A stretch of 64,000 nucleotides of DNA from Octopus vulgaris (lineage: Eukaryota): assembly GCA_951406725.2 (NCBI GenBank), contig OX597818.1, positions 88,040,001 to 88,104,000 of the forward strand. Reading direction: 5' to 3'. The position numbers were made by a program, and so were the translations under genes. Under the pieces are notes generated by a model. The model did no database searches. It worked only from the letters and a program-made list of their open reading frames with translations, and was not told where the DNA came from. The first letter of the stretch is position 1; the number at the start of each line of letters is the position of its first letter. This document shows positions 1-64,000 of this stretch, piece after piece.

Positions 1-521
1 TTTTCACCTACTTTTCGACGAACGTACCTTTTCCCATCTGAGCCAAATAACATCAACTTAGATTCATCACTGAAATGCACCGTTTGCCATTTGTCTTGAG
101 ACCACAACACATGTTCGGTTGCAAAGGTAAGACGACACTTTTTATTTTTGGAGCTGATCAGTGGCTTCACTGCAGGTGATCTTGCTTGTAGGTTATGTTC
201 AACTAAACGATGAGACACAGTTTTTCGAGATAACGCTTTCTTCAGTACAATGCTCATTTCCCGAGAAACAGCAGCAGCAGTTTTAAATCTGTCCTTTTTA
301 ACCAACTCTACTATAGCACGATCTTCTCTCTTGGTCGTTTTTCTTGGCCTACCTGTAGACTTTCTTGCTTCATACGAACCACAATCATCGAAGACCTTAA
401 GAATACCGTGAACAACACTTTTTGACTTGTTAACAATCTTTGCAATAGACCCAATACTTAAATTATCCTTCTTTCGAAGCTTAATAATCTGCTGACGAAT
501 TGGTAACGGAGTAAGTGACAT
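1..521 (-). CDS. Tc1-family transposase, N-terminal ~173 codons, open to the window edge
   Basis: Manual translation from ATG at 521: MSLTPLPIRQQIIKLRKKDNLSIGSIAKIVNKSKSVVHGILK...STGRPRKTT...VKPLISSKNKKCRLTFATEHVLWSQDKWQTVHFSDESKLMLFGSDGKRYVRRK. Contains HTH region, GRPR AT-hook-like motif and first catalytic D (FSDESK), with no stop. Missing from the ORF track because it has no stop inside the window. Confidence 0.92.
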   Translation of the reverse strand, partial: MSLTPLPIRQQIIKLRKKDNLSIGSIAKIVNKSKSVVHGILKVFDDCGSYEARKSTGRPRKTTKREDRAIVELVKKDRFKTAAAVSREMSIVLKKALSRKTVSHRLVEHNLQARSPAVKPLISSKNKKCRLTFATEHVLWSQDKWQTVHFSDESKLMLFGSDGKRYVRRKVGE

Positions 522-863
522 TATATTAACAAAGTACAATGCAGATATTCTTAGTAATGTTTAGTAAATGAACCATCATGTAAACAAATTCAAAACATTA
601 GAGTTCGCCGGTTAAATATATTAAAACACAGAGTAAAAGCAACCGTTCTGATCATTTTGGCCGCCATGGGTTTTGCAGTAAATCACTAAATCATCCATAA
701 CTTTTGTATTATCCTCAGAAATTAAACCAAAATCTCAGACAATAACAATTAATATTGTATTTATTGTCTGTGAAAATTATAGAATATAAAACAACTTTGA
801 TAAAAACTTATACCTACTTTTCTGGCGAAAACAATGCCGTTCTGAACATTTTGGCCGCAACTG
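1..863 (-). mobile_element. Tc1 DNA transposon, 5' end with IR/DR-type terminal repeat
   Basis: Minus-strand end reads TA|CAGTTGCGGCCAAAATGTTCAGAACGG (TA at 864-865). A 22-bp motif at 837-858 recurs at 643-664 with one mismatch. Confidence 0.88.
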
Positions 864-919
864 TATATATGTATATATATATATATATTCATGTTTATAT
901 ATGTAAATATATATGTATA

Positions 920-1230
920 TAAAGTTAATCCAAACAAGAAAGCACAAAAAAAACACAACGCGAGGACGTGGAACAAATATAGTATATTTGGACGCTCAGG
1001 AAAGAAGGAAAGGAGGGTTTAACGTTTCGAGCGGAGCTCTTCGTCGGAAACATAGGAGAAGGAAAGATCCAGAGAAGGAAAGACAGAGGAAAAAAATCGC
1101 CTACGGTACACACGAGGTCCGACTGCGCGCGCGTGTTTTTCCATATCGTCGTCACAGCTCCGTCTTCTGGTGCATAAGAAAGAAGCAGCGACCAGCAGCG
1201 CCCCCTACGCACGTCCGAAGATGTATACAT
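920..1230 (-). mobile_element. Penelope-like terminal-repeat fragment carrying a minimal hammerhead
   Basis: Flanked by (TA)n and contains the hammerhead at 1017-1051. The same end (AAGGTTAATCCAAAC...) recurs truncated at ~54202-54260. Confidence 0.55.
1017..1051 (-). ncRNA. Minimal type I hammerhead ribozyme motif (U4C core variant)
   Basis: Minus strand: GUUU CCGACGA A GAGC UCC GCUC GAAA CG UU^ AAAC. Stem I GUUU/AAAC, stem II GAGC/GCUC, palindromic ACGU stem III. Confidence 0.7.
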
Positions 1231-1259
1231 GTTTGCATATATGTATATATATATATGTA

Positions 1260-1329
<70 letters not shown>

Positions 1330-1349
1330 TGTGTGTATATACATATATA

Positions 1350-1878
1350 TGTCAGGTCACTTTCGAGTGCTACTGGTAACATGTAACCCAGTACAACCTG
1401 TTGCAAGGTGGGGTCGTCGGCGACTAAACCGGTAACCCCACCAAGCTTGCTTGCTGCGGGATGAAAAACAAAACCCGTGAAAGGGCGGAGGAACTCTTGA
1501 GAGTCAACGGCCATCCAATAAATGTCTTAAGGCTATATCATGCGCGGGGATATAGAAATAATCGAACTGAATACCCGATCGCGCGATTAAACCATTGGGA
1601 GTGAAGGACTCCTAGCCTTTGTTAGGGCATCCTTCTAGGAGAAGGTAACTCAAGCAACTGGGATAACTCCGACATAAAACCTGCGGCTCAGTGGTTACAG
1701 ATGATGTTGACTTGTTCTTCTCTTCGGATTATGGCTGCTGTTGCTTAGTGAGTGGGATTGATTCAGTGCACAGCCTTTCCTCACTTTAAAAAATCTTCTT
1801 GCACAGGCATTGCACGATAACAACATTGATTAAGCTTCGTGCAATGGCCATACTCGATAACGAAGGGACAACCACCAT

Positions 1879-1880
<2 letters not shown>
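1350..1880 (+). mobile_element. RTE-type LINE 5'-UTR-like or non-autonomous element
   Basis: Motif GGCATCCTTCTAGGAGAAGGTAACTC...CCGACATAAAACCTG resembles RTE 5' UTRs and recurs on the minus strand near 36955-37000. Several hairpins at the 5' end; bounded by (TA)n. Confidence 0.5.
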
Positions 1881-1929
<49 letters not shown>

Positions 1930-1995
1930 TGCGTGTATATACATACATGTATATACATAATTATATATATATATATATATATATAAAATGTATAT

Positions 1996-3708
1996 ACATC
2001 AACATCGAAGATGATGATATCACACTAGCCATTGATGAGATTGACACAAACTCAGCTGCTGGACCTGATGGATTCCCAGCGATCCTTCTCAAATCGTGCA
2101 AACGAGCCCTTGCAAAACCGTTACAGCTTCTTTTTCAGAGCTTTCTTGCAAGTGGTAAGCTCCCAGTCAAATTGAAAGAGGGGGTAATATGCCCTATCCA
2201 TAAGGGAGGTAGCAGAGCAGATGCTAAAAATTATAGGCCTATCTCTCTGACCTCACACATCAGCAAAGTCATGGAACGAATAGTCCGTAAGAAACTAATC
2301 ATGTTCCTTGAAGAAAATGACTTGCTGTCTGACACCCAGCATGGATTTCAACCAGGTAGAGGCTGCCTAACACAGCTCCTGCTAAACACTATGACTGGGT
2401 GTTGAAACAGCTACTAAATGGCTCAAATGTGGATGTAATATATCTCGACTTTGCAAAAGCCTTTGATAAAGTCGACCATGGTATGATCTGTCACAAACTG
2501 CGTGGTCTCGGCATAGGCGGGAAACTTGGAGAGTGGCTGCACAACTTCCTAAAAGACAGAAAACAGGCAGTTGTGAGCAATGGAGCCACCTCCAAGGAAA
2601 CGCAAATAACAAGCGGTGTCCCACAGGGCACTATCTTGGGGCCACTGATATTCATAGTGGCCCTTTCAGACATGCCTTCAGTTGCTACGATGACCACCCT
2701 TGCTAGCTATGCAGATGACACAAAAGTCTCCCACGCAATACAAAACCCTGAAAATATTGCGCATCTGCAACATGAGCTGGACACAATATACAGGTGGGCT
2801 GAGGACAACAACATGCAGTTTAATGCAGGTAAGTTCCAGGCCCTGCGCTACTGGCACACAAAGATAAATGACGTGAAGACTGGATACACTGGCCCAGGAA
2901 GAATTGCAATCCCTGAGTCAAAATCAGTGCGTGACCTGGGCATTGACATGAGCAATGATGCATCTTTCCAAATGCATATTGCTAATCTGGTGATAAAATG
3001 CAGACGGCTAGTTGGATGGATTCTCCGAACTTTCAGAACAAGAGAGAAGGAGACACTGATGGTCCTATGGAAAACATTCTTCCTCAGCCGCTTGGACTAC
3101 TGCTCCCAACTTTGGTTACCACACAATATAAAACTAACAGCAGAACTCGAAGCAATTCAGAGAAGCTACACAAAGAAAATCGTCTCAATGCAAAATATCA
3201 GCTACTGGGAAAGACTGAAGGTATTAAACCTCTTCTCCCTAGAGCGCAGGCGGGAGAGATATGCGGTGATATACATTTGGAAAATCCTGGAGGGTCTTGT
3301 CCCAAACTTTGGCATTAAAAGTTACTCCAACCACAGAACGGGGCGCCACTGCATGGTGCCAAGGATTCCAACATCACCATCAAAATACAGGTCCAGATAC
3401 TGCAACAGCTTGGGTTTCAGAGGACCACAGCTCTTTAACATCCTCCCTAAATGCCTGAGAGACTTACATGGTGTGGATGTGGGTTTCTTTAAAACTAAAC
3501 TGGATCTCTTCTTGTTGGGAGTCCCAGATGAGCCTACCTCACGACAGGAGACGCGGATGCGGGCAGCATCATCGAACTCCCTTGTTGATCAAGTGCCACG
3601 TATCAGAGGTGGATTCACAAATTAGTGTAGCTCATTCAGTGGTGGTGCCCCAGCATGGCCGCGGCCTTCGGGCTAAAACATTTTTAATGATTTAATGATT
3701 TAATGATA
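1996..3708 (+). mobile_element. 5'-truncated CR1-type LINE (RT domain, one frameshift near 2385, 3' UTR, (TTTAATGA)n tail)
   Basis: ORFs 1839-2405 and 2399-3625 contain GPDGFP, NYRPISLTS, YLDFAKAFDKVDH, SGVPQGTILGP and YADD. Closely related to the copy at 55.8-59.2 kb. Confidence 0.95.
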
Positions 3709-3710
3709 CT

Positions 3711-3764
<54 letters not shown>

Positions 3765-3793
3765 TGTGTATATATACATACACGTATATATAC

Positions 3794-3838
<45 letters not shown>

Positions 3839-4325
3839 ATGCACACGCATATATAGAAATATATATATACACACACACTCACACATACATACACCACACT
3901 GGCTTTTGCAAACTGTAGTATCTAAATCAAGATATATCCAACATAAAATGTTACAACTCTTTTTAGATGACAAATGATAATACTCCACGATAAACACACA
4001 TACACTACCACACGCACAGACGCGCTCATACTCAAATATGCACACACCCATACAAACGGAGACACACGTAAGGATATTGCATAGCTGCATATATATTTAG
4101 GTATGTATGAATATGACCATGTATATCTAATTGTGCGTGTATGTGTGTGCCCGTGTGTTGTGTGTGCATGCATGCACGCGCGTGATGGCATGTGTGTATG
4201 TGTGTGTCTATGTGCGTGTGTGTGTGTATACACTTAGATGTATGTATATTTGCATACATAAACAAATATTCCTGCGAGTTCAGAGTTGCACACTTCTCAT
4301 ATGTGTGTTTGTGTGGGTGTATATA

Positions 4326-4395
<70 letters not shown>

Positions 4396-4462
4396 ATGTA
4401 CATACATATATATACACACACATATATAGACATATATACGCACATAAGGTTGCATATATCAA

Positions 4463-4502
<40 letters not shown>

Positions 4503-4845
4503 TATGTATATAAATATATACACACACATACACACATACAAACACCCGCACAAGCATGCAGAGAGACAAGTAAACAGACAGAAGAGACAGCGACAGAGAG
4601 AGACGTACACTGATGTATAAGATATATATATATATGTGTCTGTGTGTGTGTGTGTATGTGTATGTGTGTGTGTGAGTGCCTGTGTGTGTGATTGTGTGCT
4701 TCTGTATGTGTGTTTGTATGTGTGTATTAGAGTCTGTGTTCAGGCGCGCGTGCGCCTCTGTATACAGAACGTGTTCCGTCCGAACCGAGGCGTGACATCC
4801 AATACGAAGTTGTTGACATCTCCACATCACGCGCTGTTCGCAGTT

Positions 4846-4916
<71 letters not shown>

Positions 4917-4918
4917 CC

Positions 4919-4951
<33 letters not shown>

Positions 4952-5238
4952 TACGTCTGTCTTTGCACGATTAGGACACAAGACAGAGTGATATATTTTT
5001 TTAAACATGGCGTCACTCATCTTTGCTCACCAACCTACGACCCACTTCCTCCACGTGATCCAAACAACGCCGATATGAATCAACTAAGAAACAGAGGTAT
5101 AGACATTCATCCTCGCACGCATACACATATATACATATACACACACAAACACGCTCAGATCCATATACATGCATATACTTATGCATACATGCTTACATGT
5201 ATGCATCCATTCATCCATCTTTCCATCCATCCAACCAT

Positions 5239-5279
<41 letters not shown>

Positions 5280-5322
5280 TATATACATATATGTATATGC
5301 ATATCCATATACACACATATGT

Positions 5323-5361
<39 letters not shown>

Positions 5362-6026
5362 TATGTATATATGTATACTCACACACACTTACATACACAC
5401 ACAGACATATATATATATATATTTATATACACATATATATATATATATATATATAAATACACTCACACGCTTAAATACACTTACGCTGGTCGTATGACCT
5501 TTATGTCACAAGTTCAAAATATACGATATTTCAGATATGTATCTTTAACAATCTCATTCAACACGTATGCTCTCAGTATATACACGATAAGCTACAGCAG
5601 TAATCACACAAACCACACATATACAGACATATACATACATACGCGTCTCTACACACAAACACATATGAGCATATATATATATATTTACATATGGATATGT
5701 GTGTGCGTGATGATATATTTATACAGACATAGATGAATATACATATCTATACATAAACAGGTATATATACAAGTCAATAACCTACACATATATTACATGC
5801 ATATATTTACAAAACAAAACAACACTGGTTTACCGTTCAGAAGAAAATGCTACTGGATCTATAAATTTAGTCTGTGCGTGTATACACACTAATGTTTGTG
5901 TTTATATGTTTGTCTGTATATATGTGAGTGTGTGTTTCTATGTGTGCGTGTGTGATAAGACTTGTGTGCAGAATATTGCACACTCACTTCATCAATATTC
6001 AAACCATCTGCGTATATCGCTGTATG

Positions 6027-6184
<158 letters not shown>

Positions 6185-6250
6185 GTATATATATATATGT
6201 TCTCTTTTTCTTCATTTCATTAATCTATACCCTTCTCGTTTTCCCTATTT

Positions 6251-6306
6251 GTCTCCGATGACGGAATATCCCACACTCTGGGATAGCCCAGAAACAGTTG
6301 TAAGAC
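6251..6306 (+). ncRNA. Type I hammerhead motif (CCGAUGA core), Penelope-associated type
   Basis: GUCU CCGAUGA [stem II incl. UAUCCCA/UGGGAUA] GAAA CAGUUG UA^ AGAC. Stem I GUCU/AGAC; quasi-palindromic stem III. Confidence 0.65.
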
Positions 6307-6527
6307 TTGGAATTTGTTTCCAATAATAATAATGATGTATATGACTTGAGATGTTTGCCTTGCCTTAACGTTTGTTGTCCTCTTTAACTGTTACATATCC
6401 ATTGTATTGGAAATCTGCAATGGCTCCATAACTGCCGTCTCCGCAATAACCTTGGAGTTCTAGTAAACTGTTACGGCACTTACCTAGCGTACCTTGTCCT
6501 TTAGATCTTCTGTGAACTAAACCACCG

Positions 6528-6595
<68 letters not shown>

Positions 6596-6747
6596 CATAC
6601 ATATATGTATATGCATTTGTAGGTACATGTTTAAATGCATACATGCATATATTTTTGTAAGTTTGCATGTATGTAAATATATAAGTTTGTATGTATATAT
6701 GTCCGTCGTGGGTGTGACTTTAAAGTGAAACAACCGAAGAAAGTCTC

Positions 6748-6912
6748 ATAGAACTAGACCTAGAAATGCATTGTGGTATAATCCAGCATTTAGTATACGC
6801 GTTAGAAGTAATGTAGGCTGAGACTATCAAAATCTAGAATCAAAACATATTAGCAGTGGGCATAAACATCACAGAATTTTTAACAGAACTCTTAGAGCTA
6901 GCTATTCTTGTT
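6748..6912 (+). pseudogene. Penelope-like retroelement RT thumb/linker remnant
   Basis: Translation RTRPRNALWYNPAFSIRVRSNVG*DYQNLESKHISSGHKHHRIFNRTLRASYSC matches the PLE motif R.RNIIWFNPP.S..V.TNIG...KIFNRNT.KVSYSC; internal stop. Confidence 0.75.
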
Positions 6913-7088
6913 TGGTTATATCATTTACTATGTCTATGTGTTGGAACTTTCTTTATTCGCCCCAATTTCTGTGTTTCTTATAATCTTTCTCTCTCGTCAT
7001 TAGTATAATGTGCATGTATTATCGTTCTTGTCACCAAGCTATCAATCTTTCACCTTCATTACCGTTTTGCCACAAGCTATATTCGATA

Positions 7089-7136
<48 letters not shown>

Positions 7137-7139
<3 letters not shown>

Positions 7140-8082
7140 AATAAAATAGAACATATGCATATATATAAACATATATGTACGTACCTACCTCTACATGTAC
7201 ATATACACGCATATATGTGTACAGGACATCAAAAAGACGTCGAACACATAGAGAGACGAAAAACATAGACACAAACCAAGGAACAGGACAAGCAAAAAAG
7301 AAAAAAAGAGATACAGGACAATAAGCACAACGAAAAATCCCCTTCTTCAGTCGCTAAGGTTTCATCTACTCTACGTTTCGAAGGATAAAAGCGAGACGTA
7401 TACTTCGAAGAAACTTCCTTCCTGCGAAAAGCAAATCAATTAAAATTCTGAGATCTTTTCGCAGAGGGGTAAAAAATGGTAAAAAAAGCAAGACGGTAAC
7501 GACAGTACAAACATATAAACAGTAAAAAAAAAAAAAAAATTATATATAAACAGTTGAAAAATAAATATATAACAGTGAGAGACAGGACAAGGAGAACAAG
7601 ATAAGAAGGGCTGTTTACGTCAGACGAAAAAAGTAATGCAAACGCTGGATTATAGTGGACGACGAGAGAGAAAGAATGTCGACCAGTGGCCTTAGAAGGC
7701 GGGCGAGAAAAGACAGGATAGCAGTTACGACGGAAGTATCGTCGCAGATGGACGACGGGAATGGGGGAGGAGGAGCAAGAGGAAGAGAGAGAAGAAGGGG
7801 AATGGTGCGAGGAGACCATGAAGAATGGTGAGGGGGAGAGAGAGAATGAAGAATGAGAGAGAGAGGAAGAGACAAGTTAAGTGAGGGAAAAAGGACGAAA
7901 AAGGGAATGGGAGAGAAAGAAAGAAAGAAAGATGCAGAGTCGCGTGAGAGTTAATATCAAGGCTAACTTGATAAACAGAACAATCTTACTTAATAGGGTG
8001 CGTGCGTTTAGTCGTATAATATGTTAATAAAATAGAACATATGCATATATATAAACATATATGTACGTACCTACCTCTACAT

Positions 8083-8086
<4 letters not shown>
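7137..8086 (-). mobile_element. Non-coding terminally redundant element (886-bp period) with permuted hammerhead
   Basis: Identical 64-bp direct repeats at 7137-7200 and 8023-8086; (TA)n on both sides; no credible ORF. Confidence 0.8.
7339..7469 (-). ncRNA. Non-circularly permuted hammerhead ribozyme candidate
   Basis: Minus-strand order: UACGUC^UCGCU ... CCUUC GAAA CGUA ... AGCGA CUGAAGA AGGGG, with upstream CCCCU, a hairpin, and GAAGG partners. Confidence 0.8.
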
Positions 8087-8129
<43 letters not shown>

Positions 8130-8559
8130 ATATAATTATAAATATACACATACACACATACATGCACATACATACATATATGTTTGTTTATGTGTGTGTG
8201 TATGTAGCATTCTACGCCACACCTCCTCTCATTCTATCGGCTTAATAGCAAATTACCTTCTGTAATCTCCCCTCATTTTTCCCTGCCTTTTCTTTCTCTT
8301 TTAAATTGATTTTGCTTTTCAGCTTTTCTAATTTTTATTATTTTCCTTTAATATTAGTATATTCGCATTTGTTTATTCATTTTAATCTCAACTATAATTT
8401 TTAATTTTAGTCTTCATTGTATGCTTACTTATAATCTATTCTATTTTAATTCTTGCAGTTTCTTATTTTTGATATAGTCCATCTTTATTTTTACACTCGC
8501 ACGTAGCATAGATTGTTATATAAAGTTTCTTCGATTCAACTATTGTTTAGATAATCTAC

Positions 8560-8735
8560 TCCATCTCATCTCGAAGAAGGTCCCAATACTGTAACAGTCT
8601 GGGATTCAGGAATCAATAACTGTTCGACATACTCTCAAACAACCTCAGAGATTTGCGAGGTGTAGATATAGAGGTCTTCAAAGAGCGTCTGAACAAATGT
8701 CTATCTCAAATTCCAGATGAAACCACATCACGGCA
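8560..8735 (+). pseudogene. CR1-type LINE C-terminal fragment
   Basis: Translates to [49 protein letters not shown], homologous to the end of ORF 2399-3625. Confidence 0.8.
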
Positions 8736-8835
8736 GTCACATAGCCACACATATATACATATATATATGCACACACACACACGCATACACACACATATAC
8801 ACACGCATGTATATATATGTGTATATATATGTATA

Positions 8836-8896
<61 letters not shown>

Positions 8897-9190
8897 CACA
8901 CATGTATTATTTGGTTTCACTCATAGACTGCGGTCATGCTGGTGCATCGCCTTCAAAGATTTAATTGAACAAATCGACAGTATCTATTTTCTAAGCTTGT
9001 TACAAATTCAAATTTCTTCGTTTTGCTGAACCGCTAAGTTAAGTTACTGGGGCGTAAACAAACTCCAGTTGACAAGCAGTTGTGGTTTATCAAGATATAC
9101 ATACATAGATATATACATACATATATACAAACATATATATATATATATATATATATACTTTATTTTAAGCAGCAGAAAATTCAACAAAAT

Positions 9191-9228
9191 CTGTTACTCT
9201 GAGTTTCTCGTTGCCGTTCATCAGACAG
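9191..9228 (-). ncRNA. Minimal type I hammerhead ribozyme
   Basis: CUGU CUGAUGA A CG GCAA CG A GAAA CUC A GAG UA^ ACAG. Perfect core, stem I CUGU/ACAG, stem III ACUC/GAGU. Confidence 0.78.
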
Positions 9229-9933
9229 TTTTTGCTAGAATGGAACTTATATATTAATTCAATCTATACTCTTACAAACGCTACACCTTTAAAAAGAAAT
9301 GGACTTGTTTGATTGGCCCTTTAGAAAAAACGGTCAATCTTCGAGCGATAAACAAAAAGGTCAAAAATATATGTATATATATATAAAAAAACTTATAAAA
9401 ATTATAAAATCCGAGGAAAAAACCGAGGAAAAAACCTATTGCCGTTAATGAAGACAGTACAAATTAATGCATAGAAATTAAACCTGTTATAAATACTGCA
9501 ATACATATTTATATTAAAATCTACATATATATATATACATACACAAAAGGATGCGCGTAAACGCCATACATACATATACAGACGTATGAATATGAATCTA
9601 AATATACACATAAAAGCATGTGTACATATATTCACGCAAACCGTCTCGCACGCAAGCTAAAATTCATCTATGTAGCAATTCTCATATACTGAGCAAGGAG
9701 GGGGAACGAAAGAAAGGGAAAGAGAGAAAAAGGAACGAAGGAGGGGTGGGAGGGAAACTTGTAACGATGTTATTGGCATCTATAGAGACCAGTATACATA
9801 CACAAGTTTGAATTGATACATATACATACTGTCGTGTATATGTGTGCTTAAGCACAAGCATACTTTCACTTACACATACACAGATACGCATGCTTACAAA
9901 TACATATGCTTTGCTATACACATACTTATATAA

Positions 9934-9976
<43 letters not shown>

Positions 9977-10149
9977 ATATGACTAGTTTCTGTTATTTTC
10001 TGTCTACCAAATCTACTTACGTGGGTTTACTTGGTCCAGGGCTTTTGTAAAAGTCGCTTGCGCAATGTGCCATGAAGTGGGATTGAACCTGGAATCATGT
10101 GGTTGGGAAGCATACTTCTTACTACGCGCCTATATGTATGTCACTATTC

Positions 10150-10722
10150 AGTTTTATCTCAAAATTTCTTGCCAATAGAGAAAGAGCCGGTTTCTAACCT
10201 AAATCCAAGGCTCCTTCATTGGAATTTCAACATCAAAATCAGGATGTGTATGTATGTATGCATGTATATATGCATGTATGTATGTATGCATGTATGTATG
10301 TATGTGTGTATGTATGTATGTATGTATGTATGTATGCATGTATGTATGTATGTGTGTATGTATGTATGTATACGTGCAGATTCGTACGTTTTGTTTTATG
10401 TATGTCTAGGTATGTATATACTTGCATATCTAGACATGCTCAGATATACTTAAATGATAAACTTCTGGAAAGTTTTATAGGCTTTTTACACTTCATGTAA
10501 TGGCTTGGATTCGTAATCTTCGAATCAGCTTTCTCCTTTCTGGTTTTCAGAAACCAGGTTTCTCAAGATTGGTATTTAGGCAGTGTGTTACATATCCCCA
10601 ATGTCCCAATAAGTACAGGTATAAACCCGTGCTTGCAAACTGGATAGAGTAACAGCAGATTTTTCAATATTTCAGCGTAGGTATTCTCTTTTTCACTGAC
10701 CTTCAGCTTTATGTTAACTATG
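10150..10722 (-). mobile_element. RLE-type non-LTR (R4/Dong-like) 3' fragment within (TACA)n
   Basis: VNIKLKVSEKENTYAEILKNLLLLYP...FIPVLIGTLG resembles the RLE C-terminal 'NI..KE.EK...Y.....IP.VIG.LG' block. Confidence 0.6.
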
Positions 10723-11227
10723 TATGTATGTATGTATGTATGTATGTATGTATGTATGTATGTATGTATGTATGTATGTATGTGTGTATGTGTGTATTCT
10801 TTTTTTCTTTTACTTGTTTCATACATTAGACTGCTGCCATGCTGGGGCACCGCTTTGAAGAATTTTAGTCGAATTTTAGTACTGTACTTATTTTATCAAT
10901 CTCTTACCGGTTGTCAAGCAGCGGTGGGGGATAAATACAGTCGCAAAGACATACACATAGATACACACACACACATGCACCCAGATAGGACTATTGTAGA
11001 AGACACTTGCTCAAGGTGCCACGCGTTGAGTCTGAACCAAATTGGGAAACAAGCTTTATTACCACACCATAATTTTTATTACGTTTTTATGTGGAAAACA
11101 TTGACAGCGACTTTGAAGTTTCGATTCACTGGTCGTCAGCAGATTGTATAATGGCGGCTAACAAACCATAACTTTGAATACACTGTCAACCCTTTCTTGT
11201 AAAAACCACCAATACATACATTCATAC

Positions 11228-11268
<41 letters not shown>

Positions 11269-11398
11269 AAGAAAGAGAGTTTGGAAGATGTATTTGATGA
11301 CATAACTGGTAACTTAATAAATTAAATATAATCTAGCAAAAGACAAATGTATTTTAATAAAAAATAATTAGTACACGTTTTCAATAAGCTTTCTTATA

Positions 11399-11625
11399 TT
11401 GGGTTGTCCGGAAAGTTCGTACCGATTTCATAGTAGCTTACCTTTCGACTTGCCCTCCCAGGCACCTCAATTCTAGGAAGAGGGTATTTTCAAGATAAAG
11501 GAAAGATGGAAACGCATTGTGCCAACAAAATGGTTCATATTTGGTTGATTAAAAATGTAATGGCAAGTATTTATTGACCTCTTTCTTTCCTTCAAAAATC
11601 GGCACGAACTTTCCGGACAACCCAG
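11399..11625 (+). mobile_element. Mariner-derived MITE (internally deleted)
   Basis: ~30-bp TIRs TTGGGTTGTCCGGAAAGTTCGTACCGATTT / AAATCGGCACGAACTTTCCGGACAACCCAG with TA on both sides; interior encodes a mariner C-terminus (EEGIFKIKERWKRIV..NGSY). Confidence 0.85.
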
Positions 11626-11629
11626 TACA

Positions 11630-12590
11630 ATTATTCTATGACATGACTGCACTAAAATGGTTCTTGTTTGGGAGATGTCCTCATTGATGGACATCTCCCA
11701 GACAATGGCGGTCAGAAATGATATTGTGAGGATGTCGATTTGTCTCCCTTTCAACAACCTTTGAGACGTGATAATCCATTAGATTTAAATCTGGTGAGTT
11801 TGGAGCCCATGAGTTTGGTGTTACATGATAAAAAAATATGTCTGGGTTCTTTGTGAGAAATTGTCGGGTGTTGGTGAGACAGGTATGGCCTTCCATTGTG
11901 TACTTCATCCAGTGCTTAAAAAATAACCTCAAGCACCTCAAAACATTTCAATGAAATTAATTCTAAGACCCCGAAGAACGATGTGAAGTAGCATGACACA
12001 ACGTTAGTAGCTGGAAGCATAGTGAGCATAACTTTGGGACATCAGGATCCGCACATAAACAGTTATCATTTCTCCCGTTAGAAATTTTGGTTTCGGTAGA
12101 AGTTTTTCTCATCAGAGAAGAACCAAAGCGTTTCATGTTCAAGAGTGTAAATTAATCGTGTTAATTAACCGTTTCACATGGATCAAAGGGTTTTCTTTAT
12201 CTTTGCAGAACATGAATTGGACTCTTGTATCTAATGTATCCAGTGACTTGTATCCAGTGTCTTCGTGCATCACAGATCTGATAGGTCACAAGAACTGCTG
12301 AACTTCTTTGTAGATGGTCCTCATTGATTTTTCCAGGATCATCTTCAATGTTTTCAACCCATTGAATAAATTTTAGTGTCCTAATGGCTCCGAACTCTAA
12401 GAATGCTTTTTTTCTTCTCTCTTTGAGGGTATTGAAACCTTCCTACCAGAGGCTTCCAGTTTTGTCCAAACTTTGTGTACAAAAATCTTGCGACATTTAG
12501 AAAGGTGGCAGTTTCTTCCCCATTGTGTTCTGCACATGTGGCATCTATGACGGCATGTCTTCTTTATTTCTTCTGTTAGAATTTTATCTA
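11630..12590 (-). mobile_element. Decayed Tc1/mariner (maT/DD37D-like) transposase remnant
   Basis: ORF 11681-11941 contains WAPNSPDLNLMDYHV (WPPNSPDLNPLDY motif). Confidence 0.7.
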
Positions 12591-12781
12591 CTATGGGAGA
12601 TCTGAAAGAAATAAAAATCTTTTAATTGGTTTGAAGAGACTAATATACTTAAATGTGTCCTCAAATACTACTCGCGCAATGTACACACACACACACACAT
12701 ACACACACGCACACACACACAAGTTTAAAAAGGTATGGAAATGAACAAACGAACGGTAAACCGGAAAACAGGCACAAAAGG

Positions 12782-12888
12782 TCCCCAGCACTTCATCAGT
12801 TACCGGCCAAAGGGTCAAATGCAATTTCGTGCCTTTACCGATAATATTGAATCCCTTCTAGTGACGACTGACAAGAAGCTGCCGGGAA
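12782..12888 (-). ncRNA. Non-circularly permuted hammerhead candidate (diverged family)
   Basis: CAAUA^UUAUCGG UAAA GGCAC GAAA UUG ... CCGGUAA CUGAUGA AGUGCUGGGGA. Stem I 7 bp, stem III 4 bp; upstream UUCCCGGCA pairs with UGCUGGGGA. Confidence 0.68.
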
Positions 12889-13303
12889 ATGGAACCAAAA
12901 CATAAGAGAACAAGAACGGACAAACAATAAATGGATAAACAAGCACTGCAGAAATGGACATACGAAATTGAATTAATGTAATTTAAGACGAGACTGCTAG
13001 TGGGCGATCGAGAGATATAAACGAAATAAATAAACAGGTCGAATATAGCCGCAGGGCTAGACGAAGCTGAATGTATGGGAAACGCTAAAAGGGAAATCTT
13101 AAAGAATTGGAAATAGGACAACAGACAGCGAAACAGGTTGAAGTAGAGGCTAGAGAAATTACGACCGGTTGCTTCAGCTGTCAGCATGAAAAGGAAAATA
13201 AAGAGGTTAAGAAAGAAGGATGGCCACAGGTCACGTGTCAGTAAAATGAAGCAGAAAAGTGGTAGCGAGCAGAGAGAGGGAAGAGGAGGAAGTGAGCGAG
13301 AGC

Positions 13304-13334
<31 letters not shown>

Positions 13335-13834
13335 GAAAAGGATATGTATATATACATACATACACACATACCCCACACACACTCATATATATATATATAT
13401 ATAATTCTACTGAAAAGTGACCTTGAGTCACTCTGTTACTTCTGCAAAATAATAAACACACACACACATATATGTATATATATACTCATATTTTGAGTTC
13501 TAATTTCCTTTTCGCGTTATCGTACCTGTATATCTATGTGTGTGTGTGTGTGAATGTTAGAATAGTATAGTTTTCACGAAGAATGTTCTAACACGCTGAC
13601 TAAAGCAGAATAAAACAACAATTCATTCACATACTTACTGACACATACGCCCACTACAGAACAGAGAAATCAGTTCACAACACCATTTCCCTGAATGTTT
13701 CTCGAAGAAGGGTCCTAAACCGGAAATATCTAAACTCATAGTAAAAGTACAAACTATTAACATGTATTATTTCCTATGAGTGTATATATATATATTTGTA
13801 TGTGTATTTATATACATATATATATATATACATA

Positions 13835-13926
<92 letters not shown>

Positions 13927-13929
13927 TTT

Positions 13930-13965
<36 letters not shown>

Positions 13966-14060
13966 ATGTGTGTATATATATATTTATACACACACACATA
14001 CAAATAAATGAATATATATAGAGAATTTATATGTATTAGTGTACATGTATATATATATAT

Positions 14061-14116
<56 letters not shown>

Positions 14117-14195
14117 AAGCACATGTTTCTGCATCTCCTCACATAGTTATAAATGTATTAAAAAATACAGCAAATGTACCATATTCACGTAAATT

Positions 14196-14237
<42 letters not shown>

Positions 14238-14749
14238 CACTCATGTGTGCACATACACACATACACAACCGCCCATCCACACACGCACTCATATATTCAT
14301 TGGCAAAAATTCCCAAGTCCGAAAATATGCGAAGAAAACAAAGCAAAAATAAATAGATAAAGAAATGTATACAACTTCGAGTAAGAGGAGACAGACACAG
14401 CCGTAGGGGTGTCTTGTATAGAAATACGAAAAGTTATTGAAAATACGCTGAAATACTTTAGAATTATTTAACAGACGTAATGTTAGTAAAGAAGAACAGA
14501 GAATTATTATATCGTGTCCAAACAATACAAAAGAAACAGCTGATACGAGACTTAAAGCTAGAAGGAGTTTTGCAGAATCGAGAATTAAGAGGATTAAAAA
14601 ACAAATAATAAATAAGTAAAAGATCTCAGAAGAATTTCGATATAGACATCATAGGATTGTCGACAGAAGCAGATTGAAAGTTAGATCATCACGCTGTAAA
14701 AAGTTTGGTGTTTCTCTTACTCGATTTAATAGTAAAAGGTACTTTAATA

Positions 14750-15150
14750 TCAATAATAATGTTCAGTTTTGTACCAGTAATTGTTTAGTTTCCAACAACT
14801 CCTTTTTTCTTGGTAATCGATTGGCCGGAGAATAGGGACACAGCAGCGAGTATTGATTTGCACAACATACATTGGGTTAACGTTTAAAATAAGATGCTAC
14901 GTGTATAGCAACTCTTTTAACTATCTAGATAAAAGGTATTCTATGAATAGGCTTTTCGCGTATTTGAAGAAATCCAGCTGAACTACCATCAAAATACATT
15001 GATCTACACAATAAATCTGTACAAGCGAATCTGTTAAGGTATTTGAGCAAGATGTCCGTTGTTTAAAATGGAAATTATTGGATATGCCGTGAAGAAAAAA
15101 TCGGAATTTCTGACGAATCATGATCCTTGTCTTTGAATCTATAACCACAT
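14750..15150 (-). pseudogene. Possible Penelope GIY-YIG endonuclease remnant
   Basis: Degenerate NNFHFKQRTSC...IYCVDQC...KLN pattern; heavily frameshifted. Confidence 0.35.
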
Positions 15151-15472
15151 AATAGCTTTTTTTAAACTGCCCTTATGAAATATAGTGGCTCTTTAACCTA
15201 CAAGACTGAATGTTTTAAGATCAGTTAAAATGCTGCCTACTTCCAAATTTTTTCATTAAACTTTTTGTTCTTCTTAGTAAAGAATGTTCTATTCTCTCTA
15301 GAATTCTCTCTGAAATTCTACAGTTCCTTAAATTTCTTACGTTTTTTTTATTTTGCTTTTTCGTTCTTGTAATTTCTGTTATATTTTCTTGGTAGCTCCG
15401 TCATGTATGACGTTACTTGTTTTAGATGGATCACTTCAACCACGCTGTTGTAAGTCTCATGACTTTTGTGCG

Positions 15473-15543
<71 letters not shown>

Positions 15544-15869
15544 GTGTATGTGTGTGTGTGTGTGCGCGCGCCTGTGTGCTCGCGCGTGTGTTCAACTCTA
15601 GTAATTTTATTTCTAGAAAATAACTTATTTTTAGAACAGTTAATTTCAGTTATTTCTTTATATTTTCATACAAATCCCCCAAGCAGCAGTGTATAGCGCT
15701 GTTTCTCGAACTTGCCTATACGCATCAGTGGATATTACAGGTGTGTGTGTAGGGACACGGGGTAGACGCGCCTATGTGTAGATATACGACTGCGTTCTAT
15801 ACTAGTGTTCCACATGTACATGTAAATATCCATAATTATCTATGTATCTGTGTCTTCACACACGCGCTC

Positions 15870-15904
<35 letters not shown>

Positions 15905-16219
15905 TGTATGTATGTATGTATGTATGTATGTATGTACGTATGTATGTATGTACGTACGTTTGTATCTATCTCTGTCTATCTGTCTGTCTGTTTCTCTCTG
16001 TGTGCCTATCTCTATATATACATATGTGCGTGTGTTTGTGTGTCTGTATGTATGCATCTTTCTATCTCTCTCTCTCTCTCTTTCTTTGTTTTTCTCCTTC
16101 CCTGTCTCTATCTCGCTATATGTATGTATGTATGTGTGTACGTATGTACAAGGCGATTTTAATTTATTAAAAAAAATTTAAGCATTTTCAGTCAGTCTTG
16201 CTTTTTTATTTCATTTATT

Positions 16220-16252
<33 letters not shown>

Positions 16253-16360
16253 CTTCTTCTTCTTCTTCTTCTTCTTCTTCTTCTTCTTCTTCTTCTTCTT
16301 CTTCTATTAATGTTTAAATATATATATAGATAGATAGATATAGATATTTACATACACACA

Positions 16361-16442
<82 letters not shown>

Positions 16443-16816
16443 CGCAGACCTCAAGCTTTATTCGCTTACGTAGTGGTGTGGCTGTGTGGTGAGAAGCTCA
16501 CTTCCCAACCACATGGTTCCGGGTTCATTCCTACTGCGGGGTACCTTGGGTAAATGTTTTTTTCAATCGTCTCAGGCTGACCAATAACAGTTTGTATACG
16601 TCCCAGTGAATTACAGGTGCGGCAAAAGTGATGATAAATTATGTAATAATTAAACTTAAATAGTGGGGTCGATTTGTTCGATCAAAAATTCTTCAAGACC
16701 GTTCCCAACATAGCCGCAGTCGATTGAAGGAAACAAGTAGTAAAAGAAAGGTAAGAAGCTTATTTTGAAATTCTCGTCTTTGTATTCTGAATTTAAAACT
16801 GTAATTCTGCCATATA

Positions 16817-17228
16817 CATGGTGTAAAAGAAAGGTTTCCCCGATTTCAAGGATTAATTGAAAGTACCAACTAGAGATTTCATTACCTTCGTGCGCTCAGG
16901 TCAGTGGATCCGTTTCAAGAAGAACAAGAAACATCCTGTGGGAGATGAAAAGTGGAACGGCTATTGAGAGGTGACTGCAGATTTACCAGGGTGCCAGGGA
17001 TTCTTTCCCATCCCAGTTACAAAAACGCCGGACATTTTGATGTGGTGTGAAGGAAAGAAAGACAAACATATGAAGATACATGAAAAGAATTTGTATTTCT
17101 ATGAAGTACATTAAATGCCATTGTGATTCAAGTGGTTTTGAAATACAAAATAAAGCTTTTTCATGCATTTTTATGTGTTTTTTTTTTATTAACCTTTGAA
17201 ATTAGGGCAACCTTTCTGCCGCACCCTG
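16817..17228. mobile_element. Tc1/mariner-type MITE carrying a captured HERO fragment
   Basis: Imperfect ~40-bp TIRs (CATGGTGTAAAAGAAAGGTTTCCCCGATTTCAAGG / CCTTTGAAATTAGGGCAACCTTTCTGCCGCACCCTG) with TA flanks; 16857-17061 copies 19489-19693. Confidence 0.7.
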
Positions 17229-17829
17229 TAGCTAAGCTTCAAAAGCTGTAACAGGGCAAGCAGGTTCGGCGGAAGTGATAAATCGATTGCATCCAAACCA
17301 GTATTCAACTGGTACTTAATTTATTAACCTAGAAAGGATGAAAAGCAAAGCCGCGCTCCGCGGAATTTGTGCTCAAGAAATTAAACACGGACAAAATGCC
17401 GCTAATGCATTTTGCCCGGCGTGCTAACAATTCTACCATATTGCCGTCTTACAGCTTGTCATGGTCAATTTTTGCCAAGCGGCTTTACTCTGCATGCTTT
17501 AGTTTCGTTACTATAGCAACAATCCGGATACTTATTGATCAGAACTCGTAAAGCTTCGAAAGAAAGATCACTAGCACTTTTCCAGGGTTCTAACGATTCT
17601 GTCCGCTTGCCGCTTTCAATGGTTTCTAATTTAGGCACGAGGCCAGCAATTTTGAAGGGTGGGAATAGTTAATATTGTTTCGTGTTTTATTTTATCGACC
17701 CAGAAACAACAAATGTCCAAGCGGACCTCTGTGGGATTTGAACCCAGAAGACAAAGAGCCGAAACAATTACCCTACGGCACTGTTCCAAGCCCTAAAACG
17801 ATTCTATCAGCTCATTATCATCTGTGTTG

Positions 17830-20170
17830 GGGTAATTATAAAGCTGAAAATAAGGATTCCCTGAAAAGAGGAAAGGAGGAACAGCAGGAGAGAGAAGGAA
17901 AGGGTTACAAGTATTATTGGATTTTTCTTATCTGCTGAGAGTCTTCAGGCTAAAACGGATATGTTGATGAATCTGTTCAAAAGGCCGGAATCTTTGGGAT
18001 CTCTGAATGCGCTGAACACTGTTTTTCGATTTGAAAAGCGATCCAGGATGCGAAACAGAACAAGAGATGTCTGAACGTGGTATGGCTTGACCTAGCTAAC
18101 GTATAGGGTTCAGTGCCACACGAATTACTGATCACTTCCACATTCCAGACAGAGTGATCAAAATAATGAGGATGTAACTATGACAGTTTCGAAATGAGGT
18201 TTACAGCTGGAAATTTTACAACAGATTGGCACCGATTGGAAATTGGCATTGCTGGGGGCTGTACAATATCTGTCACGTAGTTTATCTTAGTCATGGAGAT
18301 GATTTCGAAAGCTGTGAATTTTTCGGAACAAATCGCCCATGTACAATCGCCTAAGAAAGCCTTCATGGATGAGGTAACACTTGAGACTAGACGAACTTGT
18401 GAGGTGGTCAAGAATGCGGTTTAGAGCAAAAAAGTCATGTAGTCTGTCATTTGTTGAGGGAGTGCAGAGAGAATTTAGGTTTCGAATAGCTGAAGAAAGC
18501 ATTCCTATAGTCAAAGAAGAACCCGTCAAGAGCTTGGGGCGAGTATACGCTGGAACATTGTCAGACAGAAGTCGCGGGATGGAAATTATGAAACAAACCG
18601 AGGCTGGATTATCAGCGATTGATAACTCGAAGTTGCTAAGTAACTATAAAATTTGGTGCTTGCAGTTCGACTTGTACCCGCGACTTTCGTGGCCTCTTTT
18701 AATATATGAGGTAGCCTTTAACGAGTTCAGATCATTGAACAAAGATGTAATGTGTTCATTAGAAAGTGGCTAGGCCAACCTCGGATGTTGAACAGTTCAG
18801 CTCTTTATCGTAAAAGAGGTTCGTTGCAGTTATCACAAGAGTCAATAGTCGAAATATATAAACTGGGGAAGATACGGACGGTGATGATGCTGAGAGAATC
18901 GAAGGACATGGAAATCAGGTGTAACCCACCAGAGGTGAAACCAGCCACGAAGTGGAAAGCAAAAGTAGAGACTGATGACATCTTGTCTTCTCTTGTACAC
19001 AGAGATATAGTGGGTGCAACGCAAAACCATTGGAAAGGACTTGGTTTTGGCGCAGATCTGTTCAGACCTTTTGCGAGTATGATGCGGAGGGAACGCAGAT
19101 CTGTTGTTAGCAACAGCGTCAAAACGAGAGGAGCAGAGAGAAGAGAGCTTCATTTATCCGATGTATTCAACAAGGACAGATGACGAGATGGGAAGATCAT
19201 GTTGTTGAGAGGAAAATAAGTTGGGATGAGATATGGAAGTGGACGACATTTCGGCTAAGTTTTCTGATTCGTTCATCCTATGATGTTTTGCCATCACCTA
19301 CGAATCTAGTAAGATGGAACGTTTCAGATAATGACATATGCAAATGCGGAATGGTCGGAACGCTGAAACATATTATTTCCAACTGTTCATTAGCATTGAA
19401 CAGGTATACATGGAGACACAACCTGGTCCTTAAGGTTATCTTCAATGCTATAAAGAACCAAATTCATCTCAACACTGAGCAAAAACCGTTGAAAGTACCA
19501 ACTAGAGATTTCATTACCTTCGTGCGCTCAGGTCAGTGGATCCGTTTCATGAAGAACAAGAAACATCCTGTGGTAGATGAAAAGCGGAACGGCTATTGGG
19601 AGATGACTGCAGATTTACCAGGGTGCCAGGGATTCTTTCCCATCCCAGTTACAAAAACGCCGGACATTTTAATGTGGTGTGAAGGAAAGAAAGTTGTAAA
19701 TCTAGTCGAGTTAACGGTTCCTCATGAAGATAACATGGACGCCGCTCGGGCTCGAAAGATTGACCGTTATGTAAACCTCCTCGAGGAATGTGAAGACGCG
19801 GGCTGGAAAGCGGAGCATTTTCCAATGGAAGACGAATGTAGAGGGTTATCGTTAGGCCTAGCTCATCGTTAAGTCAATACCACCATGGCCAATATCCAAA
19901 TTAGTGGCCAAGACTATCCACTGGATTTTTTAAAAAAGAGACGATGAGCGATGGCTAGAGAAATATTAAGCTATATCTAATAGCCAGTTGATCTAGCAAG
20001 CGTGGCTTCATATTAGTAAGGCGGGCCGGCACGCATTGATGCGTCGAGAGGTAGGCATTCTCTCCTGATGATCCAATATAGTTGCTGGCTTCCGGTAGCG
20101 GAATTCTCGACTGGTAGCACTTGCATGTATAAGTTGTTTGCAAGACATCACTGAGGGGAAAACTCAGTAT
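17830..20170 (+). mobile_element. Decayed HERO-clade RLE non-LTR retrotransposon (RT, CCHC knuckle, restriction-like endonuclease)
   Basis: GYVDESVQKAGI...VVWLDLANV*GSVPH; WSRMRFRAKKSCSLS; YDVLPSPTNLVRW; CKCGMVGTLKHIISNC; RYTWRHN; PDIL...VELTVPHED. Multiple stops and frameshifts. Confidence 0.88.
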
Positions 20171-22050
20171 TTTGCCAGAATATTTTTTCTAAAGAGTATC
20201 GTACACATGCCATTATCTTTTGAATGTCTCATAGAAGAGAATAATGAGATTAATGTTCTTTTATAATAGGTAATGTCATACGGAGACAGCGAGATGGCAG
20301 AATCGTTAGCATGCCAGCTAAAATGCTTTGCATAATTTCTTCCGGCGTTGCGTTATGTGTTCAAATATCACGGAGTTCGATTTTCCCTTTTACTCTTTCG
20401 AGGGTCAATAAAATAAGTAGAGTCAGTAGATGAGGAGGAGTCGATGTAAACGACTAGCCTCTGTTCTCCCAAATTTTAGGCCTTCTTCGTATAATAGAAT
20501 TATTTATAGTTATAAAGCTTATTTGAAATCCAGACAAATTCTGCCCTATTTCAAGTCAATGAAAAAAGAAATTAAATTATTATAACCAAATTTTATTAAA
20601 GTTATCACCTACTAGTCTCTGATAATAATCTAATAAATTCAAGCTTACTATCTAGTGACGGAATTTCAATAAGTCTTAATTAAAAAACTCAGGTTCAAAA
20701 GATGAACTTAGCGAGACATCAGACATGAGATGGAAGGAAACACAATATATTTATTGTTACAATTCCCTTTGATATTTCTTTGAGAAAAGAATGGAATCTT
20801 GTCAAAACAGGAGAACCCAGAGCAAACTTTTTTTTTCATATAAAGAAAACCAATTATCTTACACAACACGACTGACCTTATAATTAAAAAAAAAGCATGA
20901 ATAAAAAATACCATTTTAATGAATAAAGCCATAATCCAGGTTTGTTGATAAAGACAGCCATTAAATCATTTCCGAAGCAGATAAGGAACTTCTATCATGA
21001 ACTACTAGAAAAAAGCAGCCAAGTATCATCCCTCTTTTAATACCAACCCTTGTAAGGCCACTCTGTATCTTTGATACAATCTTTTTGTTTCAAACTGATC
21101 TGAATTAAAATCTTTCATTAAAATTCCATTTTAGTTTATGTTACAAACACCAGCTTAATAACGATGCAATTATATCACTGAACGCTTCATTATTTTCAAA
21201 ATTTATAGACACAAGGACAGTGTATTTCAACAGAAATTTCGTAACCAGATAGTTAAATAACACCCTGTCCTCTTTAAACTAGAAAGAAACGTTAAGTATG
21301 TAGTATTACATATTTAACAATAAGAGTCAGTCACGGCTGGTATAAATATGATCATAACCATAGTTCTGCCGAACAGAGCTCGCTCGGAGTTAAACAAAAA
21401 TAGCATCAACATTAAGCTGTTATCGAATTTTAGGAGAAAGCTTTCAAAAATTGTTTTTATTTTTGTCGTTTCTGGTCAAATCACTAATTAATATGCAAGA
21501 AATTAAATGAGGTATTTTTAATAGTCAGCCATATCAATAATTTGTTGAAGATTAAAACAAATTAAATTAGAAATAAAATAATTCAAATAATATCTATTTT
21601 ATGCATATAACAGCGTAAAACAAAACTGAAATGAATTTAAATATTACAAAGCCTCACTGTAGGTCAAATAAGAATGTAAACGCCTTCTTTCAATACTACT
21701 GATGTACGGAACAGGTAGTGGAAGTCTTTGGATTGTTTTATGGCTTGTTGGTCGTTCCTCAAAGAACAGGTACAAGGCTTCTTCTCTAATGAATACCAGG
21801 GATTAGTGACTATAAGTTAGGCTAGCGTCGTATTGGATAGCCTAATTTGCATTTTTTTTCTCCAGTTCATAAATTAAGTAATATCTGTTTTATAACCAAC
21901 ATTACATAAATAAGAAGTGAAATAAATATAAATATAGCAAACCCACATTACGGATGAAATAAGAACGTAAAGATTATTTCTATGTTACTGATATGTGAAA
22001 ATCAGGGAGAGTCATGTGTATAAAATAGGCATTAGCAAGGAAAAGGTCTC

Positions 22051-22265
<215 letters not shown>

Positions 22266-22820
22266 GAGTGAGAGTGCAGTCCATGTCAACAAAGTGACCC
22301 CGGGGTAAAATATACGAAGCCCAGTATATCCATCATGACTACCCGTCTGATAAGGGTACACTAGGCACATGCATCACAACCATATGTGTGCGACATGGTG
22401 ATCTCAGATTAAGATAAACAGCACATGAGCTTGCAGGTGGGTCTCAGTTAGATTTTTCTTCAGGTCGAGTAACCCATCCCGCTCAAATGGTCGTTGAATA
22501 CGGGTTGTTTAAGGATGTTGAACGAGACACCCATGTTTCCAGAGGTGAATTATTCAAACCCCAAAGAATCCCTCTCAACACATGGCTATGATGCTCTCCC
22601 ACTACATCTGCTCGTAATCAGAGATGCACATATCGTCAGCCACTAAGGGATACGGTCAACTGGTAAAGGTTAAACAACTGACAAGCAAATCTGTGGTATT
22701 GAGCAGAATATTTGCTGTAGCCCATCTTTTATACCAAGACAAAACAATGTAAATGATAACACTTGCAATCAGTTAAGATCAGAAGCTACGAGAGCCACTC
22801 CCTGGTACTGCAGGGCATCA
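22266..22820 (-). mobile_element. ~555-bp non-coding interspersed repeat inserted in (TAA)n
   Basis: Near-full inverted homolog at 24497-25043; both copies abut trinucleotide microsatellites. Confidence 0.8.
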
Positions 22821-22843
22821 TTATTATTATTATTACTATTATT

Positions 22844-22876
<33 letters not shown>

Positions 22877-23039
22877 ATTATTATTATTATTATTATTACT
22901 TTGGCAAATCCATTGTGCATTGGCCAATAACCTATTTAGACATGGTAGTTTTAAACTTTTCATGAATAATGGCATTAAGGCCTATAAGAGTCCAGCAATT
23001 CTTATTGCAAATCAGAGACTTAGCTCCTAACGTTACTAC

Positions 23040-23530
23040 TATAAGAAGACGTCTTCTCCAGCTGGTTATTCGACGCAATCGGCATTCGATATATATTGCA
23101 AGTAGGGGAGTGAACCCCTACCAACTTCCAGCCATGAGATCACCAACAGTATGGTTTCGACCTCTTTGTGGTCATTCCCGATGGTAGATACTCGTCCGCT
23201 AAAGATAGCAGTAGTTCGCTCGAGATCGCAATATATAGAAAACAAGTGACACCTACTCATTGATCTTGAAAAAGCAAATTAGTTAGTTAGAAAATCTCTA
23301 TCAGAAATGAAAGCTTTGGCTGTACTGGGAAGTAATGTTTATAGCCGTTTAAACATGGCTGTTTCGTAGGAACCGACGATACTGCTGTTTTTAAACCCAG
23401 GAGGACGCCTCCTCCAGCTGGCTATTCGATGCAATCTGCCAATGATATATATTAAAAGCAGGGTAATGAACTCCTACCATCTTCTAGCCACGAGACCGCC
23501 AGACCCTACGTTTCGACTGTGCGATAACGT
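23040..23530 (-). repeat. Two degenerate tandem copies of a Penelope-LTR-like repeat
   Basis: 23040-23165 resembles 23395-23520 (CTCCAGCTGG.TATTCGA.GCAATC...GTTTCGAC) and is related to the hammerhead-bearing repeat at 49430-49720. Confidence 0.55.
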
Positions 23531-23649
23531 AACGAATACACTACAATTCATAACATTTCATGGTAAGTTAATACCAGACTCTGCTATTGTGAGCCCTAAT
23601 TCTTTGAAATTCTATTCTTAGACACACATACACACACATGCACGCACAT

Positions 23650-23743
<94 letters not shown>

Positions 23744-24496
23744 GTATATGTGTGTGTAAGTATGTGTGTAAGTATGTGTGTGTGCGTGTGTCTGTCTGTC
23801 TATCTGAATGAAAGAAAGACAAACAGATAAGAAAAAACACAGTGTTTTATAGAATTAATGTTTATATCAAGTATGTGGGTAATTATAGATAACATCATAA
23901 ATGAATGTTTAAGACTGACACATCATCTTAAAAGGTAATGAGGTAAATTATCACAAGAACATTAGAATACTCAGAGACATTCCAGCAATTACCTACATAC
24001 CGTAGATCTAATTTAAAAGCGTTGTCCATGAACACAGTGATATTTAATGATAAAAGATGAGAAAACAAATGAATAATTATGAGGACGAAATCCTGGAAAG
24101 AGGCCGCACAAAATATCCTGAAATCAGAATTTCTCAAAACCAACAGCGTGGAGAACAAACGAAGCGGCTTCTATGTTTTGGTTTGGCGTTCTAGAAATAG
24201 CAGTCAAATGGTGCTCCAGTTATATTCAATAATCTAAAAAAATAGAAGGGTACACTGGAGTCCTGGATGCAATATAACTGAATCCTACTCATAAATAACA
24301 AACAACAACGACAACAACAACAACAACATGTGTAGCCAGTTTGTTAGAGATACAAACGCTGAGACAGATACCAAAGACCGGTAGTTATAGATGCAAAGAA
24401 ATAACCTGAAAATAGAAACAAGCATTTATATGGTCTCCTTCTCAATAATAATAATAATAATAATGATGATGATGACAATGATGATGATAAATGTTC

Positions 24497-25043
24497 TGAT
24501 ACAGTACCAGGCAGTGGCTCTCGTGGCTTCTGATCTTAACTGATTGCAAGTGTTATCATTTACATTGTTTTGTCTTGGTATAAAAGATGGGCTACAGCAA
24601 ACATTCTGCTCAATACCACAGATTTGCTTGTCAGTTGTTTGACCTTAACCAGTTGACCATGTCCCTTAGTGGCTGACGATATGTGCATCTCTGATCACGA
24701 GCTGACGTAGTGGGGCAGCATCATAGCAATGTGTTAAGAGGGATTCTTTGGAGCTTGAATAATTCACCTCGAGAAAAATAAGTTTTTCGTTCAATATCCT
24801 TAAACAACCCTTATTCAACGACCATTTGAGCGGGATGAGCTACTCGACCCGAAGAAAATTCTAACAGGGCCTCACCTGCAAGGTCATGCGCTGTTTATCT
24901 TGATATGAAATCACCATGTCGCGCACGTATGGTTGTGATGCATGTGCCTAGTGTAATCTTATCAGACGGGTAGTCATGATGGGTATACTAGGTTTCGTAT
25001 ATTTCATCCCTGTGTCATGCACTGCTTTCCCACTCAATAATAA
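24497..25043 (+). mobile_element. Second copy of the ~555-bp repeat
   Basis: Reverse complement of 22266-22820 with a small 3' deletion; ends CACTC-AATAATAA. Confidence 0.8.
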
Positions 25044-25271
25044 GGTGCTCTAGTTTGAGATACTTTTGATAAGTCTGCTGCATCAAAGATTTATGTCGTT
25101 AAGTAATGATAACAAGAGCAAATATCATTGAAGAAATGGAAGGATACATTAGATAATGTGGTAGGAGATACGTTGTAAAAAATAAGTAGACAGTAACAAC
25201 ATGGGGTGATCACGATTAGAAAACCCTTGTTTATATGTCTAGAGGGTTAAGGCAGACTGAAAGATCTGACA

Positions 25272-25885
25272 CCATTCTATGAGTCACAGTCTGTACCCCG
25301 GCTTATGAGTCATAACCAAAGTCGCCAGCCGTGGGATCACAGACTATCGCTCCAGCCTATGTCACAGTTTAAAAGCCCACACACTAATTCCACAGCCTAT
25401 GACTCAGAATCTAATTCCTTGCTTATGAAACACGGTCTATGGACACAGCCTATGAAACACAGTTTATGACTCCAGCCTATGAGTTTAAAGTGTAAGGTCC
25501 TAGCCTATGACTATAAAGCTCCAGCGTTTGAGCCAGAGTCTGAAGCCATAACCAGTGAACCAGAGTCTGATTCCAATATATGAATCCAAGTCTAGTGAAT
25601 CAACCTATATCGCGTGATCTCGAGCTCCAGACTATAAGTCACAGTCCAGTCCCAGCCTATGAATCACAGTCTAAGGCCCTTCTATATGTAACGGTCTCGA
25701 ATTCCAACATATGATCCACAATATTGATTTCCAGCCTATGAGTCATGGTCTGGACCCTTAGGATATGAGTGACGTTCCTGGGCCCCAGCCCACATGTCAC
25801 AGGCGAAGATTTCGGCCAATGTGTCATGGTCTGGGACCCTAGACTACGAGTCACAGTCTAGGGCACTGTCAATGAATCACAGTCG
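25272..25885 (+). repeat. Degenerate ~27-bp minisatellite (about 22 units)
   Basis: Recurring CAGCCTATGAGTCACAGTCT core with ~27-nt spacing. Confidence 0.85.
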
Positions 25886-26787
25886 TCGACATCGTCGTCA
25901 TTGTTGCCGTCTTATATAAGAACACATTGGAGACTGATGTCCGATATGTACCATTCTAGAAGCATAAACGGTATGGTCACGACTGGAATTTCTTTTTATC
26001 AAAGATCATTCTGCTTGTTCTTGCAGAACTCTGTCGTGGCTAAACAACTACAGCAGCTATCACCACAACGACAAACAGTATATCTTTATCAGAACATAAG
26101 CTAATACAACACACTTTTCTGTTCGTTAAAGATGAAGAGATTAACTGCAAAAATTGCCGATCCCAAAATGGCTCTCTATTTCTCTTGTTTATGTCAGCAC
26201 AAAATCACGCCAAATATTTTTGCTGTTAGAATCTTCTGGTGCTATCAATATTTTGAATAACGAAAATAAATAAATTAATTAACAAATAAACAAATAAATA
26301 AGAGTGAATTGAAATTATTGATTATAGTTTTATAATAATCAGAAGGGGTATAAAATATGCTGATGGCAACATCTGGCCAATCAAGGTAGAGAAGTAATCA
26401 GTCATCAAGTTCTCCTCCTCTCCCACCTCCCCTACCCCTCCTCGTCTTTCTCGTCACCGTTTTCATCCTTGTACTCCTCTTTAGTTCTCATCTTCTTCCT
26501 CATCTTTACCCTATGTCCCGTTCTCGTCATTGTCTTCCTCCTCCCCTCCTCCTGCTTCCTTTCCGCTTCCTTTAAGTGATTCTTGTTATTCTTGATGCTG
26601 CTGTTTGACTACGATTGACAGATGCTAAAACCATAACCATCACGTCTTGTTTTATAGGTAGAGTGTACCGTAGACCACACCAGCCAATGTTCTTCAAACT
26701 AAGCTAAGAGCATTAGATTCCTTGGAAGAAAGCAGTGAATGTATACGAAAACAAGGACTGTAAAAAACGGAGAAAGTTACACAAATA

Positions 26788-26930
26788 CAATCGCTGCTAT
26801 TTGCCAAGGAATCTAATGCTCTTAGCTTAGTTTTTTCTTGTGGTTGACCAGATTGGAGCAATCTCGAGGATAACCAGCCGAAATTGCAAAGATAATCTGG
26901 AACTCGACTGAAGAAAGAAAACTCCGAATG
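26788..26930 (+). ncRNA. Non-circularly permuted hammerhead candidate
   Basis: GCAAUC^UCGAG ... CCAGCC GAAA UUGC ... CUCGA CUGAAGA AAGAAA, with an extra helix CCAGAUU/AAUCUGG. Confidence 0.72.
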
Positions 26931-27024
26931 ACCCGACCTTGTTTTCTTTGTATAGTCTATCTGGATGTTTTGCTGTCCCTTTCTTGTATCACCTCTCTGG
27001 ATGTTTTGCGTTCTTGTCCCATTT

Positions 27025-27096
<72 letters not shown>

Positions 27097-27283
27097 CTTC
27101 ACTACCCACAAGGGGCTAAACACAGAGGGGACAAACAAGGACAGACAAGGGGATTAAGTCGATTATATCGACCCGAAAGCATGGGATAAAAGGCAAAGTC
27201 GACCTCGGCGGAATCTGAACTCAGAACGTAACGGCAGACGAAATACGGCTATATATATAGCGGCGACGTACACTTTGGTCTCC

Positions 27284-27380
<97 letters not shown>

Positions 27381-27804
27381 CCCGCGTGCAGGCATAAACA
27401 CAGACGCAAAAATGCATTCAATTACACTAACAGCACAACTATGGATGTCGTAATTTCATTTCTATAATCAACAATATTTCGCTGCTTTCGCGTAATGTTC
27501 TTGACGTCAAAATTGAAAGTTATAGAGAACATTAATTTTGTATATCTTGGTTTGGCTTGTTTCAACCAAGTTGTCATCGATGTGGAGATATGGCATTTTT
27601 CTCACAGTGTGATAGTAAAAGAATATAATCATAGTTCAACCAACGAATTGTTCTAATTCAAAACACTTATAATTCAATCTTTTATGGGATAAAACAATCC
27701 AAATTTATTTTCATAGGACCAGAGATTTGATTTCTCAATAACAAATTCGTAGGGAAGCAACCGCAACACACGTACACCAAAGCAAGAATTGATAGTATTT
27801 TATT

Positions 27805-28405
27805 ATCCTACTCTAGGCACAAGGCCAGAAATTTTGGAGAAGCGGGGCCAGCCGTTTAGATCAATCCCAGTCCGCAAATCGTAGTTAATTTATCGACCTC
27901 GAAAGGATGAAAGCAAAGTCGACCACGGCGGAATTTGAACTCAGAACGTAACGGCAGACGAAATACCTATTTCTTTACTACCCACAAGGGGCTAAACACA
28001 GAGAGAACAGACAAAGACAGACAAACGGATTAAGTCGATTATATCGATCGCAGTGCGTAACTGGTACTTATTTAATCGACCCCGAAAGGATGAAAGGCAA
28101 AGTCAACCACGGCGGAATTTGAACCCAGAACGTAACGGCAAAAGAAATACCGTTAAGCATTCCACCCGGCGTGCTAACATTTCTTATTTCTTTATTGCTA
28201 AATATAGAAGGGCAAACAAGGACAGACAAAGGGATTAAGTTGATAACATCGACCCCAGTGCATAACTGGTACTTAATTTATCGACCTCGAAAGGATGAAA
28301 GCAAAGTCGACCACGGCGAAATTTGATTTCAGAACGTAAAGACACACGAAATACCGCTAAGATTTTCGCCCAGCGTGCCAAAGTTTCTGCCGGCTCACTA
28401 CCTTA
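27805..28405 (-). mobile_element. tRNA-derived SINE with Nin/Deu-type domain, internally triplicated
   Basis: Minus strand GGCAGAAAC.TT.GCACG head and GCCTTTCATCCTTTCG.GGTCGATAAATTAAGTACCAG domain, repeated three times. Confidence 0.8.
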
Positions 28406-28841
28406 TAGTATTTTAATATTAAATTCGATACAGAAATTTGTATTTCCTTTTATTTTTCATGTTTTTCCATAAATGTATATTAAATTATATTATTATACCT
28501 ATATTCTTTATAAACACATAGAGCGTTCGAATTGTAGTGGCATGTTTATTGGCCAAACAGGATATTCACTATCAGAAGTATCTTAATTTATCGACCCTGA
28601 AAGGATGAAAGCAAAGTCGACCTCGGTTGTTGCAGGAAATTCAGGTCCAAAATTCTCGTCAGATCCCATTAAGCAATCATATAGAAACATGTGATATGAA
28701 AATGTTGTTTGCATTCACATTTTAGAAACATCTCAATTTAAATGATTTTATTGAGCTTTAATCCGTTTTGAATGGACAATAATATGAAGAATAATAATTC
28801 TTTCTAAAATAAGAACAACGTATACTACTACTACTACTACA

Positions 28842-28900
<59 letters not shown>

Positions 28901-28908
28901 CATTCTAT

Positions 28909-28942
<34 letters not shown>

Positions 28943-29289
28943 AATAATGATCATTTCTATTATAAGCACAAAGCCAGATTTTTTTTGGGAGGGAAGGATT
29001 ACATGGAACCCAGTACACAGCTAATACTTATCATGTCGACCCCGATGGGCTGTAGGGTAAAGTTGACGTCGGCGGAATTTTGAACTCAGAACATGAAGAC
29101 AGACAAAATGTCACAAAGTATTTTGCCCAGCGTACTAACGATTCTGCCAGCTTACTGCCTTAATAATAGCCATAATTGAGATCAACTTTACAAAACAAAA
29201 CATTGAGAGCAAAAAATATATCGAAATAGTGACGAGTGTGTATATAATCGCTATTTTTGTCGCACTTATGCCTTTAGAAATATAAAAAA

Positions 29290-29400
<111 letters not shown>

Positions 29401-29599
29401 CTGAAAATCATAGAAATATCCTACAATCTAGATGTATTGTAAAGTCGGTATTACTTGGAACTGCACACATATTGCGTAAAGTACTGTCTGTCTGAGGTCC
29501 TTGTTGTAACTTGACAAACAGTACAATCCCCCCCACCCCCGGTAGACACAATATCTTAAATCAACAATCTCACAACATTGTATACTGTGCGACGTCTAC
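29401..29599 (+). mobile_element. Dong/R4-type LINE 3' end inside (AAT)n
   Basis: Encodes L*KSVLLGTAHILRKVLSV* followed by a short 3' UTR; (AAT)n on both sides. Confidence 0.85.
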
Positions 29600-29612
29600 A
29601 ATAATAATAATG

Positions 29613-29679
<67 letters not shown>

Positions 29680-30073
29680 AGATGATGATGATGATTATGA
29701 TGATAGTGCTGCTGATGTTATTAAAAAAACTGTAGTCAAATTGACAACATCATTGATACAAATGTGTACTTAATTTCATTCAAAACTGTTTTAGGTGGGA
29801 CTACTCTTTGAAGTCAAATTTTCTAGGGGTGTCACTGATTACTGAAAATTTTCGATGAACCAGCGCAGACAATATCAAATGTGTTATCCTGTTCATTAAA
29901 TAGGAAAGTAATTAAGGAAAAATATCCCGTTCTTTTGCTACAGTTGTCAACTGTTAAGCAAAGTGGCAGGTTGTCAATGGTGTTGCCTAAACATTTACTT
30001 GGAGATTGCTACAAAACAATGTAAAATGCAATATTGTAAAATTGAAAAAATACAAAATAAAATATGAAAATAG

Positions 30074-30109
<36 letters not shown>

Positions 30110-30111
<2 letters not shown>

Positions 30112-30299
30112 TTTTATTCTTATATTCGTTTCAGTCATTTTGACCGCGGCTATGGTGGAGCATCGCTTTAGTCGAGCAAATCGACTCCGGGACTTATTTT
30201 TTGTAAGCCTAGTACTTATTCTATCGGTCTCTTATGCCGAACCGCTAAGTTACGTGGACGTAAACACACCAGCATCGATGTCAACTGATGTTGGGACAC

Positions 30300-30330
<31 letters not shown>

Positions 30331-30331
30331 A

Positions 30332-30384
<53 letters not shown>

Positions 30385-30549
30385 CACACGATGGGCTTCT
30401 TTCAGTTTCCGTCTACCAAATCCACTAACAAGGCTTTGGTCGGCCCGAAGTTATAGTAGAAGACACTTGCACAAGGTACCACGCAGTGGAACTGAACCTG
30501 GAACCATGTGGTTGTTTAGCAAGCTACTTACCACACATCCACTCCTGCG

Positions 30550-30552
<3 letters not shown>
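30110..30552 (-). mobile_element. Full-length tRNA-derived CORE-like SINE (family A)
   Basis: Head GGCGCAGGAGTGG.TGTGTGGTAAG...GGTTCAGT.CC (A/B boxes), ACCTTG.GCAAGT core, internal microsatellite, and 3' CCA.CAT.GCCGC.GTCAAA.TGACTGAAAC end. More than ten copies in the window. Confidence 0.88.
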
Positions 30553-30634
<82 letters not shown>

Positions 30635-31282
30635 AAAACAAGAAATAATATTTGTCTCTTTTTATAGAAGCAAAAAGGGTTTATAGGACTGCAAAAGAAG
30701 TGGTCAAATATAATTGAGACGAAGATAAAGAAGAATTGGTTATAGAACAGGAATTAAATTCAGGTCAACGACTTTACATACAACATCACCTCACAAGCAT
30801 TTAATCATATATAAAAATCGCCATGGTTCGCAAACACATAAAAAAATAATACATTTAAAATCACAGAAGGTAAAAATTTATGATGGAATAAAATACAAAT
30901 AGAACGGCCTATCAAAAAGTTAAATATAAACGAGTAAAAATTCAAAAAACTAACAAAAAACTTAGTAGACAAATATAAAATAAGTAAAGGCAAAAATAAA
31001 ATAAAATAAAATAAAATAAAATATAATAAATGTCCACCGACTAGAAAAGTTTTATCAGAACGTTAAAATATTTTGAAAAGATTTAAAAACAAATTTTTTT
31101 AAAGATATTTGAAAAAAGTATTTTACTTCCCCCATACAAGTGCCTTCAAAGTTCATAGGTAAACAGATTTCAACATGTCAAATTCACATACATCTTCAAA
31201 AAACTATTTTACTCTCCTCTCACAACTAAGTCTAAAAGTTCATAATAAGCAGACTTCACAGGTCAAATTCAACATTCACATA

Positions 31283-31362
31283 TATTTATGGCCATTTCGG
31301 GAGCTCACCACCGCAGTTTATTTACACTAAAGTGCATCACGATGACCTCCTCATCAGGATAA
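31283..31362 (-). ncRNA. Type I hammerhead motif with expanded stem II
   Basis: UAUC CUGAUGA GGAG...CUCCC GAAA UGGCCA UA^ AAUA. Palindromic AUGGCCAU stem III; first stem I pair mismatched. Confidence 0.55.
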
Positions 31363-31779
31363 ACAGGAAAAAGAGATACGCACAGATCTACATGGATTTA
31401 CGCAGGATTGAACCTAAGGAGTTATGGACTAAAATCTTCACGATCGGAGGGTTGAATTGTGAGCTTTTATGCTCCTTTTTTCCTTCTTTATTCTTTTTCT
31501 TCATCTCTTAAATCCTTTGGTCGGCCTGTGTGTGTGTGTGTGTGCTTGCATGTGTGTGTGTGTGTATTTGTGTGCGTGTCAGTGTATGTCCCCCAACCAT
31601 CGCTTGACAGCTGATGCTGGTGCGTTCATACACCCGTAATCCAGCGGCTCGGTAAAAGGGGCCGATAGAATAAATACTAGGCTTACAAAGAATAAGTCCT
31701 GGGCGCGATCTTTCGACTAAAGGCTCCAGCATTGCCGCAGTTAAATGACTGAAACAGGTAAAAGAATAAAAGAATATCC

Positions 31780-31866
<87 letters not shown>

Positions 31867-31973
31867 CATACATATACATATATATATACATATATATATG
31901 GATATACATACATATATATACATACATATGTATACATATATATATACATATATGTACATATGTATATATACAT

Positions 31974-32011
<38 letters not shown>

Positions 32012-32013
<2 letters not shown>

Positions 32014-32975
32014 TGAGGACTGGGGGTTTCGAATGTCCTGTCCGTGTTTGTTGTATCGTCTTCTAAGAGTTATACGTTCTTGTCCATGTTGTATTTTTCT
32101 ACATACCTTAACATATATTCCAGGCGCCACGTACCCTCTTAACATTAATGTGAGCACATATTCTTAATAACTGGTACGACTCTTTGTTTGTCTCTCTCTC
32201 TCTCTCTCACTTTTACTTGATCTGTCCCCTTCTCTCTCTACTCATCCTCTTTTTCTCTTCTCTTTCCTCTGATTCTTTGGTCTAATCTTCCACTACCCTC
32301 CTATTTCTTTGTCTCGCTCTGCACTCACAGGTCGCTCTTCGACACCCATCCCTTCTCCTCTCTGATTCCTTCTTTCTCTCTCTTCTCGCTCTTTGTCGCG
32401 TTTGTCCCTCCCCTCTCTCTCTCCTCTCTCTCTCTCTTCCGTTGCTTCTCTTTCTTTTCTTTTCTCTCTTCTCTGTCACGTGACTGCATGCCGAAATCTG
32501 CCTTTCAGCTTCTGACCAGCGTCGTGTTAACATCGTTGTTTTTCGTCCGCCGCTATAGGCATCGCCGATAAGGCTCCTTTCCTTGCGCCAGAGAAAAAAT
32601 TTGTTTGCTTGTTATCAGTCGTAAGACACTTGTTGTTGTTTTCACCGTTAATGCTTCTGTATTTCATGTTTCTGTATTCCATTATTTTTTCGTTTTTTTA
32701 TATTCGTCCCTTTTGCTGTCCTGGTGTCCGTATGCATTCGATCCTTCTTCCAGGAAATCTACGCTCCCAGCCTAGTTTTTCTAATGCTCGTTGCTTAGTT
32801 TTTCTTGGAGGGCTGGCCGTGATCTAGTAATCTCAAGATTAATCAGCCGAAATTACTACGATGATCCGGTTCTTGACTGAGGACTGGGGGTTTCGAATGT
32901 CCTGTCCGTGTTTGTTGTATCGTCTTCTAAGAGTTATACGTTCTTGTCCATGTTGTATTTTTCTACATACCTTAA
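32012..32975 (+). mobile_element. Non-coding terminally redundant element (864-bp period) with permuted hammerhead, copy 1
   Basis: 100-bp direct repeats at 32012-32111 and 32876-32975; (TA)n flanks. Confidence 0.85.
32735..32899 (+). ncRNA. Non-circularly permuted hammerhead candidate
   Basis: UAGUAAUC^UCAAGA ... UCAGCC GAAA UUACUA ... UCUUGA CUGAGGA. Stem III 7 bp, stem I 6 bp. Confidence 0.78.
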
Positions 32976-33046
32976 TATATATATATATATATGTATATAG
33001 ATACACACATACATATATGCATGCATACAGATATATATATATATAT

Positions 33047-33975
33047 AGGGTTTCGAATGTCCTGTCCGTGTTTATTGTATCGTCTTCTAAGAGTTATACG
33101 TTCTTGTCCATGTTGTATTTTTCTACATACCTTAACATATATTCCAGGCGCCACGTACCCTCTTAACATTAATGTGAGCACATATTCTTAATAACTGGTA
33201 CGACTCTTTGTTTCTCTCTCTCTCTCTCACTTTTACTTGATCTGTCCCCTTCTCTCTCTACTCATCCTCTTTTTCTCTTCTCTTTCCTCTGATTCTTTGG
33301 TCTAATCTTCCACTACCCTCCTAATTCTTTGTCTCGCTCTGCACTCACAGGTCAATCTTCGACACCCATCCCTTCTCTCTGATTCCTTCTTTCTCTCTCT
33401 TCTCTCTCTTTGTTGCGTTTGTCCCTCCTCTCTCTCTCTCTTCCGTTGCTTCTCTTTCTTTTCTTTTCTCTCTTCTCTGTCACGTGACTGCTGGCCGAAA
33501 TCTGCCTTTCAGCTTCTGACCAGCGTCGTGTTAACATCGTTGTTTTTCGTCCGCCGCTATAGGCATCGCCGATAAGGCTCCTTTCCTTGCGCCAGAGAAA
33601 TAATTTGTTTGCTTGTTATCAGTCGTAAGACACTTGTTGTTGTTTTCACCGTTAATGCTTCTGTATTTCATGTTTCTGTATTCCATTATTTTTTTGTTTT
33701 TTTATATTCGTCCCTTTTGCTGTCCTGGTGTCCGTATGCATTCGATCCTTCTTCCAGGAAATCTACGCTCCCAGCTTAGTTTTTCTAATGCTCGTTGCTT
33801 AGTTTTTCTTGGAGGGCTGGCCGTGATCTAGTAATCTCAAGATTAATCAGCCGAAATTACTACGATGATCCGGTTCTTGACTGAAGACTGAGGGTTTCGA
33901 ATGTCCTGTCCGTGTTTATTGTATCGTCTTCTAAGAGTTATACGTTCTTGTCCATGTTGTATTTTTCTACATACC

Positions 33976-33979
<4 letters not shown>
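33047..33979 (+). mobile_element. Same element, copy 2 (844-bp period)
   Basis: Direct repeats at 33047-33135 and 33891-33979; highly similar to copy 1. Confidence 0.85.
33739..33903 (+). ncRNA. Non-circularly permuted hammerhead candidate (copy 2)
   Basis: Same fold as 32735-32899; core CUGAAGA differs only at the variable N7 position. Confidence 0.78.
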
Positions 33980-34011
<32 letters not shown>

Positions 34012-34505
34012 TGCATGATGCGATACGCTGCAACTGCTAAGGTTCCTAAAACATTGAGAACACCCAGTGGTCCAAAAGTAAGACTGAGTTCTTAAAGAAT
34101 CTGCAAGTGTCTTTAATTCTACAGAAATCTGCGAACGGTGAACTAACAACAACAACAACAACAACAACAACAATAGCAACAGCAACAATGCCAATAAGAA
34201 AAACAAGATTAATAACAATAATATCAACAGCAATGCAGACATCAACAAGAAATATGAAGAAAGCAATATCAGCAAAAATAAGCAAAAAAAAACAAAACAT
34301 AAAAACATAAAGACATAAAAAAACAAAAAGAGAACAAGTAAAAAGAATATAAAACCCCTTATGACATCACAGCAACAACATCAACTACAAGAACAACAAC
34401 GACATCGGGAAGAAAAAAGACAATATATAGAAAATTTCTTGTTCAAAACTGGAGGCAAATGAAAACAGATTCAGCTATATAAGAAAAAATCAATATTAAA
34501 AAAAA

Positions 34506-34554
<49 letters not shown>

Positions 34555-34634
34555 ATGATGATAACGATGACGATGATAATAATGGTGATGATGATGATAA
34601 CAATAGTAATAATAAAATAATGATAAAGGTTAGC

Positions 34635-34687
<53 letters not shown>

Positions 34688-34772
34688 TCTAACGTCTTTT
34701 CTTTTCGTTTTCTGCCTTCCCCTCCCCAAAGCAAAAACATTTCATTTGTTATTGAAAAACAACTTAGCGACA

Positions 34773-34831
<59 letters not shown>

Positions 34832-35299
34832 TGCAAAAAAGAAAAGTATAACTCCTTTCATTTGTGCTATCTGTATGAACTATCATTGAACGTTTGTCTT
34901 CAAATTCAACCGAAATGAAATAAAAAGTGGATGGTGTGTGTGTGTGTGTGTGTTTCTGTGTGTGTGTGTGTTTCTGTGTGTGTGTGTGTTTCTGTGTGTG
35001 TGTGTGTGTGTGTGCGTGTATGTGTTGTGGGGGGATATACCAAAAGAAAAACAAAACAAACTTGAAATATAAGCCAAAAAGAATAAAAGAAAAAATTACT
35101 TGTTTGCGTGTACATATATATGTATGTATGCGTGTATGTGTATGTGTGTTCGCGCAGACTTGTGTATGCACACATGCACAGGCATACACATATACTAACG
35201 CTCATACATATTGAGACTAAAGCAGAAAAGTGTAAAGTAAAATTAAATGAAACTAAAAAAAAACACAAATAAAAGTAAAAAAGAAAAAGAAAACGTTTA

Positions 35300-35545
35300 C
35301 TGGCAGCAGTTGTAGAAATCTTTGGAAAAATTCTTCATATGTGTGAAAACGTTTAAAACATTTGAAGAACGGCAGATGTTGAGAGTGTCAGGAACTACAA
35401 GACAGAAATCTTTGGTGGGACAATCAGATGTTGTAACAATAATCAACGAGTTCCAAAAGGTTGTTGCTCTGTGGAGAAATGATTTGGAAAGTCTTTGAGC
35501 TGGAAGTGAGGTATTGAATAACTGGCGAGAGAATACATAGACATG
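35300..35545 (-). pseudogene. LINE (CR1/L2-like) C-terminal remnant
   Basis: [15 protein letters not shown]...PDTLNI matches the 'SF..R....WNSLP' LINE terminus. Confidence 0.5.
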
Positions 35546-35561
35546 TAAATAGATAGATAGG

Positions 35562-35613
<52 letters not shown>

Positions 35614-35636
35614 CAGATAGATACATAATACATACA

Positions 35637-35766
<130 letters not shown>

Positions 35767-35927
35767 TGTGTGTGGGTGTGTACTTGAATGCATATGTATA
35801 TATATATACATATATGCATGTGTGTGGGTGTGTACTTGAATGCATATGTATATATATACCTTACCTACATATCAACCGGCCACAATACTTTTTCTTATTC
35901 TTCCTACCCACTTTCTCTCCCTTTTCT

Positions 35928-35965
35928 TTTTCTTGATGAAAGACTAGCGTCCGAAACGTTGAAGA
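35928..35965 (+). ncRNA. Degenerate minimal hammerhead (C3U)
   Basis: UUUUC UUGAUGA AA GAC UAGC GUC C GAAA CG UU^ GAAGA. Confidence 0.45.
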
Positions 35966-36179
35966 TAGTTTTCCTTTTAGTTTCATGCGTTATGCTAATA
36001 GCAGCTTTCTTATAATTAATTCCTCATGCTTTTTCTCGTTTTTACCTCATTCATCATATGTATACATATACACACCCACCCATATATATATATATATATA
36101 TATATATATTACCACAGAAAGAGAGGGAGGCAGAGTGAGACAAGGAAGTTCATTGTGTAACACATATAATTAAATTTGT

Positions 36180-37200
36180 CAACTGTGAGGAGCAACAAGC
36201 GTTGTTATAGACTGTAGCACAGATAAAGTTTAACACAACCATTTCCACACCAGTAAATCCGATCACCAGCCCCAACATATGTCAGTGAAGTAGAATGTTC
36301 GGTTATGAAATTCTTCTTTCTTAATCTCCAGTTTATTTGACAAGTTTAAAAATCGTTGAAAACCATCTTAATTTGTCCGGTCACTTTTCGGTCCTCCTAG
36401 CTTCCAAACCTGCCCGGTGATGCCAGATAACCTCTTGACAGTCATAAGGTTGGGGTACATTTAGCTACTGTATTATATAGAATAGTTAGTGCGGAAGATA
36501 CGTTATTCATAACAGTTAAAATCGTTGGATATCGGGTGAAGTTTCGGACATTAAATTATAGCCTCACCTTAAACAATAGAACAATGTGTGTATGAAAATA
36601 AAACGTAAGAGCAAGCAGTGCCCTCCTGAGATGAGGCTGACTGGTCGATGTGGATGCTGCCGAGTGATGTCATCGTCTCCGGGACAATACCAGACGACGA
36701 ATGTCCCGAACCGACTGCATGCAGGTTGGGAGCTGCGGCTTCCAGTGACACATTTCACTTGCCGTTTTCGCTCTCTTCCCATCGTTACAGGGCTTGGGGA
36801 GTTGTGATAGTGGCCGTGGACGTGAATAGGTCCTTCGGCCTGCGTGGTGGCGTTTTAAGGTGAAGATCTGTCTGAGCAGAACTGATCCCCCCAACATTTA
36901 CATTTACAGTTCATCTGCCGTGGCCTAGTAACCTGGGACGATGACAGAGGTTGGCAGGTTTTATATCGGAGTGTTCTTCTCCTAGACAGGATGCTGATCA
37001 TGGCTAACAAGCTCCATCTGCTCGGAGCGACCTGGTTATACTACACCAAACACCCGCAGTCGTCCTCTCTTTTTGGCTTAAATCCAGGTGGTACCACAAG
37101 GAGGTCGAAGTAGCACTTGGAGTTTGCGTCACTCTTTGGAAATTTTAGCCCAGTATGAGGCTAACCCAACCAGCATCCGGTGACTATGTGGACCCCCATA
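36180..37200 (-). mobile_element. RTE-type LINE 5' UTR with decayed start of endonuclease
   Basis: Minus-strand CATCCTGTCTAGGAGAAGAACACTCCGATATAAAACC motif shared with 1627-1683; degenerate downstream coding traces. Confidence 0.45.
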
Positions 37201-37590
37201 TACCACCCGTAGCTCCCGTCTACTAAATCCACTCACAAGGCTTTGGTCAGCTCGAAGCTATAGTAGAAGACGCTTGCTCAAGGTGCTAGGCAGTGGGACT
37301 GAACCTGGAACCAAGTGATTGAGAAGCAAGCTTCTTACCACACAGCCATGTCTGCGCCTAGAAATATTTCAATATTTTTAATCGGCAGAAGATACAATCA
37401 AACTCTAGGGCAGAGAGTTTCGTGCATGCCACTTGCCGCTGATGAATGTGACGCACGAAACTTTTCGGCTGTTAGGTCAATTTGTAACTTCTACCGATTA
37501 AAATAAAAATGAAAATAAAATAATAAGGATAATAATGATAATGATGGTGGTAGTAGTAATAGTATGATGATGATGATGATGATGATGATC

Positions 37591-37642
<52 letters not shown>

Positions 37643-37724
37643 TGATGATGATGACGATGATGATGACGATGATGATGATGATGATGATGATGATAATAAC
37701 AATAATAATAACAATAATAATAAT

Positions 37725-37825
<101 letters not shown>

Positions 37826-38354
37826 GAAGAAGAAGAAGAAGAAGAAGAAAAATAATAATAACAATTTTTTCTACTAAAGGCACAAGGCCTGAAATTTTCT
37901 GTGGAATTTGAACGCAGAACGTGCAGACGGACGAAATGCCACTATGCACTTTGTCCGGCGCGCTAGCGGTTCTGCTGATAATAAAGATTGTGTGTAAATA
38001 TAAATATGTTTGCAGTTCGTATTTTGCAATATTTGCTCTAGCTTCAACTTTACTTGTATTCTTGTACTTGTTCTTGTTACGTTTCTAGTCGTTATTTAGA
38101 ACTATATTTCTTGCTAGAGTTTAATAAACTTTCGATGCATATAGTTCACTGAAGCTTTTCTATTTGTAGACATTTGTCGGGCAAAGACGTACTTGTATTT
38201 GTATGGCTTCTCTAAAGATTGTTAAATGCGTAAATCATATTCAGATACACAAATACTGTATTTCTCAACGCCTCTGCTCTCTTAACTCATCCATCCGTTC
38301 GTCCGTCCGTCCGTCCGTCCATCATTCAATCCATCATCCATCCATCCAGTCAGA

Positions 38355-38385
<31 letters not shown>

Positions 38386-38466
38386 ACATCCATCCAAGCG
38401 GCGTACATAAACGTATATACAGATAAACATACATACACATATATACATAATTATATGAATATAGCC

Positions 38467-38500
<34 letters not shown>

Positions 38501-38503
<3 letters not shown>

Positions 38504-38729
38504 AGCAAGGAAAAATTGTAAAAAGACAGAATGCTAAATTGAAAGAAAATTTTAATGAAAATGGGTGTATGGAAAAAGTTTTTGAAAAAATTGATAATAT
38601 ATATATATATATATTAATTCAAACCGGTTTTTCAAAAAAATTTTTCAAAAATTTTTTCCATACACCCATTTTCATTAAAATTTTCTTTCAATTTAGCATT
38701 CTGCCTTTTTACAATTTTTCCTTGCTTAT
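38501..38729. repeat. Near-perfect inverted repeat (~90-bp arms)
   Basis: 38501-38590 is the reverse complement of ~38640-38729, with a TA-rich spacer. Confidence 0.9.
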
Positions 38730-38772
38730 CATTTCTCCACGTGCGGTCAACACAACCCCACCATTTATTGAT

Positions 38773-38829
<57 letters not shown>

Positions 38830-38926
38830 GATAAGAGTAAATAATTTCTATAAAGGCTTTTAAAAAAACCCCAATTATTTACTGGTAGAATTCGGTATGT
38901 AAATATAGCCGATTACCGGCAGGAAC

Positions 38927-38969
<43 letters not shown>

Positions 38970-38973
<4 letters not shown>

Positions 38974-39395
38974 GTAGCTGTGTGGTTAAAATGGTTGCTT
39001 CTCAACCACATGGTCTCAGGTTCAGTCCCACTGTGTAAAACCTTGGGCAAATATCTTCTACTCTAACCTCAGGCTGACCAAAGCATTGTGGGTGGATTTG
39101 GTAGATAGAAACTGAAAGAAGCCCTTATGTATATAAATATATGTTTGTTTGTGTATGCGTGCGTGTCTTTGTGTCTGTGTTTGTGTCGCACCACCGATCG
39201 ACAAGTAGCGTTGGTGTGCTAACGCCCATGTAATCTAGCAGTTCGGCAAAGGAGACAAATAGAAGTCAAGTAGAAATACTAGACTTTCAAAAGTAAATCC
39301 TGGGATCGATTTGTTCGACTAAAACTCTTCAATGTAGTGCTCTAGCAATGGATCCCGTCAAAAATTACTGAAACAATTAAAAGATAAAAGATAGA
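38970..39395 (+). mobile_element. SINE family A, diverged copy
   Basis: Head, core and tail match the family consensus seen at 43447-43900. Confidence 0.8.
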
Positions 39396-39639
39396 AGAGC
39401 TTCTTTTTTGTACTCATAAAGCATTATGTGCCTTAAATGCTCTTTGGATACTTTCATGTTAGAAAGGGTTCTAATCAAAGAAATTTTAATTCTATTCTGT
39501 AAAATAATATTTAATTAGTCTAAATGTACACAAATGCATAAAAATAATTTTTAATTCCATTAGACATTCTAAAATACTATTAAATTTCATTCAATTTTAA
39601 AAAAGGTAAAATCGGACATGGTATGACCTGATATACATA

Positions 39640-40085
39640 AGAGAAAGCACAATATTCCATCCAAAAATAAAGGTATTTTAAAAAGATCCCAAAATATCAG
39701 CTAGGTCATGGCTGGGAGGTAACGGATTACTTAATGTAGCAACCCACAATTTCCACCAGGGCTTCAAGACGGCTCCGGAACCTTGCGCATGTGTTTCTCA
39801 CTTTGTTCTTGGGATGATCTTCGAACATCTCCTTCAAGTTGGTCACCAGGTCGGCCTTGGTATTTAAGACTAAGCAGTTAGTGTATTTCTCACCGGACTC
39901 TACACATTGTAATTCGTGGGATCACAACTGGGAGAAGAAGGAAGCCAGAAACTGAAGCTGGTGAAGGGGTAGAAATTCTCTAACAACCACTTCTGACTCT
40001 TTCCGAAGGCATGGTAAGAGCCCGAATTCTACTCCGTCAATATATAACTTTCCAGTAACAATCCCCTCTAGTCACAGTCTGACCA
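39640..40085 (-). mobile_element. maT/DD37D-like transposase remnant
   Basis: Minus strand WLPSSPSCDPTNYNV* matches the WPP.SPD.NP.DY motif. Confidence 0.6.
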
Positions 40086-40499
40086 CAGCCAAATTTGAAT
40101 TTCAGAGCGTAAAGGAAGACCAGAATACCGCTAAACATTTCCCCCGGCGAACTAACGATTCTGTCAGCTCGCCGCTTTTTCTCTGTGGGTCTAATATTAC
40201 TGTTTCTAGCGTTAACAAATCATAAGTCAATATCGTACTCAAGTTTCCTCATCACAATAAAGAATAGACAACCACACCATAGATATAGTTAAGCGATAAA
40301 TTCAGTATTACAATCATCATTATCATCATCATCATCATCAGCAGCAGCAGCAGCAGCACAATACCGCTGCCACAATTAACGCCACCACTATCTCAACACT
40401 AACACCACCATCACAACCACTACCATAATCAACTCCCCATTATAATCTCCAACCACCACCACCACAACCAACAACAACAAAAACAGCAGCAACAACAAT

Positions 40500-40530
<31 letters not shown>

Positions 40531-40853
40531 CCAACAACAACAAAAGCAACAGCAGGAAAAACAACCCCAGCTGTAACAATAGCGACAACAACCGTTAAAC
40601 TAATTTATTTCAGTTTCTTTCTTCACTGATTTTAAGCTAGGGTGACTTCTAAGCTCCGTTACAAGTTATTTATCGAATTAGTCTTACATAGTGTGTGTGT
40701 ATAAATGCACACACACACACACACACAAATATATATATATATATATATTTGTGTGTGTCTGTGTGTTTATACACACAATACATATATGCGTGTCTCTATA
40801 TAAATGTTACATAATGAAACATGTACACATGCTTATATATACATGGTGTATTA

Positions 40854-40909
<56 letters not shown>

Positions 40910-41009
40910 CTCATACATTTGTAAATATGTATAAATAGAAGTGTATACATATATACTTATGTATATATGTAATCATACAGTTGTAGAGACGAATATGTAT
41001 AAATGTATG

Positions 41010-41830
41010 CAGAGTGTTCGGGCAAAATTTGACGATATTTTATGTCACCTTTTGTCTCAGGAACAGTTTGATGTATTTGTGAACAATCAATGGCGTTAGA
41101 GAAGATAAAGTTTTAATGTTGTAACTGAGAAAACGTTAACTGACAAAGAGGATCAGAAAATTGGGAAAGAGTTACCTGTATTCAGATGATTCACGTCTGC
41201 TATCAAAATGCCGACATTATAACTATTGCTCAGTACCCTCCGAACACTGTTAAGTACGAAACATGTGACATCGACATTATGAAAACGAAGTTTCCCCAAA
41301 CTGTGATACTCTCTGCGTGTGTGGCTCTCGGGTGGATGACGTCCTGCCACTCCAAAGTTTTGAACGGAGCCTTAGGCTCAATTCAGAAAGCTTTGTGAAG
41401 CTGCTGGGGACTGTGGTCAAAACCTAGCTGGTGAGGGTTACAGCTGGAAGGCCATGTGTGTCACAGCAGAATTTGGATTCTGACCATACCTCCAGAAAGA
41501 ATCAGATGTGGTTGGCATAGTATCTGTACCTCACCAGCCATAATCTCTCGATTGTAATCGCATAGGTTGCTATGCATAGCGGGCAATTGAGAAAAACCCT
41601 CACCACACTCTGCGCAACCCCAAGGCGGAGCTGGCGGCCAAGATCAACAAGGTGTTTGAAAATATACTCAGGGACACAGTGAGGAACGACGCATGCATCA
41701 GGTTTCAGAGCTGTTTTGAGGCTTTGGTGCTAGCTGAGTGCAGCTATTTTGAGTAAACTGTGGATCTTTTCAGTTTGATTGTACTTTTTTAAATTTTAAA
41801 GTTTAGTGAAAGTTTTCAAATTTAGTTTAT
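41010..41830 (+). mobile_element. Decayed Tc1/mariner (maT-like) element
   Basis: TIR-like CAGAGTGTTCGGGCAAAATTT start; degenerate homology to 51830-52670. Confidence 0.5.
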
Positions 41831-42009
41831 TGATGTAGTTTTTCATGCTGAATCTCAGGTTCTAGTTCATTTGTTCACGAAAAACAAATTAAATAGTTAT
41901 AGAGGTTTCAAGTTTGATCATTTTTAACCAATGAGAAGAAATGATTTGGAAGCTGTCATTTTTGCGTGCGATTGCTATCGTAAGACGACAAAACAATAAT
42001 GTCAATATT

Positions 42010-42407
42010 CTTTTCTACTCTAGGCACAAGGCCCGAAATTTTGGGGGAGGGGAGCAGTCGATTAGATCGATCTCAGTACGCAATTCGTACTTAATGTATC
42101 GACCCCGAAAGGATGAAAGGCAAATTAGACCTCCGGGGAATTTGAACTCTGAACGTAAAGACAAACGAAATACCTATTTCTTTACTACCCACAAGGGGCT
42201 AAACACAGAGAGGACAAACAAGGACAGATAAACGGATTAAGTCGATTATATCGATTCCCAGTGCGTAACTGGTACTTAATTTATCGATCCCGAAAGGATG
42301 AAAGGCAAAGTCGATCTCGGCGGAATTTGAACTCAGAACGTAACGGCAGACGAAATACGGCTACGCATTTCGCCTGGCGTGCTAACGTTTCTGCCAGCTC
42401 ACCGCCA
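42010..42407 (-). mobile_element. Nin/Deu-domain SINE (family B) with internal duplication
   Basis: Head GGCGGTGAGCTGGCAGAAACGTTAGCACGCC; Nin-type domain present twice. Confidence 0.85.
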
Positions 42408-42424
42408 CAATAATGTCAATATTG

Positions 42425-42620
42425 CGAACGTGTTCTCCACTTGTTGTGTGTGGGTACCATCTTTCGAACTAATCAACCCAACGTTGTGTTTCAGCGTTCT
42501 ATGATCAAAATTATAACCAGCAATTTCAGGAATGTGAATGTACACCCTCCTCACATCGCTGAAAATTGTGGTTCCTGGAAGAATCGACCACCATATGCAC
42601 TCCTCTATTGTGTCACGGGA
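42425..42620 (-). pseudogene. Merlin (IS1016/ISXO2-like) transposase remnant
   Basis: ILPGTTIFSDVRRVY...HRTLKHNVGLIS..DGTHTQQVENTF matches the Merlin DDE motif PGT.I.SD.W.AY...H.TVNHS..FV...G.HTQ.IE..W. Confidence 0.75.
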
Positions 42621-42804
42621 AAATACAGTGTAAAATATAAGTTTGTAAACACAAGGTAAACCACGCGTAGCTGGACAGGAGAGCAACAGACGCGTAAGAA
42701 ACTTGGTGACAGCTTGGCTTGTTACTATGGAAACAGACACCAATACGTTTGTGGCCTTCGACTGACTAAAACAACCCCAAAATTTTCAAAATTTAAAAGC
42801 TCTC

Positions 42805-43185
42805 TTTACTCTTTTACTTGTTTCAGTCATTTGTCTGTGGCCATGCTGGAACACCACCTTTAGTCGAGCACATCGACCCCAGGACTTATTCTTTGTGAGC
42901 CTAATACTTATTCTATCGGCCTCTTTTGCCGAACCGCTAAGTTACGGGGACGTAAACACACCATCATTGGTTTTCAAGCGATGTCATGGGGACAAACACA
43001 GACCCACAAGCACAATTACATACATATATACAACTGGCTTCTTTCAGTTTCCGTCTACCAAATCCACACACAAGGCTTTGATTGGCCTGAGGCTATAGCA
43101 GAAGACACTTGTCCAAGGTGCCACGCAGTGGGACTGAACTCGGAACCATGTGGTTGGTAAGCAAGCTACTTACCACACAGCACCT
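42805..43185 (-). mobile_element. SINE family A
   Basis: Reverse complement of the family consensus. Confidence 0.88.
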
Positions 43186-43407
43186 GACAGTAAATCAAAC
43201 CCCATGTAATTCCAATATTTATTTATGCTTAACAACTGAATGAATTTAATAAAAGAATCTAAATAGGAAACATAATGTAAATTGTTCAAACTGAATGAAT
43301 TTGCTCTTGAGCGACATATTTTTTTTCCATTCGAGTCGATACGAAAATACAGATAATATTTATGGAATTTTGATTTGCTGTCGTGTGACTTTTGGCCAAA
43401 GCTGTAT

Positions 43408-43438
<31 letters not shown>

Positions 43439-43446
43439 CATATATA

Positions 43447-43608
43447 GGCGCAGGAGCGGCTGTGTGGTAAGTAGCTTGCTTATTAACCACATGGTTCCAG
43501 ATTCAGTCCCACTGCGTGGCACCTTGGGCAAGTGCTTTCTGCTATAGCCTCGGGCCGACCAATGCCTTGTGAGTGGATTTGGTAGACGGAAACTGAAAGA
43601 AGCCCGTC

Positions 43609-43691
<83 letters not shown>

Positions 43692-43900
43692 TGTGTGTGT
43701 GTTCGTGTGTCTCGTTTGTCCCACCACCATCGCCGATGTTGGTGTGTTTATGCCTCCGTAACTTAGCGTTTCGGCAAAAAGGGACCGATAAAATAAGTAC
43801 TAGTCTTAGAAAGAATGTCTCGGGGTCGATTTGATCGACTAAAAAGGCGGTGCTCCCGCATGGCCACAGTCAAATTACTGAAACAAATAAAAGAATAAAG
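43447..43900 (+). mobile_element. SINE family A, full length
   Basis: GGCGCAGGAGCGGCTGTGTGGTAAG head through GGCGGTGCTCCCGCATGGCCACAGTCAAATTACTGAAAC tail. Confidence 0.9.
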
Positions 43901-44009
43901 GAATATATATATTTATAATACAAATAAGAAAATGGAGGAACAACTACATTTCAATCATCAACTTACAGGTATTACCATTTCATATTATTTATTAACTATA
44001 TAAATAGGA

Positions 44010-44305
44010 ACATCAAACGACCAGTCTATCAGATGTTGCTACACATCGCTGGTCACAATGCGCTTCGCATTGTTTTAGCCTTCAAATGACGCTAACCCGC
44101 TGGCTAAGCGAGCAGGCCAGCAGAGGAAGAGTGAGAGAAAGTTGTGGCGAAAGACTACAGCAGGGATCGCCACTACACCCTGCTGGAGCCTCGTGGAGCT
44201 TTAGGCGTTTTCGCTCAATAGACACTCACAACGCCCGGTCTGGGAATCGAAACTGCGATCCTACGACCGCAAGTCTGCTGCCCTAACCACTGGGCCATTG
44301 CGCAT
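44010..44305 (-). mobile_element. tRNA-derived SINE family C1 (possibly octopus OR-type)
   Basis: Head GCGCAATGGCCCAGTGGTTAGG...TTTCGATTCCC; its 3' tail is also found alone at 55119-55237. Confidence 0.8.
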
Positions 44306-44339
44306 TCATATATATATATATATATTTATATTTATACAC

Positions 44340-44370
<31 letters not shown>

Positions 44371-44772
44371 CATATATGTACATAGATACACACACACATA
44401 TATGACAAAGGAACTAGTAATGTGATGAACTCCACTAGCTTACAACTTTTTCTGGTATAAGAAGTAATATACTTTTATTTGAGTGCTTGTGTGTCACCTT
44501 ATAGCTCTGATTCGAAAATGGTATTCTAATAACGCTATTTTCTTATGCATATGCATATTGTGTTTCAACATCAGATTATTAAAATTACTATACCTAATCG
44601 ATATGTAAATACATATAAGAATAATATATCACAAAGATGGAGGGTATCCGACTTTAATAGTAGATCACAGCATTTGTTTCTGCAACATACACCAGCTTTA
44701 AGTTGCTGAGTTTTATATTTAAATACCATTCTAGAAGATCATTCTTTATTAATTCCTATATATATATGAATG

Positions 44773-45160
44773 TGGAGGCGCAATGGCCCAGTGGTTAGGG
44801 CAGCGGACTCGCGGTCATAGGATCGCGGTTTCGATTCCCAGACCGGGCGTTGTGAGTGTTTATTGAGCGAAAACACCTAAAAGCTCCACGAGGCTCCGGC
44901 AGGGGATGGTGGTGATCCCTGCTGTACTCTTTCACCACAACTTTCTCTCACTCTTACTTCCTGTTTCTGTTGTACCTGTATTTCAAGGGGCCGGCCTTGT
45001 CACTCTCTGTGTCACGCTGAATATCCCCGAGAACTACGTTAAGGGTACACATTTCTGTGGTGTGCTCAGCCACTTACACGTTAATTTCACGAGCAGGCTG
45101 TTCCGTTGATTCGGATCAACCGGAACCCTCGTCGTCGTTACCGACGGAGTGCTTCCATAT
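44773..45160 (+). mobile_element. tRNA-derived SINE family C2 (same head as C1, different tail)
   Basis: A box TGGCCCAGTGG and B box GTTTCGATTCCC; first ~185 bp shared with 44010-44305. Confidence 0.82.
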
Positions 45161-45235
45161 ATATATGAATATTTTTCAACAACAAACACACACACACACA
45201 CAACACTATCACACACACACGCCCACACACATAAA

Positions 45236-45365
45236 AATAATAACAATGATCCTAGGGTGGAATTCATAAATATTTTAATGCATCACTACGTACGTTTCGA
45301 CAAGCGTGCGTAGCGACGCATTAAAATATTTATAAATTCCATTCAGGGATTATTGTTATTATTAT
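45236..45365. repeat. Imperfect ~130-bp palindrome
   Basis: Arms of ~60 bp around TCGAC at ~45297-45301. Confidence 0.85.
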
Positions 45366-45507
45366 TATTATATTTATCGGTACAGCTCGGAGCAACCTAA
45401 AAAAACTGGTTTACCAGTCAGCATCATTAGACTGTGGTCGACATAATGGAATAGGAGCATTATTTGCATAAACAAAACGTTTCCGGTAAACAAATTTAAA
45501 AGAAAAA

Positions 45508-45543
<36 letters not shown>

Positions 45544-45753
45544 TAAAAGAATTCCAACCTTGTCTGATTTTCACGTTTTATTTACAATCTTATAATGATA
45601 TATTATATGATAATATATTATAATTGAATAAAATAAAATGAAATAGTAGAATGTTAAATATTCATTCTGATTGAACTAGTACTTTCATGCATTGAATTCT
45701 GCAATCTTCGGGTTCATGTAGTAGTGTTGACAGTCATGCTTCACAATTTTTGA

Positions 45754-45861
<108 letters not shown>

Positions 45862-46475
45862 TCCTTACTCCTTTACTCCTTTACTTGTTTCAGTCATTTG
45901 ACTGCGGCCATGCTGGAGCACCGCCTTTAGTCGAGCAAATCAACCCCTGGACTTATTCTTTGTAAGCCCAGTACTTATTCTATCGGTCTCTTTTGCCGAA
46001 CCGCTAAGTTACGGGGACGTAAACACAACAGCATCGGTTGTCAAGCAAAGCTAACACACACATACATATATATATATACATATATACGACAGGCTTCTTT
46101 CAGCTTCCGTCTACCAAATCCACTCACAAGGCATTGGTCGACCCGGGGCTATAGCAGAAGACAATTGCCCAAGATGCCACGCAGTAGGACTGAACCCGGA
46201 ACCATGTGGTTGGTCAGCAAGCTACTTACCACACAGCGACTCAATATATATATTCTTTTATTCTTTCATTTATTTCAGTCATTTGACTGCGATCATGCTG
46301 GAGCACAGCTTTTAGTCGAATGGATCGATCCCAGGATTTATTCTTTGTAAGCACAGGCTTTAGTCGGCCCGGGGCTATAGTAAAAGACAGTAGCCCATGG
46401 TGCCACGCAGTGGAACTGAACCCGGAACCATGTAGTTGGGAGGCAAGCTTCTTACCACACAGCCTTGCCTTCGCC
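45862..46475 (-). mobile_element. Two tandem SINE family A copies (second internally deleted)
   Basis: Consensus matches at 45862-46240 and 46250-46475. Confidence 0.85.
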
Positions 46476-46547
46476 TGTATATAAATATGTGTATAAATAT
46501 ATTTATATGCGTATATATGTATATGCATATATATATGAATGTGTGTG

Positions 46548-46671
<124 letters not shown>

Positions 46672-46779
46672 AGTTGAAATGCGTCAAAATTTTATTTTCA
46701 TACACACACACATCTGTCAATTTTTGTAAAGCAGAAATAATTTATATAGCCACAGCCTCATATCTCTGCAGTATATGTG

Positions 46780-46845
<66 letters not shown>

Positions 46846-46948
46846 TATGTGTGAATATATATACATGTATGTATGTATATACATACATACATGTATGTAT
46901 GTATACACATACGCACACATATTTATATAGATATATGATCAATAGTAA

Positions 46949-46993
<45 letters not shown>

Positions 46994-47614
46994 GCACTCT
47001 CAACATTCGACAATAAAAGCACTAAGAATATAATATGCCGAACGCACCCATTCGAATCTGAAAAATCTAGCATGTTACTCTTAAGTACACAACAGCTTAA
47101 CGTCTAAGTATTTGATTTTGAATACATCAACAGCTGCCCACGTCTTTTATTTTCACACACAGCATAACAAACATGTCTGGTTTTTTATACTATCACAAAA
47201 CTGATAATAATCTTTAAAAGTTTAAACGCTTGATGCTAAACAAATTAATTGTGATTTTTATCGTTCGATTTCTTTCATCTTTCACTCGCTTCAGCCATTT
47301 GGCGGCGACCATACTCCGGCACGACTTTGAAGGGACTATTGTCATTCAAATCGACGCCGGCATTTTTGTTTTTGTTGCTTTTCCTTTTTCCAAGTGTGGC
47401 ATTTATTCTATTCAGCTCTATTGCCCAACCAATGTGTTACGTAGACGTAAGCAAACCAACAACGGTTGCCATTCGGTGGGAGGACAAACTCAGATGTATA
47501 CATACACACAGAGAGATACAGACTCACAGACACACATATAAATACATATAAATATATATAACGATGTGTAATTGTAAGGTCCATGGATTTAGGTGTAGGC
47601 AGTTAGTAAGCATC

Positions 47615-47990
47615 GAACTTGCTTACCAACCACATGGTTTCGGGTTCAGTGCCACTGCGTGGCACCTTGGGCAAGTGTCTTCTATATAGCCTCGGGCCGA
47701 CTAAAGCCTTGTGAGTGGATTTGGTAGACGGAAACCGAAAGAAGCCTGTCGTATTTATGTATATGTATATATATGTATGTGTTTGTGTGTCTGTTCCCCC
47801 CCATCATCGCTTGACAACCGATGCTGGTGTGTTTACGTCCCCGTAACTTAGCGTTTCGGCAAAAGAAATCGATAGAATAAGTACTATGCTTACAAAGAAT
47901 AAGTCGTGGGGTAGATTTGCTCGACTAAAGGCTGTGCTCCAGCATGGCCGCAGTCAAATGACTGAAACAAGTAAATGAGTAAAAGAGTAA
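47615..47990 (+). mobile_element. SINE family A
   Basis: Consensus match; slightly 5'-truncated. Confidence 0.88.
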
Positions 47991-48005
47991 GAAAGTATGT
48001 ATGTG

Positions 48006-48038
<33 letters not shown>

Positions 48039-48066
48039 GCGTGTGTGTGTGTGTGTGTGTATACAC

Positions 48067-48395
48067 ACGAGGGAAAGTCAAAAATTAGACGCACCCTTGT
48101 TTTTTCAATGTATGTACTCAAGAGTAGGGGATAAACATGTACGTCATTTTTTGATATAGTCTCCTTCTTTTTCGATGCACTTGGTTTAGCGGTTCACAAG
48201 TTTGCGTATTCCCTCCAAGAAGAAAGTTTTCCGTTGGTCGTGCAACCATTTATGCACCGCTTCCGTTAAATCTTCATCCGTAATAAATCGATGACGTCGT
48301 AAGCCATCTTTGATCGGTCGAAAGATATGACAGTCGGAAGAGATTCAGATATAGGCTGTAGGCAGGGTGTTCCAGCACTTCAAACCCAGTTGGTG
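48067..48395 (-). mobile_element. Mariner (DD34D) 3' fragment with TIR
   Basis: Minus strand SDCHIFRPIKDGLRRHRFITDEDLTEAVHKWLHDQRKTFFLEGIRKLVNR*TKCIEKEGDY; TIR-like ACGAGGGAAAGTCAAAAATT end. Confidence 0.85.
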
Positions 48396-48518
48396 TAAAA
48401 GATACAAATAATTTGCATGGTGTTAGTAACAAAACATTTCCTAAGAAATAGAACTTTTATCATCGGTCTTAAATTTATTTTCGCCAGTATATGTTAATTT
48501 ATTAACATAATATTAATA

Positions 48519-48612
48519 ATCCCTACAATTGTTTCGATTCAATCTCAAAACCAATAAGTTTATAAGAATTCATATTTTGAAATCATTTCGAGTAAAAATT
48601 TCGTCAGGGTAA
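48519..48612 (-). ncRNA. Hammerhead-like motif with long AU-rich stem II
   Basis: CC CUGACGA [~65 nt] C GAAA CAAUUG UA^ GG. Palindromic ACAAUUGU stem III; weak stem I. Confidence 0.45.
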
Positions 48613-49580
48613 ATCCGGACAAAAAATTGCATATTAGAAGTTTGAGATCCTTAAACAAATTGAATTAATAAATATGTATTTCTGTATGTAAATGTGAACG
48701 TCAACAGCTTTTTTAAAAAATGAAAATAATAAAAGCCAATATAACGGTTATGAATATGTAAATGAAATGTGTGTGTATATTAAAGAATATTAATGTAATT
48801 ATGTTTCTGACATTAGTATTTTAAAACAGAAATAGTTCGTCACGAATCTACGGTGAAACAGTAAATATTTACTTACATATCTACACGGTTAAAAAAAATA
48901 CTTCTCTTACACAAATATCTATTAAGAAAAATAGTCTTTATCCTCAAAACGCCTACATTAAATAATATTATAAATTATACTATAATTATTACTATTATCT
49001 ATACTTATGTGTACGTAAAATAATTCAATCAAAAGTTACGTCTGTTTACTGTTTCTTTTTTAAAGAAAATAAACTATAAGCTCATATTAATTTATACATT
49101 TATATATATGCGTATGTATCTATACGTTCGAAAAAAATCACAAAATACATATTATCCACAATAGAAATTTTCTATACACATTTTAAAAAATCCATTATTT
49201 AATAGTTATAAACTTATGGCAAATTTGTTTACATAAATAAACTTTCAACTCAATATAGCCATGTAAAATAAAAATCACTCTGTATTATTAGTATGATTCA
49301 CAAATAATACAAAACACTAATTCCTTTTTGTTAAATAGGTTAGCAATTAAGTAAAATTATGATAAATTTTTCGATAAATATACTTGTATATATACTAAAT
49401 CGTATATTTAAAGTGATGATTTGTTGCCAACTTAATGTGGCAGTCCCAGGAAAGGGAAAAATGCTACTACTATTTAGCCCCAGGAAATACCGTTTCCATT
49501 GGCTATGTGACACAAGCGTACTTATGTCCTTATGTTTTCAAATAGGGGAGATAAGCACCTCCAACTAGCAAATCCAGCAA

Positions 49581-49621
49581 CCAGAGACTAGTTTCAGAGT
49601 CATTTCTCTTCATCAGTCTGG
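49581..49621 (-). ncRNA. Canonical minimal type I hammerhead ribozyme
   Basis: CCAGA CUGAUGA AGAG AAAUGA CUCU GAAA CUAG UC^ UCUGG. Perfect core, GUC site, palindromic ACUAGU stem III; stem I extends via CAACUAGCAA/UUGCUAGUUG. Confidence 0.88.
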
Positions 49622-49962
49622 AGAAGCTTGGCTTGCTAGTTGTCTGAAACTAGTCTCAGGAGATTTGGTTCAGTAGAAAAGAGTTACGTGAAGTCCAAAG
49701 ATGGGAAGTAAGGCACCTATTAATCTTCAGTTAACATAAACTTTTTTATTTTAACATAAATGTATACTTTTCTTAGGTTTAATGATAGAAAAATGCATGG
49801 CAAATTTAGAATCGTTAGTCGCGTTGAACAAAAATTAAAAGAAAAAAGTTATGACGTGAAATGTTATGAAATTTATTGTCAGAAAGCGAGGAAGTGAGAA
49901 GTAACGGCCTACGCAGTAATGTTAAGAAAAGAATATATTACTAAAATGAATGCTTACTTCTC

Positions 49963-50236
49963 AAGGCGGTGACATAGCAGAAACGTTAGCACGCCGGGCG
50001 AAATGCCTAGCGGTATTTTGTCTGCGTTACGTTGTGAGTTCAAATTCCGCCGAGGTCGACATTGTCTTTCATCCTTTCGGGGTCGATAAATTAAGTACCA
50101 GTTACGCACTGGGGTCGATGTAATCGACTTAATATCTATGTCTGTCCTTGTTTGTCCCCTCTGTGTTTAGCCCCTTGTGGGTAATAAAGAAATAGGTATT
50201 TCCTCTGTCTTTTTGTTCTGAATTCAAATTCCACCG
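49963..50236 (+). mobile_element. Nin/Deu-domain SINE family B
   Basis: Head plus CTTTCATCCTTTCGGGGTCGATAAATTAAGTACCAG. Confidence 0.85.
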
Positions 50237-51499
50237 TATATTTTATTTTTTTAATTAAGTATTTAATATAGTTATCTTTAATATGCTGTTGAATTAGGGT
50301 GAGTTTAACTTTTATTATTAATTTTCTCTTTCAGCTTTAATTAACTTGCTTTCTACTTTTTTATGCTTTTCCTTTTTAGTTGCTTTCCTTTTCTTTTTAG
50401 TTAACTATCTAATCAGGCTAGTTTATTAATGTGTCATTTGCTTCAGATATATGCATATAAATTTATTGGGGCAGGAATATAGTCATTTTGGCTGTGTCTC
50501 TATGGGCAGACCTGAAGGCATGTAGTAAGTCTGTCCAGAAAAGGCAATGGTTAAAAGTGCTTATATTCTAAATTTACTTCTTAAATTTCAAAATTAATTA
50601 AAAGGGATTTTTCATAAACAAATTTATATTAATGGGATGTAGGTAATTTTAATTTGTGTATATCTGATATGCTTTTATAATTATTGTTGATTAGCAGTGG
50701 TTAGTGCTATTATCACCAACTCAAAATCTAGGTTACTTAAGGTGAGCCTGATAACTGATGGTTTTGGGGTCTTGTTTGTAACTTTTGATGAGCCATGGTG
50801 CAACCAACAAGATGGTAAAATTCCCTGCCTGTAATTTGGTGTGGATGGGTAAAATCAAATAATTCAATCACAACATATATTTAAATTAAACTTTGAAAAA
50901 AGTTGAAATATTATCATCACTTACATGGAAAAATTGAAATATTATCTTTCAGTATTTTATAAGTTAAAATCTTAAATTATTAATTGACACATTATTAATT
51001 ATCTTATAACAGCAATGCCTGGAAAAATCATGGATTACATGGAAAAATGCGAGCATGAAAAAAAATAAGTTATTACACCTGTGAAAGTATAGGACAAGTT
51101 ATTACTTTTAGTAAAGTAAAGAATAAGAAACTTTTACTTAAAATATTACAGCTAAAATTAAAATTTGAATATTAAAAGTGATTTTATTATAATTTTCAAA
51201 TATAGTAGAATTTGGCTAAATTACTACATTAAATACACAAAAAGTGACTAATTAGACAAACGTACAAATTAGATGAACAGTTTTGTACAATAAATTTAAA
51301 AGATGAGAACTGTAAAGAGTGATAAATTAGAAGAACTGGCATTTTTTGGTGCAATATTTTAAGGAAAAAGTTTCTTATTCTTTACTTCACTAGAAGTAAT
51401 AGCTTCTCCTATACTTTTCCAGGTGTAATATCTTGTCCTGTACTTTTCCAGGTTTATAATCTTAACACTATTACTTTTCATGCTGGCACATTTTCCCAC

Positions 51500-51571
<72 letters not shown>

Positions 51572-51666
51572 GTATATATGTATGTATATATATATATATA
51601 TATGCGTGTGTGTATGTATGTATGTATGTATGTATATATGTATATATGTATACATGTATATATGTA

Positions 51667-51759
<93 letters not shown>

Positions 51760-51811
51760 GGAGATGTACTTGCATAGCAAGTGATATATATTTATTTATT
51801 TATTTATTTAT

Positions 51812-52672
51812 ACGTGGTGTGATGGGTAAATTATAGCCACTTTATATTCTTAATTTTGTGAATGCATATTGTTTGCTTTTGATTTTGTCGACTACACAGT
51901 ATATTAGAGTCATTCGGGCACCGCATGTGCGGCAAACAGCACCATAACTCAATTCACTCTGCCAGAAATTTGGAATCGACATGCTGTACTGCTTGGCGTT
52001 CGCTCGGGAAGCTCTAATACAAACATTTCAAAGTGTTTGGTGGTAATCTGAGGACATGTACCGAGAGTGATAAAAATCAAACATCCAGTGAATATCATAG
52101 TGTTTCGAGTGACCACTAGGGATGGCGACGTTATACCTCCATTCATCTTCTCACACGGCCTCGGACACAACACGGAGGCCTACATCAAGAGCCTGGAGGG
52201 GATAGTGCTGCCCTAGGACAAGATAGTAGCTACTGGAAGACCCTATATCTGACAACAGGACCCTACATCTTTGCGACACAAGCAGGAAAACCCAGTCATG
52301 GTTGTCAGACAATTTTCTGCGACCACATCACCCCTAAATTCTGGCCACCTCACATCCCAGACTGCAACACCCTCGATTATTATGTGTGAGGGGCAACTGA
52401 GCGAGACACCAACAAAACTCCTTGTAACACCAAAGATAAACAGAAGGCAGAGATCATGGGAGCATCTACTAACTTAAACAAGGAGACCGTCCAGAAGAGT
52501 TGCAGGAGACCCGTAATCGTCTGGAGGTCGTGGTTAAAGCCAAATTGCGACTTTATTGAATACTTTTTAGTATTTTAAGATATTTTTATGTAATTTTGAT
52601 AAATATATTTGTTAAAATGAGATGTCAGTGCTATTTTATTTATTTCTGCGTACAATTTATTCACTGCATTAT
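51812..52672 (+). mobile_element. maT/DD37D-like transposon, internally deleted
   Basis: QQDPT..TSRKTQSWL..FWPPHIPDCNTLDYYV*; degenerate TIR-like ends. Confidence 0.7.
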
Positions 52673-52682
52673 ATATATACTC

Positions 52683-53088
52683 TTTACTCTTTTTCTCTTT
52701 TACTTGTTTCAGTCATTTGACAGCGGCCATGCTGGAGCACAGCCTTTAATCGAGCAACTCGACCCCGGGACTTATTCTTTTGTAAGCCCAGTACTTATTC
52801 TATCGGTCTCTTTTGCCGAAACGCTAAGTTACGGGGACATAAACACAACAGCATCGGTTGTCAAGCAATGGTAGGGGGACAAACACAGGCACACAAACAC
52901 ACACACGTATATATATACATATATACGACGGGCTTCTTTCAGTTTCCGTCTACCAAATCCACTTACAAGGCTTTGGTCTGCCCGAGGCTATAGTAGAAGA
53001 CACTTGCCCAAGGTGCCACGCAGTGGGACTGAACCCGGAACCATGTGGTTGGTAAACAAGCTACTTACCACACAGCCACTCCTGCGCC
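52683..53088 (-). mobile_element. SINE family A, full length
   Basis: Consensus match. Confidence 0.9.
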
Positions 53089-53105
53089 TATATATAAAGC
53101 TTAGA

Positions 53106-53145
<40 letters not shown>

Positions 53146-53631
53146 CTGTCTGTCTGTCTGTGTGCATCAATAAAACTCGAGAACAACCAGACGGATGTCA
53201 TCCAATTTTACACATGCTTTACTTAAGATCCATGCAGTGTCAGGGGCCAAAATATTTTCCAACTTCTTGCCTAATGCGAGCCCGGAGCAATCTCTTATCT
53301 CTTATCTCTTACACTGATTCCGTATTACTTGTCAAAAGTGAAACAATAACATCTCTATTAATACTGTCACTATTATATGGTTTCAATTTCAGTTACTTTC
53401 AATATATATTTGTATACATGTTTGTATATGTCTGTGAATATATATATATATGTGTGTTTGTGTGTGTGATTTCGTTGCCTTCCTTCTTTTTACCATATAC
53501 GGGTTACAAATACTTTTGCTTGTGGAGACTTATTTTTGTAGTAATAGTAATGGTAACCTATTTGGCTGCTATTTCTAATATTTTCGGTATGTGGTTTAAG
53601 CAACTTGTTGCAAATAACCCTTTATTATAAT

Positions 53632-53691
<60 letters not shown>

Positions 53692-53782
53692 TGTGTGTGT
53701 TCCTGTGTGTGTAAGCATATATATATGTGTATATATGGGTATATATATGCATATATATAAATATACATATACATATACATAT

Positions 53783-53853
<71 letters not shown>

Positions 53854-53854
<1 letters not shown>

Positions 53855-53971
53855 CCCTCTGCAAGGGAATTTTATTTAATTCCCTCGCAGGAAGGACCGG
53901 TCCGACGAGCGTGTCCTGTCCTTACCTTCGAAACACGCATGGAGTCGAACCGGGGACAGCTGATGAAGGGG
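53854..53971 (+). ncRNA. Non-circularly permuted hammerhead ribozyme candidate (best copy)
   Basis: GCGUGUC^CUGUCC UUA CCUUC GAAA CACGC ... GGACAG CUGAUGA AGGGG. Perfect core, 6-bp stems I and III. Confidence 0.85.
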
Positions 53972-54187
53972 AATTTTCCTTGTGTTGTTTGTCCTGTATT
54001 CTGTTTTTCGTTGTTAAAAAAGTCCGTTCCCTTGTTTTTATGTTTTCGTTTCTCGTTGATTTCTACGTCTATTTGTGGTGTCCTGTACTCACATATATAT
54101 ATTTGTATATGCATGTATATATACATGTAGATGTAGGTACGTACATATATGTATGTATGTATGCATATACTTTATTTATTACACACT
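53854..54187 (+). mobile_element. 5'-truncated relative of the 7137-8086 element
   Basis: 3' part (TACATGTAGATGTAGGTACGTACATATATG) matches the 7137-7200 repeat in reverse complement; (TA)n flanks. Confidence 0.75.
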
Positions 54188-54885
54188 ATATATATATATA
54201 TAAGGTTAATCCAAACGGGAAAACAGAAAAAACAACAACACGTGGAACGATTACAGTATTATTATTATTAGATATATATATAAGAAATAGTTCAAATAGA
54301 ACAATTCAAACTTTTTAAGGAGTCTAAAACGAGAGCACATAATTTCCACTTTATATATATGTATATAGATATTTATGTATGGAGGTTATCTCGACTGACC
54401 ACTAACTGGTACACTTCCCCTTACTATCCCTTTATTGTTTTTCCTTTTTCTTTTTTCTTTCTTTTCTTTATTCTTCTCTTCCTGTTTTACCTACTGTTTT
54501 TTCTTCTTTTTTATTTTTATTTTTTATTTATTTTATTATTTTTATTTTTATTTTCTTCTCCTTCTTTTCTCTTTTTTCTCGTTTTTTTTTTCTCTTACCT
54601 TATTCCTCTCTTCCTGTTTTCGATTTGACCTTACTAATACATTCCCTACTTTTAGGTCACTTTAAATAAAGCCCATGATTCAATAACACTGTATATAAAC
54701 TCTATACTTGGAATGACCAATTTTAAATACTATTGGATTTTACTTATAAGTATACCATTCTGCCCAAATTATGGATCCACAAATACAATATCCCTGCATA
54801 TCTCACATGTATTTTCATTCCTCCGCCTCACACTCTATTTCGTATCTTATCTAGATTAACTACTACTTAAACATCTTCTCACACT

Positions 54886-54933
54886 GTCTCCGATGAAAGG
54901 ATATAATAAATATCCTAGAAACAGCTGCAAGAC
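54886..54933 (+). ncRNA. Type I hammerhead motif (CCGAUGA), same family as 6251-6306, likely inactivated
   Basis: GUCU CCGAUGA A AGGAUAU AAUAA AUAUCCU A GAAA CAGCUG CA AGAC; U16.1 changed to C. Confidence 0.55.
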
Positions 54934-55071
54934 CTTCTGTATATAAACGTTCTAAAATCTACACATCCTTGGTTATTTTTATCGCATTACGGAAAAAAAA
55001 TTTTCTATACACACGCTGATATTTATGTATGTATATTTATGTGTATATATGTGTATATATATGTGTGTGTC

Positions 55072-55118
<47 letters not shown>

Positions 55119-55289
55119 TGGCCTGCTCGCTTACCCAGCGGGGTGGCGTCATTCGAAGGCCAAAACAATGCGAACGCATTGTGACCAGCGATGTGTAGCA
55201 ACATCTGATGGTCTGGTCGGTCACGTGATCACGTGATATGTATATATACGTATATATATATATACCTGTATATTTATACATATATATAT

Positions 55290-55627
55290 TCTTTTACCTG
55301 TTTCAGTATTTGACTGTAACCGTGATGGAGCACCACCCTTAGTCGAGCAAATCAACCCCAGGATAAGTTACGGGGACGTAAACACACCATCATCGGTTGT
55401 TATAAGATGCTGGGGGAGAAAGACACAGACACACAAACATATACACACAGTCATATACATGTATACATATATACGACGGGCTTCTTTCAGCTTCCGTCTA
55501 CCAAATCCACTCACAAAGCTTTGTTCGTCTCGAGGCTATAGTAGAATACTCTCGACTAAGGCGCCACGCAGTGGGACTGAACCTGGAACCATGTGGTTGG
55601 TAAGCAAGCTACTTACCACACAGCCAC

Positions 55628-55628
<1 letters not shown>
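55290..55628 (-). mobile_element. SINE family A with internal deletion
   Basis: Consensus match. Confidence 0.8.
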
Positions 55629-55693
<65 letters not shown>

Positions 55694-55780
55694 CTATGAG
55701 TATACATATGTATATATAGATATATTTATGTGTGTGTATATATATGTGTGTATATATATATTTATGTGTGTGTATATATA

Positions 55781-56179
55781 CGGGTGTGTATGTTCTACCT
55801 GAGAGGTTCCTGCTGGCATGGAAAGGAAGGTGCAGGCTGCCGCTTTGCACATCGGGGACCCTGCCACAGAGACACGAGGCAGATGGACAAACCATCAACA
55901 CAAAGAAAAGGGATGGACCACGCACCACCTGCCCCAAAGCGGAGGTACGCAGATGTTGTGCGCGCCACAAACAGCCAACATGATGTTGTCGAAAGAGCAG
56001 CTGCTGAGCAACAATCTTTTTTGTGCATGGCACAAAAGATTGTACAGCAGCTGACCTGGCTTCATCAAACCCAAGCCCGCAGGTGGGACTACCCACTATA
56101 TACCAGACCACCACAGCAAACAGACACAGGATGGACACCGCCGGCAACAACGTACACCTCACCTCGATACTCCTACTGA
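55781..56179 (+). CDS. LINE ORF1 C-terminal fragment with CCCH zinc finger
   Basis: [23 protein letters not shown] (C-x7-C-x8-C-x3-H), RRYADVV, QSFL; overlaps the start of ORF2. Confidence 0.7.
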
Positions 56180-59126
56180 ATATCAGAGGACTGCAAACAC
56201 TCAGTAACAGGACAAAGATCCCGTTCCTGAGAGACTTTGTTGCATGCAATCAAGTCTTATGCATAGCACTTACAGAAACGCACCTGAAACCGGACATAGC
56301 AGATGCGGAGTTACACATACCACAGTATGCTGTACTACGGACCGACAGGAAAGAAAGTAGTGATGGAGGTGTTGCTATGTACATCCGTGAGGACCTCACA
56401 CCCCAGGTCCTCTTGTCATACTCAAACTCGGTGTGTGACACACTAATTGTACATATTAGGCAACTTGATGTAGTTGTGTGTGCTACATATCGCCCTCCAG
56501 ATGCCCCAAGCCATGTGGGCAAGTTTGAAGACTGCCTTATAAAAATAGAAGAAATTCTAACCACATTAGAACAACACATAGGTGTGCTTCTTATGGGAGA
56601 CTTCAATCTGCCCAATGTCAGATGGCCCGAGGGCCTTTCTCTCCCAGGAATGACAAGATGTGAACGAGGACAGGCGAGGTCCCTCCTGAACCTCATCAAC
56701 ACCCTGTACATGGAGCAGGTAATACTCCAACCAACCAGGGCAGGTAACACACTGGATCTCTGCTTCACAAATGACATGGATCTCATCCATAATGTGAAAG
56801 TGACACCGACACTACTCTCGGATCACAACATGATAGAGCTGACCATGTACGGGCCAAAAGAGTGCACGGACATGCAGCCTACAAGAAACCCTCAAAATCT
56901 TTCCAGCTTGAACTACCATAAGGCAAACTGGAAACAAATTGAGAAAGAGATCCTCAAACAAAACTGGCCTAAATGTCTCTCCTCGCCAGACATCGACGTG
57001 AAACTTCAACAATTCATGTCTGTAATGCAAGCCATATGCTACAAATGTGTCCCAGAGAGAAAGGCCACTGTACACAAGAACAAAATCCCCAGAGAGAGGA
57101 AAATTTTAATGAGACGGCGTACGAAATTTTCAAATCGCCTAAACAAACAGATTGAAAGCAGTGAAAAGTCCCGCCTGAAAATAAAACTGTTGGAAATCGA
57201 AAAATGTCTGCAACGCTCCCATGAAAAAGAAAGAGCAGACAAAGAAGCCTGGGCTATAGAAAACATAAAATCTAACCCCAGAGCTTTCTACAGGTATGCC
57301 AAAGAAACAGCTACAGTGCACTGTAGAATAGGGCCACTCCTCGAAAAGGATGGCACACTTACAGGAAAACCAATGAGGGTAAGTGAAATACTGAATGAGC
57401 AATTCAAGAGTGTTTTCACTCCACCCTTGGGCATCTCCAAATCACCAATCCAACTGACTTTTTTACCACTGCAGATATAAAATCAGAGGCGGCGACGATA
57501 GATTACATCGATATAAAGGAAGACGATGTAACCAAGGCTATAGATGAAATGAAAACAGACTCAGCTACTGGCCCCGATGGATTCCCGGCAATCCTCCTAA
57601 AAGCATGTAAGAGAGTCCTAGCAAGACCACTGCAGTTCCTCTTTCAGAGCTTCCTTGCAGCTGGCAAACTTCCAGGAAAACTGAAGGAAGGTAAAATATG
57701 CCCCATTCATAAAGGAGGTAGCAGAGCGGAAGCCAAGAACTATAGACCTATCTCTCTGACCTCACACATCAGCAAGGTCATGGAACGAATAGTCAGAAGG
57801 AAGCTGATCACCTTCCTTGAAGAGAATGACTTGCTGCCCGACACCCAACATGGTTTCCGACCAGGGAGAAGCTGTTTAACTCAGCTCCTACAACACTATG
57901 ACTGGGTGCTGAAACGGCTGCTCAACCACTCAAATGTGGAAGTGATATATCTCGACTTTGCAAAGACCTTTGATAAAGTCGATCATGGAATGATATGTCA
58001 CAAACTGCGTGATCTCAACATAGTTGGAAAACTGGGAGAATGGCTTCATGACTTTCTGAAGGATAGAAGTCAGGTGGTAGTAGCCAAAGGGGCCACCTCC
58101 AAAAACACACAAATAGTGAGCGGTGTTCCGCAGGGCACTGTTCTGGGACCACTACTGTTCATAATGGCCCTCTCAGACATGCCCTCAGCCACGCAGAGAG
58201 CCACGATCACAAGTTATGCAGATGATACAAAAGTTTCACAGGCAATACAGAACCCTGAGGACACTAAACACCTGCAATGTGAGCTGGACGAAATATACAA
58301 GTGGGCTGAAAAGAATAGCATGCAGTTCAATGCTGAAAAGTTTCAAGCTTTATACTATCAGCATGCAAAACTGAATGCAATACCCAATGAATACACTGGA
58401 CCCGGAGGGATTGCAATCCCAGAGGCACAATCAGTGCGTGACCTGGGTATTCACATGAGTGATGACGCGACCTTTCATGTACATGTTGCTAAACTGACAA
58501 TGAAATGTAGACGGCTGGCTGGATGGATTCTTAGAACCTTTAGAACAAGAGAACAAGAAACCATGATGGTCCTCTGGAAGACACTTGTCCTAAGCCACTT
58601 TGACTATTGCTCTCAGCTATGGTCACCATCCAGTGTCAAGTTGATCACAGAACTGGAGGCGATCCAACGAAGCTACACAAAGAAGATAGCCTCTATGCAG
58701 AATGTAAGCTACTGGGAAAGACTCAAGAGATTAAAATTATATTACCTGGAGCGTAGGCGGGAAAGATATGCCATAATATACATCTGGAAGATCCTGGAGG
58801 GAAGTGTCCTGAACTTTGGCATCGAGAGTTACGCAAATGCCAGAACTGGGCGCCACTGCGTGGTGCCTAGGACTCCAAACCTGCCATCAAGATGTAGGAC
58901 AAGATTCTGTGATAGCCTGGGCTTCCGAGGCCCACAGCTCTTCAATATCCTCCCGAAGAACCTGAGAGACCTGCATGGGGTGGATACAGATGTCTTTAAA
59001 ATGAAGCTGGATCTCTTCCTGTCAGGTGTCCCAGATGAACCAACTTCACGGCAGGAGGGGCAGATGAGGGCAGCTGCATCGAACTCTCTCATGCACCAAA
59101 TAGCAGTTGCTAGAAAGCCTCCATGA
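56131..59126 (+). pseudogene. LINE ORF2 (endonuclease-reverse transcriptase), split by a frameshift near 57430
   Basis: ORFs 56023-57480 and 57549-59126; probable start MDTAGNN at 56131. Confidence 0.92.
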
Positions 59127-59350
59127 AGTGAAACCAAGTAGCAACACCAAATGGCGGTGCCCCAGCATGGCCACAGCTCATAAGCTGAAACTAGAATCAA
59201 TCAATCAATCAATCAATCATGTATATATATATATATGTGTGTATATATATATATATGTGTGTGTGTATGTATATATATATATATATGTATAGGTATATGT
59301 ATGTATCTATATATCTATCGATCTATCTATCTATCTCTGTCTGCCTGTCA

Positions 59351-59401
<51 letters not shown>

Positions 59402-59983
59402 AGACAAAAATGCGGACAATGACAACGATGACAACGAAAGTGATGACGACGACGACGGTAAAAACAATGACGATGACAAGGACGACGACCACGACCACAA
59501 TGACGATGACGATGATGATGATGATGGCTATGATGTTAATAATGACAAAACTACGATGAAAATGGTGATAATGGTGATGATAATAATGATGACACCGATG
59601 ATGATAACAATTTAACTCATGATTTGACACCACACATTTGAGCGTTACAGTATCGCCAGTTTAGCTGAACACCGCATTCTACTGAAACATCTATCAGCAA
59701 GCCCAATAGGGGAGGAAGAAGAATAAGACCTAAGCAGCTCTTGAACGGAGGAGACGACGTAAAGAAACTAAATCCAACAAGCATATTGTCTTCGGCTTTA
59801 AAGATTCCAGTACCGCAACGTGATACTTCAGTTCTATTGAAGCACTGAGGAAAAGAAGTCTATAACAAAAACTTCCCGCGATACAATACGTTGCCTTAAA
59901 TATCATGCTTTGACAGCAAAGCAAGCAAACAACACTAGATATCAGTGAATGTAATATATACGTATTTTAGTAACAAGAGCTGA

Positions 59984-60033
<50 letters not shown>

Positions 60034-60081
60034 TACATACATATACATATACATATATATATTTATATATATACATATATA

Positions 60082-60136
<55 letters not shown>

Positions 60137-60368
60137 GTGTATAAGTCTACATTTTTTGCAATACCAACACGCGTTGCTTGTACAATATTGAAAAGCCTAC
60201 ACGATAATCGTGAATTGACATAAATAATATGACTATTTTAAGTATATTTTATATTATGTCATAAAGCTATGCTCAATGTGAATTCATAAATATAGATGGA
60301 AGCACTCACGTATATCTATGTATAAATATATATGAATGTATATATACGTAGCTCTATATATATGTGTG

Positions 60369-60436
<68 letters not shown>

Positions 60437-60629
60437 CATATGTGTATGCACAGAAGTATGTAAGTAAAGATATATATTTTTATAATTTTTTATTCATGTA
60501 TTTATGCATATTGAGAGAGAGAGAAAGGGGGAGAGAGAGTGCATTTGTAGAGTATGCATTTTCTAGTGTACTATATACAATGTGTAATAAAACTAATGCA
60601 TACGCAAAATTATACATTCTTTAAAGTTT

Positions 60630-60670
<41 letters not shown>

Positions 60671-60745
60671 TACATACATATATATATATATAAAGTGGCA
60701 GATAGATATATACATATATGTATGTATGTATATATACATCTATAC

Positions 60746-60784
<39 letters not shown>

Positions 60785-60796
60785 GATATATGTATA

Positions 60797-60834
<38 letters not shown>

Positions 60835-60838
60835 GTAC

Positions 60839-60908
<70 letters not shown>

Positions 60909-61286
60909 TATGACTTAATCGATATGTGGCATACGTACGTATGCAATATTGATATATGCTATATAATATGCATAGAACATACACAGCAGACATATAACAT
61001 TTTTATATAGCTCATGTTTCTATATATCTGTGTGTCTGTTTGTATGTGTTTATACAACACACGCGCACACACACATACACAAATGCACACACACGTATAT
61101 TGACACTGGCATGCTCACAAGCACGTACACAAACAGGCGCACACACATATATATATATGTATAACAAGTGGTATATTATATATGCGTATATTACAGACAT
61201 CCTTTAATATTTCTAATGTTTTTGAACATTTATATGCATTTGCCAATACTTATTAATATGCATAAATGTAGATTATACATACACAC

Positions 61287-61340
<54 letters not shown>

Positions 61341-61471
61341 GTATATACATACATTTACGTTTATTTTCTATACGTATATATAAATATATAAATTTATGAA
61401 TGTATATGACGATAAATGTAATATATAAAATATGTATTATGTATGTGTATATGTGTATATATAACGTCTGC

Positions 61472-61518
<47 letters not shown>

Positions 61519-61568
61519 AACATATATATATATATATGTATGTGTATATACACACACATATATATATA

Positions 61569-61604
<36 letters not shown>

Positions 61605-61793
61605 TGTTTACACACACATATTTTAATCTTTTTGTGTTATCTCTCTCTTTCTCTCTCTCTCCCTCTTTCTCTCTGTATCTATCGATCTATTTGTCCATCT
61701 GTCTTTCTCTCTGTCTGCTTGCCTGTCTGTTTGTCTCTCTTTCTGTTTGTCTGTCTGTTTGTCTGTCTCTGTGTTATTGTGTCCGTAAATAGG

Positions 61794-61835
<42 letters not shown>

Positions 61836-62213
61836 TATAATATCTCAGCAGTAATATATATAAACGTATACATAAACACTAACATGCACATATATATGCA
61901 TACACACATATACATATACACACACCCGCGGACATGATAATTTTTGTCTTTTGTTTGTTTGTTTTTATTCTGGCCACAAGTATAGGAAATGACGAAGGCG
62001 CAGTGAACGAAATGAGACAGTTAAGTGAAATATATTCAGCACACGCCTCCATAATTGAATTTCGAAAACATTGAATCAAACGAAAGAGACGCAGCATCGG
62101 GTTGTGGCGATGCATATATATACATAAACATACATACATGCGCACATGCATACATGCATACATACACACATGCATACACACAACACATACATACGTATAT
62201 ATACATATATATG

Positions 62214-62261
<48 letters not shown>

Positions 62262-62285
62262 CACACACATATATATGTACGTGTG

Positions 62286-62334
<49 letters not shown>

Positions 62335-62340
62335 TATGTA

Positions 62341-62397
<57 letters not shown>

Positions 62398-62518
62398 GAT
62401 AAAAATATAACCTCTAATGCTCATATCTAACGAAATCAATATGAAATATTTTCAGCTATTCCAGTGACTAGACAATGTTCATTCTGCTTTTTTAGCGAGC
62501 TATTTCTTTTATTTACGC

Positions 62519-62567
<49 letters not shown>

Positions 62568-62570
62568 GTT

Positions 62571-62616
<46 letters not shown>

Positions 62617-62810
62617 TTGTTGTGGTTGTGGTTGTTATTTAATCTACCCAGTATTTTCGGTTTGGAATTAAAATGTTGTGTATGTGTAGTGAAAGGTGAA
62701 TTATAGTTCAGAAAATTTATCATATTCCATAATATTGTGTATGAGAATGAGAATGAAATGTGTGTGCATACCCCGTGTGCCTGCGTGTGTGTGTGTGAGT
62801 GCGTGTGTGC

Positions 62811-62867
<57 letters not shown>

Positions 62868-62924
62868 CTGCTTCTAAACGAGAATGACTTTGAATAATCA
62901 TATTATTATGCATATTATAATGAT

Positions 62925-62965
<41 letters not shown>

Positions 62966-63088
62966 TTATATATGTATTTGTGTGTGCGTGCGTGTGCATG
63001 TATGTATATATACAGAAACACACACATACATACATACATATAGATACATATATTGATATATATCTACGTGTATGTATATATTGATAGG

Positions 63089-63123
<35 letters not shown>

Positions 63124-63329
63124 GCTTATATATATATATGTATTTATATATGTATGCGTGTGTATTCATACGTCTATATATATGTGCATATATTTATATA
63201 TATACATTTATACTCACACACACACATATATATATACATATATATACGTATATATATATATCCATATATATACCCATATATATATGAATACATATATATA
63301 TATATACATATATGAATACATATATATAC

Positions 63330-63378
<49 letters not shown>

Positions 63379-63493
63379 AACAACGTTAATCTCATTCACT
63401 CCAAACATATTCACACACATGCTTGTGTTCGTGTACGATATGCATGTGAGTATATATTGTTGCTGCTATTTTAATTGTTGTTGTTGTTGTTTC

Positions 63494-63545
<52 letters not shown>

Positions 63546-63546
63546 G

Positions 63547-64000
63547 TATTTACACAGCTTCTATCGCTGGAAATGTACTACTGGTCTATTGTTTCGTCAA
63601 ATGTATCGCAGTATGTGGATTTAGGGTCAGAACCGTTTTGAAGAACTTTAACCTGGTTATTTATGGTAAGCAACTTTGGTCTTTTGCTGTTAATATGAAC
63701 CCTTCAGTCTTTGCTTTCACTCCTGAGCTTCTCAGCCAATGACGCGTTGTTGCTTGGTCTAAATCAGCAATCGTCTTCGAAATATATACTGTCCATGCAA
63801 AGGTTTCTGTCTCCACCGCTCCTCGGTTTGTTTCTGCCCGTTCTTTATTGCAGTCTGTTTGATCCGTTTTGCTTGTTTAGTGACTGTGGTTTCAAGTTCT
63901 TCATCTAATTCAGGGTTAATGCCGAGCTCCCTTGCGAATTTGCAAGCTTCTGTGACAATAGAATGCGATTTCCTACTGCTTTCGTATTTGCACACAAGTA
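63547..64000 (-). pseudogene. Dong/R4-type LINE fragment (post-RT region to zinc knuckle)
   Basis: WRQKPLHGQY...LDQATTRHWLRSSGVKAKTEGFILTAKDQ...DPKSTYCDTFDETID matches W..K.LHGQ...WL..G.LK.ETEGFI.AAQDQ; abuts (TAA)n. Confidence 0.85.

Follow-up and report, generated by a model that had tools for sequence, protein, structure and literature searches.

Hammerhead ribozymes of types I, II and III are nested three-way junctions in which the conserved blocks follow the cyclic order C-G-S. The reverse order defines types SGC and CSG, and RNAs of both types cleave in vitro (PMC10085705). As far as that publication describes them, no insertion longer than 1–2 nt is known between CUGAnGA and its adjoining stems. 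Insertion of Penelope-type elements (PLEs) is described as starting inside the RNA (PMC8557442, PMC11167929), and for a green-anole PLE it proceeded in vitro without a need for hammerhead cleavage (PMC11167929). In the Naiad clade, Craig et al. (2021) reported no canonical hammerhead; Naiads were flagged as ‘HHR_core’ or ‘HHR_half_core’, eight of them carrying the latter label, for which no fold is given in the parts of the publication considered here (PMC8557442).

In this study, a microsatellite-rich stretch of animal DNA (64,000 nt from Octopus vulgaris, referred to as the window) was analyzed. Two copies of a motif, located at 32735–32899 and 33739–33903, contain the complete set of hammerhead core bases and show the order of the pseudoknotted S-G-C type instead of C-G-S. 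Based on sequence interpretation, it is proposed that this S-G-C hammerhead, opened at A9/G10.1, likely self-cleaves after AUC (32832 and 33836) and thereby would cut transcripts of a non-coding retroelement that is likely mobilised by a Penelope-like machinery. The following features were assigned, the coordinates being those of copy 1 except in the last entry:

32735–32747, plus strand: 5' strand of the closing helices P0/Pa; the partner is 32886–32899, just after A9
32748–32810, plus strand: hairpin Pb (strands 32748–32757/32801–32810), ending directly before G10.1
32811–32816, plus strand: stem II 5' strand GGCUGG (G10.1 onwards), detached from CUGAnGA
32817–32824, plus strand: 5' strand of the clamp helix (stem I/II clamp; the ‘I’ helix of type SGC, termed scaffold in the first-pass annotation), pairing with 32863–32869
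32825–32838, plus strand: block S, consisting of a stem III strand, U16.1, C17, the predicted cut at 32832/32833 and a stem I strand
32839–32858, plus strand: 4-nt link between stems I and II, followed by block G (stem II 3' strand, GAAA, stem III strand)
32859–32870, plus strand: internal loop (kink-turn position, degenerate in family A) and clamp helix 3' strand
32871–32899, plus strand: stem I strand, CUGAGGA (C3–A9) and Pa/P0 3' strand
32825–32831/32852–32858, plus strand: stem III of copy 1
32833–32838/32871–32876, plus strand: stem I of copy 1
32832, plus strand: C17 of copy 1
32843–32848, 32849–32852 and 32877–32883, plus strand: UCAGCC, GAAA and CUGAGGA of copy 1
32886–32899, plus strand: closing 3' strand of copy 1
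33739–33903, plus strand: second full copy of the predicted ribozyme (copy 1 shifted by +1004) with CUGAAGA, the family majority, and a predicted cut at 33836/33837

From 5' to 3', the stem II 5' strand and the first clamp strand precede block S, the 4-nt link and block G; the second clamp strand, stem I with CUGAnGA and the closing helix follow. What distinguishes the motif from type SGC is an opening of the chain within the core, the 5' strand of stem II being located upstream and A9 being connected to G10.1 through two additional helices. Since Pa, which begins at A9 or two bases after it, and the hairpin Pb, which stops at G10.1, close this gap, the motif is interpreted as an SGC hammerhead re-opened inside its core. 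In families C, D and L the gap has no linker at all. The features of the hammerhead class core, namely CUGAnGA, GAAA, U16.1-A15.1, H17 and G10.1-C11.1, are present. Rfam returned no match in the window at gathering thresholds, and an unconstrained fold of 32730–32905 lacked stems I and III of the active fold.

Only three of 166 positions differ between the copies, namely 32772 in the hairpin loop, 32881 (N7) and 32887, where a G-U pair is replaced by A-U. The first-pass annotation had named N7 as the sole difference within the core. All helices named there were recovered at the same places in both copies, and its reading as a permuted hammerhead with predicted cuts after 32832 and 33836 survives the tests described below. 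That the motif is present twice is correct for the window, not for the genome, where its family (family A) has 1783 first-look candidates. Likewise, the lack of sequence relation that had been noted holds for the families at 53915 and 7395 (minus strand), not for the family at 26863 (family B), with which family A has the hairpin loop and stem II in common. Two points go beyond the first-pass annotation: the order is that of type SGC with the core split at A9/G10.1, and the carrier is a high-copy retroelement.

A pairing descriptor identified five such motifs from four families in the window, and each of the window's families has 1,600–2,600 first-look candidates in the 2.8-Gb assembly. Searching the genome with the loose pattern YCGAAAY-N(18-31)-CTGANGA yielded 29,952 matches versus 2,293 for the reversed control; this excess of ~27,700 (13-fold) points to a set of related copies that numbers roughly 28,000. 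When 1 Mb was sampled evenly, profiles detected 11 homologous pieces, and the loose pattern found three family matches versus ~10 expected; therefore, the copies are unevenly spread. Three identical motif copies at C1:57292696, 57300827 and 57308984 are spaced by ~8.1 kb and probably lie within a larger tandem duplication. A pattern scan of IMG/VR returned five loci, three of which were inspected and resemble chance matches in coding DNA.

In order to refute a ribozyme, the first-pass annotation had asked whether core positions change as fast as loops across families. With CUGAnGA left free, the first 100 of 6,763 matches, assessed by eye, showed a change in 2 of 600 invariant-core cells, which left the ribozyme reading unrefuted; in the same first 100 matches, also by eye, N7 differed in 16 and the base following A9 in 31. 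Within one subfamily, 10 of 600 core cells and 12 of 400 linker cells were changed (first 100 of 2,823 matches, by eye); six of these ten core changes affect the CpG G12, and one is an allowed change of H17. This weak contrast suggests that the subfamily core decays about as fast as the linkers, as neutral decay after insertion would give. H17, which the search descriptor constrains, was C, A or U and never G in 15 representatives.

For the pairing analysis, 133 distinct pattern matches from fetched loci were considered, 77 of which contain block S and 75 of these without a microsatellite cut just upstream; the 56 matches lacking block S, many of them truncated or chance matches, were left out. 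The stem II 3' strand finds a partner of at least 5 bp upstream of block S in 63 of the 75 distinct non-truncated matches, and a partner of at least 4 bp directly after A9 (offset 0) in none. When strands were swapped between families, the upstream search succeeded in 42 of 336 cases, and the corresponding block S control passed in 10 of 190. Stem II occurs in at least five distinct sequence versions; the 15 representatives compared include one decayed copy (L264) whose assignment is due to chance. Stems I, II and III covary across families. In natural, hand-picked copies, the four-helix structure is paired in 88% of cells for 15 A-type copies (two-sided change at 16 of 25 pairs) and in 91% for 13 C/D/L-type copies (15 of 20 pairs), and the clamp helix reaches 82% with two-sided change at five of eight pairs. 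None of 500 shuffles reached the result of either group; related sequences can beat such a shuffle control, and slid controls nonetheless fall to 13–47% paired.

The motif copies of the window and their carriers are distributed as follows:

32012–32975, plus strand: family-A non-autonomous element, insertion 1; it is truncated at its 5' end, exceeds one unit of ~0.87 kb (~100 nt occur at both ends) and ends in (TA)n
33048–33979, plus strand: insertion 2 of family A, 5'-truncated, longer than one unit, with the same fixed 3' end followed by (TA)n
32013–32035, plus strand: partial third core (CUGAGGA and Pa strand), located in the repeated 5' end of insertion 1, with the same private variants as 32877–32899
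26790–27030, plus strand: family B copy sharing this fold, with a cut predicted near 26862; an older relative of family A
53854–54090, plus strand: family C copy with the same fold, predicted cut near 53914
7135–8090, minus strand: family D element longer than one unit with the same fold, predicted cut near 7395

At tandem loci, the unit measures 874–896 nt between cut sites and is non-coding and pyrimidine-rich without any ORF. The 3' end of family A is fixed ~145 nt downstream of the cut in all 25 distinct loci and is followed by (TA)n. Family D ends ~260 nt after the cut, again before (TA)n, in 11 of 13 loci, the exceptions being one with a ~30-nt tail and one unresolved. At L054/L055, a family-D insertion runs ~30 nt past the usual 3' end, resembling the optional PLE tail. 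The 5' ends are scattered; 12 of 26 family-A insertions exceed one unit, arrays contain up to four cut sites, and inverted head-to-head copies are present in (TA)n. An internally fixed 3' end, truncated 5' ends, copies in tandem and inverted order, a tail and a microsatellite target identify the carrier as a Penelope-type element.

Rare variants common to both repeats of one insertion were found in four A and two D cases, and unshared ones in 15 A and 14 D cases, three of those 15 A variants in fact being shared within insertion 1 of the window. The shared variants fit a circle copied more than once, and a tandem source locus would also explain them. Furthermore, a four-copy array (L017; C4 near 70.157–70.160 Mb) consists of units with different polymorphisms, two of which are common to the window copies; the differences among its units suggest template switching or recombination. 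Folded as circles, A and D monomers are weakly paired and not rod-like. The top matches of families A and D are 98–100% identical, in contrast to the cephalopod Naiads, which were called long inactive (PMC8557442). Contigs of the runs X13, X16, X17 and X19 (organisms B, C, D and E) cover, at 80% likeness, 26–27 of the 30 bins into which the family-A unit was divided, and family A is therefore probably common to related species. In run X1, one contig spans the predicted cut, and several runs show higher depth downstream of it; because other families share this half, nothing was deduced from either.

Moreover, further repeats were recorded in the window. Two pieces of an APE-RT LINE family with broken frames (2028–3579 and 56008–59126; Pfam RVT_1 and Exo_endo_phos) are 77% identical. 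By eye, the broken frames at 18722–19872 resemble a non-LTR element, namely its C-terminal zinc knuckle and restriction-like endonuclease; 19111–19869 had no Pfam match. A 205-nt direct repeat occupies 16857–17061 and 19489–19693, and a 516-nt inverted repeat (22295–22810 and 24502–25017, 91% complementary, 1.7 kb apart) possibly represents a DNA transposon or fold-back element. At least two abundant SINE-like families are present at 27092–28398, 42015–43181, 45830–46242, 47618–48026, 49977–50237 and 52670–53147.

In order to evaluate traces of cleavage, 5' ends beside (TA)4 were counted genome-wide with fixed patterns, yielding 11 at −2, 102 at +1, 163 at +7 and 24 at +30. Starts of truncated copies are about nine times as frequent at the predicted cut as at −2, on which grounds self-cleavage is considered likely. 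Since the patterns for −2, +7 and +30 each pool two positions via a shared A, the step at the bond is if anything understated; moreover, −2 matches (TA)n better than +1, yet has fewer starts. The excess of +7 over +1 implies that microhomology with (TA)n or polymerase pausing contributes. Either may raise +7, but neither predicts the drop exactly across the bond. Among the matches listed and judged by eye, 18 of 20 A-type insertions abutting (TA)4 within 30 nt start at +1 to +7, six of them exactly at +1 (7/31 expected under uniform truncation, binomial p = 3e-10), and 21 of 24 C/D-type insertions start at +1 to +10 (10/31 expected, p = 3e-8). Pooling the 31 positions upstream of the cut gave 82 minus-strand rows in one subfamily group. 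A locus-based tally, the copies of which partly overlap the listed set, comprised six starts within 3 nt of the cut, ~13 just after it and four in the 37 nt before it. The 5' ends of loci L001–L060 are not at the cut; these loci had been selected for spanning it. The 5'-end step is thus an indirect sign of cleavage in vivo, cleavage itself being predicted.

These observations depict a fold that is real, conserved and probably catalytic. In the proposed mechanism, Pa and Pb would stack and hold A9 next to G10.1, the short link together with the clamp helix would substitute for the loop 1–loop 2 contact, and a kink-turn would make folding within one molecule possible by bending stem III back towards the clamp. 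The monomers of ~0.87 kb released by cleavage would carry a 5'-OH. A Penelope-type reverse transcriptase would then prime on (TA)n at the fixed internal site and either run off the cut end, giving copies that start at +1 to +7, or continue on a circle or uncut multimer, giving copies longer than one unit. In family B (26790–26925 of the window; L062), the strand before Pb can pair over 8 bp with G5–A9 plus three bases, possibly an off state that would hide the core.

Competing readings of these data differ in what they make of the fold. Chance arrangement of short motifs in a repeat is practically negligible as an explanation: the strict descriptor had only three matches (one real) in the evenly sampled 1 Mb versus 0–2 in shuffles, which would suit chance, but the 13-fold genome-wide excess over the reversed pattern and the covariation of all four helices contradict it. 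Very improbable, too, is an ordinary type-SGC hammerhead in which stem II forms with the strand after A9 despite one extra base, the pairing of the upstream strand being an alternative. In the C/D/L-type families this offset-one strand does pair over 4 bp with the stem II 3' strand in 80% of cells, with a covariation score above all 500 shuffles, and 4 bp are reached at offsets 0–2 in 30 of the 75 matches. This pairing is, however, mostly G-U, and a fifth pair fails in 11 of 13 copies, whereas the upstream strand is 95% paired with mostly Watson-Crick changes. In the A-type families, to which both window copies belong, pairing after A9 comprises 20% of cells and is no better than in shuffles, and the downstream partner is also missing, by eye, in coral and octopus Naiad motifs.

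The remaining readings accept the split fold and concern its activity. Stem III and the clamp form one interrupted long hairpin, joined by 0–3 and 4–6 nt, the far ends of which should lie apart in a hammerhead, a puzzle also flagged for some SGC RNAs (PMC10085705). At this joint, a kink-turn was scored, with no null control, where a bulge of 3 nt between stem III and clamp precedes tandem G-A/A-G pairs; the standard signature was found in 46 of 75 matches, and U instead of G at position 2n characterizes family A (eight distinct matches). Eight D/L-type matches have a symmetric, loop E-like AGUA/GAAG loop, and 13 show other patterns; at L046, L249, L256, L264, L265 and L284, this purine-rich loop occupies the place of the kink-turn of other families. 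A kink-turn encloses an angle of 50 degrees. In a rough triangle drawn with this value, the ends come to lie ~20 Å apart if kinked and 36–45 Å (~40 Å) apart if straight. Folding as one molecule is therefore plausible, in this geometric model, for the kinked families and unexplained for family A with its U at 2n and for the D/L-type families with their symmetric loop. The straight-loop families accordingly give rise to a reading in which the RNA self-cleaves only as a two-unit assembly: the 20-nt loop with blocks S and G of one unit would dock on the stem II 5' strand and CUGAnGA of another, multimers being cut and monomeric circles spared. The long hairpin with its short joints, the probably straight D/L-type loop, the degenerate kink-turn of family A and the dimeric hammerheads known for newt, ASBVd and PLE motifs (PMC4209133) speak for it. 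It is nevertheless regarded as unlikely, given that the standard signature occurs at exactly that joint in most matches and that single-copy SGC constructs cleaved, concentration dependence not being mentioned in the available portion of that report (PMC10085705). A conserved pseudoknot that binds or pauses the reverse transcriptase, with the hammerhead-derived core as a non-catalytic relic, appears improbable. In its favour, split-core activity is without precedent in PMC10085705, given the published limit of 1–2 nt, insertion of the green-anole PLE in vitro did not need cleavage (PMC11167929), and an enrichment of 5' ends at +3 to +7 could result from polymerase pausing within a tight pseudoknot. 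Against this stand the ninefold lower 5'-end frequency just across the predicted bond despite the better (TA)n match at −2, invariant core bases beside stems that all change between families and a free N7, the absence of G at the descriptor-constrained H17 in the 15 representatives, and the intact-core CSG form in nematode Naiads. A self-cleaving split hammerhead thus remains the preferred reading.

Selected places in the Naiad consensus sequences were inspected for the same fold, with record names deduced from the header that comes next. The split fold is present in the two records that end ahead of the headers Naiad_Ovul and Naiad_Omin, where it is identical to family K of the genome, the octopus Naiad version with 227 pattern matches (PMC8557442). 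Inspected by eye, CTGATGA places 26–40 (15 of 62) of the supplement include seven with split order. Pa and Pb are complete in three Acropora records and in one further record; one record comes from Octopus, and two cases are weaker. Among these 15 places, two nematode records represent type CSG with contiguous block C, and six places lie in coding or unrelated sequence. The two nematode records are those ending before Naiad_Hcon and Naiad_Hpol in File S5, and their 3' ends were read with a clamp helix (PMC8557442). CTGAAGA places 7–28 of 43 revealed no clear further motif. Family A and the octopus Naiad tail have the fold in common, not the sequence; sequence identity applies to family K only. 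Having no ORF, the family A unit lacks the N-terminal GIY-YIG and RT of Naiads, no Naiad ORF was found next to motif matches, and no autonomous element with family A sequence was found.

A young PLE with many intact copies (L199:1242-6457 and L196–L210) encodes a 479-aa ORF1 without Pfam match and a 781-aa RT-GIY-YIG frame with a Neptune/Nematis-type linker; it shows partial tandem ends and resides in (TA)n. As carrier it was rejected, since its 20 short and 20 long loci contained no motif beyond unrelated insertions; a role as driver is possible. At L192:120-1800, a C-type element (minus strand) lies head to head with an internally deleted PLE coding fragment (plus strand) within (TA)n, the junction being a short palindrome near 1125–1131. 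This single locus suggests that a related PLE may drive the C-type element. A broader conjecture, for now doubtful, is that the whole Naiad lineage and its non-autonomous riders use an unrecognised, reverse-wired hammerhead whose opening point differs, nematodes having the CSG form and corals, octopus and others an opening within the catalytic core, and that the straight-loop octopus families would work only across two units, as a switch that cuts multimers and spares monomer circles.

If correct, the proposed reading would add a hammerhead topology beyond the six permutations thought possible and break a block assumed to be unbreakable. It would place a ribozyme that is not a circular permutation at high copy number in an animal genome, published SGC examples coming from metatranscriptomes only. 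Moreover, it would supply the ribozyme of the Naiads, which were reported without one, and reopen the inference that Naiads thrive without it. Since standard descriptors and Rfam miss the fold, counts of invertebrate ribozymes would be underestimates. With the 5'-end step at the scissile bond, genomes alone would suffice to test what cleavage contributes to Penelope-type transposition, and the free ends at A9/G10.1 would give engineered RNA switches a new site for insertions. This topology was found nowhere in the literature searched, a coverage that leaves aside subscription papers, bioRxiv supplements and reference 13 of PMC13725137 (hammerheads with additional helices).

Among the described systems, type SGC (Eckert et al., 2023; HRIMA-1 and variants, PMC10085705) has the S-G-C order, the clamp helix ‘I’ and the core bases in common with the octopus repeat, as well as the short connection between clamp and stem III; the link between stems I and II measures 3 nt there and 4 nt in the repeat. 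The repeat differs by block C being split at A9/G10.1, by the upstream stem II strand and by the added Pa and Pb, so that the chain ends lie inside the core instead of at the clamp/stem III joint (PMC10085705). Furthermore, type SGC was found only in metatranscriptomes, whereas the repeat is animal DNA with tens of thousands of copies, known here from sequence alone (PMC10085705). Type CSG follows the same reverse cyclic block order, to which the two nematode Naiad consensus 3' ends were assigned, thereby linking the topology to the same retroelement clade; its block C is contiguous and known from two metagenomic examples only, in contrast to the split block C of octopus (PMC10085705).

An insertion at the A9/G10.1 step is tolerated in other hammerheads as well. 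A viroid hammerhead has one extra base there. In the PLE min-HHRs, one base between positions 9 and 10.1 is conserved (PMC4209133), whereas the octopus motif accommodates a two-helix domain and the chain ends at this place. As regards the carrier, non-LTR retrozymes (PMC7229834; Li et al., 2026, 10.64898/2026.07.22.740005) likewise consist of non-coding head-to-tail units with one hammerhead each, thousands of copies and a Penelope-like link. Their units of ~300 bp contain a nested type I hammerhead and are expressed as circular RNA, whereas the octopus units of ~0.87 kb contain a pseudoknotted, split one and are known from DNA and contigs (PMC7229834; 10.64898/2026.07.22.740005). With the Naiads, the octopus element has (TA)n targeting, tandem and inverted insertions and the optional 30-nt tail in common, and the split fold recurs at the 3' ends of octopus and coral Naiads (PMC8557442). 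As predicted here, the octopus motif is like a type-SGC hammerhead within a non-LTR retrozyme, yet fails a defining feature of each.
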